From positions 27,874 through 91,873 of the forward strand of contig CAMBPB010000002.1 in NCBI GenBank assembly GCA_945869465.1: a stretch of DNA of 64,000 nucleotides. Reading direction: 5' to 3'. Of this stretch, positions 1-64,000 are shown piece after piece. Position numbers and translations under genes: made by a program. Position 1 is the stretch's first letter. Each line of letters begins with the position of its first letter. The DNA is from Prosthecobacter debontii (GTDB lineage Bacteria; Verrucomicrobiota; Verrucomicrobiia; Verrucomicrobiales; Akkermansiaceae). Under the pieces are notes generated by a model. That model was given only the letters and a program-made list of their open reading frames with translations. It did no database searches and was not told where the DNA came from.

Positions 1-598
1 AGGCGTCTTCCGTGAGCGCTGTGCCATCAAGGTATGGTGCGTCATCACTCCATGAGAAGGTGATGAAAGTGCGGCAGCCGTCCTGTTCGATAAGCCAGTC
101 GCCGATAAGCCATTGAAGAGCGATCAATTTTTCGCTTGCCGGAGCGTGGTCCCCGATCTCGTCGCGGACGCTCGCGGTGAGCCAGGTTCCATTTTCCTGT
201 TTGACCTGCACCGCGGTATCATAATGGGGGGCGACTTCGCCCGAGGATTTTGTGAGATGAAGGGTGCCATCCTCAATTGCGATGCAGGGAGTCACCAAAC
301 GGACCGAACCGGTCTCCAGCGCGGCTTTGGATTTTTCATCGCCGGAGAAAATCTCTGTGTAGAACTCGCGGATATCATCGCGTCCCGCGACCACCTCGCC
401 GTCGGCGAGGACGATTTCGCCGTCGGCAAGAAACATCTTCGCAAGCGCGTCCGGATCCTCCTTATTGTAGGCATTCACAAAGCTGGCTGCGTTCGCCGCC
501 AGAGCCTCAAGTTTCGATTTGTTGGGGTCCTCTTGCTGGGCGGGAGCGAATGTCGCGGTGAGAAGGACCAGTGCAAGGTGCTGAATGAATACTTTCAT
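1..598 (-). CDS. Secreted NTF2-like/SnoaL (DUF4440, SgcJ/EcaC-like) protein, 3' end runs off the window
   Basis: Translated by hand from ATG at 598 (GAGG upstream): MKVFIQHLALVLLTATFAPAQQ (signal peptide), then ASFVNAYNKEDPDALAKMFLADGEIV...LQWLIGDW. Frame stays open to position 1, so it is missing from the ORF track. Confidence 0.75.
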   Translation of the reverse strand, partial: MKVFIQHLALVLLTATFAPAQQEDPNKSKLEALAANAASFVNAYNKEDPDALAKMFLADGEIVLADGEVVAGRDDIREFYTEIFSGDEKSKAALETGSVRLVTPCIAIEDGTLHLTKSSGEVAPHYDTAVQVKQENGTWLTASVRDEIGDHAPASEKLIALQWLIGDWLIEQDGCRTFITFSWSDDAPYLDGTALTEDA

Positions 599-747
599 GA
601 CTTTCCTCAGTGGAGGTAGGAATCTCGTCGCCTTTAAAAACAGCCATCCTAAAATAATTCGTCATCAGAAAAAAATCAAGAGAGCATCTGGTCGCAGGAC
701 GGAGCGGGGTTTTACACCGCGGGAGTCAGGTGCCGCGTGAGGTACCT

Positions 748-1194
748 TTACATGGAAGGTTTTGGTTTTGCCTTCATGAGACGCCGGATTCCACGAAGCA
801 CCCAGCCGATGAATGGAAACTCGTCATCCATGGCAAACGACGCATCCCAATGATCGTGTTGCACCGCCACACGGCCGTCCTGGGCGAATTTCAGATGGCT
901 GGTGCCGGTGATGACGTGTTCTTTGCCGCGGAATTCATAGCGCAAGGTCCACAGCAGGAAACCGGTTCGCTCGTCACCATGGGCATCCGTCACGGTCATC
1001 GAAACGCGGCATTTTTTCCCGAAGAGATCCTCATAGATCCCGCGCAGGGCGGCCATCCCGCGAACTTGGTGGATCGGATCCTGAAAATCCACCGCCGGGG
1101 AATAGATGTCTCCTAAATTGTCGAGTTTCCCGCGTGACAAGCCGTTGAAGAATCCGGCGACGGCGGTCATCGAGTCGGGGCAGTGCAAAGCCAT
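748..1194 (-). CDS. SnoaL-like / nuclear transport factor 2 family protein
   Basis: DIYSPAVDFQDPIHQVRG and QHDHWDAS motifs. Start uncertain (1170, 1194 or 1248). Confidence 0.75.
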   Translation of the reverse strand: MALHCPDSMTAVAGFFNGLSRGKLDNLGDIYSPAVDFQDPIHQVRGMAALRGIYEDLFGKKCRVSMTVTDAHGDERTGFLLWTLRYEFRGKEHVITGTSHLKFAQDGRVAVQHDHWDASFAMDDEFPFIGWVLRGIRRLMKAKPKPSM

Positions 1195-1267
1195 GGCGGA
1201 TGAAACCATGATTTTGGCGGATTGGAACCCACGATTTGCTGCGCTCAATCGCGCGAAAACGGCTGCG

Positions 1268-1987
1268 TCACCAACCGAAGATCAGCGGCGGCACGACGAT
1301 GCGGACATTGCCGCCCTGATGATCCTCGCTCTCTTCGACCGCAGTGACCACGTCATCCTTGAACTCCACCGCGGTCCGGCTTTTCTCCACTTGGGTGATG
1401 TGGGAAAACTGTCGGTAGACCCCGCCGGTGACGGGATCGACACGGGTGGTGTAGTGTTTGATTTGCTCGTAGTCGATGTATTCCCAGCGGCCAGATTGTC
1501 CTTTTTCGGTCTTGCGAAGGCTGGTCTTGGTGGGCTTGCCGCGGGACCGGGAAATTTCGTCAAGAGTCATGCCCACTGCGACTTGTTTGGCCTGGATCAG
1601 GGCTTGGACTTGGAGTTGGCGGTCATAGAGATCTTTGAGATGCACCACGAACTGTGGATCCTTCGAGGTAAACGCCCACGGGGCGACCCATCCGGCGATT
1701 CCGTCGCGCGTGCCTTGACCGCGGACCCGGTAGATGTTGTCCGTGATGGCCTCAAGGCGGGCGGTTTGATTGGCCTTGAGGGTTCCGAGGCGGATTTTGC
1801 CTTCCTTGTCGGAAAAGACCGGAGCTTCCTTGATCACCTTGAGGTCGATCGGTTTGGTCATGGTTTGGTCCAAATAAACCACGTCCGGATCGGTATCCAA
1901 CAGGGATTTTCGTGTTCCGCGCTTCGACTCGGCAGAGAGCGGCAGGACCAGGCAGGCGGCGATCAACAGTCTCATTGCCAGCTTCAT
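1268..1987 (-). CDS. Secreted hypothetical protein with a possible SH3-like segment
   Basis: Signal peptide MKLAMRLLIAACLVLPLSA; RLGTLKANQ...YRVRGQG...IAGWV resembles a bacterial SH3 domain. Confidence 0.7.
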   Translation of the reverse strand: MKLAMRLLIAACLVLPLSAESKRGTRKSLLDTDPDVVYLDQTMTKPIDLKVIKEAPVFSDKEGKIRLGTLKANQTARLEAITDNIYRVRGQGTRDGIAGWVAPWAFTSKDPQFVVHLKDLYDRQLQVQALIQAKQVAVGMTLDEISRSRGKPTKTSLRKTEKGQSGRWEYIDYEQIKHYTTRVDPVTGGVYRQFSHITQVEKSRTAVEFKDDVVTAVEESEDHQGGNVRIVVPPLIFGW

Positions 1988-2119
1988 GTGAGGAACGATA
2001 ACGGGTTTTTTGAAAAACGGAACCATGATTGTAAATGGACTCGGGTATTCGGGTGATTATTCATGGGAAATCCACTCTTCGCGATTGGCCGGTTGCCGAT
2101 TTTGGTTCAGAATGCGTGC

Positions 2120-3409
2120 ATGAATTCACCCGGTCCGCTCTCGAAGAAGTTGTTCGCTGTTGCCAAGGAGTTCATCCCTGGTGGGGTGAATTCGCCTGTC
2201 CGTGCTTTTCGTAACGTTGGCGGCGAGCCGTTTTTCGTGCGCCGCGCGGCTGGCAGCCGGATTGAGGACATCGATGGCAAGACCTACATCGACTACATCG
2301 GTTCGTGGGGCCCGAACATTCTCGGCCATGCGCCGGTGGTCATCACCAATACCATCCATGAAGTCGCCAAGAGCGGCATCTCCTTCGGCATCCCCAATCC
2401 GTTTGAAGTCGAAATGGCCCGCACGATCTGCGGTTGGGTGCCCTCGGTGGAAAAGGTCCGCATGTGCAACTCTGGCACCGAGGCCACGATGTCGGCCATC
2501 CGCCTTGCCCGCGGATTTACGAAACGCGACCTGATCGTGAAATTCGACGGCTGTTATCACGGCCACAGTGACTCGCTGCTCGTTGCTGCCGGTTCCGGCG
2601 CGCTGACCCACGGCGAGCCCGATTCCGCCGGGGTTCCCAAAGCCTTTGCGGAAAAAACCCTGGTGCTGCCTTACAATGATGCCGAGGCACTCGAAACGCT
2701 CTTCGCCGCCCGCGGAGAGCAAATCGCCGCCATCATCGTCGAGTCCTACCCTGCCAACGCCGGTCTCGTGTTTCCAAGACCCGGCTATTTGAATCGGCTC
2801 TCCGCCATCACGAAACAGCACGGCGCCCTGCTCATCTTCGACGAAGTCATGACCGGCTTCCGCCTCGGCAAGGCCGGCGTGCAGGGACTTGAAAATCTAA
2901 CGCCGGATCTTTCCTGTTTCGGCAAGGTCATCGGCGGCGGCTTGCCGGTCGGTGCCTTCGGCGGCCGCGCCGACGTGATGGACATGCTCGCTCCCGACGG
3001 CCCGGTCTATCAGGCAGGCACCTTATCTGGCAACCCGCTCGCCATGGCCGCCGGACTGGCCCAGCTTAAGGAACTTTCCAAACCCTCCGGCTTCCCGCGC
3101 CTCGAACAACTCGGCGCCCACTTCGAAGCCGGCCTGCGCGAGTTACTCGCGGAAAAAGGCGTGCCGCATCGTTTGAACCGCGTCGGCTCGATGTTCTGTT
3201 TGTTCTTTACCGATCGCGAAATCGTCAACGTTTCCGACGTGATGAAGCAGGACCTCGGGTTTTTCAAAAAGTTTTTCTGGGGCTGCCTCGACAAGGGTAT
3301 CTACCTCGCGCCAAGCCCCTACGAAACCGGCTTCCTCTCTCTCGCCCATACCGAAGCGGATCTCGACGACACGCTATCGGTCTTTCGCGAGGTGCTGACC
3401 GGGATCTGA
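2120..3409 (+). CDS. hemL: Glutamate-1-semialdehyde 2,1-aminomutase
   Basis: IPGGVNSPVRAF, NSGTEATMSAIRLARGFT, FDEVMTGFR, FGKVIGGGLPVGA. Confidence 0.97.
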   Translation: MNSPGPLSKKLFAVAKEFIPGGVNSPVRAFRNVGGEPFFVRRAAGSRIEDIDGKTYIDYIGSWGPNILGHAPVVITNTIHEVAKSGISFGIPNPFEVEMARTICGWVPSVEKVRMCNSGTEATMSAIRLARGFTKRDLIVKFDGCYHGHSDSLLVAAGSGALTHGEPDSAGVPKAFAEKTLVLPYNDAEALETLFAARGEQIAAIIVESYPANAGLVFPRPGYLNRLSAITKQHGALLIFDEVMTGFRLGKAGVQGLENLTPDLSCFGKVIGGGLPVGAFGGRADVMDMLAPDGPVYQAGTLSGNPLAMAAGLAQLKELSKPSGFPRLEQLGAHFEAGLRELLAEKGVPHRLNRVGSMFCLFFTDREIVNVSDVMKQDLGFFKKFFWGCLDKGIYLAPSPYETGFLSLAHTEADLDDTLSVFREVLTGI

Positions 3410-3415
3410 TCGAGC

Positions 3416-4495
3416 TCACTTAAAAACCGCTAGAACCGGCCGATGGTCGGAAGCTTCGCTCCATGACGGATCGTCGATGATGCGGGAGGTCTTGAAGTCC
3501 ACCTCGGGTTTAAGCATGCGGGTGACAGTGATGTAATCGAACCGCGAGTAGGTGTCATGCAAGGCCCAGTGATGAGTCCATGCCTCGCCACGCGAGTCTT
3601 TGGCGGGAATTGCAGTGAGATAGCCGGGATCGTTGTAATTTCCGGTCACCGTCCGGAAGGCCTTGCTCGGGCGCGTGTCGTTAAAATCGCCATACACGAT
3701 CAGGCGGGCGTTCGTGTCGGTTAGAAGGATCGCGTCCACGTGGTGGCGCAGCAAGCGGGCCTCGTGAATCCGCATCTCCTCCTGATCGGCTTCCTCGACC
3801 TCGCGTTTGGATTTCAAATGTACGCCGAGAAACCGATAGGACTTACCGCGTGCGCGGATGGTGGCATCGAGGATTCCGCGGTTGATGGCAAAGGTCCGGC
3901 CTTTGAGTTGGTAATCGACCTCAGCGGGTTTCGCCCTCGAGGTGATCGGAAAGCGGGATAACAGCCCGAGATGGCGGATGGGGTCGGACCCGCCGGTGTA
4001 GAGCACATGGGGCAGGTCAAGCCCGGCGGCTTTGAGGGAATTCTGAATTTCCGCCAGATCCCCGGCCTCGCCGATTTCGCAGAGGCCGACGATGTCCGGC
4101 GAGTGGCTCACCAGAATGTCGATGACCGCCTGTTTCTCCGCAGCGGGTTTGGGGGCGTTTTGCGAGGGCTTCTGGTCAGTAAAGCGGTCCATGGTCAGCC
4201 AGTTTTCCACGTTGTAGGCGATGAATCGCAGTCCCTCCGTGGAGGGCGGTGCCACGGCTGAGGGTGGGGCTTGCGCAGTTGTGGTCCGTCCGGAGACCGG
4301 TTTTGCAACGACGGAGTTGGAAACTTCGGCAACCGCGGGTTTTCCCACTTCCTCGCGGCCCCATTCGGGGGTGCCGGTCTTTTTGCCGCAGGACGTGAAC
4401 CAGAGCGCAAGGGCACCAACGAAAACGGCCCCGGTAAACCCCGGGGCACGCTTTGCAAGGAGACCGGAAAACCGCCCTTGGCTCATGAAAATCAA
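3416..4495 (-). CDS. Endonuclease/exonuclease/phosphatase family lipoprotein
   Basis: Lipobox-like WFTSC; IAYNVEN, GLCEI, VHLKS, GDFND, SDHRPV. Confidence 0.88.
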   Translation of the reverse strand: MIFMSQGRFSGLLAKRAPGFTGAVFVGALALWFTSCGKKTGTPEWGREEVGKPAVAEVSNSVVAKPVSGRTTTAQAPPSAVAPPSTEGLRFIAYNVENWLTMDRFTDQKPSQNAPKPAAEKQAVIDILVSHSPDIVGLCEIGEAGDLAEIQNSLKAAGLDLPHVLYTGGSDPIRHLGLLSRFPITSRAKPAEVDYQLKGRTFAINRGILDATIRARGKSYRFLGVHLKSKREVEEADQEEMRIHEARLLRHHVDAILLTDTNARLIVYGDFNDTRPSKAFRTVTGNYNDPGYLTAIPAKDSRGEAWTHHWALHDTYSRFDYITVTRMLKPEVDFKTSRIIDDPSWSEASDHRPVLAVFK

Positions 4496-4704
4496 GTGTC
4501 TTGGGGCTCCTTGCCAGGAGCATCCTTCACCCTCACGTCGGTCTCGCCGCGGGTGATCTCCTTTTCAAAATCGTCACGGGCTTTTTTGAATTCCCCCATG
4601 CTTTTGCCGATTCCGCGGGCGAGTTCCGGCAGTTTTTTGGCTCCGAAGAGCAACAGGATCACGACAAAAATCATGATCATTTCAGGCATTCCGATGGGTC
4701 CCAT
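4492..4704 (-). CDS. tatA: Twin-arginine translocase TatA/TatE subunit
   Basis: MGPIGMPEMIMIFVVILLLFGAKKLPELARGIGKSMGEFKK (70 aa). Confidence 0.93.
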   Translation of the reverse strand: MGPIGMPEMIMIFVVILLLFGAKKLPELARGIGKSMGEFKKARDDFEKEITRGETDVRVKDAPGKEPQDT

Positions 4705-5010
4705 AAGTTGATTGGTGTTGTTGAGAAAACCGTAAACCCGCTTCCGGGGCGGCGCAACGCATTTACCGGGAAACATTTTCTGATCTTTCAGAGGCCCCCG
4801 CCTGCTTGCCGGCCGGCCCACCCCGGTATGCACCGCAGGCGGCGCCGCGCCCACATTATCAAACCGATCATCCGCTCCGCGTGCCCTGCATCTCAGCGCT
4901 GCGAGCGGTGCTTGGCCGGTTGGATTGGCTGCAAACAAATCCCGTCCCGGCATTGACGCCGAGGGCTTGTTCGGGTGAGATTCCGCACCCGCCCGCCGGC
5001 GGCGCCTGCC

Positions 5011-6177
5011 ATGGACTATCAAGCGAAAATCGCCCGCAACGTTGCCTCAATCCCACGCTCGGGAATCCGCGACTTTTTCGAACTCGTACAGGGCCGCGAC
5101 GATGTGATCTCGCTCGGCGTCGGGGAACCGGACTTCGCCACGCCCTGGCACATCCGGGAGGCGGCCATCTACTCGCTCGAAAAGGGCCAGACCACCTACA
5201 CCTCGAATCTCGGTCTGCTTTCACTGCGGAAATCCATCGCCCGCTACGTGTCGGACTTCTTTGGCGTGGCCTACGACCCCGCCCGCGAGGTATTGGTGAC
5301 GGTGGGCGTTTCGGAAGCCATCGACATCGGCCTGCGCGCCCTGCTCAATCCTGGCGACGAGGTGATTTATCACGAACCCTGCTACGTTTCCTACAGCCCG
5401 AGCATCGTGATGGCCCATGGCGTGGCGGTTCCGGTGGTCACCACCAAGGAGGACGGCTTCTCGCTGAAACCGGCGAACGTCGCGGCGGCCATCACGCCGA
5501 AAACGCGTTTGATCATGCTCAATTTCCCTACCAATCCGACGGGTGCCTGCGCCTCGCGGGAGGATTTGGAGGGCATCGCCAAACTCGCCATTGAACACGA
5601 TCTGATCGTGATGACCGATGAAATCTACAGTGAGCTCCGCTATGACGGCGAAGCCCACCTCTCGATCGCCGCGTTGCCCGGCATGCGGGAGCGGACGATT
5701 TTGCTGCATGGCTTTTCCAAGGCCTTCGCGATGACCGGCTTTCGCCTCGGTTATGCCTGCGCGCCGCAGCCGATCATCGAGGCGATGATGAAAATCCACC
5801 AGTACTCGATGCTGTGCGCGCCGATCATGAGCCAGAACGCCGCAATCGAGGCGCTGGAAAACGGCAGGCCCGCGATGTTGGAAATGCGTAACAGTTACCA
5901 CCAGCGCCGCGATTTCCTCGTCCGCCGGCTCAACGAGATCGGCCTCGATTGCCACCTGCCGGGCGGTGCTTTCTATGTGTTTCCGGACATCCGCAGCAGC
6001 GGGCTCACCAGCAAGGAGTTCGCCATGAAACTTTTGGAGCAGGAGAGCGTGGCCTGCGTGCCCGGAAGCGCGTTCGGTGCCTCCGGCGAGGGTTTCCTCC
6101 GCTGCTGTTATGCCACCGCCTTCGATGACATCCGCACGGCCACCGACAAGATCGAAAGTTTTGTCGGGCGACTCTGA
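5011..6177 (+). CDS. PLP-dependent aminotransferase, class I/II
   Basis: SLGVGEPDF, NFPTNPTG, DEIYSEL, GFSKAFAMTGFRLG. Confidence 0.93.
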   Translation: MDYQAKIARNVASIPRSGIRDFFELVQGRDDVISLGVGEPDFATPWHIREAAIYSLEKGQTTYTSNLGLLSLRKSIARYVSDFFGVAYDPAREVLVTVGVSEAIDIGLRALLNPGDEVIYHEPCYVSYSPSIVMAHGVAVPVVTTKEDGFSLKPANVAAAITPKTRLIMLNFPTNPTGACASREDLEGIAKLAIEHDLIVMTDEIYSELRYDGEAHLSIAALPGMRERTILLHGFSKAFAMTGFRLGYACAPQPIIEAMMKIHQYSMLCAPIMSQNAAIEALENGRPAMLEMRNSYHQRRDFLVRRLNEIGLDCHLPGGAFYVFPDIRSSGLTSKEFAMKLLEQESVACVPGSAFGASGEGFLRCCYATAFDDIRTATDKIESFVGRL

Positions 6178-6183
6178 ACCGAC

Positions 6184-6951
6184 ATGAGCGAACCGGCGCC
6201 GGTCAAGGATTTCGCCCGTCTCACGCTGGCACATGTGGTGCCTTTCGCGGTGTTCATGGGATTCATGGTCGTGCTCCAACTCGTTGCCGTGAAGATCGAG
6301 TGGAAACACCCGGACGCGCCGTGGTGGCGTCAGGATCCGGCGCATTTCATTTATCCGATCCAGACGCTCGTGATGCTTGCTCTCCTGCTTCGCTACCGGA
6401 AATGTTATGCCTTCCAATGGTCGTGGAAGTGGGTTCTAACCGCAATTGCCTTCGGCGCGGCGGGCATTGGATTCTGGCTGCTGCCGACGACGTTGTATGA
6501 TCATTGGGGACTGACTGGAAAGACGACGGGTGTGATGAAACTGCTTGGCGTTGCGGCGCGGCGCGAGGGGTTTGATCCTGGGATTTTCGAAAATCCAGCG
6601 GCGTATTGGTTGGCCGTCGGGTTGCGATTCCTGCGCGCGGTGGTGGTGGTGGCACTCGTCGAGGAGATTTTCTGGCGGGGATTTCTCATGCGCTTCGTGG
6701 GCGATTGGGAAGGGGACTATTGGCAACAACCCTTCGGCCGGGCGACGTGGAAATCCTATCTCATCGTCACGGTTTTGTTCATGGTGGCGCACGCGCCGAT
6801 CGACTACGCCGGGGCTTTCGTCTATGGCAGCCTCACCTATCTTCTTTGCATCTGGAGCAAGAGCCTCGGTGCCTGTGTCATCATGCACGCCACCGCCAAT
6901 CTGCTGATGGGGCTTTATGTGATGGCCTATGGCAAGAACGGCTTGTGGTGA
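6184..6951 (+). CDS. CAAX prenyl protease-related (CPBP family) intramembrane metalloprotease
   Basis: Multiple TM segments; VEEIFWRGFLMR, FMVAH and HATAN motifs. Confidence 0.88.
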   Translation: MSEPAPVKDFARLTLAHVVPFAVFMGFMVVLQLVAVKIEWKHPDAPWWRQDPAHFIYPIQTLVMLALLLRYRKCYAFQWSWKWVLTAIAFGAAGIGFWLLPTTLYDHWGLTGKTTGVMKLLGVAARREGFDPGIFENPAAYWLAVGLRFLRAVVVVALVEEIFWRGFLMRFVGDWEGDYWQQPFGRATWKSYLIVTVLFMVAHAPIDYAGAFVYGSLTYLLCIWSKSLGACVIMHATANLLMGLYVMAYGKNGLW

Positions 6952-6954
6952 GAC

Positions 6955-9900
6955 TCAGGAGAAATACCGCACGCCTGCCGCGAATACCGGCTGGTGTTTT
7001 GCCCCGGGGATGTTCTTGGCGACGTGAGTGCCGGCGCGCTCGCTGTGGCCCATCTTGCCCAAGACCCGGCCGCAGGGGCTGGTGATGCCTTCGATGGCGG
7101 CGAGCGAACCGTTCGGATTGGTGGCGATGTCCATCGAGGGAACGCCGCTGGGATCGCAATACTGAGTGGCGATCTGGTGGTTTTTTGCAAGTTCGGCGAT
7201 CACTTCCCCGCTGGCTAGGAATTTTCCTTCGCCATGGGAAAGCGGAATGGTGTGGATGTCTCCGACGTTGCTGTTGGAAAGCCACGGAGACAGCGTGCTG
7301 ACGATCCGGGTGTTCGCGTAGCAGGAAATGTGGCGGCCGATGTCGTTGTGGACGAGGGTCGGGGCGTCCTCCGATGGATTGCGGATTTCGCCATAGGGCA
7401 CGAGGCCGGTTTTGATGAGAGCTTGGAAACCATTGCAAATGCCCAGGATCAGACCGTCGCGGTTTCTGAGCAGGTCCATGATGGCATCGGCCACACGCGG
7501 GCTGCGGATGATGGTGGCGATGAATTTGGCGGAACCGTCGGGCTCATCGCCGGCGCTGAATCCACCGGGAAACATCAGGATTTGCGAGTGGTGGATTTCC
7601 CGCGCCAGGGCGCCGAGGGATTCCTCGATGTGGCGTGCGGATAGATTGCGGAAGACCAGGATTTCAGCAGCGGCCCCGGCCTGGCGGAAGGCCTTGGCAG
7701 AATCGTATTCGGAGTTGGTGCCGGGGAAGGTGGGGATTAAGACCTTCGGTTTTGCGTGAGCAGTGGGCAGTGAGCGGTGAGCAGTGGAAGAGCTGAAGAA
7801 GGAGACATCCATGCTCTCAACTCTCCGCTCTGCGCTCTCCGCTCTTGTTGGATAGACGGGCTCAAGGGTGGCGGTCCAGGCGGTTTGGAGATCGGCTAGG
7901 GAATGGATTTCTCCGTTGAGCACGAGGGTGGGATCGGTGGTGGTGTGGCCGAGAGTTTGGGAGCTGAGGGATTCAGGAAGCGGCTCGCTGTGTTCGATGA
8001 GGAATGCGAAGTAGCGCTCGGTGAAGAGGGGTGTGGATGAAACGTCCTCGCTTCTTAGGCCGATGCCGTTGCCGAAGGCCATTTTGGCGAGGGCGGCGGC
8101 CAGCCCGCAGCGGCCGATGTGGTGGAGGGAGAGCAGTTTGCCTCCGACGTTGAGCTGGTGGAGTTGCTCCGAGGTTTGTTTGAGTTTCTCAAAATCGGGG
8201 AGATGATCGGCGTCGCGCGGGACTTCGACGAGGGAGACGGTGGAGCCGGGTTGCTTGAACTCCGGTGAGAGGGCGAGGCTGGCCTTGCCGGGGGCTAGGG
8301 CGAAGGAAACGAGGGTGGGGGGAACGTCGAGCTCGTTGAACGAGCCCGACATCGAGTCCTTGCCGCCGATGGCGGCCAGGCGCAGCGAGTGCTGGGCGTG
8401 AAAGGCACCTAACAATGCGGCGAAAGGCATGCCCCACCGGGTGGGATGATTGCCGAGCTTGGGAAAATACTCCTGCAGGGTCAGGCGGATGTCGCGGAGT
8501 CGGGCCCCGGCGGCAACGGCCTTGCAGACCGATTCGGTGACGGCGTAAACCGCGCCGTGAAACGGGGATTTTTCGGATAGAGAGGGATCGAAGCCCCAGC
8601 TCATGTAGGTGCAGACATCGGTGTCGCCTTCCAATAGCGGCAACTTGGCGACCATCGCGTCGGGTGGCGTGAGTTGGTTGTTGCCTCCGAAAGGCCACAG
8701 CACGGTGCCCGCGCCGACCGAGCCGTCGAAGATTCCGCCGAGGCCTTTTTGAGAGCAGATGTTGAGGGAAGACAAGTGCTCCGCGAGCGGTGATCGGTGA
8801 GCTGGGGATGAGAAGAGGGCCTGGCGGTGGGAAACCGCCGCCACGGGGGAGGGCGCGGGGAAATCGGCAGGACGTTGATAGATAACGGGATCGATGAACA
8901 GCAGAGTCTCGCCGTCCGCGGCCACAAGCACGTTTTCGTTGTGAAGTTCTTCCACGAAAAGGTCGAGTGATGGCAGATAGTAATCGTCGTTGCGGAAGCG
9001 GAAGGCTCCATATGCAGCGGCCATTTCCCGTTCGACCTGACTGCGGGTGGCTCCCATGGGTTGTCCCGAGATATCCTTCCGGGTTCTTACGGCTTGCTGG
9101 CTGACGACGAATGCGATCGCGCAATCATCCTCGGTCAGGCCTTCGATGGTGTAGGCGGTTTCGGGGAAGAGCAGACGATGGAGATGCAGCCGCTCAAGGT
9201 ATTGCAGCCAGTGGCCGTGATAGCTGCCGTTGTTGATCTTGCGGAAATGGCGGCCATCGGCAGTCGGGAATACCTTTTGTTCCGCGCCGCCGAGTTCACC
9301 GGCACGCTTCCACCGGGCGTCGAGTCCGGTGGAATCAAGCCACAGATTTTTCAGGCCGCGGAGTTCGCGTTCCTCGATGGAACGCAGGGCTCGTTCGAAA
9401 TCGAGGCGTCCTTGGCGGTCTCCTGGCAGCGGAGTGCCAGTTTTTTGGCCTGCTCGATGCACTCTTCGTAAGACATCGGCGATTGTTTCGCCAACGCTGC
9501 CAAGGCTTTCTCGGAACGTTGGCGATGCGCTTCGCTCAAGTAGGGTTGCGGTGTGTTCATGATTGGATGTTACGCTGGGTGTTAAGGTGAGGGAAGGCGG
9601 CGGGCAGGATGCCCCCGCCACGTGGATCTTGGCGGTTTGTTGCACGCCGTTGGTGTCGAGGAAGGCGCGGGAGAGATTGACGATGGTCTTGCCGCGCCAG
9701 GTCATCACGAGGCGGCCGGTGTCGGTCACCTTGGCGACTTGGACGCACTCCAGGTTTTCCAGGTCGGCCTCGCGGATGAAGTAGTCGATTTGCGAGGGAT
9801 CCACGCAGACGGCCATCCGTTCCTGGGATTCGGAGATGGCGAGTTCGGTGCCGTCGAGGCCATCGTATTTTTTCGGAACCGCATCGAGATTGATTTCGAG

Positions 9901-11463
9901 CGATGGCGCGATCTCGCCGATGGCCACGGCCACGCCGCCGGCCCCGAAGTCGTTGCAGATTTTGATTTTGCGGGTGAGTTCCGGGTTGCGGAAAAGGCGT
10001 TGGATTTTGCGCTCGGTGGGGGCGTCGCCCTTTTGGACTTCGGCGGAGTTTTCGAGAGCGGTGGCGGTGTGTTCCTTGGAAGAACCGGTGGCCCCGCCGA
10101 CGCCGTCGCGGCCGGTGCGGCCGCCGATGAGCAGGATGACATCGCCGGGCGCGGGAGTGCCGCGGAACACTTGGGAGCGCGGGGCGGCGGCGACGACCGC
10201 GCCGATTTCGAGGCGCTTGGCGACATAACCGGGGTGATAGATTTCCGCGACCTGTCCGGTGGCGAGGCCGATCTGGTTGCCATAGGACGAGTATCCGCGG
10301 GCGGCGACCTGGCAGATTTTTTTCTGCGGAAGCTTGCCGGGCAGTGTGGCGGCAAAGGGTGTCAGGGGATCGCCCGCGCCGGTGACCCGCATGGCCTGAT
10401 AGACATAGGAGCGCCCGGAAAGCGGATCGCGGATGCAGCCGCCGAGACAGGTAGCGGCGCCGCCGAAGGGCTCGATCTCGGTGGGGTGGTTGTGCGTCTC
10501 GTTTTTGAACATGACGAGCCACTCCTCGGTGGTGGGACTGTCGATTGAAGATTGAGGATTGAAGCTTGGAACATCCACGACGATGGAGGCGGCGTTGACT
10601 TCCTCGGAGACTTCGAGGTTGTCGAGCTCGCCGGAGGCCCGGAGTTCGCGCATGCCGATGAGGGCGATGTCCATCAGGGTCACGGGCTTGTCGCCGCGGC
10701 CTAACATATCTCGGGTTTCTAGATAGGTTTGCCAGGCGCGCTGGATGGGTTCGGTTCCCGCGCCGAAGGTGACGTCCGTGATTTGTGTTAGAAACGTGGT
10801 GTGGCGGCAGTGGTCGGACCAGTAAGTGTCCAACATCCGGATTTCGGTGATGCAGGGGCTGCGTTTTTCCTCGTCGCGGAAATAGTTTTGGCAGAAGGCC
10901 ACATCTTCGGGTGACATGGCGAGGGCGAGTTGGGTGCGGAGGGTGGCGGGATCCTGGGTGGTGAAGTGGGTGAGGATGGCGACATCCGGGGGAGAAGATG
11001 AGGACTGGCGGTTGGAAAACTCCGCCACTGGGACTTCGTGGGAATCCACGGCATTGATCACGTAGGCCTTGACGGTGGCGATTTCCGCGTTGGAAAGAGT
11101 GCCTTCGAGGATGATGACCTTTGCGCAATAGACGGCGGGGCGTTCCTTGCCGGTGAGAATTTGAACGCACTGGGCGGCGGAGTCGGCGCGTTGGTCGAAC
11201 TGGCCGGGCAGATACTCCACGGCGAAGGCGGTTTCGGTTTCTCCCAGGATCAGGGTGGGGAAAACATCGTCCACCTGGGGCTCCGAGAGGATGAGGGCGG
11301 TGGTCTGCGAAAACTCGGCTTCGGTTAGGCCAGCGATGCGATAGCGCTGGACCACCCGAACGCGGTGCAGGCCGGGCAAGCCAAGCGATTCACGGAGGTC
11401 GTGCAGCAGGTGGTGAGCCTGGGCATTGTGGGCGGCTTTTTTTTCAACGAAAATGCGGTTCAT
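6955..11463 (-). CDS. purL: Phosphoribosylformylglycinamidine synthase (single-chain large PurL) with internal in-frame insertions
   Basis: DTYWSDHCRH, KNETHNHPTEIEPFGG, SESQERM, GGFSAGDEPDGSAK, GICNGFQ, MGHSER. 1502 aa, longer than the ~1250 aa usual for this type. Confidence 0.96.
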   Translation of the reverse strand: MNRIFVEKKAAHNAQAHHLLHDLRESLGLPGLHRVRVVQRYRIAGLTEAEFSQTTALILSEPQVDDVFPTLILGETETAFAVEYLPGQFDQRADSAAQCVQILTGKERPAVYCAKVIILEGTLSNAEIATVKAYVINAVDSHEVPVAEFSNRQSSSSPPDVAILTHFTTQDPATLRTQLALAMSPEDVAFCQNYFRDEEKRSPCITEIRMLDTYWSDHCRHTTFLTQITDVTFGAGTEPIQRAWQTYLETRDMLGRGDKPVTLMDIALIGMRELRASGELDNLEVSEEVNAASIVVDVPSFNPQSSIDSPTTEEWLVMFKNETHNHPTEIEPFGGAATCLGGCIRDPLSGRSYVYQAMRVTGAGDPLTPFAATLPGKLPQKKICQVAARGYSSYGNQIGLATGQVAEIYHPGYVAKRLEIGAVVAAAPRSQVFRGTPAPGDVILLIGGRTGRDGVGGATGSSKEHTATALENSAEVQKGDAPTERKIQRLFRNPELTRKIKICNDFGAGGVAVAIGEIAPSLEINLDAVPKKYDGLDGTELAISESQERMAVCVDPSQIDYFIREADLENLECVQVAKVTDTGRLVMTWRGKTIVNLSRAFLDTNGVQQTAKIHVAGASCPPPSLTLTPSVTSNHEHTATLLERSASPTFRESLGSVGETIADVLRRVHRAGQKTGTPLPGDRQGRLDFERALRSIEERELRGLKNLWLDSTGLDARWKRAGELGGAEQKVFPTADGRHFRKINNGSYHGHWLQYLERLHLHRLLFPETAYTIEGLTEDDCAIAFVVSQQAVRTRKDISGQPMGATRSQVEREMAAAYGAFRFRNDDYYLPSLDLFVEELHNENVLVAADGETLLFIDPVIYQRPADFPAPSPVAAVSHRQALFSSPAHRSPLAEHLSSLNICSQKGLGGIFDGSVGAGTVLWPFGGNNQLTPPDAMVAKLPLLEGDTDVCTYMSWGFDPSLSEKSPFHGAVYAVTESVCKAVAAGARLRDIRLTLQEYFPKLGNHPTRWGMPFAALLGAFHAQHSLRLAAIGGKDSMSGSFNELDVPPTLVSFALAPGKASLALSPEFKQPGSTVSLVEVPRDADHLPDFEKLKQTSEQLHQLNVGGKLLSLHHIGRCGLAAALAKMAFGNGIGLRSEDVSSTPLFTERYFAFLIEHSEPLPESLSSQTLGHTTTDPTLVLNGEIHSLADLQTAWTATLEPVYPTRAESAERRVESMDVSFFSSSTAHRSLPTAHAKPKVLIPTFPGTNSEYDSAKAFRQAGAAAEILVFRNLSARHIEESLGALAREIHHSQILMFPGGFSAGDEPDGSAKFIATIIRSPRVADAIMDLLRNRDGLILGICNGFQALIKTGLVPYGEIRNPSEDAPTLVHNDIGRHISCYANTRIVSTLSPWLSNSNVGDIHTIPLSHGEGKFLASGEVIAELAKNHQIATQYCDPSGVPSMDIATNPNGSLAAIEGITSPCGRVLGKMGHSERAGTHVAKNIPGAKHQPVFAAGVRYFS
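7757..7846. repeat. Paired heptamer arrays forming an imperfect hairpin inside purL
   Basis: TGAGCAG TGGGCAG TGAGCGG TGAGCAG (7757-7784) and TGCTCTC AACTCTC CGCTCTG CGCTCTC CGCTCTT (7812-7846). GAGCRG units are complementary to YGCTC units. Confidence 0.85.
8822..8844 (-). repeat. GTGG-type REP-like hairpin
   Basis: Minus strand GTGGCGGCGGTTTCCCACCGCCA. Confidence 0.7.
9351..9560 (-). CDS. Small 69-aa ORF nested out of frame in the purL insertion
   Basis: MNTPQPYLSEAHRQRSEKALAALAKQSPMSYEECIEQAKKL...; ATG lies at the start of the kinase-like segment, one base out of the purL frame. Confidence 0.45.
   Translation of the reverse strand: MNTPQPYLSEAHRQRSEKALAALAKQSPMSYEECIEQAKKLALRCQETAKDASISNEPCVPSRNANSAA
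9599..9621 (-). repeat. GTGG-type REP-like hairpin
   Basis: Minus strand GTGGCGGGGGCATCCTGCCCGCC, read as VAGASCPP in PurL. Confidence 0.7.
10543..10563. repeat. Heptamer tandem repeat in purL
   Basis: GATTGAA GATTGAG GATTGAA; lies in PSFNPQSSIDSP just before WLVMFKNETH. Confidence 0.75.
11006..11028 (-). repeat. GTGG-type REP-like hairpin in purL
   Basis: Minus strand GTGGCGGAGTTTTCCAACCGCCA, nearly identical to the copy at 8822-8844. Confidence 0.7.
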
Positions 11464-11546
11464 CAGCGGCGGAGCTTTGGGAAGCGCCGAAGGTTAAAGC
11501 GCCGGACCGCGAGGGCAAGCGGAATGGGGTGATTCGGGTTTCCAAG

Positions 11547-11572
11547 AAAAAACCCCGCCTTTGCAGGCGGGG
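11547..11572 (-). terminator. Intrinsic terminator downstream of tRNA-Asp
   Basis: Stem CCCCGCCT-TTGC-AGGCGGGG with an A tract at 11547-11552 (U tract on the minus strand). Confidence 0.8.
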
Positions 11573-11590
11573 CTGATTCACGAACGGGGA

Positions 11591-11667
11591 TGGCGGAGCG
11601 GACGGGGCTCGAACCCGCGACCTCCAACGTGACAGGCTGGCGCTCTAACCAACTGAGCTACCGCTCC
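11591..11667 (-). tRNA. tRNA-Asp (GTC)
   Basis: GGAGCGGTAGCTCAGTTGGTTAGAGCGCCAGCCTGTCACGTTGGAGGTCGCGGGTTCGAGCCCCGTCCGCTCCGCCA: cloverleaf, GTC anticodon, encoded CCA. Confidence 0.97.
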
Positions 11668-11759
11668 ATCCCGTTCGGGATGGCGCGGACGCTAGGAGGC
11701 GACTCCTGTCCGCGCAACACCTTTTTCTCGTGCGGGTGAGATTTTTTCCGCAGGTTTTT

Positions 11760-12686
11760 TCAGGACAGAGCCTCCACCGCGGCTTCGAGACTCGGGAGGT
11801 CTTCGACGGAGTGAACCACGGCTTCCTTGTCGTTCTTTGCGACCAGGCCGGCGATGACTCTGTCGGGCCCCAGTTCCAGAAAATTCCGGTGGCCCATGGC
11901 GATGAGCGCTTGGATCGAGGCGGTCCAGCGAACCGAGCCGGTGACTTGTTTTTCCAGCATCGAGCGGATTTCGGCTGGCTCGGAAACCGGAGTGGCCGTG
12001 TAGTTGCAAACCACCGGGATGGCGGGCTTGAGCAACGAAACGGCGGCGAGTTCGGCGGCGAGTTGGTGCCGGGCGCTTTGCATCAGGCGTGAGTGATAGG
12101 CCCCCGCAACATTGAGTTTGATGGCGCGACGGATGCCGAACTCCTTGGCTCTGGCCACTGCGGCGTCGATGCCGGCGACGGTGCCGGAAAGCACGATTTG
12201 TCCGGGTGCGTTGAAATTGGCGATATCCACCTCGGTGGCGGCGGCGAGGGCGCGGATCTGGTCTTCCTCGCCGCCGATCAGCGCGGCCATGGATCCTGCG
12301 GTGGCCAGGCAGGCCTCTTCCATGAAGGCCCCGCGTTTGCCGACGATGCGAAGCCCGTCTTCAAACGAGAAGGTTCCAGCGGCGGCATGGGCGGTGAATT
12401 CGCCCAGCGAGAGTCCCGCAGCGGCGACGGGGGTGAGCCGCGGAAGCCGTTGGCGAATCAGCGCGAGCGCCATCAGACCGTGAAGATAGAGCGCGGGTTG
12501 GCAGCGCGAGGTTTTTGTGAGTTCCTCGTCGGGGCCTTCGAACATCATCTCTGAAAGCGGGAAGCCGAGGGTTTCGTCGGCCTTGACGGCCATCCCGCGG
12601 GCGGCGGCGGACGATTCCGCGAAGTCCTTGCCCATGCCGGTTTTTTGGGCTCCCTGTCCGGAAAAAAGAAGAACGATTTGGCTCAT
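11760..12686 (-). CDS. fabD: Malonyl CoA-ACP transacylase
   Basis: LFSGQGAQKTGMG, GLSLGEF, VAGAYHS, ELGP. Confidence 0.96.
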   Translation of the reverse strand: MSQIVLLFSGQGAQKTGMGKDFAESSAAARGMAVKADETLGFPLSEMMFEGPDEELTKTSRCQPALYLHGLMALALIRQRLPRLTPVAAAGLSLGEFTAHAAAGTFSFEDGLRIVGKRGAFMEEACLATAGSMAALIGGEEDQIRALAAATEVDIANFNAPGQIVLSGTVAGIDAAVARAKEFGIRRAIKLNVAGAYHSRLMQSARHQLAAELAAVSLLKPAIPVVCNYTATPVSEPAEIRSMLEKQVTGSVRWTASIQALIAMGHRNFLELGPDRVIAGLVAKNDKEAVVHSVEDLPSLEAAVEALS

Positions 12687-12796
12687 GTCGAGGGCGGTCT
12701 AGGGGAATGCCTCTTGGGTGAAAAGAGAATTGCGATTGCAACCCTTCCGAGCTTTCGGGGTTTGAGCGACTGCTTGACCAATCCTATCAAATCACC

Positions 12797-13240
12797 ATGA
12801 AAACCTCACCCCATCGTATCGCAAAAATCCTGGGAACTCTCGCATTCGGCGGATTTTTAATGAATCCATCCCAGTTATCCGCTCAGGAACCGGGGAATCG
12901 GGAAACGCAAGCGGGGCCGCCGCCTCAGGATCGCATCCGGCATCTGCGTGAAGCCGCTGAGCATCTGAAGGCCGCCGGGTTTGAGAAGCAGTCCGCCCAA
13001 GCGGTTGCTGAAATCGCGAGGATCGAGGCTGCAAACCGGCCCAAGCAGGACCAATGCTGCTGCGATGAGGGTTCACAAGCCAATGCTGCCCTTCAGAAGG
13101 AGTTGAATAAACTCCGCCGTGAAATGGATGAACTCCGCGGTCAGGTTCGTCGCCTCAGTGCGGCGACCCCTCCGAAACACACTCCGCAAAGTCCGCAACG
13201 TCCCGATCCGCGTGGCGATCGGGGGCCGGAGGACCGGTGA
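12797..13240 (+). CDS. Secreted hypothetical protein with coiled coil
   Basis: Signal-like N-terminus; HLREAAEHLKAAG and LQKELNKLRREMDELRGQV. Confidence 0.65.
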   Translation: MKTSPHRIAKILGTLAFGGFLMNPSQLSAQEPGNRETQAGPPPQDRIRHLREAAEHLKAAGFEKQSAQAVAEIARIEAANRPKQDQCCCDEGSQANAALQKELNKLRREMDELRGQVRRLSAATPPKHTPQSPQRPDPRGDRGPEDR

Positions 13241-13261
13241 GGTTTCCCGCAACGGCCATTG

Positions 13262-14002
13262 TCAGGGATCCTTGGCGCGCCCTGACCAAATCAGTTCGAA
13301 ATTGTTAGGCGGTTTTACGGCCTCGTGGGCTAGTCCGTCGGCGGTGAGAGCCAACCACGGGTTGATCTCGCCGCCGAGGCATTCAATGGTTTGCACAGTC
13401 CAGACATTGCAAACCCGGGGGATAAAATACCGATGAGGGGACTCCAGTTGCACGCCTTTGCCCCAGCTGGACTCACCAATCACTCGTGGCTTGCCATCGG
13501 CTCCCTTGGCGCTGCAAGCGTTGAGGAAGGCGGCGAGGGCCGGTCCACGGTCCCGAGGGACGAGTTTCCTCCAAATCCGCTGCTGCGGACAGACTTCCGC
13601 CACGTTCCACTCCGCGGGAATCAACTCCATCACTGAGGGAGTCCTGGTGAAAATGACGCGGAAGATTTTCCACGCGTTGTCGATTCCCTCTTTTGAATAG
13701 GCGTGCCGGTTTCCCCAGCTCATCGTGACGTAGCGGGGTTTGCCGAAATTTGCCGGCGGCACAAAACCGGATTCTTCCAACCACTCGTAGGGGAAGACCA
13801 TGCCGGTGTGATAGGTGTCGGCGATCAGCCAGACAAGCACGTCCGGATCTTGAGCGGGTTTGGCAGGCGGCGGTTCCAGACGCACCTTCACCCGTTGGAC
13901 TGAAGCGGGACGGACCGGCAGGCGGATACCGCAGGAGCCCAGCAGGGCCATTGCCACCACCCCTGCGGCGAGGGTGCTTCGCATCATCGGCGGGCGGGGC
14001 AT
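13262..14002 (-). CDS. DUF2459-like lipoprotein
   Basis: Lipobox LLGSC; TYHTGMVFP, MSWGN, PRVCNVWT. Start trimmed to avoid overlap with ppnP. Confidence 0.7.
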   Translation of the reverse strand: MPRPPMMRSTLAAGVVAMALLGSCGIRLPVRPASVQRVKVRLEPPPAKPAQDPDVLVWLIADTYHTGMVFPYEWLEESGFVPPANFGKPRYVTMSWGNRHAYSKEGIDNAWKIFRVIFTRTPSVMELIPAEWNVAEVCPQQRIWRKLVPRDRGPALAAFLNACSAKGADGKPRVIGESSWGKGVQLESPHRYFIPRVCNVWTVQTIECLGGEINPWLALTADGLAHEAVKPPNNFELIWSGRAKDP

Positions 14003-14003
14003 T

Positions 14004-14324
14004 TCAGGCAGGCAGGAACGAACAGATATATTCGCAGATGCAATCGTCCACGGTGATGGAAAATCCGCTATTTCCCGCAACCTCGAAGGCGGATCCAGCG
14101 GCGACTGTGAGCACCTCCGAAGTGCCGTCCAGCAACACTTCGCAGACGCCCGCGATGATTTCCATGCGCTCCGGAGCGGCGGTGCCGAAATGAAATTTCC
14201 CTGGGAAAATCAGCCCGAGGGTTTTCTTGGTGCCCTCCGCGAAATGCACGGTGTGGGAAACGACCCGGCCGTCGAAATAGACGTTGGCCTTGGCATCGAC
14301 GGTGACGTTGGAAAATGAGGTCAT
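14004..14324 (-). CDS. ppnP: Pyrimidine/purine nucleoside phosphorylase (DUF1255)
   Basis: KANVYFDGRVVS, KKTLGLIFPG, FGTAAPERMEI, EYICSF. Confidence 0.93.
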   Translation of the reverse strand: MTSFSNVTVDAKANVYFDGRVVSHTVHFAEGTKKTLGLIFPGKFHFGTAAPERMEIIAGVCEVLLDGTSEVLTVAAGSAFEVAGNSGFSITVDDCICEYICSFLPA

Positions 14325-14353
14325 GTGAGTTGGAATTGGGTGAGGGATTGGAT

Positions 14354-14854
14354 TTATTCAACGGGCATGCCGGCTTGCTTCCACCTGTCCCAGCCGCCGG
14401 AGAAGGTTTTGACCGGGTAGCCGAATCCGGAAATATGAATGGCGACTGTGCGGGCGTCCGGGCAGGTCATGCTGGTGCAATACACCACCAGCGACTTCCC
14501 GTCCGCCAAGGCGGCCTTGATTTTGGATTCCCGTGCGGCGATGGTCTCGTCGCAATGGTTTTTTGGAAGATTGATCGCGCCCGGGATGTGGCCAAGATTG
14601 TAGAAGAACGCCGGGCGGGCATCGAAGATCAACGCCTTGCCGGATTGCTGAAGCGCGAAAAACTCCTCGAATGACACCGAGGAAACCTCGCCCCGGCCGT
14701 TCATCCGGGGCGGCTTCTTGTATTTCGGGGCTTCCGCCTGGGGTTCCTTGGCAGTTTCAGGAGTCGCGGCCGGCGCGACTTTCGTCTGATCCGCGCATGC
14801 CGCGAGGATCAGCGAACAGACAAGCACGGGAAATGGTGTCCGCAGACAGGTCAT
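14354..14854 (-). CDS. Rhodanese-like lipoprotein
   Basis: Lipobox LAAC; IFDARP, GHIPGAINLP, VVYC, FSGGW. Confidence 0.88.
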   Translation of the reverse strand: MTCLRTPFPVLVCSLILAACADQTKVAPAATPETAKEPQAEAPKYKKPPRMNGRGEVSSVSFEEFFALQQSGKALIFDARPAFFYNLGHIPGAINLPKNHCDETIAARESKIKAALADGKSLVVYCTSMTCPDARTVAIHISGFGYPVKTFSGGWDRWKQAGMPVE

Positions 14855-15696
14855 TTGACGATATCGATCAATTCGACGTCGAACACCAAGGTTCCGGCGG
14901 GAGCGCCTGCCGGCGGGGTTTCCCCGTAGGCGAGCTTGGCGGGAATCCAGAGGCGGCGTTTCTCACCCACCACCATGAGTTGCACTCCTTCGGTCCAGCC
15001 GGCAATGACTTGGTTCAGCGGGAAAACAATCGATTCACCGCGCACCACTGAACTGTCGAAGAGTTTGCCGTCGGTGGTCCAACCGGAGTAGTGCACTTTG
15101 ACTTGATCGGTTGCTTTCGGATGCTCGGTGCCAGTGCCCTTGGTGAGGACGCGGGAGGCAATGCCAGTCGCGGTTTTTTCAGCGCTTTCGGGGGCGGCGG
15201 CCACATCTTCCGGCACGGCGGGTGGCTTGGGAGCGGCCTTGATGGCCAGCAATTCGACATCGAATACGAGCATGCCACCCGGGCGTCCGCCGCTGGCTTC
15301 GCCATAGGCGAGGTTGGCTGGGATCCAGAAGCGGCGTTTTTCGCCTTCCACCATCAACTGCAACCCTTCGGTCCAGCCCTTGATCACTCCATTCAGCGGA
15401 AAACTCGAGGGTTGGCCGCGCTTCACCGAGCTATCGAAGAGTTTCCCATCCGTCGTCCAACCGGAGTAATGAACCGTCACGGTATCGGCCGCGGCGGGTT
15501 TTTGGTCGCCCTTGCCGGCTTGAAGGACTTTTGAAGCAAGGCCGGAGGCGGTTTTTACGGCCTCGGCGGGCGGTGCTTGGACGTCGGCGGGAGTTTCGGG
15601 CATGGCGGGTTCGGCGTGGGCGGTGAGGGTTAGGGCAATTGCCATCCAGGCCGCGTGCGGAAAGATGGTTGGTATGGAATTCGGAATGAAATTCAT
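14851..15696 (-). CDS. FKBP-type peptidyl-prolyl isomerase with two FKBP domains
   Basis: Two copies of VHYSGWTTDGKLFDSS...VIxGWTEG...LVFDVEL after a signal peptide. Confidence 0.93.
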   Translation of the reverse strand: MNFIPNSIPTIFPHAAWMAIALTLTAHAEPAMPETPADVQAPPAEAVKTASGLASKVLQAGKGDQKPAAADTVTVHYSGWTTDGKLFDSSVKRGQPSSFPLNGVIKGWTEGLQLMVEGEKRRFWIPANLAYGEASGGRPGGMLVFDVELLAIKAAPKPPAVPEDVAAAPESAEKTATGIASRVLTKGTGTEHPKATDQVKVHYSGWTTDGKLFDSSVVRGESIVFPLNQVIAGWTEGVQLMVVGEKRRLWIPAKLAYGETPPAGAPAGTLVFDVELIDIVK

Positions 15697-15748
15697 CCGC
15701 GGAGAATTGATGAATCGGGACGACGCTGTCAACCCCTTGCATCACAGG

Positions 15749-16147
15749 TCATTTCGGTCGGTTGCGGCCGCGGACTTCCAATATCGTCGGTTCGTGGCAA
15801 TAGGGACACCGAAAGGAATTCCTGAACAATACCGCCAGAGCCACCCGCAGGCGGTGGCTGCCGAGAAAGCTCCGGGCACGCCGGTTGGTCGCACATTTTT
15901 TGGCGGCGAGAACCGGCGTCATGCACAGCGGGCAACCGGTTCGTGAGGCGACGAGCCATTGCAGGATGGTGGTTAGTGCCGTCAGGGCGATCAACCCGAT
16001 CCCGATGATGGTGAGCTGGTGGTTGCTGGTAATCGTGGATTGGATCAAGACCCCGCCAGTGACCGGGACCAGCATGCATTTGGCGCACAGAAGGAAGGCG
16101 GCAAGGCGAAAGCGGTGGATGAGGGATTTCGATTTAAGCCGGTGCAT
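15749..16147 (-). CDS. Hypothetical membrane protein with two CxxC motifs
   Basis: Two TM segments followed by CPLC...CPYC. Confidence 0.6.
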   Translation of the reverse strand: MHRLKSKSLIHRFRLAAFLLCAKCMLVPVTGGVLIQSTITSNHQLTIIGIGLIALTALTTILQWLVASRTGCPLCMTPVLAAKKCATNRRARSFLGSHRLRVALAVLFRNSFRCPYCHEPTILEVRGRNRPK

Positions 16148-16204
16148 CAGGGATTGGCTAAAAGTCAGGAGCGATGGAAAAGTTTACACAGCAAAGCGGG
16201 GCAA

Positions 16205-16474
16205 TCAAAAAAAAGAGCCCTGTCCCTCATCGCCGCGGCGGGCGGACGTAGGGCCGGCCAGCAGGGCGTCGATGCGAGTGAGCAGGTCGAGCGACGGCAC
16301 TTCGTTGCCATCCAACAGCACCCGCAGGCGGGTCCGCCATTGCTCAAGGGTGCCGCCTTCTTCCGCGGCGAGCACCATGGCGGTCTGGGTGAGGCGGCCG
16401 CTGACCGCCAACTGGCGGCCGGTCCGGCGCAGCCAGGCTTCAAAATAAGGACGGTCGGTCTTCGGGGTGAACAC
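16205..16474 (-). CDS. Small hypothetical protein, possibly HTH-like
   Basis: 89 aa, co-oriented just downstream of uvrB, ends QGSFF. Confidence 0.55.
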   Translation of the reverse strand: MFTPKTDRPYFEAWLRRTGRQLAVSGRLTQTAMVLAAEEGGTLEQWRTRLRVLLDGNEVPSLDLLTRIDALLAGPTSARRGDEGQGSFF

Positions 16475-16506
16475 GGCGGGAGACTCGGATCAATCCACCC
16501 GCGGGG

Positions 16507-18702
16507 TCAAGATTTCCCTCGGGCTTTGCGAGTGCGGGCGTTGTTCGCGCCCGGATATTTCACCGGCCGCATGGCGGTGGCGGTGGCCGGGTTCTTTAAC
16601 GCGGCGATCTGGTCGCGGAGATGGGCGGCGCGCTCGAACTCTAACCGGGATGACGCCTCCCGCATGTCCTCTTCAAGTTCCGCGATCACGCGCAGTTGGT
16701 CGTAGGTTTCCTCATCCTCGGCGACCAGCGAGCGGTTCAGGTGTTCGGCCTGCTCCCGTTCCTTTTCGTGGGTGTGCAGGCTTTGTTGCTGCGCGCGCTT
16801 GACGCTTTGCGGGGTGATTCCGTGTTCCTCGTTGTGAGCCTGCTGCCGGGTGCGGCGGTATTCGGTGATGTTGAGCAACGCCTGGATGGAATCGGTCACC
16901 ACATCACAGAACAACACGCACTCTCCGCCAAGGTGTCGGGCGGCGCGCCCCGCGGTCTGGATCAATGAGGTTTCATTGCGCAGGAAACCCTCCTTGTCCG
17001 CGTCGAGAATGCAAACCAACGAGACTTCCGGCAGATCGAGCCCTTCGCGCAGCAGGTTGATGCCGACTAACACATCCACCGTGCCCGCGCGGAGTTGGCG
17101 CAGGATTTCCACCCGCTCGACGGCGTCGATGTCGGCGTGGATATAGCGCACCTTGAGGCCGGTGCCCTGCAGGTATTCGCTGAGATCCTCGGCGGTTTTT
17201 TTGGTGAGCGTGGTGACTAACACCCGCTCGTGCCGCTCGACCCGCTGGCGGCACAGTTCGATGGTCTCGTCGATTTGCCCTTTGAGCGGACGCAGCTTGA
17301 TCACTGGATCGAGCAGTCCAGTGGGCCGGATGATTTGCTCGACGACGAGCGGGGTGCCGCGTTTGGCCGGATCGAAGTGTTCCACCGGTTCGGCGTTTCC
17401 GCTCGGGGTGAGGTGGATTTTCCGCATGATGGCGGGCAGTGTCCGGCCTGCCGCGTCTTTGGTTTTCACGGGGATGAACGAGTGGTTTTCCGGGCGTGAG
17501 TTGACGAGTTCAAAGGGTCCCGGTGTCGCGGAGACATAGAGCCGCTGGCCGGTCATGTGCATGAACTCTGCGAAACGCAGCGGCCGGTTGTCCAAGGCGC
17601 TCGGCAATCGGAAGCCGTGATCGACGAGCACCGTCTTGCGGCTTTTGTCGCCCTCAAACATGCCGCCGATCTGCGGAATCGTGGCATGGCTTTCATCGAT
17701 CATCAGCAGGAAATCGCGCGGAAAAAAGTCCAGCAACGTGTGCGGCCGCGCGCCCGGCTCGCGGCCGGTTAGGTGGCGCGAGTAGTTTTCGATTCCCTGG
17801 CAGAAGCCCATCTCGGCCATCATTTCGAGATCGTAATCCGTGCGCATCCGCAGCCGCTGCGCTTCCAGCAGTTTGCTGTCCTTTTCGAACCTCGCCACCT
17901 GCTCGTCGGCCTCCTTGCGGATCTCCACGGTCGCTCGCTTCATCTTGTCGCCCGGTGTCACGAATTGTTTGGCCGGGAAGAAAGTGTGCTTTTCCAGCCG
18001 CTCGATCAGATGTCCTGTGAGCGTGTGGATGCTGCTGATCCGTTCCACCTCGTCGTCGAAAAACTCCACCCGGATCGCGGTCTCGTCGAGATAGGCCGGG
18101 TGGACCTCCACCACATCGCCGCGCACCCGGAATTTGCCGCGCCCGAAGGCGATGTCGTTGCGTTCGAACAGCATGCCCACCAGCGAGTTGAGAAACTCCT
18201 CGCGCGTCAGCTTTTGCCCGGTCCACACCGGCACCATCATGGTTTCGTAGTCCTCCGGCGAACCCAGGCCATAGATGCAGGAAACCGAAGCCACCACGAT
18301 CGTGTCCTGGCGCGTCAGCAGCGAACCCATCGTGCTGAGCCGCAGGCGTTCGATCTCGTCGTTGATCGACGAATCCTTCTCGATATAAGTATCGCTCCGC
18401 GGGATGTAGGCTTCTGGCTGATAGTAATCGAAGTATGAGACGAAATACTCCACCGCATTGTGCGGGAAGAAGTTCTTGAACTCCGAGTAAAGCTGTGCCG
18501 CAAGCGTTTTGTTGTGGCTCATAATCAGCGTCGGCTTGCCATGCAGTGCGATCAGGTTCGCCATCGTGAAGGTCTTTCCCGAGCCGGTGACTCCCAGCAA
18601 AGTCTGGTGGCGATTGCCGGCCGCCAGCGATTTCGCGAGTTTGGCGATGGCCTGCGCCTGATCGCCCTCAGGTTGGTAATCGCTGACCAATTGGAAGTCC
18701 AT
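16507..18702 (-). CDS. uvrB: Excinuclease ABC subunit B
   Basis: GVTGSGKT, FVSYFDYYQPEAY, DESH, SATPG, NLLREGLD, QTAGRAAR, FERAAHLRD. Confidence 0.98.
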   Translation of the reverse strand: MDFQLVSDYQPEGDQAQAIAKLAKSLAAGNRHQTLLGVTGSGKTFTMANLIALHGKPTLIMSHNKTLAAQLYSEFKNFFPHNAVEYFVSYFDYYQPEAYIPRSDTYIEKDSSINDEIERLRLSTMGSLLTRQDTIVVASVSCIYGLGSPEDYETMMVPVWTGQKLTREEFLNSLVGMLFERNDIAFGRGKFRVRGDVVEVHPAYLDETAIRVEFFDDEVERISSIHTLTGHLIERLEKHTFFPAKQFVTPGDKMKRATVEIRKEADEQVARFEKDSKLLEAQRLRMRTDYDLEMMAEMGFCQGIENYSRHLTGREPGARPHTLLDFFPRDFLLMIDESHATIPQIGGMFEGDKSRKTVLVDHGFRLPSALDNRPLRFAEFMHMTGQRLYVSATPGPFELVNSRPENHSFIPVKTKDAAGRTLPAIMRKIHLTPSGNAEPVEHFDPAKRGTPLVVEQIIRPTGLLDPVIKLRPLKGQIDETIELCRQRVERHERVLVTTLTKKTAEDLSEYLQGTGLKVRYIHADIDAVERVEILRQLRAGTVDVLVGINLLREGLDLPEVSLVCILDADKEGFLRNETSLIQTAGRAARHLGGECVLFCDVVTDSIQALLNITEYRRTRQQAHNEEHGITPQSVKRAQQQSLHTHEKEREQAEHLNRSLVAEDEETYDQLRVIAELEEDMREASSRLEFERAAHLRDQIAALKNPATATAMRPVKYPGANNARTRKARGKS

Positions 18703-18854
18703 GTGCCGCGAGTGATAAGCCCGGGTTCGGAATTCTGCAAGGGTAGGGAGACGATGGCCAAGAAAGGTCTCGCGGGGAGCATGGCATCGCCCAGCCGCTC
18801 GAAGGTTCGGACTTTGAAATCCAACGGGACAACCTCAAAGAATGGATTGAAATC

Positions 18855-20354
18855 TCACTCCTCCTCCGACCCGCCGAGGGTGACGTTGATGTTGTATTTG
18901 TTCTGAAGGTGCGCGTGGGCCTGGCCGGCCTGGCCGGCCTTCGGGTAGCGCTTGCAGGTGAGTTGGAAGGTGCGGATGGCTTTCTCCTTGTCCTTGGCCT
19001 CCTCATAGGTGAAGCCGATCTGCAGGGACGCTTCGGGTGCGGCGTTGTCGATGACCTTGATCTGATTGTAGAGAACGATGGCCTCCAGCGGTTCGCCGAG
19101 CTTGCGGTGGCAGGCCGCCATGCGGAAATAGTTGTCCGGGAAGCGGTCGATCTGCCGGTAGGTGGCGATGGCCTTCTTCCAGTCCGCCAGCTTTTCGTAA
19201 CACTCCGCGATCGACCACAGGTAGTCGCCGGCGTGATCGCCATCGATCTCTATCAGTTTCCGAAAGACCTCCATGGCTTCCGGGATCTTGCCCTCTTCGA
19301 GAAACATCGCGGCGATGTTTTTGCGCCCGGCCACCACGTCCTTGAATTCTTCATACATCCGGCGGGCATCGGCGCGTTTCTCGCGCTGTTTGTACCAGGC
19401 CGCCATCCGGCCGAGCAGGTCGTCGTCGCGGCCGAAGCGTTTGCCGATTTCCTCATAGAACTTCCATGTTTCGCTGGGCCGGCCGAGCGTGGCGTTGAGG
19501 TCGGCGGCCCGATAGAGGAGTTCCTTTTCGATCGCGGGGCGTTCGACGGCTTCGGCCCGCAAGGTGGTTAGAAGCTGGTCGGCCAGCTTGAGCGCGGCGG
19601 GTTTGGTGGCGGGCTTTTTGAGCAGGTGTTCGACGGTTTTGGCCGAGAGTCCGTACACATTGTCGAAGAGTTCCGGTCCGGCGTAGGTGGTGGCCAGCGC
19701 CTTGCTGCCCTCGTCGAGGCGCTGGGCGAAGAAGTGGAGTTCGGCGAGTTCGCGGCAGGCGGCGATGCAGGTGGCTGTGGCCGTCTCGGTGCGTTTGACC
19801 TTGAAGGTGAGATCATTCAGCAGGGCGAGGCGCTCGACCTCGTCCTGATGGAGCCGGGCGTAGTGGAGCAGGTCCACGCGGGAGCGAACCGCGATGTCAT
19901 GATCGGGGTATTCCTTGACTAGGAAACGGAAGGCGGTCTGCGCGCTTTTGACCTCGCCCATGGTGCGATAGGCATCGGCGATGCAGTAGGCGGCCATCGT
20001 GGCTTCGTGGGATTCCGGCCAATAGTCGATGACCGATTGGAATCCCTCGCGCAGCGCGGTCTTGGGTTTCTTGAGCTGCATCATCGTGTGGCTCCACATG
20101 AGTTGGGCGTAAGGCGCGCCGGGACTTTTTTCGTAGAGAGTTAGAAATTTCTCATACTCGGCGAGGGCGACTTTGAAAGTGCCGTTGGTGTAGTGTTTTT
20201 CAGCGATCTTGATCTGATATCGCTCGACCTCGCGCATCTTTTCAAAGGTGGCGAGCTGGATTTGTTCGAGCGGGGAGAGCGCGGCGCGCGAGGCGGGGGC
20301 GAGCGCCAGCAGCAGGCAGGCGGCAAGCAAGGTGAGGGTCGGGCGGGTTCTCAT
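18855..20354 (-). CDS. Secreted tetratricopeptide-repeat protein
   Basis: ATG at 20354 overlaps the upstream stop (ATGA); signal peptide MRTRPTLTLLAACLLLALAPASRA; YbgF/BamD-like TPRs. Confidence 0.85.
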   Translation of the reverse strand: MRTRPTLTLLAACLLLALAPASRAALSPLEQIQLATFEKMREVERYQIKIAEKHYTNGTFKVALAEYEKFLTLYEKSPGAPYAQLMWSHTMMQLKKPKTALREGFQSVIDYWPESHEATMAAYCIADAYRTMGEVKSAQTAFRFLVKEYPDHDIAVRSRVDLLHYARLHQDEVERLALLNDLTFKVKRTETATATCIAACRELAELHFFAQRLDEGSKALATTYAGPELFDNVYGLSAKTVEHLLKKPATKPAALKLADQLLTTLRAEAVERPAIEKELLYRAADLNATLGRPSETWKFYEEIGKRFGRDDDLLGRMAAWYKQREKRADARRMYEEFKDVVAGRKNIAAMFLEEGKIPEAMEVFRKLIEIDGDHAGDYLWSIAECYEKLADWKKAIATYRQIDRFPDNYFRMAACHRKLGEPLEAIVLYNQIKVIDNAAPEASLQIGFTYEEAKDKEKAIRTFQLTCKRYPKAGQAGQAHAHLQNKYNINVTLGGSEEE

Positions 20355-21769
20355 TTCGCGGTGGCATCGAGCCATTTGTTGTATTCGGCGTGGGCGTAGT
20401 AGATAACATTGGTTCCGAGCTGATAGCATGACTCCCAGATTTCCTGCGGGACGCCGGAGTGGCCGTCCGCCCAGGCATCGCCGATGTCGCCGGGATGGTA
20501 GTAAACGACGAGGCGTCCGTCCACCACCCAGCCGAGGGCATTGGAGCGTCCGTGTGGGGCGACGATGGGAAGGCGCGGGAGCAAATACGGGACGCGATGG
20601 ATCGGGTGGTCCAGATAGACCGAGATCGGCTCCACCTTGGGCAGCACCTTGCGCATCATGGAGACGAACTGGCCTTCCCACCCGGAGCTGCCGCCATTGT
20701 CACCGAACAGCATGCCGTGGTGATCGAGCAGATAGGTGCGCAGAATGTTGATTTCCGCGTCGCTGACGTGGATGTTCTGTTGGCCGGTCATGTAAACCAT
20801 CGGCGGGCTCTTGCGGGCGGGAAAACTCTTGAGCCGGCCGATTTCCATCGGTTCCGGCCGGTCGTTGACGGGGTGGCCGAGACGCACGCCGTATTCGGTG
20901 AGCAGGTTGAGATCCGAGCCGCGGTCCATGTCCTGGGACCAGTCGCCGCCGTCATACTTGAGCCGGATGAAGCGGACCTTGCCGCGGGTGGTGCCGGTGG
21001 AGAATCCGGCCCCCTCGCCTTTGCCTTGGCCGATTTTGTAGAGATGCTCGGTGACTTCGAGAACCTCGAGTTTCACGTCATCGATGGGTGGGGGATTGAA
21101 GAGAATGCTGCTGTAGGGATTGATGACATACTTCTTGTTGATGACCTTCTGGATTCTAACGATCTGCCTGATTTGTTTTTCCTCCCCGCCGCCTATCGGC
21201 GATTCATAGATGCCACAGCCCGTGAGACGGGTCAGGATGAGGAAGACCAGGCCGAAGAGGCAGGAGTAGGTGACGAGGGTGAAGAGGGACTGGCGGAGCT
21301 TGCGGCTGGTGCGGCCGAAATACCACGCCACCAGCTGGCGGGGATCCCAGATGCGTTGGGGAGTGGCAGGCGGGGTGGCGCGTTTGGTTTCCCGGTCGAT
21401 CCACCAGACGGCCCAGCCAAGGCCAAGGAAAAACGCGCCGATCGTGCCGGCAAGCGAGATCAAGGCGGCGAGTTCGTAGGCCGAAACCAGCAGCGGCAGA
21501 TGGGCGGCGAGTTGCCAGACGGGGAAGTAACAGGCGCTCTGAACCGCGCGGTAAACCACCGCAGGACCGTTTCGCCAGCGCCGGAGCCAGTAGTAACAAA
21601 CCGGAATGGCGGTTAGAAAGCCGGCCGCCTGGATCAGGGGGGCTAACATGAAACCAACCCGGGCATCGAGCCAGAGCAGGCACCACAACCCGGCGTAAAG
21701 GCCGGTGAGCACGACCGGACGTCGGGCGTGGTGTCGCAGCGATTCCCTGATCCGGGGCCAATCCATCAC
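20351..21769 (-). CDS. DUF4159-domain protein with N-terminal TM region
   Basis: Four hydrophobic segments, then FIRLKYDGGDW, PMVYMTG, HPGDIGDAW, YQLGTNV. Confidence 0.82.
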   Translation of the reverse strand: MMDWPRIRESLRHHARRPVVLTGLYAGLWCLLWLDARVGFMLAPLIQAAGFLTAIPVCYYWLRRWRNGPAVVYRAVQSACYFPVWQLAAHLPLLVSAYELAALISLAGTIGAFFLGLGWAVWWIDRETKRATPPATPQRIWDPRQLVAWYFGRTSRKLRQSLFTLVTYSCLFGLVFLILTRLTGCGIYESPIGGGEEKQIRQIVRIQKVINKKYVINPYSSILFNPPPIDDVKLEVLEVTEHLYKIGQGKGEGAGFSTGTTRGKVRFIRLKYDGGDWSQDMDRGSDLNLLTEYGVRLGHPVNDRPEPMEIGRLKSFPARKSPPMVYMTGQQNIHVSDAEINILRTYLLDHHGMLFGDNGGSSGWEGQFVSMMRKVLPKVEPISVYLDHPIHRVPYLLPRLPIVAPHGRSNALGWVVDGRLVVYYHPGDIGDAWADGHSGVPQEIWESCYQLGTNVIYYAHAEYNKWLDATAK

Positions 21770-22224
21770 TCAAGATCCTTCAGGAAGTCGTCGCCCTTGT
21801 TTTCGAGCGGGTTTTTGTTCGGCGGGGCTGTTAGCTCGTCACCGACGCCGAGGGTGGAAGGCGCATCGGGTTTGGGCGGCGCCTGTGGGACTTCCGCAAC
21901 GGCGGGAGGCGCCGCCACCGGGGGCGCAGGAGTGTTCGTCGTAACGGGAGCCGGGGCTTGTTTGCCGCCGAGGAAAAACGGGATGGCGGTGAATAACAGG
22001 ATTCCGCCCGCGACAAGGCCGGTGGAGAGGATGAGCGAGCGGGCGAGCTGGCTGGAGGAAACCACGCCAAGCATTTCCTGCGGGCTCTTGCCTTTGAGTT
22101 CGCGCAGGAACGCCTGCAACTCCTGCACGGTGGCGCGCGAGTTGCCCTTGAGTTCGCGCAAGTCGGCGGCGGTGCTGGCCAGCGCGTTGCGTCCGGTTGC
22201 GGAAGGGTTGGGTTGGATCTTCAT
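21766..22224 (-). CDS. Single-TM hypothetical protein with Pro/Ala-rich C-terminus
   Basis: Overlapping start/stop with both neighbours; one hydrophobic helix. Confidence 0.75.
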   Translation of the reverse strand: MKIQPNPSATGRNALASTAADLRELKGNSRATVQELQAFLRELKGKSPQEMLGVVSSSQLARSLILSTGLVAGGILLFTAIPFFLGGKQAPAPVTTNTPAPPVAAPPAVAEVPQAPPKPDAPSTLGVGDELTAPPNKNPLENKGDDFLKDLE

Positions 22225-22637
22225 GGAGTGGCGGGTTTCTCTTCGGGTTCGAGGATATGGATCAAATCGCCGCCCGCTTCACTGATGGCGGCGATGACGG
22301 GTTCGAAGTGGCTCGCCCTGGCCTCGCGGTGGACTTTGAGGAATACGTTGCGCTGGCCGGCCGGCGCGTCGCCGAGAATTTTTGATAGGGCAGCGGCCAG
22401 CTCCGCGGGAGAGGTCTCCTTGCCGTCGAGATAGGTTTTGTATCCGGTATCGATCGTGACACTGGCGCGCGGCGCGGCGGCCATCGTGACATCCTTGAGT
22501 CTGGCCGGCTGCCACTGGATGTGGCTGTCGTCCTGGGCGCGGGCGAGGATGACGAAAAAGATGAGCAGCAGGAAGGCGATGTCACCCATCGCGAAGGTCG
22601 GGACCGATGCGGTTAGTTTTTTGCGCGGGAGTTTCAT
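22221..22637 (-). CDS. ExbD/TolR family protein (second copy)
   Basis: MKLPRKK...AMGDIAFLLLIFF; ATG at 22637 overlaps the upstream stop. Confidence 0.88.
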   Translation of the reverse strand: MKLPRKKLTASVPTFAMGDIAFLLLIFFVILARAQDDSHIQWQPARLKDVTMAAAPRASVTIDTGYKTYLDGKETSPAELAAALSKILGDAPAGQRNVFLKVHREARASHFEPVIAAISEAGGDLIHILEPEEKPATP

Positions 22638-23056
22638 TTGACGTTGATGGTGCGCTCGGATTCGAGTTCGAGGGTGAGGATGCCGCCGGCCTGGCCGATG
22701 GCCTGCGAGACATGGACCCAGGTCGGGTAAGGTGTATCCGGGGCGCTTTTGACGACCACGATGCGATCGGCTTCGCGGGTTTTCGGTTTGAGGGCGGCGG
22801 CGATGCGTTGGGCGAACTCCGGGAGTTGGAGTGGGCTGCCGTTGAGCACGATGCTGGTGGGGGTGATCGAGACCTCGATGTTCTGGCTTTGCTCGCGTTT
22901 CTCCGTCTTCGCCTCGGTTTTCGGGAGCATCTGGGGCATGCCGGTTTCCGGCTGCACGGCCGCGCAGACGAGGAAGAAGATGATCAGGGTGAAGGCGATG
23001 TCCGAACTGGCACAATCCGGCGGATCCACCAACATTTTACCGCGCTTCAGTTTCAT
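22634..23056 (-). CDS. ExbD/TolR family protein (first copy)
   Basis: SSDIAFTLIIFF, periplasmic domain with VVVKSAPDTPY. Confidence 0.88.
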   Translation of the reverse strand: MKLKRGKMLVDPPDCASSDIAFTLIIFFLVCAAVQPETGMPQMLPKTEAKTEKREQSQNIEVSITPTSIVLNGSPLQLPEFAQRIAAALKPKTREADRIVVVKSAPDTPYPTWVHVSQAIGQAGGILTLELESERTINVK

Positions 23057-23778
23057 GCGTCTTCCTGGTCAAGAGTCAGGCGCAGGGTGACGACCTCGAT
23101 CAACTCGGCGGCCGAGGTCTCCACTTGCAGCACGAATTCATTGATGATGCCGGTGAAGTAGTTGAAGGCCATGTAGGCGGGGATGCCGACGATGAGCCCG
23201 AAGGCGGTGGTTAGAAGGGCCACGCGGATGCCGGATGCGGCGGCCACCACGATGTTCTGTTGGCCGATGTTAGCCTCGATATCGCCGAACGCGACGATCA
23301 TTCCCTGGACCGTGCCGAGAAATCCGAGCATCGGCGCGACGGAGGCGATGGTGGCGAGAATCGGCAGGTGTTTCTCCAGCGCCGCCACGATGTGAACCCC
23401 GCAGTTCTCCATGCTCTTGATGACCTGTTGCTCCATTTGGGCGGGATCGTAATTGAGGCGGCGCAGAACCAAGTATTTCCGTAGTCCGTTAGAAAGAATG
23501 GCGGGCACGGGGCCGCGGGCGGCGTCGCATAGTTCGAGCGATTCCTCGATCTTGTCCTCGGACAAGAGTGCCACGACTTCCTCGCGCAGGGCGCCGGCAT
23601 CGGTCTCCAACAGTTTGAGACTGCGGTAGCGCTCGATGATGACGGCGATGGCGAGGATGAAGAGCGCGAGGATCGGCCACATGAAGAAGCCGCCTTCGAG
23701 CAGGTAGTTGAGGGCTCCGCTCTGGAAAAACCCGGCGGCGAGGGTGGTGAAATCGGCGGGGTGGGAGGACATGGTCAT
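23053..23778 (-). CDS. MotA/TolQ/ExbB proton channel family protein
   Basis: GGFFMWPI, APMLGFLGTVQGMI, ALLTTAFGLIVGIPA. Confidence 0.93.
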   Translation of the reverse strand: MTMSSHPADFTTLAAGFFQSGALNYLLEGGFFMWPILALFILAIAVIIERYRSLKLLETDAGALREEVVALLSEDKIEESLELCDAARGPVPAILSNGLRKYLVLRRLNYDPAQMEQQVIKSMENCGVHIVAALEKHLPILATIASVAPMLGFLGTVQGMIVAFGDIEANIGQQNIVVAAASGIRVALLTTAFGLIVGIPAYMAFNYFTGIINEFVLQVETSAAELIEVVTLRLTLDQEDA

Positions 23779-26700
23779 TCGTTCAGGTTGGCTTCTCTTT
23801 CAAACTGGTCGAGCAGCTCGGGCAGGGCAAGCCGGCCGCGCGAGTATTTGGCGGCGTCGCTTTCGGGAAAATCCCAGCGGCAGCGGTTGTAGCGGCGGAA
23901 GGCGTTGGGGATGTCCTTGGCCATGCGGTAGCTTTCGCCCGCCCAGAAGAGCGCCTGGGCGGTGAGTTCCTGTTCGGGGAAACGTTTCACAAACGCGTCA
24001 AAGGCGAGTCCGGCCTTTCCGAACTTCTCGAGCTTGTAGTGGCACTGGCCGATGCGGAACGCCATCTTGGGCGTCCATTCATGGTTCGGGAAACGCTCGA
24101 TGAACTTGCCGCCGACGGTGGCCGCGACGGCAAACTCCTCCTTCAGATAGAAATGCTCGTTGATCCGCAGCATCACGTTGGCGATGAGCGGGTTTTTCGG
24201 ATAGGTGGCGGCGAGGGTGACGTAGGCCTCCAGCGCTTCGTCGAGCTCGCCCGCCTCCTCGTGGCACTGGCCGAGTTTGTATTGGGCGTCGGGCGCGAGG
24301 TTGTGCTCGGGATGGTTGCGCACGATCGAGCCATAGGCGGCGATGGCCTCGTTCCAGGCCTGCATTTCCTGGGCGAACTGGCCTAGCAGATAAGAGATGC
24401 GCGGGGCGTATTTGGGATTCGGATAGTCCTCGTGAAGTTCGCGCAGGACCCGGCGCCCGGCCTGCAGATCGGCGGTGGCCTCTTCCGCGTGCTTGAGCTT
24501 GCGGTGGCCCTTGAACAGCTCGAAGTGGCTTTCCGCGATGTGAAACTGGGTTTGGATTGCAAGGTCCTCATCCTTGTAAACCTTGCTGAACGCGGCCATT
24601 TCGCCATCCGTGCCGACTGCGACCGGAATCTTGAGTTCGATGACCGGCAGTCCGCTCGGGGTTTGCGCGACGTTGTCGAGATAGCCGACCGTGATGTCGT
24701 CGCCGAAGAAGCACTCGATCTCGCCGGCGAAGTTGCCGGAAGTCGGCTTGGGGGCGGCCTTGAGTGGAAACGATCCGCTGAAGACGCCGCTGTGAGTCAG
24801 GGTTTCCTCCAGCTCGATCGTCTCATCCTCGCCGGAGGCGGTGACGAGGCGCACCATGGCCTTGTCCCGCTTGCCGGAGGTGTCGCCGTCGGGATCGTCC
24901 AGCAGCAGGAACAGCTTTTTGCCGACGTGGGCAATCGTGGCGTCCTCCAGGTATTCCGCGTCGGTGAGGCGCAGGGTGGCGGCCGAGAAGAGCGCGGCTT
25001 TTGCCTCTAGCAGGGTGTCCGGGTCGCCGGACCGGGCGCGGTCATGGTAGCGGGCGGTGATGGTGTCGCTGCCGAGAACATTGAGCACGTGAAGTCCGGC
25101 CGGGGCTTGTTTCGCCCCTTCTTCCGGGGGATCTTCGTTAGATCCGTCATCCGGAGGAAGCACCCTGCCGAGCCTGCCGCCGGCGAGTGATCCCTCGGCG
25201 GGCAGGGCGCCCGCGCTTTCCGCAGCACCTAGCAGGAGCGGAACCTGCCCGACGAAGCGGCCCTCGAACAATGCGGGATTGCGTGACTCATCCATCGTTT
25301 CGTTAGGGGAGGCGAAGGCCCGGGAAAGCACGCACTCGACGCGGGCCTTCGCGCCCTGGTTGGTGGCGACTTCGATCGTGACGGTGCTGCGCGCGTCTTT
25401 CGCCTGGTCCGGATCGATCACCTCCACAGTGAGTGGAAGCCGGTATTCGATCTTGCTAACATGATCCGGCGGCCGGGTTCCCTCTACCGGGATCAGGCGC
25501 GGCGCGGCGGCCACCGGCGTCTCGCTTTCCACAATCTGGATGACGGCGCCGGTGGGTTGATTGAGGAGGACCACGGTCTCGCGGTGGAAGGCATGGCCGG
25601 GAAAGGTGTTTTGTTTGTCGAGATAGCGCAGGTAAACCTTGTCGCCTTGTTTCACCACGATCTTGCCTTTCGCCGGTTGCGCGGCGGTATCGATCTCGGC
25701 GGTGAACACGCCGGTCGAGGGACCGGTCTCGGTCGCGGTGACCTGGATTGGCGGCTGGGCATTCACCTGCACCGCGACCTCCACTGTGTCGCGGTCGAGC
25801 CCGGTATCGAGATCGAAATCGACCACCTCGGCGACGATACGTTCGCCGGGTCCGATGCGCATGAGCTCCTTGCGGCTTCCCTGGACGGAGCCGCCGCCGG
25901 TGCGGGCGAAGTCATAGCCGACTGGCGTGATCCCGCCGTTGTGATAGGTGGCGGATAGATCTTTGGTTAGGAGCTTGTTGCGTTGCGCCGCGCCGGCGGT
26001 GAGTTCGTCGAGATAGGAAACCCGCACCGTATCGCCGGGCGCGAGTTCGAGGATCGGATTGCGGGCGAGTTCGAGCACGTCGGCGGCGGGCGGCAGGTGT
26101 TTGGCTCCGCCACCGCTGACTTCGACGTTGCTGACGGCAATGGCCTCCCCGCGGTATTCGAGAAACTCGAAGTCGATGAATCGCAGCTCGCGGGCCGGCA
26201 TCGCGAGCGTCCAATGGTTGGCCTCGTGTTTGATTTCATCGACCGGAACGACGCCGATCTTGGGCAGGTCCGGTGCCGCGGCGGGATTGAAATCGGCGGC
26301 GGTGAAAGGTCGCATCGTCACGCCGGAGGACTGGCGGTTTTCCCGGGCGCGGAGGGCCTCGACGGATTTGGTTCCGGCCGCGACGATCGAGACGATGGTT
26401 AGTTCATGCACCCCGCGTTTGGCGAACACATCGACGGTCCGGTTGCCCTCGCCGATCGGGAGTTCAAGCCGCCCGTCGAACATGATGGCGGTGAGCTTGC
26501 CGGAGACTCCCAGGCGCATGCCGCCGTCGCGTTCCTGGATGAAGGGGCCGGACCAGACGAGGAAGAACGCTTCCTCGCTCGTTTCGGGCATTTCCCATGC
26601 GAGGCGCTCGACCTTGAGGTTTTCGTGGGGCTCCAGCTTCTTGGTTAGATCGGCGATTTCATCCCAGGTGTAGGTCGAGCGCAGGTTCTTGGCGGGGGTC

Positions 26701-29700
26701 TTGTAAATGCGCAGACGCATCTCCGGGGTGGGAAAACCGACGTGCGCGGCGGGTTTGGGCGCGGGGAACTCGCCCAGGCTGAACCAGAACCGGCCGTCGT
26801 GACTGCCGCGCGCGCGCATGCGGACCGGCGCTTCCTGTTCGGCATCGGGTGTTGTTAGGACGACGGATTCGACCGGCCGGAGTTCCTTCATATCGACCGA
26901 GAGCGACTTCGGCGCTGCGCCGTCCGGTTCGCTGCGCCAGAAGGTTTTCAAGTCGTGATCGATGGCCATGAGTGGGCTGTGATCGAGGGCCGAATCGGAG
27001 GCCTTCGCGCCGGCCGGGAGTTCGCCGGTGCGGACCGTGCCCTGGAAAACGCCGCCATGCTGGCTTTGTTCCTCGATCCCGAGCTGCACTTCGTCGCCGC
27101 TGGAGGCGGTGAGCTTGATGCCGACTTTGTCCGGATTTGCAGTGAGATCGCGGTCACCGTCCTCGACCTGCACGTAGATCAGGTTGCCGGGTTTGATTTG
27201 GTCCTTGGGACGCGCGGCGGAGCGCGACTGTGCGACTTCGGTGCTGGCGACCTCCTGCTTCAGGGTATCGGTGAAGGTCGCTTCAGGCTCGTTGAGGATT
27301 TCGCTGCTGGCCACTTCAAGGTGGCCGTCGGAAGCGATCTGGAGGCGGGTGTTGCTGAGGAATTCGAACTGGAACTGCTTTTTAAAATCCTCTGGATAGT
27401 CCACCGTGATCGTGTCCCCGCCGGTGACTTGCAGCGTGCCGTCCTTGGGTTTCGCCTCGCCGAGGATGGTGGGAACCTCGGTGAGGAAGATGCCCTTGCC
27501 GGCACCGCCGCTGGTTAGAAACGATTCCTCATGATCGTTGCCGGGCTCGGTGCGGATGACCACCGGGATGCGGGTGTCGCCATGGCTGATGCCGAGATCG
27601 GAGTCCTGCACTACCACCGAGATCGCGGTGCCGGGGGTGTGCCAGAGTTTGGACTCCTGGCCGAGGCGGCCGACGGTGCGCAGGGTTTCAAGTTGTGTGA
27701 GGAAGCGCTGTTCGATCCCATACACCTCGGCGAGATTGAAGAGGGTTTCGTTGGCGAGATCGGCATCCGGGGCGTTTTCAAGAACGGAAAGAAAGATCCT
27801 GCGGGCCTCGTCGTGGTTGTCCTGGCGGAGCGAAACGACGCCGCGGAGGAAATTGGCGCGAATCGAGATCGCTGGAACCGGGCTCTCCGCCAGATCGGTG
27901 AAAATCTCCCCGGCCTGATCATAGACTTTCTGGGCCATGTAGGTTTCGCCGATGCCGAAGCGCGCGTTGACCGCCTCGGGCTGGTCCTTGTAAACGTTCA
28001 GGACGGTGGTGAACTCGGCGCGCGCGATGTCGAACTGCCCGGCCCGCTGATAGTTTTTAGCGAGCAGGAGCTGGATGCGCGCCTTGTCACGAATATCGAC
28101 GTTTTCCGCCGCGCCGAACTTGATCAACCATCCGCGCAGGATATCTTCGGCGCGTTCCTGGTCCTGCGGCGTGCCCTGGGAGATATGGAATTCGGCCGCG
28201 AACAGGATCAATTCAACTGGCAGCTCGGCACGATGGGCATCGAAGAGTTTGCGGTTTTGATCATAAGCTTGTTCGGCCAAGTCCGACTCGCCGAGCCGCA
28301 GATGGAGGACGACCTGCAGCAGCGGGGCGATCGGGCTGTCCGAGGGAATGTCCGTGCTCAGGCTGCCCATCCTCGAGTAGGTCTTGCGGAGCAGGGCGCG
28401 GGCTTCGGTCATCTCGGCCTCGCCGACCGAGCGGATCGAGTTGAGCAGGCCGTTGAGAATGGCGGCGGCGAGCGTGTGGTCTTCGCGCGCCATGGCGGCC
28501 TGGGCAAACGGGAAGATCCGTTTCCATGACTCGTAATGGGGCTCTGCTGTTAGGATCAGGCGCTGGGTGTGCAGCAGGCGGTCGATGGAGCGGGGTTCGT
28601 CGTCTAGCAGTTCCATTCCGGCTTCGGCGCTGAGGCGGCCGAGGTCCAGGTCGCGGACGATGCGGAACACGCGGGCCTTTTGCCCGTCCGGCCAGTCCTT
28701 GGCGTTGCGGGCCGTCTCCAACCATCCGCGCGCCGGCCATTCGCCCATGCCCGCTGGCCGGAACGGCGACTGGGCGGCGCGGGTGATGGCGATTTTCAGA
28801 ATCGCCTCCATGGCCGGGAAATCGCTGGCGCGGAATGCGAGGTTGGCGATTTCACCGGCATAAGCTCCATGGAAATCGGTGTCGGCCTCGAAGCGGGATT
28901 GCAGGAATGATTTGGCTTGTGCTGCCTCTAGGGTGCCGGCGACACGGAGGGCGCAGGACACGGATTCAGAGTCGTTAGGATTCAGATCCATCCGCGAGCG
29001 CCACCAAGCCACGGCTTCCGTCTTCATGCCGAGCTCGTTGATGAGGTCGCCAAGGCGCGATGAATGGGTGAGCGGATAGAGACTCCCCCTGGACGACGCG
29101 GCGATCCACGGGATGGCTTGTTTGATGATGGCTTCATCCTTGGACTCGCAGAGGCGGAGCCAGGTGTCGGGCGGGATGTCGGCGGGAGGGAGCGTTAGGA
29201 GATGGTGGGCGGCGGTGAGCTGCATTTCGCGGTTGGCGAAACCGGCGGCTTCCAGCCAGCGGGCGGCGGCATCGAGATCCTTGGGAATCTCGCGGCAGAG
29301 GGTTTCGTAGTGTTTGGCGGCGACCTCCTTGGACTTGCCGCCGAGGTGGTGGCGATAGACGTAGGCAAGGCGGGCGAGCAGGCGCAGCCGGTTTTCGGGG
29401 GAGGGGGATTTATCTAGCAGTTCCTGGCAGGCCTGGCCGGATTTGCCTCCCTCCTCGCGGGTCTGGCGCCAGAGCCGGGCGATGCCGTCGTTCTGATAGT
29501 TCTTTTTCGCGGCCAGCCAATCGCGGTTGCGGTTCTTATCGGCGGGCGCGGGGTTCCAAACACGATCCTGAAATCCGCCGAGGTGCGGAAAGGCCTGGGC
29601 ACTGGCGGTGACCAGAGCGAGGTCCTTGCGAAACACCTCGTCGCTCGGCGCGGAGTCATACAGGGATTTGATGATCTCCTCGGACCAACTGTCCTCGGCG

Positions 29701-30899
29701 GGTGATTTTGCCAGGAACTCGCGGGCCGCGTCCCCGGCCTTGGCGGCGTCCTTCATGCGGTCGCGGTAAACATCCAGGGCCAGCACCGCGCGCAGCTTCG
29801 CCGCTCCCGCGGGATTTTTGCCGATCACCTTCAGCAGCCCCTGCTCGGCGCGGCTCGTATCGTCGCCGCACCACGTGACGTAGGCCCGCGGAATGTCGTG
29901 GCTTGTCACGTCGTGAAGCATCACCTCGTCGCCGATGGTTAGAGCGAGCGCCGTGTTTTTAGACTCGGCGGCGGCATGGGCGGCGCGGGCCAGGGGCTCG
30001 TAGCGATCGTCGCGGCGCGGATAGGCGGCGAGGTAGCGGCGGGCTTCGGCTTCGATGTCGGCGGGCGGTTTTTTCGCGGAGATCATCGCCGAGATCAAAC
30101 TGCGATGCGCCTCGTCGCGGCCGGGGGCGATGGCCTTGCGAAACGACTGGATGGCGTTTTCATGTTGCCCGAGTTGGGATTCAAACTGGCCGGTGCGGAA
30201 TCCGAGGTCGCGCTGGCGGCTTTCATTCATCGGGGCCTTGCGGCGGACGAGGGCCTTGGCGATTTGCAGGCCGTCGGCCCATTGTTCGGCGCGGCCGGCG
30301 GCATCCATGCCCTGAAAGCCAACGTCGGTTAGAGCCAGGTCGGCGGGAAGTTTGTCCACCAAGCCGATTGCCAGAGCGGTGGCCTGTTTGAAGGACGGCG
30401 CGTTGTTCGCCGCCATCCACAACCGGAGCGCGCGGATGCCTTGCCCGGCGTTGCCGCCATTCTGCCAGATATCCCGGCGCTGGGTGGCGGCGCCGGTGCC
30501 TCGGCCGCTGCGCTCGAAGGCGGTGGCCAGGCGATCGCGCGCTTCATTGGCTAGCGCGTGGGTGGGAAAGAGTTCGAGAAACTGGCGGCCGGTGGTGATG
30601 ACGTCATCGTGGCGGGCGGTGGCCGCGTAGCCATCGATCAACTTGAGCGTGACTTCCGCGCGGCGCGGGTGCTCGGTCTGGGCGCGCGAGAATTTCCCGG
30701 CGGTCCGGATCAGGCCGAAGACCTGGCCGTCCTGCCAGTAGAGATCGATGAGATCCAGCATCAGCTTGGCGCCGGCCGGCGAGGCCTCGGCGGTTTCCTT
30801 GAGGCGGGCTTCAAGATCGGGCGCCTTGTCGGCTGGGGCGGCGATGGCGTGGCTGCCCAGCACGAGCAGGAGGGTGAGTTGGCGGAAAAGTGTTTTCAA
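23775..30899 (-). CDS. Giant (2374 aa) secreted TPR protein with repeated beta-rich modules and F5/8C- and PA14-like segments
   Basis: TTG start overlapping the upstream TGA; signal peptide; TPR blocks; five DxDxD...GxF modules; AIDHDLKTFWRS...SLSVDM. Confidence 0.85.
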   Translation of the reverse strand: MKTLFRQLTLLLVLGSHAIAAPADKAPDLEARLKETAEASPAGAKLMLDLIDLYWQDGQVFGLIRTAGKFSRAQTEHPRRAEVTLKLIDGYAATARHDDVITTGRQFLELFPTHALANEARDRLATAFERSGRGTGAATQRRDIWQNGGNAGQGIRALRLWMAANNAPSFKQATALAIGLVDKLPADLALTDVGFQGMDAAGRAEQWADGLQIAKALVRRKAPMNESRQRDLGFRTGQFESQLGQHENAIQSFRKAIAPGRDEAHRSLISAMISAKKPPADIEAEARRYLAAYPRRDDRYEPLARAAHAAAESKNTALALTIGDEVMLHDVTSHDIPRAYVTWCGDDTSRAEQGLLKVIGKNPAGAAKLRAVLALDVYRDRMKDAAKAGDAAREFLAKSPAEDSWSEEIIKSLYDSAPSDEVFRKDLALVTASAQAFPHLGGFQDRVWNPAPADKNRNRDWLAAKKNYQNDGIARLWRQTREEGGKSGQACQELLDKSPSPENRLRLLARLAYVYRHHLGGKSKEVAAKHYETLCREIPKDLDAAARWLEAAGFANREMQLTAAHHLLTLPPADIPPDTWLRLCESKDEAIIKQAIPWIAASSRGSLYPLTHSSRLGDLINELGMKTEAVAWWRSRMDLNPNDSESVSCALRVAGTLEAAQAKSFLQSRFEADTDFHGAYAGEIANLAFRASDFPAMEAILKIAITRAAQSPFRPAGMGEWPARGWLETARNAKDWPDGQKARVFRIVRDLDLGRLSAEAGMELLDDEPRSIDRLLHTQRLILTAEPHYESWKRIFPFAQAAMAREDHTLAAAILNGLLNSIRSVGEAEMTEARALLRKTYSRMGSLSTDIPSDSPIAPLLQVVLHLRLGESDLAEQAYDQNRKLFDAHRAELPVELILFAAEFHISQGTPQDQERAEDILRGWLIKFGAAENVDIRDKARIQLLLAKNYQRAGQFDIARAEFTTVLNVYKDQPEAVNARFGIGETYMAQKVYDQAGEIFTDLAESPVPAISIRANFLRGVVSLRQDNHDEARRIFLSVLENAPDADLANETLFNLAEVYGIEQRFLTQLETLRTVGRLGQESKLWHTPGTAISVVVQDSDLGISHGDTRIPVVIRTEPGNDHEESFLTSGGAGKGIFLTEVPTILGEAKPKDGTLQVTGGDTITVDYPEDFKKQFQFEFLSNTRLQIASDGHLEVASSEILNEPEATFTDTLKQEVASTEVAQSRSAARPKDQIKPGNLIYVQVEDGDRDLTANPDKVGIKLTASSGDEVQLGIEEQSQHGGVFQGTVRTGELPAGAKASDSALDHSPLMAIDHDLKTFWRSEPDGAAPKSLSVDMKELRPVESVVLTTPDAEQEAPVRMRARGSHDGRFWFSLGEFPAPKPAAHVGFPTPEMRLRIYKTPAKNLRSTYTWDEIADLTKKLEPHENLKVERLAWEMPETSEEAFFLVWSGPFIQERDGGMRLGVSGKLTAIMFDGRLELPIGEGNRTVDVFAKRGVHELTIVSIVAAGTKSVEALRARENRQSSGVTMRPFTAADFNPAAAPDLPKIGVVPVDEIKHEANHWTLAMPARELRFIDFEFLEYRGEAIAVSNVEVSGGGAKHLPPAADVLELARNPILELAPGDTVRVSYLDELTAGAAQRNKLLTKDLSATYHNGGITPVGYDFARTGGGSVQGSRKELMRIGPGERIVAEVVDFDLDTGLDRDTVEVAVQVNAQPPIQVTATETGPSTGVFTAEIDTAAQPAKGKIVVKQGDKVYLRYLDKQNTFPGHAFHRETVVLLNQPTGAVIQIVESETPVAAAPRLIPVEGTRPPDHVSKIEYRLPLTVEVIDPDQAKDARSTVTIEVATNQGAKARVECVLSRAFASPNETMDESRNPALFEGRFVGQVPLLLGAAESAGALPAEGSLAGGRLGRVLPPDDGSNEDPPEEGAKQAPAGLHVLNVLGSDTITARYHDRARSGDPDTLLEAKAALFSAATLRLTDAEYLEDATIAHVGKKLFLLLDDPDGDTSGKRDKAMVRLVTASGEDETIELEETLTHSGVFSGSFPLKAAPKPTSGNFAGEIECFFGDDITVGYLDNVAQTPSGLPVIELKIPVAVGTDGEMAAFSKVYKDEDLAIQTQFHIAESHFELFKGHRKLKHAEEATADLQAGRRVLRELHEDYPNPKYAPRISYLLGQFAQEMQAWNEAIAAYGSIVRNHPEHNLAPDAQYKLGQCHEEAGELDEALEAYVTLAATYPKNPLIANVMLRINEHFYLKEEFAVAATVGGKFIERFPNHEWTPKMAFRIGQCHYKLEKFGKAGLAFDAFVKRFPEQELTAQALFWAGESYRMAKDIPNAFRRYNRCRWDFPESDAAKYSRGRLALPELLDQFEREANLNE

Positions 30900-33091
30900 A
30901 ATCCTGCTTTCTTGAGCGCTTCGACAATCTTGTTGGCTTCCGGGGCGATGGCGCTTTCCGGGTAATCGTTGATGAGTTGCTCGAAACGCCGCCGGGCTTC
31001 CGGCTTGCGATCAAGCTTGTAGAGGCAGCGCCCGTAGTTGAAGAGGATGACATCGAGGAAATTGGCGTCCGGGTGGTCCGAGAGCACGTTTTCAAACACA
31101 TCGACCGCCCGCTTGTAATCCTCCTTCTGATAGTAAAAAGCGGCCATCTTCGCGACCGCGTCGCCGACGCGTCCGGAATCGGGAAACTTCTCGTAAACCT
31201 GCTGATAGGCGAGGAAGGCCTTCTCGAAAAGCTGGCTGGATTGTTCCGCCACCGCCTTGAGAGCCATCGCTTCATAACATTCTCCGATGTAGAACTGGCC
31301 CTCGCCGCGAAGTTTGCTGTTCGGCAGTTTGGTGATGCTTGTGTAGAGGCTGATGGCCCGCAGGTGGTTCTCCCGCTTGCGTTCGACGTGGGCCTGCTGG
31401 AGCATCGCCTCGTCGATGAAGGCACTGGCGGGAAACTCGGCTAACAAGCGCCGGCTCATGCCGAGCGCGAGGTCGAGTTCATCCATGGCGAAGTAGATGC
31501 GCCAGAGCTGCACGTAGGTTTCCTCCAGCAGTTTTCCTCCCGCCCCGCGCGCCTGTTCGAGGATCTCCTCGCAAACTCCAAGCGCCTCGGTGTATTTCAA
31601 GTCGGCCTTGGCGTTGAGGCCGAATTCCTTGTAGTGGTTGCCAACTTCGGTTAGCGCCGTGGCGGTGCGGACTCTCGTTTTCAGGGCCAGTTCCTCGTCG
31701 GAAATGTCGGTGCGCGTCACCCGCACTTCGCCCAGGTTGCCCTCGATGATCCTGGCTTCGGCGGTCCGCACCAGCGGGCTTTGCCCGAGGTGGCGCTCGT
31801 CGAGGTAAACCAGGCGGATGGTCTGGCCGGGCTCGCCGGTCAGGGTGCCCTCGGCGGTGCCGGGACGCAGCGGCAGCGCGCAACGGAAGATTCCCGCCTG
31901 AGCGGTTTCCCGCAGGGTGACCGGGGTGCTGCGCACCATCACCAGCGGGTCGATCTGTTGTTTCATGTCCTCGCCATCGGCGCCTTCGGTGAGTTCCCCG
32001 CTGGCCACGCGCTTGGCGAGTTCGTCATCGATTTCATCGGTCGTTTTGCGCCGGAACACCTGCACTTCGGCGGCGATCGTGTCGGGCCCGGGCGTGGTGT
32101 CGTGGTCGGCGTCGGAAACCTGAAGGTGGAGCGGCTTGCCGAGCACCGCGGCCTGGATTTCCCGCTGATAGGATCCGTCCGTGATGCGGGCCAGTCCGTT
32201 GCCCACGACGACGACCTCCTTGAGGCGCTTCTGGTCGAAGGTCTTGCCGGCGGTGTGGGCGTCGGTGTAGGTCACGCTGACGGTGTCGCCGCCGCGGACC
32301 TCGAGGACTCCGTTGTTAGGGGCACGCGGGCCGAGGGTGGTGGCGATTCCGCCGAGGGCCATCCGGGCGTTGCGCCCGACCAACTCGCAGGGCACCGTTT
32401 CCTCATCGCCACTCTGGGTTGTGCAGCGGACTTTCACCTGTTCCCCGACCGGCAGGATCGCGAAATCCTGGTCGTCGATTTTGATATGGAGGCGCTTGCC
32501 GGCCTCCACCTTGTCGATTTTCGAATCCTCGATGGAGAGGGCGGTGCCGACTTTTTCGAGGGCCTCGATGGCGCGGCTGTAGTGGCCGAGTTTGAAGTGG
32601 CCGAGACCGATGTAGTAATACGCCTCGTTGACCTGCGTGGAAGCGGGGAAACGCTCGATCACATCGCGCATGATGGTGAAGCACTTGCCGTAGTTGGCGG
32701 ACTCGTAGTAACAGGTGCCGGTCTTCAGATAGGCATAGGCGCGGCGCTCGTCGTTTTCGTTGCCTTCCACCGCCGCGGCTTCGTAATGGAGGCGGGCCTT
32801 GTCGTAATCGCGCGTTTCCTTGAGCAGGTGATCGGCGAGGCGCAGGTGCGCGTCGAAACGAACCTGGCTGCGCGGGTAGCGCTCGACGACGGATTCCCAA
32901 ATCTCCAGCGCCTTTTCGTTTTCGCCAACCTCGCGGCGGGCATCACCCGCCTGCAACAACTTGCGGGCCGCGCGGTCCTCGATGATCGACCCCCGCTCGG
33001 CGGCGGGCGGGGCTGGTTCGGCCGCCGGCAAGGGGAGTGCGAGGACTACGGAAAGAATTATGAAGAGAAGCGAATTAGACATTTTTTGCAT
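30896..33091 (-). CDS. Secreted TPR protein (731 aa) with two of the same beta-rich modules
   Basis: Signal peptide; TPRs at both ends; DQDFAILP and DADHDTTPGPDTI modules. Confidence 0.85.
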   Translation of the reverse strand: MQKMSNSLLFIILSVVLALPLPAAEPAPPAAERGSIIEDRAARKLLQAGDARREVGENEKALEIWESVVERYPRSQVRFDAHLRLADHLLKETRDYDKARLHYEAAAVEGNENDERRAYAYLKTGTCYYESANYGKCFTIMRDVIERFPASTQVNEAYYYIGLGHFKLGHYSRAIEALEKVGTALSIEDSKIDKVEAGKRLHIKIDDQDFAILPVGEQVKVRCTTQSGDEETVPCELVGRNARMALGGIATTLGPRAPNNGVLEVRGGDTVSVTYTDAHTAGKTFDQKRLKEVVVVGNGLARITDGSYQREIQAAVLGKPLHLQVSDADHDTTPGPDTIAAEVQVFRRKTTDEIDDELAKRVASGELTEGADGEDMKQQIDPLVMVRSTPVTLRETAQAGIFRCALPLRPGTAEGTLTGEPGQTIRLVYLDERHLGQSPLVRTAEARIIEGNLGEVRVTRTDISDEELALKTRVRTATALTEVGNHYKEFGLNAKADLKYTEALGVCEEILEQARGAGGKLLEETYVQLWRIYFAMDELDLALGMSRRLLAEFPASAFIDEAMLQQAHVERKRENHLRAISLYTSITKLPNSKLRGEGQFYIGECYEAMALKAVAEQSSQLFEKAFLAYQQVYEKFPDSGRVGDAVAKMAAFYYQKEDYKRAVDVFENVLSDHPDANFLDVILFNYGRCLYKLDRKPEARRRFEQLINDYPESAIAPEANKIVEALKKAGF

Positions 33092-33110
33092 ATTGTTCTG
33101 CTTGTGCCAA

Positions 33111-33461
33111 CTAATTCTCCGTAAAAATCCTTACTGACAGCGGGATGAATGGCAGAGTCATTCCGAAAATATAAACGGTGATGAAGACGATTGAGATGCT
33201 CAAAGTCAGGGTGACAGTAAGTAGGCTTAGTTCGAAGCTCTTGCGGGATCTTGCGCTGTGAAATACGGCCCACGCAAACAGTGGCAGAGGAAAGAGGTAA
33301 ATCAGAACGGCATCGGGGTAAAATGCCTTTGAAATCATCGGAAGCTCCATCGATGACGATCGATGGAACGATCCGATCTCAGAGGCAAGAACATGGCAAA
33401 CGAACGCGGTTAAAGATGCCGCGATCACGGAAAGCCAGACACTGGTGAGCCGGAGCATCAT
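33111..33461 (-). CDS. Small multi-TM hypothetical protein with atypical, AT-richer composition
   Basis: MMLRLTSVWLSVIAASLTAFVCHVL...FGMTLPFIPL; exactly fills the gap between two operon genes. Confidence 0.6.
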   Translation of the reverse strand: MMLRLTSVWLSVIAASLTAFVCHVLASEIGSFHRSSSMELPMISKAFYPDAVLIYLFPLPLFAWAVFHSARSRKSFELSLLTVTLTLSISIVFITVYIFGMTLPFIPLSVRIFTEN

Positions 33462-33465
33462 GGTC

Positions 33466-34722
33466 TCAGCCGAACAGCTCGTGGATCGGATTGGCCTCCT
33501 TGCGGACGAGGCGCATCGGGCGGCCTTGGGGGGTGATGATTTCCTTGTCGAGTTTGATGCCCAGCGCGAGGCAGAGCGAGGCGTGGAGATCGGCGACGTT
33601 GACGGGGCGCTCGGCGGGTTCCATGCCGTCCTCGTCGGAGGCGCCGATGATGGTGCCGCCCTTGATGCCACCGCCGGCCATCAGGCAACTGAAGCAGCGC
33701 GCCCAGTGGTCGCGGCCGGCGCCTTCGTTGATGCGCGGGGTGCGGCCGAATTCGCTGAGCACGACCACCAGCGTTTTTGCTAACAAGCCGTTGGCCTTGA
33801 GGTCGGAGAGCAGCGAGGCGATGCCGGGGTCCATGGCCGCGCCGTGCGCCCGCATGGCCTGGAAGATGTTGCCGTGGTTGTCGAAGCCGCCGCGGTTGAC
33901 CTGCACGAAGCGCACGCCTTTTTCGACGAGGCGTCTTGCCAACAGCGCGCCGCGGCCGAACTCGGTGTTGCCGTAACGTTCGATGGTCTGGGGCTTTTCC
34001 TCATCGAGTTCGAAGGCTTTCAGCGCGGGGCTTTCCATCAGGGCGACGGCATCCTTGAGCGCGGTTTCGGAGGCTTTCATTTCGCTGGCACCCACGCTGC
34101 CGGAAGTCCGGGCGTTCATGCGCTCGAGGATCTGGAGCCGCTGCATTCCCCGGGCGTGACTGATGCCCTCGGGAAACGCGAGGTAGGGGTCCTTTTCGCC
34201 GGGGCGTCCGACGAAGTAGGCCTCGCATTGCTGGCCGAGGTATCCGGCGCGCGACGCCTGGCCGCTGATGCTGACAAAGGCGGGCAGGTCGCCTAACGGT
34301 TCGCGCTCGTGGACCACGATCGAGCCGAGTCCGGGATGGAGGATGTTGGGCGACTGGCCGAAGCCGGTCTGGAGTTCATACTGGGCGCGGCCGTGGTCGC
34401 CATTGGTGCCGGCGATCGAGCGGATGAGCGCGGCATGGTGCATCTGCTTGGCGAGTTGCGGGAAAATCTCCGAGATTTCCATGCCGCTGACGGAGGTCTT
34501 GATCGGCGCGAACTCGCCCTGGACCTTGCGGCCGGGTTTCGGGTCCCAGGTGTCGAGGTGGCTCATGCCGCCGCTGTTCCAGAACAGGATCACGTGTTCG
34601 GCGCTGGCCTGGCCGGGCACCGTGCGGGCCAGCAACTCGCTGATCGGCATGCCGAGGATCGACGCGCTGAACATCTTCAGCATCCGGCGGCGGGTGATCT
34701 GGTAATCGGTGCAGGCGTTCAT
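33466..34722 (-). CDS. DUF1501 family protein with Tat-like signal
   Basis: ITRRRMLK; GGMSHLDTWDPK, LARRLVEKGVRFVQV, SEFGRTPRIN, GRDHW. Confidence 0.93.
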   Translation of the reverse strand: MNACTDYQITRRRMLKMFSASILGMPISELLARTVPGQASAEHVILFWNSGGMSHLDTWDPKPGRKVQGEFAPIKTSVSGMEISEIFPQLAKQMHHAALIRSIAGTNGDHGRAQYELQTGFGQSPNILHPGLGSIVVHEREPLGDLPAFVSISGQASRAGYLGQQCEAYFVGRPGEKDPYLAFPEGISHARGMQRLQILERMNARTSGSVGASEMKASETALKDAVALMESPALKAFELDEEKPQTIERYGNTEFGRGALLARRLVEKGVRFVQVNRGGFDNHGNIFQAMRAHGAAMDPGIASLLSDLKANGLLAKTLVVVLSEFGRTPRINEGAGRDHWARCFSCLMAGGGIKGGTIIGASDEDGMEPAERPVNVADLHASLCLALGIKLDKEIITPQGRPMRLVRKEANPIHELFG

Positions 34723-34739
34723 GGTTTTGAAAGGTGATG

Positions 34740-37184
34740 TTAGGGCAGGAAGCGGAACTCGTGGCTGTTGAGCAGGGCCCAGCGCAGGTCGGCCATGCCT
34801 TCGAGCTTGTCATTCGAGAGAAGGGCGCGGGCCTCGGCTTTTTCCTCCGCGCCGGGAAGGCGGGTCAGGATTTCCTGATAGACGTGGTCGATGGCGAGCT
34901 CGGGATTTTTTTGCAGGATGCGGTGAACGGGCTCCAGCGGGCCGACGCGGGACGCCTCGTGGGTCATGCGGCCGTTGAGCATCATGAGTTGCTGGCGCAG
35001 CGAGGAGGAAGTGTCGCGAAACTCGCCAAGTCCGGTGCGGTCCGGTTGGCCGAAGACGCGGAGGAAATGGGAGGGAGGGGCGGGCGTGGCCATGTGCATG
35101 GCGCTGTCGAGACGCGGATTGTCGTCAACAGTTTCGGTGACTGTCTTGGTGGTGAACTTCATGGTCTCGCCCTGCGATTGCTTCTGCATGGCCATCATCT
35201 TTTCCGCCGCGATTTGTTCGTCGGACATCGCGCGCATTGAGTCGAGTTCGGTGCGCTCCTGTTTGGTTAGGATGGCATTGAAGTCCAGCTTGAGGGTCGA
35301 TTCGAGATCGTAACCGTCGCCGCGGGAGGCGGGGGATCCGGTGCCGGCTTTCATCGCGGTTTCCTTGTTAGCCGGACCCTTGGCCTTGGTGGTCTCACCC
35401 GTGGGAACGCGGATCTCGCGGCTGACCTGCTTTGCATTGGCGCCCTCCGGCCATTTGAAATCGCCGAGGTGGCCGGCGATGACCACGCTGTCGAAAAGCA
35501 CCTCGCCGAGCATGCGGCGGGTGGGGGCGGCGGCGAAACTCTTCTCGCTTTCCTCGCGTTTCACGATGTGGGTTTCGGCGGGCAGGGTCGCGCGCCGGTA
35601 GGCATCGGAGAGGGTGATGATGCGGATCAGGCTGCGGAGGTCGTAGCCGCCGGCGACGAACTCGCGGGCGAGAAAATCGAGCGTCGTGGCGTTGTGCGGC
35701 GGATTGTAGTCGGAGAAGTTGTCGAGCGGTTCGACAAAGCCGTGGCCTAGCAGTTCGGCCCAAACGCGGTTGACGAAGGCGCGGGCGAAGTAGTCGTTGT
35801 GTGGATCGGTGATGAGCCCGGCGAGCTGGTTGCGCAACTGGCTGGTGCGGTAGATGTCGCGCTGCACATCGAGGGCGCGGCTGTCTTTTTTGGCTTCCTC
35901 AAGGACCGGATCGCGCGGGCTGCCGAGCGCGGGTTCGACGGCATCCAGCAGGGCATCGAGGGCGGCGGTGGCTTTGCCGGACGAGGCGGTTTCCTGCTCG
36001 CCGCGGCGGATTTTTTCGAATCGCACAAGGTGCTCCGGGGCCTTGTCAGGTTTGGCTAACTGAAACGGAAAACGTGGCGCCACCGGGATCCGGGCGCTGG
36101 TGCCGGCCTTGTCCTCCGGCGGCCAAAGCACCGACATTTCATTACCCTCGGTGGTGTAAACCATCCCGTCCTGGCGGCCCTGCACTTTTTTGGTTTTCCC
36201 GAAGAAGGCGGCAAAGTGATAGAAATCCTTCTGTTTCCAATCGTCGAAGGGATGGTCATGGCACATCGCGCAGCCGATCCGCACGCCGAGAAACACCTGG
36301 GCGGTGGCGGCGGCGAGTTCCATCGGCTTGGCGTCATCACCTAGCAGATAGCCCACCGCCGGATTGGAGTTGGCGCGGCCGGACGCGGCGATGAGTTCGC
36401 GCACCAGAACATCGTAGGGTTTTCCGTGTTCGATCGAGCCGTGGATATAGGCAAGCAACTGGTTGCCACCGGCGATGTTCGAGCGGATCCGCAACATGTC
36501 GGACATGAAGATGGTCCAACGATCGGCGAAACGAGGGTGGGCGACGAGTTTTGCGACAAGTTTCCCACGGCGGTCGAAGCTCCAGCCTTCATATTCGCGG
36601 ACCTCGGCCATGGTCGGGATGCGCCCGATGAGGTCGATGGTGGCGCGGCGCAAAAAGGCGGTATCGGTGATGGGCGAGGTGGTGGTGACTTGGGTGCCGG
36701 CGTTTTCGCGTTTCAGGATATCGTCCAGCATCGCGGCCGCTTCGGCGGGCGAGGCGGGGGCTCTGTCCGGCATGGCGACGCGCTTGATCGGAGTGGGTTT
36801 GCGTTCGGTGAGGGTGATGCCCGACGGCCAAGGCGCACCGGCGCGCACCCAGGCATCGAGCAGCTCGACTTCCTCGTTCGCCAAGGCCTGGCCTTCGTCG
36901 GGCATGACGCCGTCGTCGATGGGGCGAAGGTGGATGCGCACGAGCAGCTCGCTTTTCGCGGTGTCGCCGGGGACAATCGCATCAGCGGTATCGCCGCCTT
37001 TGAAGATGGCATCGCGGGTGTCCATGCGCAGGCCGCCCTTGGTTTTGTCGGCATTGTGGCAGCGGACGCAATTGCGCTCGAGGATCGGCTGGATGAGTTC
37101 CGCGAAGTCCGGCCCCGCGGCGGTAGCTGGGAGGACGATCGCAAGAAGTCCGAGGGCGGGGAGGATGGAGGATTTGGTGAGCAC
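34740..37184 (-). CDS. Planctomycete cytochrome c (PSCyt1) + DUF1549 + DUF1553 protein
   Basis: CVRCH, KGGLRMDT, FLRRATIDLIGRIPT, GCAMCHDHPFD, FVNRVWAELLGHG, WALLNSHEF. Confidence 0.92.
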   Translation of the reverse strand: MLTKSSILPALGLLAIVLPATAAGPDFAELIQPILERNCVRCHNADKTKGGLRMDTRDAIFKGGDTADAIVPGDTAKSELLVRIHLRPIDDGVMPDEGQALANEEVELLDAWVRAGAPWPSGITLTERKPTPIKRVAMPDRAPASPAEAAAMLDDILKRENAGTQVTTTSPITDTAFLRRATIDLIGRIPTMAEVREYEGWSFDRRGKLVAKLVAHPRFADRWTIFMSDMLRIRSNIAGGNQLLAYIHGSIEHGKPYDVLVRELIAASGRANSNPAVGYLLGDDAKPMELAAATAQVFLGVRIGCAMCHDHPFDDWKQKDFYHFAAFFGKTKKVQGRQDGMVYTTEGNEMSVLWPPEDKAGTSARIPVAPRFPFQLAKPDKAPEHLVRFEKIRRGEQETASSGKATAALDALLDAVEPALGSPRDPVLEEAKKDSRALDVQRDIYRTSQLRNQLAGLITDPHNDYFARAFVNRVWAELLGHGFVEPLDNFSDYNPPHNATTLDFLAREFVAGGYDLRSLIRIITLSDAYRRATLPAETHIVKREESEKSFAAAPTRRMLGEVLFDSVVIAGHLGDFKWPEGANAKQVSREIRVPTGETTKAKGPANKETAMKAGTGSPASRGDGYDLESTLKLDFNAILTKQERTELDSMRAMSDEQIAAEKMMAMQKQSQGETMKFTTKTVTETVDDNPRLDSAMHMATPAPPSHFLRVFGQPDRTGLGEFRDTSSSLRQQLMMLNGRMTHEASRVGPLEPVHRILQKNPELAIDHVYQEILTRLPGAEEKAEARALLSNDKLEGMADLRWALLNSHEFRFLP

Positions 37185-37287
37185 GTGGATGGGTGGTGAT
37201 AATCAGCGCATCAATCAGAGACGGTTAGTCGATTGGGAGTCTGCGGGAAAGCGAAAAGTTTTCCACCGTTGCGGCTGCGGTCCATCC

Positions 37288-37298
37288 GGGGGGGGGGG
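37288..37298. repeat. G11 homopolymer upstream of the DUF1549 operon
   Basis: Eleven consecutive G, about 105 bp upstream of the start codon at 37184. Confidence 0.8.
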
Positions 37299-37480
37299 CG
37301 ATGTGGTCACGGACGAGCCCCCGGCGGCGGTCTTTTGGCCGGCTTTTTCGCTGAATCCGGCAAACCACATCCTGCCCCGACCATGGCGCGCTGAGGGCTC
37401 GGACCGTGCCGCCGGAAGTCGCGACTCCGTCGAGACACCTGAAACACTCGACTTTAAGGGTTCCAGAGGCGGTGTGAGGC

Positions 37481-37745
37481 CGCGGCGTCTTCAAGCGGGA
37501 TGTGGGCATCGGCATCGCCGCCAGCGGCCGGACCCCGTTCGTGTGGGGAGCGCTCCATGCCGCGCACGAGCGGGGAGCGGTGACCATGCTCGTCTGTTTC
37601 AATCCCGATCGATCATTTCCGGCCGGCATTCGACCGACCGGATTGGGTGATTGCCCCGCGCATTGGCCCGGAAATCCTAACGGGATCCACCCGCTTGAAG
37701 GCCGGCGCCGCCACCATACTGATGCTCAATCGGTTACGCCATTAG
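37481..37745 (+). pseudogene. murQ: Frameshifted fragment of N-acetylmuramic acid 6-phosphate etherase
   Basis: RGVFKRDVGIGIAASGRTPFVWGAL...CFNP, then a GACC duplication at 37632-37639 shifts frame to IGPEILTGSTRLKAGAATILMLN, ending at TAG 37743-37745. Confidence 0.85.
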
Positions 37746-37927
37746 GAGTGATGACACTCCCGGCGTGAATGCGCATGAGAGGTGATAGACGGTGGCGAAG
37801 ACTTTGATTTCGCCATCCATTCGCCCGCCACAGGAGTGTGGTGGCTCCTGATGGGTGCGATTCGCGCCATGACGGCGTGAGCATTTCACTGAAAACCAGC
37901 AGCTTTCAGTGTCCGCCGCCTTGGGAC

Positions 37928-39517
37928 TCACCCCTGATCGATGGTCTTTTCCGTCTTGGCGTCGATGATGGTGAAGCGTTCGCGGTTGAGCGATGGATCC
38001 GAGCGGAAGATTAGGCGGCCGGAATGCGAGCGCTCGAGCTCGACTAACAGTTTCGAGTCCTCGCTCTTGAAGCGGTTGAGCACGTCGCTGTTGACGATGA
38101 CGACGATGTCGCCGACGGAGTCACGGTGTTTCTGAATGACGGTGTTGAGGCGGCGCTGGATCTCGACGGACATGGTCATCGGGGTTTTCACGCGGCCGCG
38201 GCCCTGGCAATACGGGCAGGGTTCATACATCGAGTCGCGCAGTGATTCGTTGAGGCGCTGGCGCGTCATTTCCATCAGGCCGATGGGCGAGATCTGCAGC
38301 ACCTGGGTCTTGGCCTTGTCCTTCTTGAGGCGGTCCTTGATGACCTTGTAAACCGTCTGCTGATCCTTGCGGTGGCGCATGTCGATGAGGTCGATGACGA
38401 CGAGGCCGCCGATGTTGCGGAGACGGAGTTGGCGGGCGACTTCACGGGCGGCTTCGATGTTGGTTTCCAGAATCATCTTGTCCACGTCCTTGGATCCGCG
38501 GTTGCGGCCGGTGTTGACGTCGATGGCGATGAGGGCTTCGGTTTCATCAATCACGATATAGCCGCCGCAGGGCAGCCAGACCTGGCGTGAGAACGCCTCG
38601 TCGATCTGTTTCTGGATATTGATGCGCTCGAAGATCGGCTGGGCGCTGGTGGGCATGTGGTGCACGCGGCGTTTGGCGCGGCGGGAGATTTTGCCGGCGA
38701 TCTGGCGGATCATCTCGGTGGTTTCCGCATCATCGCAGAGCACCTGGTTGATTTCGTCGGTGAGGAAATCGCGGGCGGTGCGTTCGATCAGGCCGGGTTC
38801 CTGGAAGATGCAGGCGGGGGCTGGATTGCTGGCGCGGCGGGCCTCGATTGCGTCCCATTGTTCCAGCAGCATCGCGAGATCGCGGACGAAATGGCGGGCG
38901 CGGGTGCCTTGGGCGATGGTGCGCATGATGATGCCCATGCCTTCCGGAACCGAGAGTTTCTCCACGATCTTGCGCAGGCGGGCGCGCTCCTTGGGATCCT
39001 CGATCTTGCGGGAGATGCCGAACTGTTCGGTGAAGGGCATCAGCACTAGGTAGCGGCCGGCCAACGAGATGTTGGTGGTGACGCGCGGCCCCTTGGTGCC
39101 GATCGGGCCTTTGGAAACCTGGATGACGATCTCGGAGCCGATCGGATAGATATCAGGGATGTCCTTGGAGGTGATTTTTTTCGGTTGCTTGCGCTTGCTG
39201 CTTTCGCGCTGGATTTCCTCCAGTCCGGCGTCGAGCGCGGCGGGGATGGCATCCCAGAAATGGAGGAAGGCGTTTTTATCCAGGCCGATATCGACGAACA
39301 TCGCCTTGAGGCCGCCTTCGATGTTTTTGACGCGGCCCTTGAAGATGCCGCCCACGATGTTCTGGTCGCCTTCGCGTTCGACGGTGTATTCTTCGAGCAC
39401 GCCGTCTTCGAGCAGGGCGACGCGGCGTTCGAGTTTTTCAACGTTGACGATGATGCTGTTGCCGCGCATGGGGTCGGGTTTGCCGATGCCGAGGAGTCTT
39501 TTGATGTGTTGGATCAT
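37928..39517 (-). CDS. rng: Rne/Rng family ribonuclease
   Basis: IFKGRVKNI, KGPRVTTNISLAGRYLV, IAIDVNTG, LRLRNIGGLVVID, CPYCQGRG. Confidence 0.92.
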   Translation of the reverse strand: MIQHIKRLLGIGKPDPMRGNSIIVNVEKLERRVALLEDGVLEEYTVEREGDQNIVGGIFKGRVKNIEGGLKAMFVDIGLDKNAFLHFWDAIPAALDAGLEEIQRESSKRKQPKKITSKDIPDIYPIGSEIVIQVSKGPIGTKGPRVTTNISLAGRYLVLMPFTEQFGISRKIEDPKERARLRKIVEKLSVPEGMGIIMRTIAQGTRARHFVRDLAMLLEQWDAIEARRASNPAPACIFQEPGLIERTARDFLTDEINQVLCDDAETTEMIRQIAGKISRRAKRRVHHMPTSAQPIFERINIQKQIDEAFSRQVWLPCGGYIVIDETEALIAIDVNTGRNRGSKDVDKMILETNIEAAREVARQLRLRNIGGLVVIDLIDMRHRKDQQTVYKVIKDRLKKDKAKTQVLQISPIGLMEMTRQRLNESLRDSMYEPCPYCQGRGRVKTPMTMSVEIQRRLNTVIQKHRDSVGDIVVIVNSDVLNRFKSEDSKLLVELERSHSGRLIFRSDPSLNRERFTIIDAKTEKTIDQG

Positions 39518-39569
39518 GAGGGTGTGGTTGGGGGTAGGGTGTTGGATTAGGAGTGGTGGATTAGATAAA

Positions 39570-41747
39570 TCATGGCTCAGCAACGGGCACGGCTCGGGGG
39601 ATGACTGTGCCCTCGTCGTCGATTTCCGGAGTGAGGGTGGGAGTGGGGGTGGCGGTGTTGTCGGCCGACGGGGTGGTGGCTTCCGCGACCATTTCGCCGA
39701 CTTCGTCGCCGGTTTCGCCGGGATCGGAAAGTTCGAAGGGTTCGTTGGCGTCGATGGCGGCGAGCACGTCGGCGGGCAGTTCGATGGCTTCGATGCGCTC
39801 GGTGTTGCCGGCGAATTCGGTTTGCGGTTTGAGCGGCAGTTTGAGGCCCTCGTCCTGGGCGAAGAGGCCGCGGTAAATCAGGTGGACGAGGGGTCCGCAG
39901 ACGCCGCCGCCGGAGCCGGCGTTTTGCACCAGCACGCAGACCGCGTATTTGGGGTTTTCGTAGGGGGCGAAGCTGATGACCCAGGAGTTGTTGGATTTTT
40001 TGCCGTTTTCGGTGGTCTGGGCGGTGCCGGTTTTCGCGGCGACTTCCATGTGCGGCATTTTGACCTTGCCGGCGGTGCCGCCCCTAACATTGACGGCCAT
40101 CCACATGCCTTTGCGGATCATGTCGAAATCCTTGGCTTTAACGCCGGCTTCGATCAGATCGACGACGAGTTTGGGTTGCTCCGAGATCAGCACCTTGCCT
40201 TCTTCGGAGACGGCCCTGCGCACGATGCGCGGCTGATAGTATTTGCCGCCGTTGGCGACGCAGGCGGTCATCGCGCAGAGTTGGAGCGGGGTGGTCATCG
40301 TGTCTCCCTGGCCGATCGAGACGAAAGCGGTGAGCACGGGAGTCATTGCGGCGCTGGGGTTGGCGGCGCGCCAGGCGCGGCTGCCGGGCAGGATGCCGGG
40401 TTTTTCGGAGGGCAGCTCGATGCCGGTGCGTTTGCCGATGCCGACCATCTGGCAGCCTTCGACCATGGCCCGCCAGCCGATGGTGTTGGCGAGTTTGTTA
40501 AAGTAGGGGTTGCAGGATTGCTGGAGGGCTTTTGACAGCGTCAGCGAGCCGTGGGCACCTTTGCTTTTGTTCCACAACCAGCAGCCGACCTTGTGATTGC
40601 CGTAGGCCACATAGCCGTCGCATGAAAACGACCGGGACGACATTCCCTGAAGCGCGCCGGAGATGGCCGTGGGCACTTTCATGGTCGAGCCGGGAGCGTA
40701 TTCGGAGATCGCACGGTTGGTTAGAGGCGAGAGCAGTTTGGCTTCGATGTATGATTTCCAGCGCTCGGGCGCGATGCTCGGAATGAAGGCGTTGGGTTCG
40801 TAGTCGGGCACCGAGGCCATGGCGAGCACCTCGCCGGTGTTGACATCCATCACGACGCCGGCGGCCCGTCCCGCGCGGCGAAGTACGTTTTCAAGGAGGT
40901 ATTGCTTGCGGGCGTCGATGGAGAGCTGGACCTTGGCGCCAGTGCCTGGTTTGGCGTAGTCGGACATGCGGATGGTCCGGCCCTTTTCGTCTTTGACTAC
41001 GGTCTTGCGGCCTTCCGGGCCGCGGAGCATGGTGTCCATGCTGGCCTCGACGCCGGCGATGCCTTTTTGGTCTCCGATATAGTGGTTGAAGACGCGGGTG
41101 GCGCTGTCCGGCACGTCGCCCTTTTCCCATTGTTTCAGATAGCCGATGACATGGCTGGCCAACGAGCCATAGGGATACTGCCGCTGCGGCCGGATGCCGA
41201 CGTAAACGCCGGGCAGGTCGAGATTGTGTTCCGCGAATTTCGCAAACTCCTCGTAAGTGAGGTCGGTGCGATAGCTGAAGGGAATGAGACCGCCGTGAGT
41301 GAGGTAATGGGTGCGCAGGTCGCCGGCTTTGTAGTTCTTGGCCAATCCAAGCGCCTTCAAGCGGCCGATGGTGCTTTCCTTGCCATCCTGGACGATGGCG
41401 ACGATGTCCTTCTCCTCCGCCTCGCGATCGATGCCGTCCTTGCGGGTGACGCGTTTGATTTTGGGGTCGTTCTGGTGCTGGGCCTGATAGGCCTGGCGGA
41501 TTTCCTCGAGGTTGAAGGAAACCTCGTATTTGCGGAGGTTGCGGGCGAGGGTGATGCCGTTGCGGTCGGTGATTTCGCCGCGGATGCCGGGCTCGCGGAC
41601 GGTGACGGTGCGGTTGCCGGGAACCAGGTTGAGGAATTCGTTGCGGCGCTCGATCTGGAACTCGTGCAGGCGTGTCAGCAACACGCCGAAGCCGACGAGC
41701 ACGAGTGCCGTCAGCAGATAGAGTCGGAAGCGGTAGCCGGGTTCCAT
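39570..41747 (-). CDS. mrdA: Penicillin-binding protein 2
   Basis: RGEITDRNG, PGSTMK (SxxK), QSCNPYF, AAKTGTAQ; lies in the mre operon. Confidence 0.9.
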   Translation of the reverse strand: MEPGYRFRLYLLTALVLVGFGVLLTRLHEFQIERRNEFLNLVPGNRTVTVREPGIRGEITDRNGITLARNLRKYEVSFNLEEIRQAYQAQHQNDPKIKRVTRKDGIDREAEEKDIVAIVQDGKESTIGRLKALGLAKNYKAGDLRTHYLTHGGLIPFSYRTDLTYEEFAKFAEHNLDLPGVYVGIRPQRQYPYGSLASHVIGYLKQWEKGDVPDSATRVFNHYIGDQKGIAGVEASMDTMLRGPEGRKTVVKDEKGRTIRMSDYAKPGTGAKVQLSIDARKQYLLENVLRRAGRAAGVVMDVNTGEVLAMASVPDYEPNAFIPSIAPERWKSYIEAKLLSPLTNRAISEYAPGSTMKVPTAISGALQGMSSRSFSCDGYVAYGNHKVGCWLWNKSKGAHGSLTLSKALQQSCNPYFNKLANTIGWRAMVEGCQMVGIGKRTGIELPSEKPGILPGSRAWRAANPSAAMTPVLTAFVSIGQGDTMTTPLQLCAMTACVANGGKYYQPRIVRRAVSEEGKVLISEQPKLVVDLIEAGVKAKDFDMIRKGMWMAVNVRGGTAGKVKMPHMEVAAKTGTAQTTENGKKSNNSWVISFAPYENPKYAVCVLVQNAGSGGGVCGPLVHLIYRGLFAQDEGLKLPLKPQTEFAGNTERIEAIELPADVLAAIDANEPFELSDPGETGDEVGEMVAEATTPSADNTATPTPTLTPEIDDEGTVIPRAVPVAEP

Positions 41748-41751
41748 GGGA

Positions 41752-42336
41752 TCAGTAGGCGCGCCGGCACCGGCGGCCCGCTTCGGGGTTGATCGAGTGG
41801 TCGCACGCGCTGGAGATGCGGAACAGCATCCAGAACACGAGCGGGGAGAAGAGCATGGTTAGAACGGAGGTGTAAACTATCTGCAGGAGGGTGGCCCAGT
41901 TCAGCACGAAATCGCCGCGGACGAAGTTGATGATGGCGTATTCGGCTGCCAGATAGAGCATGACGGCGATGCCGGAAAGCATGGCCGAGAACTGCCACTT
42001 GCCTTGTTGGAAGAGGGGTTGGATGCCTTGCATCAGGAGACCCATGCCGCCGAACAGCAGGATCGAATAGCCGAAGCGCAGGGACTCGACCTGTTGGGTG
42101 TAAACCTCCGGATCCCCGCCGTGCGGGCCGAGCGCGCATTGGGCGTCCCAGAAAAAGCCGCCAATGAAGGCCAGCACCAGCATGGTGCGCTGGCCGACGG
42201 TGACGGCGCAGCAGAGGAAAACGAGCTGGACGAGCAGAATGCGCGAGTGGTGGAGGCCCGTGAACGCGGGTAGGAACTGTTGCACCACGAAAGCGGCGAG
42301 CAACAGAAGGATCGTGATGAAGGAGTAGCGGATCAC
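41752..42336 (-). CDS. mreD: Probable rod shape-determining membrane protein MreD
   Basis: Multi-TM protein between mreC and mrdA; call rests mainly on position. Confidence 0.7.
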   Translation of the reverse strand: MIRYSFITILLLLAAFVVQQFLPAFTGLHHSRILLVQLVFLCCAVTVGQRTMLVLAFIGGFFWDAQCALGPHGGDPEVYTQQVESLRFGYSILLFGGMGLLMQGIQPLFQQGKWQFSAMLSGIAVMLYLAAEYAIINFVRGDFVLNWATLLQIVYTSVLTMLFSPLVFWMLFRISSACDHSINPEAGRRCRRAY

Positions 42337-42342
42337 GGGCGG

Positions 42343-43155
42343 TTAGGAATCGGCGTCCAGTAAAACGAATACCGCGCCAAGATCCGCGAAGTTCACCGAG
42401 GGTCGGACGAGAGCTTCAGAATCCAGCGCGCCTTTTTCCACGGAATCGATGGTTCCAAGGAGGATGTTGGCCTTGAAGGTGCCCCCGCGGCCGGTGGTGA
42501 ACACGCGCTGGCCGGAGTGGACGGAGGTGTTGGCGGAAAGGAATTTCAGACGCAGCATCGGATCGCCGTCGAAGCCGCCGCGCTGGCCGCTGAGGATGCC
42601 GACCTCGGGCGAGTTTTCGATCCGCACCGAGACCTGGCATTTCTCGTCGGTGAGAAGCAGCACCGACGAGCGTTCGCCGCCATTGTCGATGCGGTCGATC
42701 TTGCCGACGAGGCCCTGGTTAGAAAGCACCGCGAGCTGGGTGCCGACGCCGCGCTTGGAACCCGCGTCGATTTCGACGGTTTGCCACCAGGTGGTGGGAT
42801 TGCGGCGGATGACGCGGGCGGCGACCACATCGAAGGTGGTGGCTTTTTTGAAGTCGAGCGCGTGGCGGAGTTGCACGTTTTCGTATTCGAGGGCGCGGAA
42901 GCGGGACTCGATGAGGCGGAGGCGGCCGAGTTGTTCGCGGGTGGATTCGAGTTCGGCTTCGAGTGCCTTGGAGTGGTGGGTTTCCCCGAGAAACGCGCGG
43001 GCCTGGGTTTCCATTTTGGAGCCGGATTTCAGGAACGGCGACATCGCCGAATAGTAGGCGTTTTGGATTTCCCTCACCGTCCGATCGCTGCGAGTAAGCG
43101 CCCAGACGGCACCTCCGAGGAAGAGCAGTAACGCGATGAGGTTGAGCGGCTTCAT
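42343..43155 (-). CDS. mreC: Rod shape-determining protein MreC
   Basis: TM anchor, coiled coil, ARVIRRNP, GLVGKI, VFTTGRGG. Confidence 0.92.
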   Translation of the reverse strand: MKPLNLIALLLFLGGAVWALTRSDRTVREIQNAYYSAMSPFLKSGSKMETQARAFLGETHHSKALEAELESTREQLGRLRLIESRFRALEYENVQLRHALDFKKATTFDVVAARVIRRNPTTWWQTVEIDAGSKRGVGTQLAVLSNQGLVGKIDRIDNGGERSSVLLLTDEKCQVSVRIENSPEVGILSGQRGGFDGDPMLRLKFLSANTSVHSGQRVFTTGRGGTFKANILLGTIDSVEKGALDSEALVRPSVNFADLGAVFVLLDADS

Positions 43156-43180
43156 GGCCGGGTAATGCCCAAGGAACCGT

Positions 43181-44209
<1,029 letters not shown>

Positions 44210-44401
44210 GGAAGGTGTTGAAAATGAGAGAGTCGTTGGGAAATTCAGGTGGTCTGAGGGTGTCCGGCTGCGGCTTCATTCCGGCTGGCTGGCCGGTCGA
44301 ATACGAAGAGTGGGCTTGGAAACTATCAGGAGAAGCGGGCGACGTTCGCCATTCGCTCCGGGGAGGTCAAGGCGGAATCCGCGTGGCCCAATGATCCAAA
44401 C

Positions 44402-44575
44402 ACTCGCGTCTGGGTGCGGACGCAGGACTGGGACGCGCCATGGAAGGCAACGGGCGCGCCGGGGAAATTCCAGGGGCTCGTGGATGGCAAACCTCTCGCC
44501 GAGACCTTCGGCACCAAGGGAACGGATTGGCAATGGCACGATGGTGGTGCGAATCGAGGAAACCGCGACGCATGC
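44402..44575 (+). pseudogene. Fragment resembling the N-terminal region of PVC/Bacteroidetes FAD-dependent oxidoreductases
   Basis: RVWVRTQDWDAPWKATGAPGKFQGLVDGKPLAETFGTKGTDWQWHDGG, continuing as VRIEET in another frame; no start codon and no catalytic region. Confidence 0.55.
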
Positions 44576-44701
44576 CGGCCCCGGTGTCAAGTCGGCGGAC
44601 GATGCGGAAGATTTGACAGAATCCGCCGAGGACAGAATGATTTTTTGGGGAGGCTTGGAGCGGCAGGATCTAACTAGGAAAGGTTTTCTTCAATGATTCT
44701 G

Positions 44702-46483
44702 TCAAAATCCATCCGGGTTTGAAGGGGTTTGCTCTCCTTGTGAATCGTCGCTGGTAGCCCGGCGGGTGATGTGGATGGCGGCGGAGAATTTCCAGCAGAT
44801 TTCCTGAAGGAGGGGATCGGACAGGATTCGCTCAAGCGGCCATGGCAGGCGGAAGCGCCAGTTGTGGCTGCCGCTGGTGCCGGGGTGGTTGATGCGTTCG
44901 TCGATCCCGAAGAGTTCGGTGACCATCAGGGAGGCGTAGCGGGAATTGGCGGCGAACAAAGCCTTGATGAGGCGCAGGCGGATGCCTTCGGTGAAGGGCG
45001 GCCACAGGCCGTGGCCCGCAATCGGAATGGCGGCGAATTCCGACAGGATGCGGAGCGTGTTGTGGGCATCGTGGACATGCCAGCCCGATTGTTCCGTGGG
45101 ATTCTCGTGGTGTTCGCGAATCACCCGCAGGCAACTGCGCCAGATGCCGTTGACGGGATCATGGTCGTGGGTGGAGTAGGTGGCGAAGGAATGTTCCGGA
45201 AAACCAATGCCGGGCGTGGGGTGTCCGAATTCGTTGCAATCCCAGTGCGGAATGCGGAAACCGGCGATGCCAAGGTCCGTGAGATGGGGACGCACGTAAT
45301 CCGGAACCCAGCCGAGATCCTCGGCGATGACTTCGGCGCCGTTGGCGGCTGCTAGAATGGCGCGCAGGCGCACGTCGCCATCGGCGCGGTTGGCGGCTTT
45401 GTTTTCGACACTGTCGTCGGAGCGCAGGAACCAGCGGGGGAGGCGGCCGCCGTTGAGGCCGGCGGCTTGTTCGTGGGAGAGGCCGAGAAACTCGTGGTTG
45501 CGCTGCGGCCTCCAAGGGAACGCATAGATCCGATAGAATCCCAGAATGTGGTCGAGACGGAACATCCGGAAAATCTCGGTCAGGCGCGAGATGCGTGTTT
45601 TCCACCAGGTGAATCCGTTAGCCTCCATGTGGTCCCATCGATAGAGCGGGATGCCCCAGTTTTGGCCCCACTGCTGGAAAAACGGATCGCTCTGGCCCAT
45701 GCCTTCTGGCGGCGAGCCGCCGCACCAGTCGAGGTGGAATTCCTCCCGGTTGAAAAACACATCGCAGGAATGCCAACTGATGCCGATGGGAACATCGCCC
45801 ATGAGTTTCACGTTGCGGGAGTCGGCATGGAGGCGCAGCGCGCGCCATTGGCGGAAACACAACCATTGGACGAAGGCGAAAAAGCCGAGCCGGTAGTCGA
45901 TGGCCGCCGCGTCGCGGAGCCGCAGTTTCTCCAGGTGGCGGCGCGCGTTCTCCGGGGTCTGGCAGGAGGCGGGCCAGTGGTCCCAGGTGAGGGCTTCGCC
46001 ATGCAGTTCCATCAGCAGGCGGAACAGGCAGTAGTCGTCGAGCCACTCGGCCTCCTTCTCCCGGAACCGCGCGAATTCACCGGTAGGCTCCGGCCCGGCC
46101 CCGTCGAACTTCGACCAGGCGAGTTCCAACAGCATGCGCTTGACGCGCCTCACCGCCGGATAGTCCACCGCTGGGGCGTGCAGCGCGGGGCCGCCTTGGT
46201 CACGGGCCTTGGAGATTTCGGCGGCGGTGAGACCGGGGATTTCGCCCGCCTCGATCGTTAGATAGACGGGGTCCAGTGCGATTGAGGAAATGGCGCTGTA
46301 TGGGCTTTCGTCCGGGCCATTTTCGTTGATCGGGAGGAGCTGGATGAATCCGACGCAGTGATCCGCTGCCCAGTCGATCCATTCACGCAAGGCTCGCGTG
46401 TCGCCGATGCCAAGGTCGCCCTTGCGGCGCGGGGAAAAGGCGGGCATCAGGATGCCGGCCTGGCGGTTTCCGGGTGGGTGCAC
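44702..46483 (-). CDS. malQ: 4-alpha-glucanotransferase (amylomaltase, GH77)
   Basis: QLLPINE, SPYSAISS, MGDVPIG, QNWGIPLY, FRLDHILGF, AEDLG, THDH. Confidence 0.93.
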   Translation of the reverse strand: MHPPGNRQAGILMPAFSPRRKGDLGIGDTRALREWIDWAADHCVGFIQLLPINENGPDESPYSAISSIALDPVYLTIEAGEIPGLTAAEISKARDQGGPALHAPAVDYPAVRRVKRMLLELAWSKFDGAGPEPTGEFARFREKEAEWLDDYCLFRLLMELHGEALTWDHWPASCQTPENARRHLEKLRLRDAAAIDYRLGFFAFVQWLCFRQWRALRLHADSRNVKLMGDVPIGISWHSCDVFFNREEFHLDWCGGSPPEGMGQSDPFFQQWGQNWGIPLYRWDHMEANGFTWWKTRISRLTEIFRMFRLDHILGFYRIYAFPWRPQRNHEFLGLSHEQAAGLNGGRLPRWFLRSDDSVENKAANRADGDVRLRAILAAANGAEVIAEDLGWVPDYVRPHLTDLGIAGFRIPHWDCNEFGHPTPGIGFPEHSFATYSTHDHDPVNGIWRSCLRVIREHHENPTEQSGWHVHDAHNTLRILSEFAAIPIAGHGLWPPFTEGIRLRLIKALFAANSRYASLMVTELFGIDERINHPGTSGSHNWRFRLPWPLERILSDPLLQEICWKFSAAIHITRRATSDDSQGEQTPSNPDGF

Positions 46484-46659
46484 GGGCAGGACTGTGGCAG
46501 GACGACCGACCGCGTAAATCCTGAATTTTTGCGCTTATGTCTGATTCCGGCCGGGCGGGAAACGCACGGATTTCGCAGTTTGACAGAAGAACATTCTACT
46601 GGGAGTATTTCGGCGAGTGGCAAAAATCTCATTGCCGCATCAAACAACCCCAGAATACC

Positions 46660-46920
46660 ATGAAAAAACAACTATGGACTTCAATGATAGTGCTCCCGTT
46701 CCTGTTGGTCGGGTGCAATCCGAAAGAAACCACAAAGGAAAAAATGGACGCCGGCGCCGAAAAAGTGTCGGAAGGTGTGAAGAAAATGGCGGATGCCGCC
46801 GATGATCAGACGGCGAAAGCCAAGGCCGCTGTCGATACAGAGGTGAAAGCCGCGGCGGATGCAGCCAAGGATGCGGCGGACAAAGCCAAAGACGCCGTGA
46901 AGGGCGCGATAGAAGAGTAA
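46660..46920 (+). CDS. Small Ala/Lys-rich lipoprotein
   Basis: MKKQLW...LLVGC lipobox; helical low-complexity body. Confidence 0.8.
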   Translation: MKKQLWTSMIVLPFLLVGCNPKETTKEKMDAGAEKVSEGVKKMADAADDQTAKAKAAVDTEVKAAADAAKDAADKAKDAVKGAIEE

Positions 46921-46968
46921 GTCAAAATCCCGCCAAGTCACCGAACTTGGTGATCTGAATTCCATGAG

Positions 46969-46998
46969 CCGGTGTTCCTTTGGGAACGCCGGTTTTTT
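46969..46998 (+). terminator. Intrinsic terminator between convergent genes
   Basis: CCGGTGTTCC-TTT-GGGAACGCCGG followed by TTTTTT. Confidence 0.8.
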
Positions 46999-47050
46999 CT
47001 TGCCTCTGGTTCCCGAGTGGAAGTTCGAGCAACTTTGCCCATCAGATGGG

Positions 47051-50000
47051 CTATTTCTGCTCGTCTTCCTCGTCGATGTTGTGAGTGAGGATGAATTGCA
47101 GGTCGTCGAGTCCGAGGTTCGAGGCGAAGCCTTCATCGCCGAGCACGTTGGTGACGAGTTGCGTCTTCTGGTGCTGGAGGATGCGGATTTTTTCCTCAAC
47201 CGTATCCCGGGTGAGCAATCGATAGGCGATGACCTTGTTTTTCTGACCGATCCGGTGCGTCCGGTCGATCGCCTGGTTTTCGACGGCCGGGTTCCACCAT
47301 GGATCGTAGAGAATGACGTAGGAGGCCGAGGTCAGGTTGAGACCCGAGCCACCCGCTTTGAGTGACAGCATGAAGACGGACGGGTCCTTGGTGGTTTGGA
47401 AACGTTCGATCTCCCCCTTACGGTCCTTGGTCTGGCCGGTGAGGTAATTGTAGGGGCGGTTTTCGAGTTCGAGGCGCGCCTTGATGAGATCGAGCATCGA
47501 GACGAACTGCGAGAAAACGAGCACCTTGTGGCCTTCCTCGTGGAGCTGGTCCAACAGATAGAAAAGCGATTCCATCTTGGCGGACTCCTCCTTGAGATAC
47601 TTCGGATCGATGAGCCCGGGGTGGCAGCAGATCTGCCGCAGGCGCATGAGCCCTTGCAGGATGGCGAAGGAGTTTTTCTTCACCGCCTCGTCGGAGTCGA
47701 GACCTAGCAGGGCTTTCTGGATGCGCTTGAGCTCGGCCTTGTAGAGGTCCACCTGGATGCCTTCCATCTTCGAGTAAACCTCTTCCTCGGTGCGCGGCGG
47801 CAGGTCCTGGGCGACTTGGAGTTTGGTGCGCCGGATCAGGAACGGACGCAGGCGCGAGGCGAGGCGGCTCTGGCTGAGCGGGTCCTTGCGCTTGTCGAAG
47901 CGTTTCTTGAAATACGCGCGGGAACCGAGCACGCCGGGCATGGCGAAGGCCATCAGCGACCACATGTCCAGCAGGCGGTTTTCGATTGGCGTGCCGGTGA
48001 GCACCAGGCGGTTCTGGGAATCGAGCTCGCGGGCGCACTTGGCGGCCTTGGAGTCCGGGTTCTTGATTTGCTGGCCCTCGTCAAGGATGGTGGTGAGCCA
48101 CTTGATGCCGTTGAGTTCCTCGCCACAGACACGGAGCTGGGCGTAGTTGAGCACGAGGATGTCGATGTGATTCTGGATGAAATCGACATTGATGTCGTCG
48201 CGGTTCTTGAGGATCTTGAGCTTGAGCTGGGGAGTGAATTTCTGCGCCTCGCTGGCCCACACGTCCAACACCGATTTCGGGCAGACGACGAGCGCGGGTT
48301 TTTTCGCGCCGTTCACCTTCCGGTGTTCTTCGAACAGCCACAACAGATAGGTGAGGGACTGGATGGTTTTTCCCAGACCCATGTCGTCGGCAAGAATGCC
48401 GCCGAAGTTGTTGACCGCGAGGTAGGCGAGGAACTTGAAGCCATCGATCTGATAGGGACGCAGCGTCGCGTTGAGGCCGTCCGGGACATCGGGATTGACC
48501 TCGAGCTGGATGTCGCCCGCGCGGTTCCTGATGCGTTCCCAGGCTTTGGGATCGAACACCTCGGCGGCTTTCGGATCGGCCAGTTGCAGGGCGTGCATCC
48601 GGTGCGTCTCACCGGATAGATCGAAGGGATCGAGCCCGAGCCGGGTGACGGCCTCGCGCTGGTCGGCGTCGAGTTTGATTTCGAGGCGCATCCACGAGCC
48701 GTCCTCCATGCGGACGTAGCCGCCGCGCGCGGCGACGAGTTGGCGGATCTGGGCTTTCGAGAGATTGACACCCTGCACGTCGATGACGATGCGGAGGTCG
48801 AACCAGTCGATGTCTTGGCCGACGACCTCGAAGCGGACGGCGGCGGTGACCGGGTCGGCGAGGATGGATTTGAGGCGCAGGTCGATGTCGAGTTCGATGT
48901 CCTTGGGCATCTCCTTGATCCACTCAGCGAATTTCTCGGGGAATTGTTTGGTGATGCGGGATTTGAACGAGAGCAGCTTCTCGTCGTAGGAGAGGCCCAT
49001 TTCATCGAGGATGGAGGGCACCGGATAGAGCGATTCGCGGGCGAAGCGCATGAGCTGCTTGCCCTTAACCGGCTGTTGTTCCGCGAGTTCCCAACCGTCC
49101 TTGGTCAGGCGCTCGGTGCGGCGGCCTTTGGTCTCCACGGCGGTGACGTCGATGACGAGGTGCTCGGTCTCGGCGGCGGTAAGGCCGGCGACCAGCTTCA
49201 TTTCGAACTTTGGCCTCAGTTCGAGGTCGATGACGCGTTTCTTGAGGGATTCCGGCAGTGAGGCGCCGATTTTGCGCAGGAACTCGACACCTTCGAGCGA
49301 ATCGATGACGCGCTTCGGAATGAGATAACGCGGCATGACGTCGGTCTCCTCCAGCCAGCGGGGCGGGCCGGGGAAAACGGTTTCGTCGGACTGATAGAGC
49401 TCCTTGCGGCCGGGCAGCAGGCGGACCGAGTGCGAGACGTTGTCGCTCTCGGCGGTGACCAGTTGCAGCGCGAAGCTTTTCGCGTCATAAGGATCGTCCT
49501 CACAGATCCAGCGGAGGGCGTCGGCGACGACTTTGAACTCCTTTTCATCGAGGTTGACGATATATCCCTTGAGCGCGGGCTGGCGGAACACCCGGTTCAT
49601 GAAGCGGCAGGATTCCTCCTGGTCGAAGTCCAGGGTGGTGTCGCCGTATTTTCGATAGAACGCGAGGTAGTGCTCCCACAGGGTCTGGCTGGGCGCGTCC
49701 ATGAGCAGGGCGCCCTCGTGGTGGAGGTTGACGTAGTGCTCGATGTCGTTTTTCTCGCGGAGCTGGATCCAGACATTGGCTTTATCCTCCCTGACCTCGA
49801 TGCGGGCCTCATTGATCGTGGCGACGAGGCGGAACGAGACGGTTAGAGGCTCGTCCTGTGGCGGACGTTCGTTGACCTGCTCGATGCGGTCATACCAGGC
49901 GGCCACTTCGCGTTCCTGCTCCCAGTCCGCCATTTTTTTCTGAACATGGCCGAGATCGGTGATCACGCTCATGAACTCCGGATAGGGGAGTTTTTTCTTA

Positions 50001-50548
50001 TAGAAGGCGTAGGCGAGGTAGTTCCAGAACTCCATGATGTCCCCGGGGGGCATCGGCCAAAGTTCCAGCGGTTCGTAGGTGGTGATTTCCCAGCGTGGGC
50101 TGATGCGCACCATGTCATGGTCGTGCAGTTCGCCTTCGATGACGTAGCGGCGGTAGCGTTTTTCGATTTTGGTGACGAAATCAGCCTCTTTATCGTCGAG
50201 TTCGCGGCCGATTTTCTCCTCGATGATGTCGAGGACCGGAGTGTCGTCGAATTCGTTGGGCGATTCGGGCAGGTCTTCGCCGCGGTGCATGCGCTCCATC
50301 ATGGTGGCATACTGGCAGGCGCCGGCGACGATCTCATCCTCGGCGGTGCAGGAGCCGAACCAGCGGTTGCCTTGAAGTCGGAGGCTGGTGCGGAAGGTGC
50401 CGGATTCGTCCTCCACCCGGCCTTGAATGAAGAGGTGATTGCCGAAGATCTGGGTGACAGCTCCGTCTTTTTGGAGCATTTCGCCGCGTTTCCGGGCATC
50501 TTCTGGGAAACTGTTGAGGAAATTGAGAGTGGCTCGGTCTGGATTCAT
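47051..50548 (-). CDS. SNF2-family (DEAD/DEAH box) helicase
   Basis: LRPYQ, ILADDMGLGKT, DEGQQIKN, TGTPIEN, VFSQF, SLKAGGSGLNL, QAIDRTHRIGQ. Confidence 0.95.
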   Translation of the reverse strand: MNPDRATLNFLNSFPEDARKRGEMLQKDGAVTQIFGNHLFIQGRVEDESGTFRTSLRLQGNRWFGSCTAEDEIVAGACQYATMMERMHRGEDLPESPNEFDDTPVLDIIEEKIGRELDDKEADFVTKIEKRYRRYVIEGELHDHDMVRISPRWEITTYEPLELWPMPPGDIMEFWNYLAYAFYKKKLPYPEFMSVITDLGHVQKKMADWEQEREVAAWYDRIEQVNERPPQDEPLTVSFRLVATINEARIEVREDKANVWIQLREKNDIEHYVNLHHEGALLMDAPSQTLWEHYLAFYRKYGDTTLDFDQEESCRFMNRVFRQPALKGYIVNLDEKEFKVVADALRWICEDDPYDAKSFALQLVTAESDNVSHSVRLLPGRKELYQSDETVFPGPPRWLEETDVMPRYLIPKRVIDSLEGVEFLRKIGASLPESLKKRVIDLELRPKFEMKLVAGLTAAETEHLVIDVTAVETKGRRTERLTKDGWELAEQQPVKGKQLMRFARESLYPVPSILDEMGLSYDEKLLSFKSRITKQFPEKFAEWIKEMPKDIELDIDLRLKSILADPVTAAVRFEVVGQDIDWFDLRIVIDVQGVNLSKAQIRQLVAARGGYVRMEDGSWMRLEIKLDADQREAVTRLGLDPFDLSGETHRMHALQLADPKAAEVFDPKAWERIRNRAGDIQLEVNPDVPDGLNATLRPYQIDGFKFLAYLAVNNFGGILADDMGLGKTIQSLTYLLWLFEEHRKVNGAKKPALVVCPKSVLDVWASEAQKFTPQLKLKILKNRDDINVDFIQNHIDILVLNYAQLRVCGEELNGIKWLTTILDEGQQIKNPDSKAAKCARELDSQNRLVLTGTPIENRLLDMWSLMAFAMPGVLGSRAYFKKRFDKRKDPLSQSRLASRLRPFLIRRTKLQVAQDLPPRTEEEVYSKMEGIQVDLYKAELKRIQKALLGLDSDEAVKKNSFAILQGLMRLRQICCHPGLIDPKYLKEESAKMESLFYLLDQLHEEGHKVLVFSQFVSMLDLIKARLELENRPYNYLTGQTKDRKGEIERFQTTKDPSVFMLSLKAGGSGLNLTSASYVILYDPWWNPAVENQAIDRTHRIGQKNKVIAYRLLTRDTVEEKIRILQHQKTQLVTNVLGDEGFASNLGLDDLQFILTHNIDEEDEQK

Positions 50549-50660
50549 CGCGTCAGAAGTGGAAACTCCGCCCCGAAACGGCAAGCACGACAAATCGCCG
50601 GCAGCCGATTGGGCGGGGCGCTAGACTAATCCAAGAATTTTCCACGAATCAACAAAAACA

Positions 50661-51203
50661 TCATGCGTTAGTCGTCACACCTCGCCGCACGACGAGCGCG
50701 CGCACGGCAATCACGAGGCCGCCGACGACGAACAAACCGGGAAACCAGATGGAGAATCCCGGCGCCAGCGAGTCCGGTTGCAGGACGGCGAACCCGGGGT
50801 TTTCTGGATCGACCCGGCAGGTGGTGGTTTGGCCGGTCGGGTATTGTGCGGCTCTGGCTTCGGCCAGGCCGCGTTTGGACGACCACGGGCACCCGCGCAA
50901 GGTCAGGAGGTTGCCGGTGTGAGGCTCGCCCCGCCATTGGTAGCCGAAACTCACCGCTTGCCGATATTCCGGCGGTGACTGGGGATCGTGGACACGTTCC
51001 TCAATTTCCGAGGTGAGGATCACGCAGGGCACTTCCGGCCAGGCGCGCATTTCATCAGCCCGCAGGAAACTGCGCGCCATCAGCCAGACGAACAAACCGC
51101 CAATCACTGCCAGTAGCAGACCCAGTGCCACCAAATACCAGCGGCCTCCTGCCGTGGCTTCGGGGCGGCGGACGATGGCGGATGAGCAAGAATCACGGGT
51201 CAT
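50661..51203 (-). CDS. DUF3592-like membrane protein
   Basis: TM, WPEVPCVILTS, YPTGQ...VDPENP, TM. Start chosen at 51203. Confidence 0.72.
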   Translation of the reverse strand: MTRDSCSSAIVRRPEATAGGRWYLVALGLLLAVIGGLFVWLMARSFLRADEMRAWPEVPCVILTSEIEERVHDPQSPPEYRQAVSFGYQWRGEPHTGNLLTLRGCPWSSKRGLAEARAAQYPTGQTTTCRVDPENPGFAVLQPDSLAPGFSIWFPGLFVVGGLVIAVRALVVRRGVTTNA

Positions 51204-51431
51204 TACGCGGTCAATCGATAGTCGAGGCGAATCGCCAAGGCGAATTGAATTTGTGGGACGGCCCTTTCGGGGGCTCCGTTGGATCGTCCTTTGAGCCGTG
51301 AACTGGTGCGTGGAGCGGACGGGTTGGTGAAGGAAAGGAGTTGCGTTGAGCGTGCCCGAGCGTAAATGTGACGTCGTCATTCGGTAATCACAAAGTAAAG
51401 AAAGAGTGTTGCCTTAATTTCTCAAACTCCT

Positions 51432-54400
51432 TTGAAAACTCACGCAAAATGCCCTTCGACCCGAGGTTTTGCCCTGGTCGTCACGCTTTCCCTGATGATT
51501 CTGTTGACGCTGGTTGCCATCGGCATGCTGACGTTATCCACGGTCACACTGCGTGCCACCGGCCAGGGTGAAGCGATGACGGCCGCCCGAAGCAACGCAC
51601 GGCTGGGGTTGATGTTGGCGATTGGAGACCTGCAGAAATCGCTCGGTCCCGACAAGGCGATCACCGCAACTTCCGAAATTCTAACAACCTATCCCGCCAA
51701 AGCCAACACCACCGGTGTCTGGGAATCATGGGATTTCAACCCGCTCAGCGCTCCGGGCTACAGCACCGAGAAAACGGCCCGGTTCCGCCGCTGGCTGGTT
51801 TCCAGTGCGGATCCGGCGGCGCCCGAATCCCTGGATTTCGGAATCTCCCCATGGACCGGCGAGACGATCGAACTGGTGGGCGACGCCTCGTTAGGCGGCA
51901 ATGCGGCGGATGGCGCGAAAGCGGTTGCGGGAAAAGTCCCCGTCTCCCGCGACGGGAAAGTCCATGGCGCGTTCGCCTGGCATGTGGCGGACGAATCCGT
52001 GAAAGCCCGCATCAATCTCTATCGGGATCCCCGCCAGAACGCCACGTTGGCGCAAAAAGGCGCGCTGCTTGCCGGGCAGCGGCCGGATCCCTCGGTGATG
52101 AAGGGTGCCGATGGCGGATTCATGGATTTCCTTGCCACCGATGTGGCCACCTCCGCTGCCGATACCGCCCTGAAAAATTTCACCAAGGCCAAGGAGACCA
52201 CCGGGAAAATCCTCGATCTCGATCAGGTGGAGTTGCACGGCAACGCCAGGGGCAGGATCAAACCGTTTCGCAACCACGTGACGCCCTATTCGCTGGGCCT
52301 GCTGACGGATGTGCGCAAGGGCGGCCTCAAGCAGGATTTGTCGTCCGTGTTTGAAATGAACACCGCGCTGCCAAGTGAATTCACCAGCCGCAAGTTGTAT
52401 CAATCGACCCACGGCATCACTGGCGTTTCCGACCCCTATTGGAGCGCCCTTTCCGGCTACTACAACTCCTTCCGGAGCATCACTTCCCGCGAAACCAGTC
52501 CGACGTTCAACACCAAGCCGGTGCAGGACATCGCGTTCACCAATCTGGCGCCGTCCACCACCTACTCGCCGGGTCCGGTCATCGCCAAAATCGAGATGCT
52601 TTTTAACTTCGTGGCCCGCGAATCGCACGGCATGTGGACCTCCCCGCTCAAATCGCAGAGTTCCGAAAACCTATATATGGGTCACCTGGTGCTAACTCCC
52701 GTCATCACCCTGCACAATCCCTACAACATCAATCTCTCGTTCGATCAACTCGACGTGGCTTTCCAAAACCTGCCCGTCGCGTTCAGATTCTACGTCAATG
52801 GTGCGGCGCAAAACACCCAATTTGTGTCGTTGAACTCGCTGTATTGGGATGACAACCTCAGTCAGGACCGGAAGTTCATCATCGGCATCGCCAACTGGTC
52901 CAACTACACCGCCAATGATACTTCCAGGGCCAGCCCGATCATCATGAAGCCCGGCCAAACCCTGGTGTGCGGAATTTATATGAACCCGCAGACCATTTTC
53001 AGTTACGGCGACGACAGCTCGTGGATTACTAACGACAGGGATCTCAGGGGCAAGTTTGTCAAGGCCATCCCCGGATTCAAGGGGCGTTGCTTCGGCTACG
53101 ACCTGGACGTGCTCTCGCCGGTAAACTACAGTCCGCCGGACGCCAACCAGAGCGACGGGGTGCACCGGGTGCTCGGGTTGAAGCCCGACGACCTGGTTCA
53201 CATGGAATTCGCCATTCAGAAGCCCCCCATGGATCCGAGTGGCGAGTTCAAGGTGCTCGCCACGATATCCTCCAACGGATCGACCAAGGAATACGGCGGC
53301 CTGAGTTTTAAATATCAGGACGCTGCCACCCTCAAATCGTTGTTCCCCAAAGTCTATCGATATCCCGCCAGCGGGGCCTTCAGGGCCAGCGATTCCCATG
53401 TGTCTAACACAATTACCCCAGACGCCTTTTTTTCCAACCATGCCAACGCGAAGACCGTGGCGATTTTCTCGGCCTATGCCCGCACCGCCAACGGCGGGGT
53501 GTATGAAACCGGCAAGCGCAGCGAAACCGCCGGGGCGCTCAATGCCCTGCGCGACGGTCGTCTGGCTGGCAAACCCTTCCTATTCCATAATCCGGCCCGC
53601 ACGGTCGTCACGGTGGATTTGAAGAACCAGAAACCCGGCTCGCAATCCCATGAGCTCAACCTCCAGCCGCTCCCCGGATCTCCTGATGATGTCCTGCCAA
53701 TCGACAATCTCGACCGCAGCCCTTATCTAACGGCGAATACCGAAACCCGGGGAATCAAATCCGGCAGCTATCTGGAATTGCCCACCGGGCCGATGCAGAC
53801 GATCGCCGGTTTCCGCAGGTCCAACGCCTTGACCTCGTCCTATCTGCCCAATTTCGTGCAACCCGTCGGCAATTCGCAAGTCTCTCCGCTGATGTCCACG
53901 ACCAAGGTGAACCAGACGGATCCGGCCATGGCCAGTTATGCCTTGCTCGACCACTCGGTGCTCGCCAACCACGCGCTTTACGACCGGTTTTATTTTTCCA
54001 GTTTCGCGACGCGGGGGACCGTGCTGCCGGACTCGGTGTTCGAGCAGTTCATGAATGGAACCACGCCGCTGGCGTCGCAGGTCTTCCAGTCCTATCTGCC
54101 CGCCGGCAAGACCGTCTCCACCGCCAAGGCGGAACTCTTCGCATCCGGCAAACCTAAAAGCACGGCCTATCAGACAGTGGCGGAATACCAGATGGTTCAG
54201 GGGCCGTTCAATGTCAATTCGACCAGCGTGCAGGCTTGGAAGGCAAGGCTGGCGTCGCTCAACAAGAGCGACATCGCCACCCTGTGGGCGAAAAGCACGG
54301 CGCTCGAAAGCAAGCCGTCGGGCGGCATTCCCATCCTCGCCATGTCCCTCCTCAACGGCGGTCGGGCGGGCGCCGCCGTGGATGCCGCTAAGATCGATAA

Positions 54401-55007
54401 CCCGAAGACCAACGATTGGAACGGCTATCGGGTGATTACCGAATCCGAGCTTGAAATCCTCGCGACAAAAATCGTCCAACAAGTGCGTCTTCGCGGCCCG
54501 TTCCTTTCGATGTCGGAGTTCGTGAACCGCCAGATCGGCGTGAAGTCGCCTTTGACCCTCAGCGGTGCGCTGGAAGCGGCTATCACCGAGTCCGGGATCA
54601 ATGACAACACCTTTAAAACCCAGGTGACCAACATCGAGCTAAGGGATATCAGCAACGCAGCCCTATACCGTTACAACACGCCGGAAGCCTCACTTGGCAA
54701 CCCGGCGGCCGGGGCACCCGGATGGATCAGCCAGGGCGACCTGATGCAAATCCTCGAACCCGCTGCCACCGTGCGTTCCGACACCTTCGTCATCCGGGTT
54801 TGTGGTGAGGCGAAGGATGCCGCCGGAAAGGTGAGTGCGCGCGCCTACGCCGAAGCCGTGGTGCAGCGCGTGCCCGAATATCTTGACCCCGTGGACCGGC
54901 CGTCGTTGCATGTTTACACCGATGTTGCGGCAGCCGCGGCCAACAAGACTTTTGGACGCCGCATGAGCGTGGTCTCGTTCCGGTGGCTGACCGCCAATGA
55001 AATCTAA
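51432..55007 (+). CDS. Large type IV/pseudopilin-like protein (Verru_Chthon cassette protein A-like)
   Basis: Prepilin-type N-terminus RG|FALVVTLSLMILLTLVAIGML; ARSNARLG...LQKSLGPD; GPFNVNSTSVQAW; C-terminal SDTFVIR...GRR...FRWL. Confidence 0.8.
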   Translation: MKTHAKCPSTRGFALVVTLSLMILLTLVAIGMLTLSTVTLRATGQGEAMTAARSNARLGLMLAIGDLQKSLGPDKAITATSEILTTYPAKANTTGVWESWDFNPLSAPGYSTEKTARFRRWLVSSADPAAPESLDFGISPWTGETIELVGDASLGGNAADGAKAVAGKVPVSRDGKVHGAFAWHVADESVKARINLYRDPRQNATLAQKGALLAGQRPDPSVMKGADGGFMDFLATDVATSAADTALKNFTKAKETTGKILDLDQVELHGNARGRIKPFRNHVTPYSLGLLTDVRKGGLKQDLSSVFEMNTALPSEFTSRKLYQSTHGITGVSDPYWSALSGYYNSFRSITSRETSPTFNTKPVQDIAFTNLAPSTTYSPGPVIAKIEMLFNFVARESHGMWTSPLKSQSSENLYMGHLVLTPVITLHNPYNINLSFDQLDVAFQNLPVAFRFYVNGAAQNTQFVSLNSLYWDDNLSQDRKFIIGIANWSNYTANDTSRASPIIMKPGQTLVCGIYMNPQTIFSYGDDSSWITNDRDLRGKFVKAIPGFKGRCFGYDLDVLSPVNYSPPDANQSDGVHRVLGLKPDDLVHMEFAIQKPPMDPSGEFKVLATISSNGSTKEYGGLSFKYQDAATLKSLFPKVYRYPASGAFRASDSHVSNTITPDAFFSNHANAKTVAIFSAYARTANGGVYETGKRSETAGALNALRDGRLAGKPFLFHNPARTVVTVDLKNQKPGSQSHELNLQPLPGSPDDVLPIDNLDRSPYLTANTETRGIKSGSYLELPTGPMQTIAGFRRSNALTSSYLPNFVQPVGNSQVSPLMSTTKVNQTDPAMASYALLDHSVLANHALYDRFYFSSFATRGTVLPDSVFEQFMNGTTPLASQVFQSYLPAGKTVSTAKAELFASGKPKSTAYQTVAEYQMVQGPFNVNSTSVQAWKARLASLNKSDIATLWAKSTALESKPSGGIPILAMSLLNGGRAGAAVDAAKIDNPKTNDWNGYRVITESELEILATKIVQQVRLRGPFLSMSEFVNRQIGVKSPLTLSGALEAAITESGINDNTFKTQVTNIELRDISNAALYRYNTPEASLGNPAAGAPGWISQGDLMQILEPAATVRSDTFVIRVCGEAKDAAGKVSARAYAEAVVQRVPEYLDPVDRPSLHVYTDVAAAAANKTFGRRMSVVSFRWLTANEI

Positions 55008-55012
55008 CTTGC

Positions 55013-55726
55013 ATGACCCCGCGAAAACTTCTGCTCGTATTCACCGCCGCGTGGCTGCCCGTGGCGGGCCTTGCCCAGCACAACGAAGGACCGGCGGCGC
55101 TCCAGATTCGCGCGGTGCTGCACGATCCGCTCCACCCGGTCGCCGAGCTCTATCTGGCTGACAGAACGGGGTCGGTGGTCAGGTTGGAGTTGGTTGCGGA
55201 AGGATGGTCCAAACCCCAGTTCACCGTTCCGATCAACGGTTCGCTGGTGCTTTACGACAACGCCACCGTCGATCCGAAAAAACCCGGCGCGAACATGGCG
55301 GCAAGCTGTAAAATCCCCGCCAACACCCAACGGGCGATGATCGTCGTGGTGCCGGGACCCGCCGATGCCAAACCCGCCTACCGGCTGGTCCTTGTGGATG
55401 ATTCCGCGAAGGCATTTCCCAAAGGCGAATCTCGGGTGATCAGTCTGGTTGCGGTCGAAATGGCCATCGAAGCCGGAGAGCACAAACTTCCGGTTCACCC
55501 TGGAAAAATCACCGACGTGCCGGCCGTCAAAAGGGTCAATGAATTCAACATGGCGCAAGCGAATTTCTATTACAAGGACCAGCAATCCTGGGTGGCGTTC
55601 ACCGAGCGTCAGTTGCAATTTCTGGACGCGTTCCGGCGGGTCTTCATCATCCATGCGACGCCGGGTGCCATCCAGCCGGCAGTCACTACGATTGTTGACA
55701 CGGCGCCGGCCAGACCGTTGAACTGA
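55013..55726 (+). CDS. Secreted hypothetical partner protein
   Basis: Signal peptide; starts 5 bp after the pilin-like gene. Confidence 0.75.
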   Translation: MTPRKLLLVFTAAWLPVAGLAQHNEGPAALQIRAVLHDPLHPVAELYLADRTGSVVRLELVAEGWSKPQFTVPINGSLVLYDNATVDPKKPGANMAASCKIPANTQRAMIVVVPGPADAKPAYRLVLVDDSAKAFPKGESRVISLVAVEMAIEAGEHKLPVHPGKITDVPAVKRVNEFNMAQANFYYKDQQSWVAFTERQLQFLDAFRRVFIIHATPGAIQPAVTTIVDTAPARPLN

Positions 55727-55738
55727 CCAGTGGATCTA

Positions 55739-56506
55739 TCAGGAGTAACGGTTGAAGGTCGGCGGCCTCAGGAATCCGATCAGGGTTTGTCCTGATTCCC
55801 GGGCGAAGTCCACGGCGAGCGAACTGGGTGCCGAGATCGCCGCGATCAGCGGGATGCGGGCGGCGAGCGCCTTTTGCAGGATTTCAAACGATACCCGGCC
55901 GGACAGCAGCAGGAACGTTTCGGCGGGATCGATCCCGTGCAGCAGGGCGTGGCCAATGGCCTTGTCCACCGCATTGTGCCTGCCGATGTCCTCGCGGGAA
56001 ATCAGGAGTTCGCCGGCGGCGGAGAACATCCCGGCGGCGTGCAGGCCGCCGGTGGTTTCGAAGGTGCGTTGCGCGGCGCGTAGTCTCGCGGGTGCGCCGA
56101 GCAGCGCGTCCTCGGCGAGGTGGATTTCCCGTTCAATCCTCGGGAAGTGGGTGAAGATCGCGTCGAGTGTTGCCTTGCCGCAGATTCCGCAGGACGAACT
56201 CGCGAAAAAGCGGCGGGTGTGGCGGCTTGGATCGCTTTCCACCCCGTCGGCGAGAAATGCAAGCACCCGGTTTTCCTCGGGCCGGGCTTCGATTTTACGC
56301 ACCTGGCCCAGCGAAGCAACGATGCCTTCGGTGAACAGGAAGCCCGCGGCCAATTCCTCATCGTGACCGGGCGTGCGCATCACCACTGCGATCGGGTGGC
56401 CGTCGAGGCGGATTTCCAGCGGTTCCTCAAGTGCGACCTCGTCGTTCTCGGCGACTGCGCCGGCGGGTCCGCAACGGACGATGGGAACCGGCTTGGACAA
56501 CTGCAT
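55739..56506 (-). CDS. fdhD: Formate dehydrogenase accessory sulfurtransferase
   Basis: MRTPGHDEELAAGFL, SSCGICG, TGGLHAA, EDIGRHNAVDK. Confidence 0.95.
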   Translation of the reverse strand: MQLSKPVPIVRCGPAGAVAENDEVALEEPLEIRLDGHPIAVVMRTPGHDEELAAGFLFTEGIVASLGQVRKIEARPEENRVLAFLADGVESDPSRHTRRFFASSSCGICGKATLDAIFTHFPRIEREIHLAEDALLGAPARLRAAQRTFETTGGLHAAGMFSAAGELLISREDIGRHNAVDKAIGHALLHGIDPAETFLLLSGRVSFEILQKALAARIPLIAAISAPSSLAVDFARESGQTLIGFLRPPTFNRYS

Positions 56507-56614
56507 GGTTGGATTCTGTCAGCTCTGCGCCGCGGCGCAATCCGGGATCGCGGGTGGATTTCCTGTGGTTCTTCGCTTTACCCCGGCGCTGCGGACGGCT
56601 AATTTCGTTCCGCG

Positions 56615-57904
56615 ATGCACGGATTCTCCTACAAAAACGGTTCACTTTATTGCGAAGATGTCGATTTGGCCACGCTTGCCACCGAGTATGGCACCCCGCT
56701 CTATGTCTATTCCGCGGGGACGATTCTCGATCATTACCGCCGCCTTGATGCCGCGCTGGCCGGTGTGAATCACGAGGTGGCGTATGCGGTGAAGGCGAAT
56801 TCCAATCTCTCGGTACTCCGCTTGCTTGCCAACGAGGGCGCCGGTTTCGACATCGTTTCGGGTGGCGAGCTCTATCGGGTGATCAAGGCTGGCGGGGATC
56901 CGGCGCATTGCACCTTTGCCGGTGTCGGCAAGACTCGCGACGAGATCGTGTATGCCCTCGAACAGGGGATCTACTCGTTCAACGTCGAGAGCGAGGAGGA
57001 ACTTCGCTATCTGAACGAAGTGGCTGGCGAACTCGGCGTGATTGCGCCCGCTGCGGTGAGGGTGAATCCCAATGTCGATGCGCACACTCACAAGTATATC
57101 TCCACCGGCAAGTCCGAGAACAAGTTCGGGGTCGATTTCGGGGCTATCGCCGGACTTTACGAACGCGCGGCAGCGGAGATGCCTAACATCCGGATGCGTG
57201 GCCTGCAAATGCACATCGGATCACAGCTCACCTCAATCGCGCCGTTCATCGAGGCGGTGGAAAAAGTCGCGCCGCTCGCCAGGGAACTCAAGGAGCGCCA
57301 TGGCATCGAATTCTGGTCCATCGGCGGCGGCATCGGGATTATCTACAAGGGTTCGCTGGAATCCGGCAGTGTCGAATGGTGGGAAAGCCAAACCGATGAA
57401 GAGCGCCCGCTGACCACCGTGCGCTATGGGGCCGAACTCGTGCCACGCCTCAAGGAGCTCGGCTTGAAAATCCTGGTGGAACCCGGTCGTTTCATCGTGG
57501 GCAATGCCGGCGTGCTGCTCACCCGCTGCCTCTTTGAGAAAAAGGGCGCGGCCAAGACTTTCAAAATCGTCGATGCCGGAATGAACGATCTGATCCGTCC
57601 GGCACTCTACGAGGGCCACCATGAAATCGTCCCGCTCAAACAACCGGCGACGGATGCGCGGGTCACCGTGGATGTGGTGGGGCCGATCTGTGAGAGCGGC
57701 GACTTTTTCTGCCAGAACCGCGAGCTGCCCGACTTTCAGCCCGGCGATACCGTCGCGTTGATGTCCGCGGGCGCCTATGGTTTTGTGATGGCTTCGAATT
57801 ACAACTCGCGGCCCTTGCCTGCCGAGATTCTGGTCGAGGGATCGACCTCGACCGTCGTCCGCAAACGCCAGAGCCTGGATGATCTGATCGACGGTGAGCT
57901 CTAA
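56615..57904 (+). CDS. lysA: Diaminopimelate decarboxylase
   Basis: YAVKANS, HIGSQ, GGG, EPGR, GPICESGD, GAYG...SNYNSRP. Confidence 0.97.
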   Translation: MHGFSYKNGSLYCEDVDLATLATEYGTPLYVYSAGTILDHYRRLDAALAGVNHEVAYAVKANSNLSVLRLLANEGAGFDIVSGGELYRVIKAGGDPAHCTFAGVGKTRDEIVYALEQGIYSFNVESEEELRYLNEVAGELGVIAPAAVRVNPNVDAHTHKYISTGKSENKFGVDFGAIAGLYERAAAEMPNIRMRGLQMHIGSQLTSIAPFIEAVEKVAPLARELKERHGIEFWSIGGGIGIIYKGSLESGSVEWWESQTDEERPLTTVRYGAELVPRLKELGLKILVEPGRFIVGNAGVLLTRCLFEKKGAAKTFKIVDAGMNDLIRPALYEGHHEIVPLKQPATDARVTVDVVGPICESGDFFCQNRELPDFQPGDTVALMSAGAYGFVMASNYNSRPLPAEILVEGSTSTVVRKRQSLDDLIDGEL

Positions 57905-57922
57905 CCGTTTCTGTGGTGGGCA

Positions 57923-57943
57923 GATGGGACGAGACGTCCCATC
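57923..57943. terminator. Perfect hairpin between convergent lysA and folB
   Basis: GATGGGACG-AGA-CGTCCCATC; no clear U tract. Confidence 0.55.
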
Positions 57944-57946
57944 GGC

Positions 57947-58300
57947 TTATCCCCTCACCACATGCACGGCCACGCACTCGGTGTCTGGCAGGATGTGTTT
58001 CTCGATGGTGACGGCGACGCTCGTCAAGGGGTGTCGGCCTAACAGCCAGTCAGCGGTTTCCACGGCGAGGGTTTCAATCAGGTTGCGGGGCCTGGAAGCG
58101 GCGAGGGCCTGGATTTCCAAGGCAACGGCGTGGTAATCGACTGTGCGCGAAATATCGTCGGCGAGGCCGTCGAAACCCTGGCCGGGGACCAAACGCACGC
58201 TGATCCACAGCGTTTGCGCGCGGGCGCGCTCCTCGTCAGGCACGCCGATGCGGGCGCTGACTTGCAGGCGGCGGATTTCAATGGTGTCGGGTGGGTTCAT
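57947..58300 (-). CDS. folB: Dihydroneopterin aldolase
   Basis: IGVPDEER..AQ, DDISRTVDY, NLIETLA, IEK. Confidence 0.92.
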   Translation of the reverse strand: MNPPDTIEIRRLQVSARIGVPDEERARAQTLWISVRLVPGQGFDGLADDISRTVDYHAVALEIQALAASRPRNLIETLAVETADWLLGRHPLTSVAVTIEKHILPDTECVAVHVVRG

Positions 58301-58346
58301 TGGAATGAGGTTTGAACGGAGAGCGGTCGGATTTGCGGTGTTTCTA

Positions 58347-59390
58347 TCAACTATCGATCATCAACTTCCGCTCCATGGCCACGGCGAGCAACGTGCGGGT
58401 GGGTTGGTTGAGATCAAGGGCGAGGGCATCGGCCGGCGAAAGCCAGAGGAATTCCTCGGCTTCGTCGTTGAGGCGCACGTCGGTGCCGCGGGCACGGGCG
58501 AGGTAGTTGAGCAGGATGAAATGCTCGGGACGCATGAACTCGGTGGAGTCGATGCAGTCCTGGACGATGACGAAGCGGACGTCGTCGATGACGAGGGCGG
58601 TTTCCTCGAGGACCTCGCGGCGGAGGGCGGTGTGGGAGGGCTCGCCACGGTTGATTTTCCCGCCGGGAATGCCCCATTTGTCGCTCCACTTGTGGGTGCG
58701 GATCATCAGGACCCTGCCCGCGCCATCGTGGATCAGCGCGCCGACGGTGGCGATGGGGCGGGAGATGCGGCGGCGGTCTAGCAACTCGCGCAGCGCCCCG
58801 AGATCGGGAACGGTGAGGTCCGGCCTAACGGCAGCGAGGATTTCCGGGTGGTTGTAGCCGGTGAGAACCGCGATGGACGAAACGCCGCCGTGACGCGCGG
58901 TTTCGACATCGTGGGTCATGTCGCCGACAAACGCGGTTTCGTTAGGATTGAGGCCGTGGGTTTCGAGGATCTGGTGGATGATCTCGCGTTTGTCGAGGAC
59001 CCCGGAGTAGGTGGCTTCGAAGAGATCGCGCAGGCCGAAGTCGTCCATCTGCCTTTCGAAGGCGGTGGAATCCATCGAGGTGAGGACGAAAGTGCGGATG
59101 CCGGATGCGGCGCACCATTCGAGTTTTTCCCGGGCGTGGGGGAGCACGGTGACGGGAGTGAGCGCGGCATCGAAGGCCGGGCGGAAATGCGCCTCAAGTT
59201 CCTCCAACGGAACATGCGGCAGCATCTCGGTGTAAAATTCGCGATAGGGCAGGCGGAAGTGGCGGCGGAAGCTCTCGCGATCGAAGGGCGGAACGGCGTA
59301 TTTCCCCAACACCGCGTTGGTCGCCTCGATCACCGGTCCGAGATCGTCCACCAGCGTGCCTGACCAATCAAAAATGAGGTTGCGGAACAT
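58347..59390 (-). CDS. HAD-family phosphatase fused to a Nudix hydrolase
   Basis: N-terminal FDWSGTLVDD and FVGDMTHD; C-terminal Nudix box GGKINRGE...ALRREVLEET. Confidence 0.9.
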   Translation of the reverse strand: MFRNLIFDWSGTLVDDLGPVIEATNAVLGKYAVPPFDRESFRRHFRLPYREFYTEMLPHVPLEELEAHFRPAFDAALTPVTVLPHAREKLEWCAASGIRTFVLTSMDSTAFERQMDDFGLRDLFEATYSGVLDKREIIHQILETHGLNPNETAFVGDMTHDVETARHGGVSSIAVLTGYNHPEILAAVRPDLTVPDLGALRELLDRRRISRPIATVGALIHDGAGRVLMIRTHKWSDKWGIPGGKINRGEPSHTALRREVLEETALVIDDVRFVIVQDCIDSTEFMRPEHFILLNYLARARGTDVRLNDEAEEFLWLSPADALALDLNQPTRTLLAVAMERKLMIDS

Positions 59391-59398
59391 GGGGGAGA

Positions 59399-59485
59399 AA
59401 TTTTGAAATTTTAAATCCTAAGTTCTAAATGGAGTGAAATCGGAAGGCGGAACTCTGATCTTCCGTTTCGAATTTAGGGCTTAAT
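59399..59485. repeat. AT-rich heptamer array with complementary distal arm
   Basis: AATTTTG AAATTTT AAATCCT AAGTTCT AAAT; inner stem CGGAAG/CTTCCG; distal arm TTTCGAATTTAGGG. Confidence 0.7.
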
Positions 59486-59501
59486 CATGAGTGCCTGGTC
59501 A

Positions 59502-59873
59502 TTATCCCAAGGCGAATTTTACCGACTTGATACGGTTTTCGCCGAGCTGGCTGCGGATGCGGGTGAGCAGTATGGGTTTCATTTGTTCGAGGTGGAAGCG
59601 CATGGCCGGCTGGGTGACGCGGAGCACGAGGTGGCCGTTTTTCACCGAAACGGGCTCGGTGTGGCGGGCGACGAAATCCCCTGCGAGTTCCTTCCAGGCA
59701 GAACGCACCTGATCCTCGTGCAGTCCGTCCTCCGCCCCGGCGGAGCGCAGGATAGCGGTGACAAAATCCGTCGCGGCATGTATCCCGTCATTGAGGTCCA
59801 GCGGTTCTTCGCAACCGCGCCATTCGCGCAGAATCTCCTCACTGATTCCGCCGTTGCGCGGTTTGCGGCTCAT
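59502..59873 (-). CDS. DUF721/DciA family protein
   Basis: WKELAG...HTEPVSVKNGHLVLRV...FHL...KSVKFALG. Confidence 0.8.
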   Translation of the reverse strand: MSRKPRNGGISEEILREWRGCEEPLDLNDGIHAATDFVTAILRSAGAEDGLHEDQVRSAWKELAGDFVARHTEPVSVKNGHLVLRVTQPAMRFHLEQMKPILLTRIRSQLGENRIKSVKFALG

Positions 59874-59886
59874 GGCGGCGGGGCGC

Positions 59887-60123
59887 TTACGCGTCGCCAT
59901 CATCGCCGATGGCCTCGACGGGGCAGCCTTCCATCGCCTCGCGGCACTGGGCGGTTTCCTCGTCGTTTTCCGGTTGTTTGAAAACGTAGGAATATCCTTC
60001 ATCCTCGGCCCGGGTGAAATTGCTGGGCGCGGTCTCGCGGCAGAGGTCGCAGTCGATGCACTGGCTGTCCACATAGAATTTGCCAGCAACGTTTTCGGAG
60101 TTCTTGTCTTCGCGGTCAGCCAT
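59887..60123 (-). CDS. Ferredoxin
   Basis: GKFYVDSQCIDCDLC...CPVEAIG (78 aa). Confidence 0.93.
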   Translation of the reverse strand: MADREDKNSENVAGKFYVDSQCIDCDLCRETAPSNFTRAEDEGYSYVFKQPENDEETAQCREAMEGCPVEAIGDDGDA

Positions 60124-60260
60124 GGTGGTGGGGTGAAATGGTGGGTGTCTGCATGCCTTCGAAGGGCCTCCGATGCAACCCGATTTTTCGAGAACTTGTG
60201 ATTTGTCATTCGCACTGGTCAAGCGACGGTTCCGCCCGTAAGAAAAACCAAGCGCCCGCC

Positions 60261-61394
60261 ATGACACCCAAGACACCTTCTTCATCCGGGGGATCCGATC
60301 TGCCACCCAGGCATCGGCCGACGCTGGGCAACTTGTCCCAAGACACGACGGAGTTGGATCTGTGGGAGTTTGACGACGAACTGGACGCTGCGGAGGCCCG
60401 GTTGGAATCGCCGCCCGGTCTGGAGCCTTCCCGGTCTTCGGGAAGGGATCTTCCGTCACCGCGGGAGCACCCGGCGGAAAAGAAGCGGAAACCCGACGAA
60501 GGCACGGTGGCGAAGCTACCCCCGGCTGCGGATCAGATCCGGATGAACGTCAACAAATTCCGCGAGACCCCCCGGCCGGCCGGGCCATCGGAAGGGCGAT
60601 CTAAAACCGAGGGAGAATTTGACGACCTCGAACACTGGGAGGATGTTCTGCTGGCCCCGGAGATCGTTGAGTTGCCGGTGGATGTCATTCCGGAACCTAT
60701 CCCGCCGAGAAAACTGCCGGAACTTCCGGTGGAGGCGGCAGTCGAACCTCCTCCGGAAATCGCTCTGGCTCCCGCGCTGGCGGCCGAGTTGAAGCCCGCT
60801 GGCGATGACGAGTTCTCTCCAGTCGCGCGTGAAAACGCCGTGCCTGTCTCCCTGCGCCCGCATTTGGGCTTGTCGAAAATCGAGCGGATCGGGCTCGTGG
60901 GTTTGCTCGGCTGCCTTCTCGCTGGCGGCGCGGGCATCTTCATGTTCTCCCTCAATCGCCTGCCCCGGGAGTCGGAACGGGCGAAAGTCACCGATTTTCC
61001 GATCAAGGGCAGCCATCTCACCATCAAATCCGCCGCGAGTTATTGGCGCGTGCCGATCATGCAAGGGGCTTCCCCGGATACGTTCCGCCGTGGAACCCAG
61101 CTCCTGCCGGTCATCGAACTCGCCGTCGATGGCGGTCCGGCAGCCCTCCGGATCCTGTTCCGCAATGAGGAACGCGCGGTCATCGGCGACGCGGTCACCC
61201 GCACGGTCCGCGAGGCTGGGAACCTGAAAATCGCGGCGACCGCGGGTTTCGACGATCTCGGAATGCATGCCGCCTACCGCACCGGCGAGAGCAAGCCGTG
61301 GACCATCGAGGTGTATGAGGCGCCTTCCGAGGATACGGCGGGCACCGCCTTCAAGAAACTTTTCGAAATGAACATCTCCACCGACCGTCGCTGA
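60261..61394 (+). CDS. Hypothetical bitopic membrane protein
   Basis: Pro/Glu-rich N-terminal half, one TM segment (IGLVGLLGCLLAGGAGIFMF), globular C-terminus. Confidence 0.72.
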   Translation: MTPKTPSSSGGSDLPPRHRPTLGNLSQDTTELDLWEFDDELDAAEARLESPPGLEPSRSSGRDLPSPREHPAEKKRKPDEGTVAKLPPAADQIRMNVNKFRETPRPAGPSEGRSKTEGEFDDLEHWEDVLLAPEIVELPVDVIPEPIPPRKLPELPVEAAVEPPPEIALAPALAAELKPAGDDEFSPVARENAVPVSLRPHLGLSKIERIGLVGLLGCLLAGGAGIFMFSLNRLPRESERAKVTDFPIKGSHLTIKSAASYWRVPIMQGASPDTFRRGTQLLPVIELAVDGGPAALRILFRNEERAVIGDAVTRTVREAGNLKIAATAGFDDLGMHAAYRTGESKPWTIEVYEAPSEDTAGTAFKKLFEMNISTDRR

Positions 61395-61406
61395 ACCCCC
61401 ATCATC

Positions 61407-62234
61407 ATGCCCATATCAGAAGTCACTCCCATCGTGCCCAGAGAAGGCTGGCACGTCATGCATTTGTTCTATCACGTCGATCACGCGCAATGGGCGCTGT
61501 ATGGCGACGATGAAAAACGCCAGGCCAAGACCCGCCTCACGGAGTTGGTGCAGGAAATCCGCGCCACGCCCGACACCCACCTGCTGATTTTCTCGGTGGC
61601 GACGCCCAAGGCGGACCTCGGGTTCATGCTTCTAACACCCGACTTGCAGGTGGCGAACACTTATGAGAAACAACTCGGCCTCTCGCTCGGGCCGGAGATC
61701 CTCAGCGCGGCGTATTCCTATCTCTCGCAGACGGAAAGTTCCGAATACACCACCAGTCGCGAGCAATACGCCGCGGAAACGCTGGTGGAGGAAAAAGGCC
61801 TGGCCGATGGCACCCCAGAGTTCGAAACCGCGCTCAAGGAGTTCGACGAGCGGATGGCCCACTATCTCAAACACCGACTCTATCCGGTGCTGCCGGACTG
61901 GCCGGTGATCTGTTTCTATCCAATGTCGAAGCGCCGCAGCGGGGCCGACAACTGGTATGCCCTCAGCTACGAGCAGCGCCGCGAGCTGATGTCCGGCCAC
62001 GCCCGAGTCGGCCGCACTTATTCGGGCCGAATCCTCCAGCTCATCACCGGCTCGACCGGCCTTGATGAATACGAATGGGGCGTCACCCTGCTGGCCAAGG
62101 ACACCATCGACATCAAGTCGATCGTCTATGAAATGCGCTTCGACGAGGTGTCCGCCCGCTACGCCGAATTCGGCGATTTTTTCGTCGGCATGCAGCTCCC
62201 GCTAGACGTGCTGTTCCGGCGGATCTGTTTGTAG
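61407..62234 (+). CDS. hemQ: Coproheme decarboxylase HemQ/ChdC (chlorite dismutase-like)
   Basis: EGWHVMHLFY, CFYPMSKRR, NWYAL, HARVGR, GSTGLDEYEWGV, EMRFDEVSARYAEFG. Confidence 0.88.
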   Translation: MPISEVTPIVPREGWHVMHLFYHVDHAQWALYGDDEKRQAKTRLTELVQEIRATPDTHLLIFSVATPKADLGFMLLTPDLQVANTYEKQLGLSLGPEILSAAYSYLSQTESSEYTTSREQYAAETLVEEKGLADGTPEFETALKEFDERMAHYLKHRLYPVLPDWPVICFYPMSKRRSGADNWYALSYEQRRELMSGHARVGRTYSGRILQLITGSTGLDEYEWGVTLLAKDTIDIKSIVYEMRFDEVSARYAEFGDFFVGMQLPLDVLFRRICL

Positions 62235-62395
62235 CAGGGCGGCGCGCAGGTGCCCGCGCCACGGTGCCCGGGCAGCTTGCCCGGCTGCGTTGCGACTCGG
62301 CGAACGCAGCGGCAGCCGGACAGGTGTTCGCAAGAACGAACCGCAAGATCGCCAACGACCCGAACGGCAAGGAACTTTCCCCCGTTGCATGCTAC
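62231..62395. repeat. REP/REPIN-like hairpin cluster bounded by GTAGCA...TGCTAC
   Basis: Terminal inverted GTAGCA/TGCTAC; minus-strand GTGGCGCGGGCACCTGCGCGCC (62241-62262); internal hairpins CCGGGCA/TGCCCGG and GCTGCGTT/AACGCAGC. Confidence 0.7.
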
Positions 62396-62853
62396 TTGAT
62401 CAGGCGGAAGAACAGCTTGCCCGGAGCCGCCGTGAAGGTGATGGACTTGGTGATACCGTCATCGGCGATTGGATATGCCGAATCCTCCCAGCTCTCCGGC
62501 GTCAGATCGGAGCTTTGCTGCAGCGGATGGGTGGTGAACGAAGACTGCCAAGCGACCGTGATGGTCGCGTCCGCGCTGAGAGCGATTCTCAGCGGGGGGC
62601 CTTCCACCGTGATGACGCTCAGGAAGCCGGCATCGACGCTGAAGTCACTGCCGGACATCGAACCGCCAGACTCGGGCTGGCTGACTGCACCGCTGAGGGA
62701 GTATTCGCCGCCGGAACTCTCGCCACCGCCTCCTTCGATGGCGAACCAGTCGACGTGATAGTCTTCCCCGGCGCTCGAGTCATAGAACACCAGCAGACAG
62801 CAGGCGGCGGCAGGCCGGATCCAGCGGACTCCCGGAATGCGGCTGGGTTTCAT
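62392..62853 (-). CDS. Small secreted protein with a Gly-rich motif and C-terminal FFRL tail
   Basis: Signal-like N-terminus; DWFAIEGGGGESSGGEYSLSGAVSQP; ends PGKLFFRLIK. Confidence 0.78.
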   Translation of the reverse strand: MKPSRIPGVRWIRPAAACCLLVFYDSSAGEDYHVDWFAIEGGGGESSGGEYSLSGAVSQPESGGSMSGSDFSVDAGFLSVITVEGPPLRIALSADATITVAWQSSFTTHPLQQSSDLTPESWEDSAYPIADDGITKSITFTAAPGKLFFRLIK

Positions 62854-64000
62854 TTCGCACCTCCTTCGGATTTGCGAGCGAGGGATTCGACGCTGCGCCG
62901 CAGGTCAGTGATGGCTTGCTTCAAGCTGGCGATCTCGTCGTCCTTTCGCTCCATTTCATCCTCGAATTTTCCGTTCAACCCCTGAATGGCCGCCAACGCG
63001 ACGCCATCCGCATCGACAGTGGCGATGTGCCTGTCGTCGGGACCTACGCCGAAAGCGGCGTGGAAGTCCTGGGCCATCGGGCCGAGATGGCGGACGGAGG
63101 GGTCGGATTTGTAGCACCACTCGCTCACCGGCAAGGCCACCAGTTTATCAAGGACAGACTGTGGCTCCACGGACCGGAAGTCTTTTTTTGCGTTCCGGTC
63201 ACTGCTCAGGATCACTGAGTTGGCGACCACGTTGCCGCGCACGTTGAGATTTCCCGGACTGGTCAAGCGCATGAGTTCCAGCCCGCCAGCGCCGGGATCG
63301 TGGGCGGTGTTGCTGTGGATGCCAATCCGGTGCCATGAGAAATGGTTTCCGGTGCGAAAGTAGAGGGTGTCCGACTGCACGCCGACGGCATACAGGCTTC
63401 CGACCAGATTGACCAACTGCCCGATGGCAGCGCCAAAGCTGAGGGTGCCGGAGCCATTTACCGTCAGGTTTCCGGCGGATGAGATCGCTAGGCGCGATTG
63501 GTTCGCGGTAACCAATTCCAACGGGTGATTGCTGGCGGTTCCCATGAATCCGAGTCCGCTTTGGCTGGCTTCCATCTGCACCTCGACGCGCTGGGATCCG
63601 ACGGCGGGGGCCGGACCCGCCACGGCCAGGAACGCCGCTCGTCCCGAGGTCAACCCGTCTTCCACCACGCAGCGCTGGCTGGCGGCATTGATGGTGGCCG
63701 CGCCGGATGACTCGCCGACATGCAGCCGGTGCAAAGGGGATGTCGGGCCGATTCCCACCCGGAGATCCTGCATCAGGGTCATGACTGGAAAGTCACCGGG
63801 AGAACCTCCGTAAGAGAAGCGCATCTTGCCGTTGGTCCGGCCTCCTGCCGGTCCGTTGTCGATGTGGAAATAGGCGAATCCGTCGGGTGGCCGGAAAGTG
63901 ATCGCCCCCGGGATGCCGAAGTCCAAGCCGGTGGTGATCCGGTTGTGGAAATGATTGTTTCCGGTGAAAGCCTGATCTGCGGTGAGGCGGGCGATATTGG
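62850..64000 (-). CDS. Tail-fibre-like protein with a C-terminal peptidase S74 chaperone domain, 5' end beyond the window
   Basis: Frame open to the window edge (NIARLTADQAFTGNN...); SDRNAKKDF, HLGPMAQDFHAAFG, DGVALAAIQGL, then a coiled coil. Confidence 0.88.
   Translation of the reverse strand, partial: NIARLTADQAFTGNNHFHNRITTGLDFGIPGAITFRPPDGFAYFHIDNGPAGGRTNGKMRFSYGGSPGDFPVMTLMQDLRVGIGPTSPLHRLHVGESSGAATINAASQRCVVEDGLTSGRAAFLAVAGPAPAVGSQRVEVQMEASQSGLGFMGTASNHPLELVTANQSRLAISSAGNLTVNGSGTLSFGAAIGQLVNLVGSLYAVGVQSDTLYFRTGNHFSWHRIGIHSNTAHDPGAGGLELMRLTSPGNLNVRGNVVANSVILSSDRNAKKDFRSVEPQSVLDKLVALPVSEWCYKSDPSVRHLGPMAQDFHAAFGVGPDDRHIATVDADGVALAAIQGLNGKFEDEMERKDDEIASLKQAITDLRRSVESLARKSEGGAK

Follow-up and report, generated by a model that had tools for sequence, protein, structure and literature searches.

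A HAD–Nudix fusion protein encoded next to folB is a candidate for dephosphorylation in the folate synthesis of Verrucomicrobiota

In this study, we analysed a locus of Prosthecobacter debontii at which a gene for a fusion protein with a HAD and a Nudix domain (P0001) is followed by folB (P0002); coordinates refer to the window, that is, the whole stretch of 64 000 nucleotides that was analysed (Table 1). According to the original prediction, a two-domain HAD and Nudix gene lies 46 bp upstream of folB on the same strand, and this is borne out by the ORFs and by Pfam. The start codons of both ORFs match the N-termini of their homologues, and the consensus terminator scan found no terminator-like site in the spacer at 58301–58346; the two genes form a two-gene unit. 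On its far side folB converges on lysA, and the 42-bp gap separating them holds the hairpin at 57923–57943, which has no T-run, may terminate transcription in both directions and was not called by the consensus terminator scan. On the other side lies an unrelated, divergent ORF at 59487, and the intergenic region in front of the HAD–Nudix gene is presumed to be its promoter region, although the promoter scan gave no sigma-70 consensus match within 59391–59486. Taken together, the promoter and terminator consensus scans yielded nothing usable at this locus.

Table 1. Features of the HAD–Nudix/folB locus and its surroundings (positions in the window)
Feature	Position	Strand	Basis or remark
HAD–Nudix fusion gene (P0001)	58347..59390, stop codon included	minus	347-aa ORF, ATG start
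HAD domain, residues 1–207	58770..59390	minus	motifs, conservation, AF2 model, Foldseek
Nudix domain, residues 208–347	58350..58769	minus	Nudix box, domain model, fold comparison
Spacer, HAD–Nudix stop to folB start, 46 bp	58301..58346	minus	ORF list
folB (P0002), dihydroneopterin aldolase family, 117 aa, ATG start	57947..58300	minus	Pfam, TIGR00526
Perfect hairpin, 9-bp stem and 3-nt loop	57923..57943		read from sequence
A+T-rich divergent intergenic region, 96 bp, 5' of the HAD–Nudix gene	59391..59486		ORF list, sequence
lysA	56615..57904	plus	converges on folB

The downstream gene is recognized as a member of the FolB family by Pfam PF02152 (residues 7–114 of P0002, 70.8 bits, cut-off 31.8) and by the TIGR00526 FolB domain model (54.2 bits, cut-off 45.05). 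It is the single FolB-family match in the genome, which also encodes FolE2, HPPK and pterin-binding, DHPS-type proteins, and therefore folate synthesis in this organism needs P0002; no NudB equivalog scored above its cut-off in the genome. In 14 HAD-linked FolBs the residues E24, Y56, E76 and K101 do not vary, and they line up with the Mycobacterium tuberculosis DHNA 1nbu; they correspond to the catalytic Glu, Tyr, Glu and Lys (E22, Y54, E74 and K100 in Staphylococcus aureus). These four positions do not tell FolB from FolX, because FolX has the same residues. It could be asked whether the module serves a non-folate pterin instead, such as monapterin or another reduced pterin cofactor, with the FolB-family protein acting as epimerase or aldolase in that branch and the HAD–Nudix protein dephosphorylating the triphosphate of that branch. 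P0002 indeed stays below the cut-off of the TIGR00525 equivalog (63.2 versus 72.15 bits) and is weakly similar to the FolX model; moreover, the pair is flanked in distant family members by a homologue of a queuosine-precursor transporter and by an SDR whose closest match is of the TmpR/pteridine reductase type. However, we regard this explanation as unlikely, given that P0002 is the only FolB-family gene next to HPPK, DHPS-type and FolE2 genes in the same genome, that the DHNA catalytic residues are invariant and that a dihydropteroate synthase gene adjoins one of the Nudix–FolB fusions described below.

The linkage to folB, on which the original prediction depended, proved to be conserved across Verrucomicrobiota. 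In a phylum sample FolB comes directly after the fusion gene at 29 of 30 loci, and among 80 related loci drawn from 185,579 species genomes it does so at 69; of the 11 loci that lack a downstream FolB, four reach a contig end or stop within about 500 bp of one. Conservation extends to members only 30–36% identical (P0182, P0194 and P0152), in which folB overlaps the fusion gene at its stop codon. When the HAD domain alone is followed, it is fused or adjacent to FolB in 35 of the 41 loci examined in the phylum sample, the remaining six genomes encoding FolB elsewhere, and in a minority of genomes the HAD–Nudix gene is unlinked from folB. The linkage to folE or folK that had also been considered did not hold: no FolK, FolP, FolE2 or QueD is encoded within 5 kb at the 80 loci of HAD–Nudix relatives, and a wider 'fol cluster' for the HAD–Nudix clade was rejected on these grounds. 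According to a look-up in the ESM Atlas, most of the close family comes from Verrucomicrobiota. Further HAD–Nudix fusions, which are more distant, occur in Bacillota and Pseudomonadota.

Gene fusions of three types with FolB add to the conserved linkage. The best 150 representatives include 50 HAD–Nudix, 19 HAD–FolB, seven triple HAD–Nudix–FolB and two Nudix–FolB proteins. HAD–FolB is a single ORF of 330 aa in Akkermansia-like genomes, including that of Akkermansia muciniphila; the triple fusions come from Verrucomicrobiota and Planctomycetota (one from the latter), and one of the Nudix–FolB genes is followed by the dihydropteroate synthase gene mentioned above. In a tree of HAD domains, the FolB-linked clade, with the motif D-W-S-G-T, stands apart from its unlinked D-W-N-G-T sisters with a support of 100. 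Each fusion label requires at least three changes on well-supported branches of this tree, and the fusions have thus arisen or been broken several times. Because the adjacency is conserved in such a large part of the related loci and gene fusions have recurred, the arrangement of the HAD–Nudix gene and folB is not due to chance; the coupling of the HAD clade and of the Nudix clade to FolB is persistent and has been repeatedly re-invented.

Pfam NUDIX matches residues 214–334 of P0001 with 70.4 bits (cut-off 21.1), and the Nudix box is intact (G244-x5-E250-x7-R258-E259-V-L-E262-E263-T-A-L), the sole change from the consensus GX5EX7REUXEEXGU being an A in place of the last G. Within the family E250 and E263 are invariant and R258, E259 and E262 are conserved in at least 90% of the members, and the family has conserved motifs of its own (K234-W235, W239, N308-x-E310 and N328-x-P330-T331). 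The whole P0001 AF2 model consists of two folded domains with a mean pLDDT of 93; the Nudix domain modelled alone reached a pLDDT of 93.6, and its alpha/beta/alpha fold was confirmed by comparison with Ndx1 (1vc8; Z 19.1, rmsd 1.6 over 126 residues). NudB (2o1c) follows at rank 19 among the structural neighbours with Z 16.2, a value within the range of 15–19 reached by many Nudix enzymes, and is one among about 100 Nudix chains above Z 8. With 25.4 bits the domain stays below the cut-off of the NudB equivalog NF006961 of NCBIfam (103) and is no orthologue of NudB; no specific NudB or FolQ relative was found in a sequence search of the PDB, and in the same search the AtNUDX1 structures matched at only 22 bits.

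The neighbours of the Nudix domain in both sequence and structure are NudI/MutT-like. Together with public annotations of the protein as phosphoglycolate phosphatase, MutT or ADP-ribose pyrophosphatase, this would suit an unrelated housecleaning nucleotide phosphohydrolase, converting for example an NTP to the nucleoside, whose position next to folB is meaningless. However, such an enzyme would leave unexplained both the independent HAD–FolB, Nudix–FolB and triple fusions and an adjacency that persists down to 30% identity, and in view of these comparative data we consider it very unlikely. What P0001 has in common with the enzymes known to act on dihydroneopterin triphosphate (DHNTP), namely FolQ (YlgG) of Lactococcus lactis, NudB of Escherichia coli and AtNUDT1, is the Nudix fold with an intact box, and the reaction of these enzymes, DHNTP to DHNMP plus PPi, is the one we propose for the Nudix domain. 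FolQ was discovered through the folKEPQC cluster (PMC1971073), so that an association with folate genes is shared as well, and a fused FolQ–FolB protein of Parachlamydia UWE25 has been on record since 2007 (PMC1971073, Table 2). Whereas the known FolQ, NudB and AtNUDT1 enzymes are without a HAD domain, the Nudix domain of P0001 is fused to one.

The HAD domain (Pfam HAD_2, residues 5–175, 85.2 bits, cut-off 23.8) belongs to subfamily I with a C1 four-helix cap, having a Rossmann-like core and the cap inserted after motif I (helices 17–30, 38–44, 49–56 and 62–74 in the AF2 model). Its motifs are F-D8-W-S10-G-T (I), T104/S105 (II), K134 (III) and G156-D157-x3-D161 (IV). The nucleophilic D8, which sits at the end of strand 1, occurs in every one of 88 clade members and in 18 of 18 sequences of a second alignment, and K134, G156, D157 and D161 vary little or not at all. 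The general acid/base Asp two residues past the nucleophile (Asp+2), on which canonical HAD phosphomonoesterases rely, is, however, absent throughout: position 10 is Ser in 84 of the 88, Ala in three, Cys in one and Asp in none, and the sister clade has Asn at this position. D16 and H160 are conserved in the clade and, judged from the alignment, could substitute for the missing acid/base. A Foldseek search gave C1-cap HADs at E about 1e-14 and TM (target) 0.73–0.85, and its hits include Gph-like C1-cap proteins, the pyrophosphatase BT2127 and AlnB. The best matches in sequence and structure combined are the Gph-like C1-cap HADs (COG0546; PDB 2go7, 2ah5 and 2hsz) and BT2127 (E about 1e-13, TM (target) up to 0.85), which have core motifs I, with its Asp nucleophile, to IV and the four-helix cap in common with the HAD domain. 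In contrast to the D-W-S-G-T clade, the three closest (2go7, 2msn and 2ah5) read D-L-D-G-T and none of the Gph-like HADs or BT2127 is linked to folB. The neighbourhoods of the sister D-W-N-G-T HADs, with genes for a transglutaminase, a PALP enzyme, a 2-hydroxyacid dehydrogenase and RecG, gave no hint of an ancestral function.

That the nearest named relatives are phosphoglycolate phosphatase-like is of interest with respect to the order of steps, which the fusions do not reveal. FolB releases a C2 aldehyde from that end of the side chain which carries the phosphate, and if FolB cleaved phosphorylated dihydroneopterin, glycolaldehyde phosphate or phosphoglycolate would arise; the HAD domain might then act after FolB on this C2 by-product or, in damage control, clear an oxidised pterin phosphate. 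We give little credence to this idea. We know of no FolB that uses phosphorylated dihydroneopterin, and P0001 is far from reaching the NCBIfam Gph equivalogs (59.8 bits against a cut-off of 225); the similarity reflects the shared C1-cap subfamily only. Furthermore, the clade has conserved cap residues of its own, the aromatics F45, F52 and Y53, which probably lie in the region of the cap that determines substrate specificity.

The lack of Asp+2 bears more directly on the chemistry. A Ser at this position has been described as unique among HADs for LHPP, for which pyrophosphate, imidodiphosphate and P–N bonds are the reported substrates (PMC11277029, section 3.2). The HAD domain of P0001 could thus work in the same pathway as a phosphoanhydride-directed hydrolase like LHPP or BT2127, here without Asp+2, taking the terminal phosphates off dihydroneopterin tri- or diphosphate or splitting released PPi, with the Nudix domain working alongside or in support. 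The last ester phosphate would then be taken off by the same HAD domain, though with poor leaving-group catalysis, or by a non-specific phosphatase, or it would stay on. The Ser found almost throughout the clade, its likeness to LHPP (PMC11277029) and the presence of the inorganic pyrophosphatase BT2127 among the structural neighbours all speak for such an activity, as does the situation in Akkermansia-like genomes, where FolE2 and HAD–FolB are present and no orthologue of the P0001 Nudix domain was found, as if the HAD domain were enough. On the other hand, BT2127 itself carries Asp+2, and the PDB entries among the matches are its Asp13 mutants. LHPP in turn is a eukaryotic enzyme with PPi and P–N substrates and no pterin context. 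It presumably belongs to another HAD subfamily with another cap type, and the resemblance is a lead on chemistry, not on ancestry. In addition, D16 and H160 might take over as acid/base, the Nudix box is intact and conserved wherever the domain occurs, which suggests that the Nudix domain does real work, and a fusion with FolB is simplest to understand if the HAD domain makes the true substrate of FolB, fully dephosphorylated dihydroneopterin. On balance, we see the phosphoanhydride-directed activity as possible though not probable.

Removal of the last phosphate of dihydroneopterin monophosphate is still drawn as the work of a 'non-specific phosphatase' (PMC1971073, PMC4161248), and as of 2007 the pyrophosphatase gene was likewise missing in most bacteria (PMC1971073). 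Because the linkage to folB is conserved and the open-access literature still gives a non-specific enzyme for the phosphatase step, the proposal that one polypeptide is a candidate for both dephosphorylation steps stands, and on the comparative sequence evidence P0001 is a strong candidate for removing the phosphates in folate synthesis. The assignment of pyrophosphate release to the Nudix domain and of monophosphate removal to the HAD domain is less secure, being weighed against by Ser10, by the LHPP precedent (PMC11277029) and by a Nudix domain that is dispensable in Akkermansia-like genomes; here we infer the substrates, the sharing of the work between the domains and the way in which the HAD domain catalyses without Asp+2. 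We nevertheless somewhat favour a model in which the two-gene unit feeds 7,8-dihydroneopterin to the aldolase by a Nudix-then-HAD route; the SDR of TmpR/pteridine reductase type near distant members also counts in favour of this model. According to this model, FolE2 (GTP cyclohydrolase IB, encoded elsewhere in the genome) would form dihydroneopterin triphosphate, from which the Nudix domain would remove pyrophosphate in the manner of FolQ and NudB. The HAD domain would then take off the remaining 3'-phosphate through an aspartyl-phosphate on Asp8, the step now credited to the non-specific phosphatase, and FolB would convert dihydroneopterin to 6-hydroxymethyl-dihydropterin and glycolaldehyde. 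Precedents reportedly exist in other vitamin pathways, namely the riboflavin ARPP phosphatases and a thiamin monophosphate phosphatase found through fusions. The logic is the same, in that fusion or clustering tied a HAD protein to a cofactor step formerly called non-specific; these HAD phosphatases differ from the D-W-S-G-T HAD in pathway and substrate, and the latter is without the canonical Asp+2 and its activity is a prediction.

The Nudix-plus-HAD scheme is not universal, since Akkermansia-like genomes keep HAD–FolB and FolE2 without this Nudix domain. A Chlamydia-type RibA/TrpF bypass, by which the monophosphate is made directly, was considered as the reason for the absence and is not supported, as these genomes carry FolE2. 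As a tentative, and on present comparisons rather doubtful, extension, the D-W-S-G-T HAD may be a dedicated dihydroneopterin-phosphate phosphohydrolase that works without Asp+2 and always accompanies FolB in PVC bacteria; where the Nudix domain is lacking, as in the HAD–FolB of A. muciniphila, it would by itself convert the triphosphate to dihydroneopterin. If this were true, a prominent symbiont of the human gut would harbour a hitherto unrecognised enzyme for the textbook 'non-specific' step.

Among the steps by which bacteria and plants make folate, only the loss of the last phosphate from dihydroneopterin monophosphate lacks an assigned gene. A search of the open-access literature gave no paper in which a HAD enzyme is connected with FolB or with this monophosphate. 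A family that is repeatedly fused to FolB is a concrete lead for filling this gap, the more so as Luteolibacter and A. muciniphila are cultivable carriers. If the proposed function is confirmed, thousands of annotations of the type 'phosphoglycolate phosphatase', 'MutT' or 'HAD hydrolase-like' would be corrected, the family would show that HAD enzymes in nature can function without the Asp+2 acid/base, and models of the folate pathway would be completed for Verrucomicrobiota, Planctomycetota and likely chlamydia-like bacteria.

The first part of the original prediction, a two-domain HAD and Nudix gene lying 46 bp upstream of folB on the same strand, is borne out by the ORFs and their Pfam domains (see table). 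As lysA on the opposite strand is convergent with folB, and an unrelated ORF is divergent upstream of the HAD-Nudix gene, the two genes form a two-gene unit. The hairpin between folB and lysA may be a bidirectional terminator without a T-tract.

Coordinates of features in the window and in related loci
Feature	Location	Strand	Remarks
HAD-Nudix ORF, 347 aa	window 58347..59390	-	ORF listing of window; HAD_2 residues 5-175, NUDIX 214-334 (Pfam)
folB ORF, 117 aa	window 57947..58300	-	ORF listing of window; FolB domain at 7-114 (Pfam)
Perfect 9-bp inverted repeat, 3-nt loop	window 57923-57943		in 42-bp gap between convergent folB and lysA
Chlorite-dismutase-family protein	window 61407-62234	+	259.4 bits vs cut-off 253, hydrogen-peroxide-dependent heme synthase (HemQ) equivalog
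358-aa ORF	window 62850-63926	-	Peptidase_S74 (endosialidase intramolecular chaperone) domain at 242-292
FolE2 directly after QueD/PTPS-family gene	G000:C74:15878-17119 (window's own genome)		distant from folB and folK
Vut_1/YhhQ homologue, HAD-Nudix, FolB, SDR cluster	L119:3660-6533; L118:4260-9131		distant members
Nudix-FolB fusion, 243 aa, without HAD	L147:4001-5552		10 bp, then dihydropteroate synthase-type gene
cpYpsA (circularly permuted SLOG, PF12694)-FolB fusion, 303 aa	L142:1456-2367 (G279); also L144-L146		cpYpsA N-terminal

Elsewhere in the window, the HemQ match points to a coproporphyrin-dependent haem route in this verrucomicrobium. Peptidase_S74 domains are known from phage tail fibres and from certain surface proteins; none of the ORFs surrounding this one matched a family.

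The pairing of the HAD-Nudix gene with folB is real and well above chance; its parts are ordinary and their combination is unusual. Conservation of the linkage, proposed as a check, was found in two samples. Of 401 genomes sampled from the phylum, 46 carry a close HAD-domain relative (E at most 1e-39), and FolB is fused or directly downstream in 35 of the 41 loci examined, the six exceptions having FolB elsewhere in the genome. Names given to relatives include Luteolibacter, Haloferula and Akkermansiaceae, all Verrucomicrobiota. When one genome from each of 185,579 species was scanned for the clade motif as a pattern, at least 600 stretches matched, and FolB lies directly downstream in 69 of the best 80 loci; four of the other 11 lie at a contig end or stop no more than about 500 bp short of it. 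FolK, FolP, FolE2 and QueD were not found within 5 kb in any of these best 80 loci, so that the linkage is specific to folB and an association with folE and folK, which the same check named, was not seen. In members only 30–36% identical, which come from metagenomic contigs (one of 1.6 Mb, another of 253 kb with an ankyrin-repeat gene), FolB still overlaps the stop codon of the fusion gene. Two of these contigs carry a homologue of the queuosine-precursor transporter (Vut_1/YhhQ) upstream of HAD-Nudix. Both also carry an SDR with a best match of the TmpR/pteridine reductase type, which immediately follows FolB in one contig and lies some 2 kb downstream of it in the other; in L119 the cluster genes overlap tightly. 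One MAG contig labelled Akkermansia muciniphila (L037, CAMDLP010000005.1) has a HAD-Nudix gene 82% identical to that of the window and a separate FolB; this label is probably wrong, since the architecture is of the Luteolibacter type, whereas in Akkermansia the HAD is fused to FolB.

Within the same family, an Akkermansia-like genus has HAD and FolB joined in frame in a 330-aa ORF (HAD_2 5-175, FolB 217-324), and members of this cluster bear the name 'HAD hydrolase-like protein [Akkermansia muciniphila]'. When 1.84 billion cluster representatives were searched exhaustively with HMMER, 158 matched with E at most 1e-30; the top 150 comprise HAD-Nudix (50), HAD-FolB (19), HAD-Nudix-FolB (7) and Nudix-FolB (2) proteins as well as HAD (52) or Nudix (19) alone, many of these single-domain matches being fragments. 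The triple fusions were confirmed by Pfam, and one, from a Planctomycetota MAG, is annotated solely as dihydroneopterin aldolase. In a maximum-likelihood tree of HAD domains the FolB-linked clade is separate from its nearest unlinked relatives with support of 100, and the HAD-FolB and triple-fusion labels each change at least three times on well-supported branches; therefore fusion or fission occurred several times. The cpYpsA-FolB fusion comes from one family of Verrucomicrobiota, in which the D-W-S-G-T HAD is a stand-alone protein. Among single proteins, P0141 has a degenerate Nudix box (..PTVP..REAGL), P0132 an Smr domain N-terminal to HAD-Nudix, and P0215 a tetrapyrrole methylase domain joined to the same Nudix clade. 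Taken on this comparative evidence, there is little doubt that the HAD and Nudix clades work with FolB.

The genome from which the window (C2:27874-91873) derives is 3.59 Mb and 93.5% complete. It contains GTP cyclohydrolase IB (FolE2) adjoining a QueD/PTPS-family gene, HPPK, three pterin-binding genes, dihydropteroate synthase presumably among them, and the window's folB as its one FolB-family gene, and therefore de novo pterin synthesis is expected; no type-I FolE was found in it. None of its five Nudix genes reaches the NudB equivalog cut-off, and thus a recognised pyrophosphatase for pterin synthesis is absent. The FolB ORF falls slightly below the strict NCBIfam folB cut-off and above that for the FolB domain, and the aldolase residues E24, Y56, E76 and K101, aligned with M. 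tuberculosis DHNA, show no variation among 14 HAD-linked FolBs. The Nudix domain retains an intact Nudix box, which is conserved across the family, and has conserved tryptophans and an N-x-P-T motif of its own. It was not assigned to NudB by the NCBIfam equivalog, and neither NudB nor AtNUDX1 was singled out by sequence or fold comparison.

The AF2 model of the HAD-Nudix protein (pLDDT 93) has a pTM of 0.66, and the domains are therefore probably flexibly linked. The HAD part is modelled with a Rossmann-like core and a four-helix C1 cap, and its structural neighbours are phosphoglycolate-phosphatase-like HADs, the pyrophosphatase BT2127 and AlnB. Motifs I (Asp8), II, III (Lys134) and IV (Asp157, Asp161) are present. 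The Asp two residues past the HAD nucleophile normally acts as general acid/base; here 84 of the 88 clade members have Ser and none has Asp. A sister clade about 30% identical (motif I D-W-N-G-T-L-L-D-D; L137-L141, in genomes G389, G083, G128, G266 and G356) has Asn there and no consistent neighbours, folB never adjoining it, and hence the loss of Asp is older than the link to FolB. LHPP, which acts on pyrophosphate, imidodiphosphate, phospholysine and phosphohistidine, is reportedly the only HAD enzyme with a Ser here (review, PMC11277029, section 3.2), a feature it has in common with the D-W-S-G-T clade. The conserved D16 and H160 are candidate replacements for the missing acid/base, and the conserved cap residues F45, F52 and Y53 could stack on a pterin.

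The original prediction assigned both dephosphorylation steps to the fusion. We consider it likely that the HAD-Nudix protein serves FolB by removing phosphate from dihydroneopterin phosphates. The simplest scheme, which is also that of the original prediction and in which the Nudix domain would strip pyrophosphate, the HAD domain would take off the last phosphate and FolB would then act, agrees with the coupling to FolB and is slightly favoured, although the Nudix domain is not a NudB orthologue and the HAD domain lacks the usual Asp. The main alternative is that the pathway is the same but the HAD cleaves a different bond, an idea raised by this missing Asp and by Akkermansia-like genomes that have FolE2 and HAD-FolB and no orthologue of the Nudix domain. 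Three further readings are less likely still: that the module serves a different branch of pterin metabolism, that the HAD follows FolB and acts on a C2 product bearing a phosphate, or that the protein has a housecleaning function unrelated to FolB.

FolQ was itself found through gene clustering, and a listing from 2007 included a Parachlamydia protein in which FolQ and FolB are fused (PMC1971073); at that time the dihydroneopterin monophosphate step was termed non-specific, as it was again in 2014 (PMC4161248). Our full-text searches of open-access literature returned no paper tying a HAD enzyme to FolB or dihydroneopterin monophosphate, and family members carry generic names in public annotation. 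The HAD-Nudix protein is a candidate, open to direct test, for a step of a textbook pathway to which no enzyme has been assigned.
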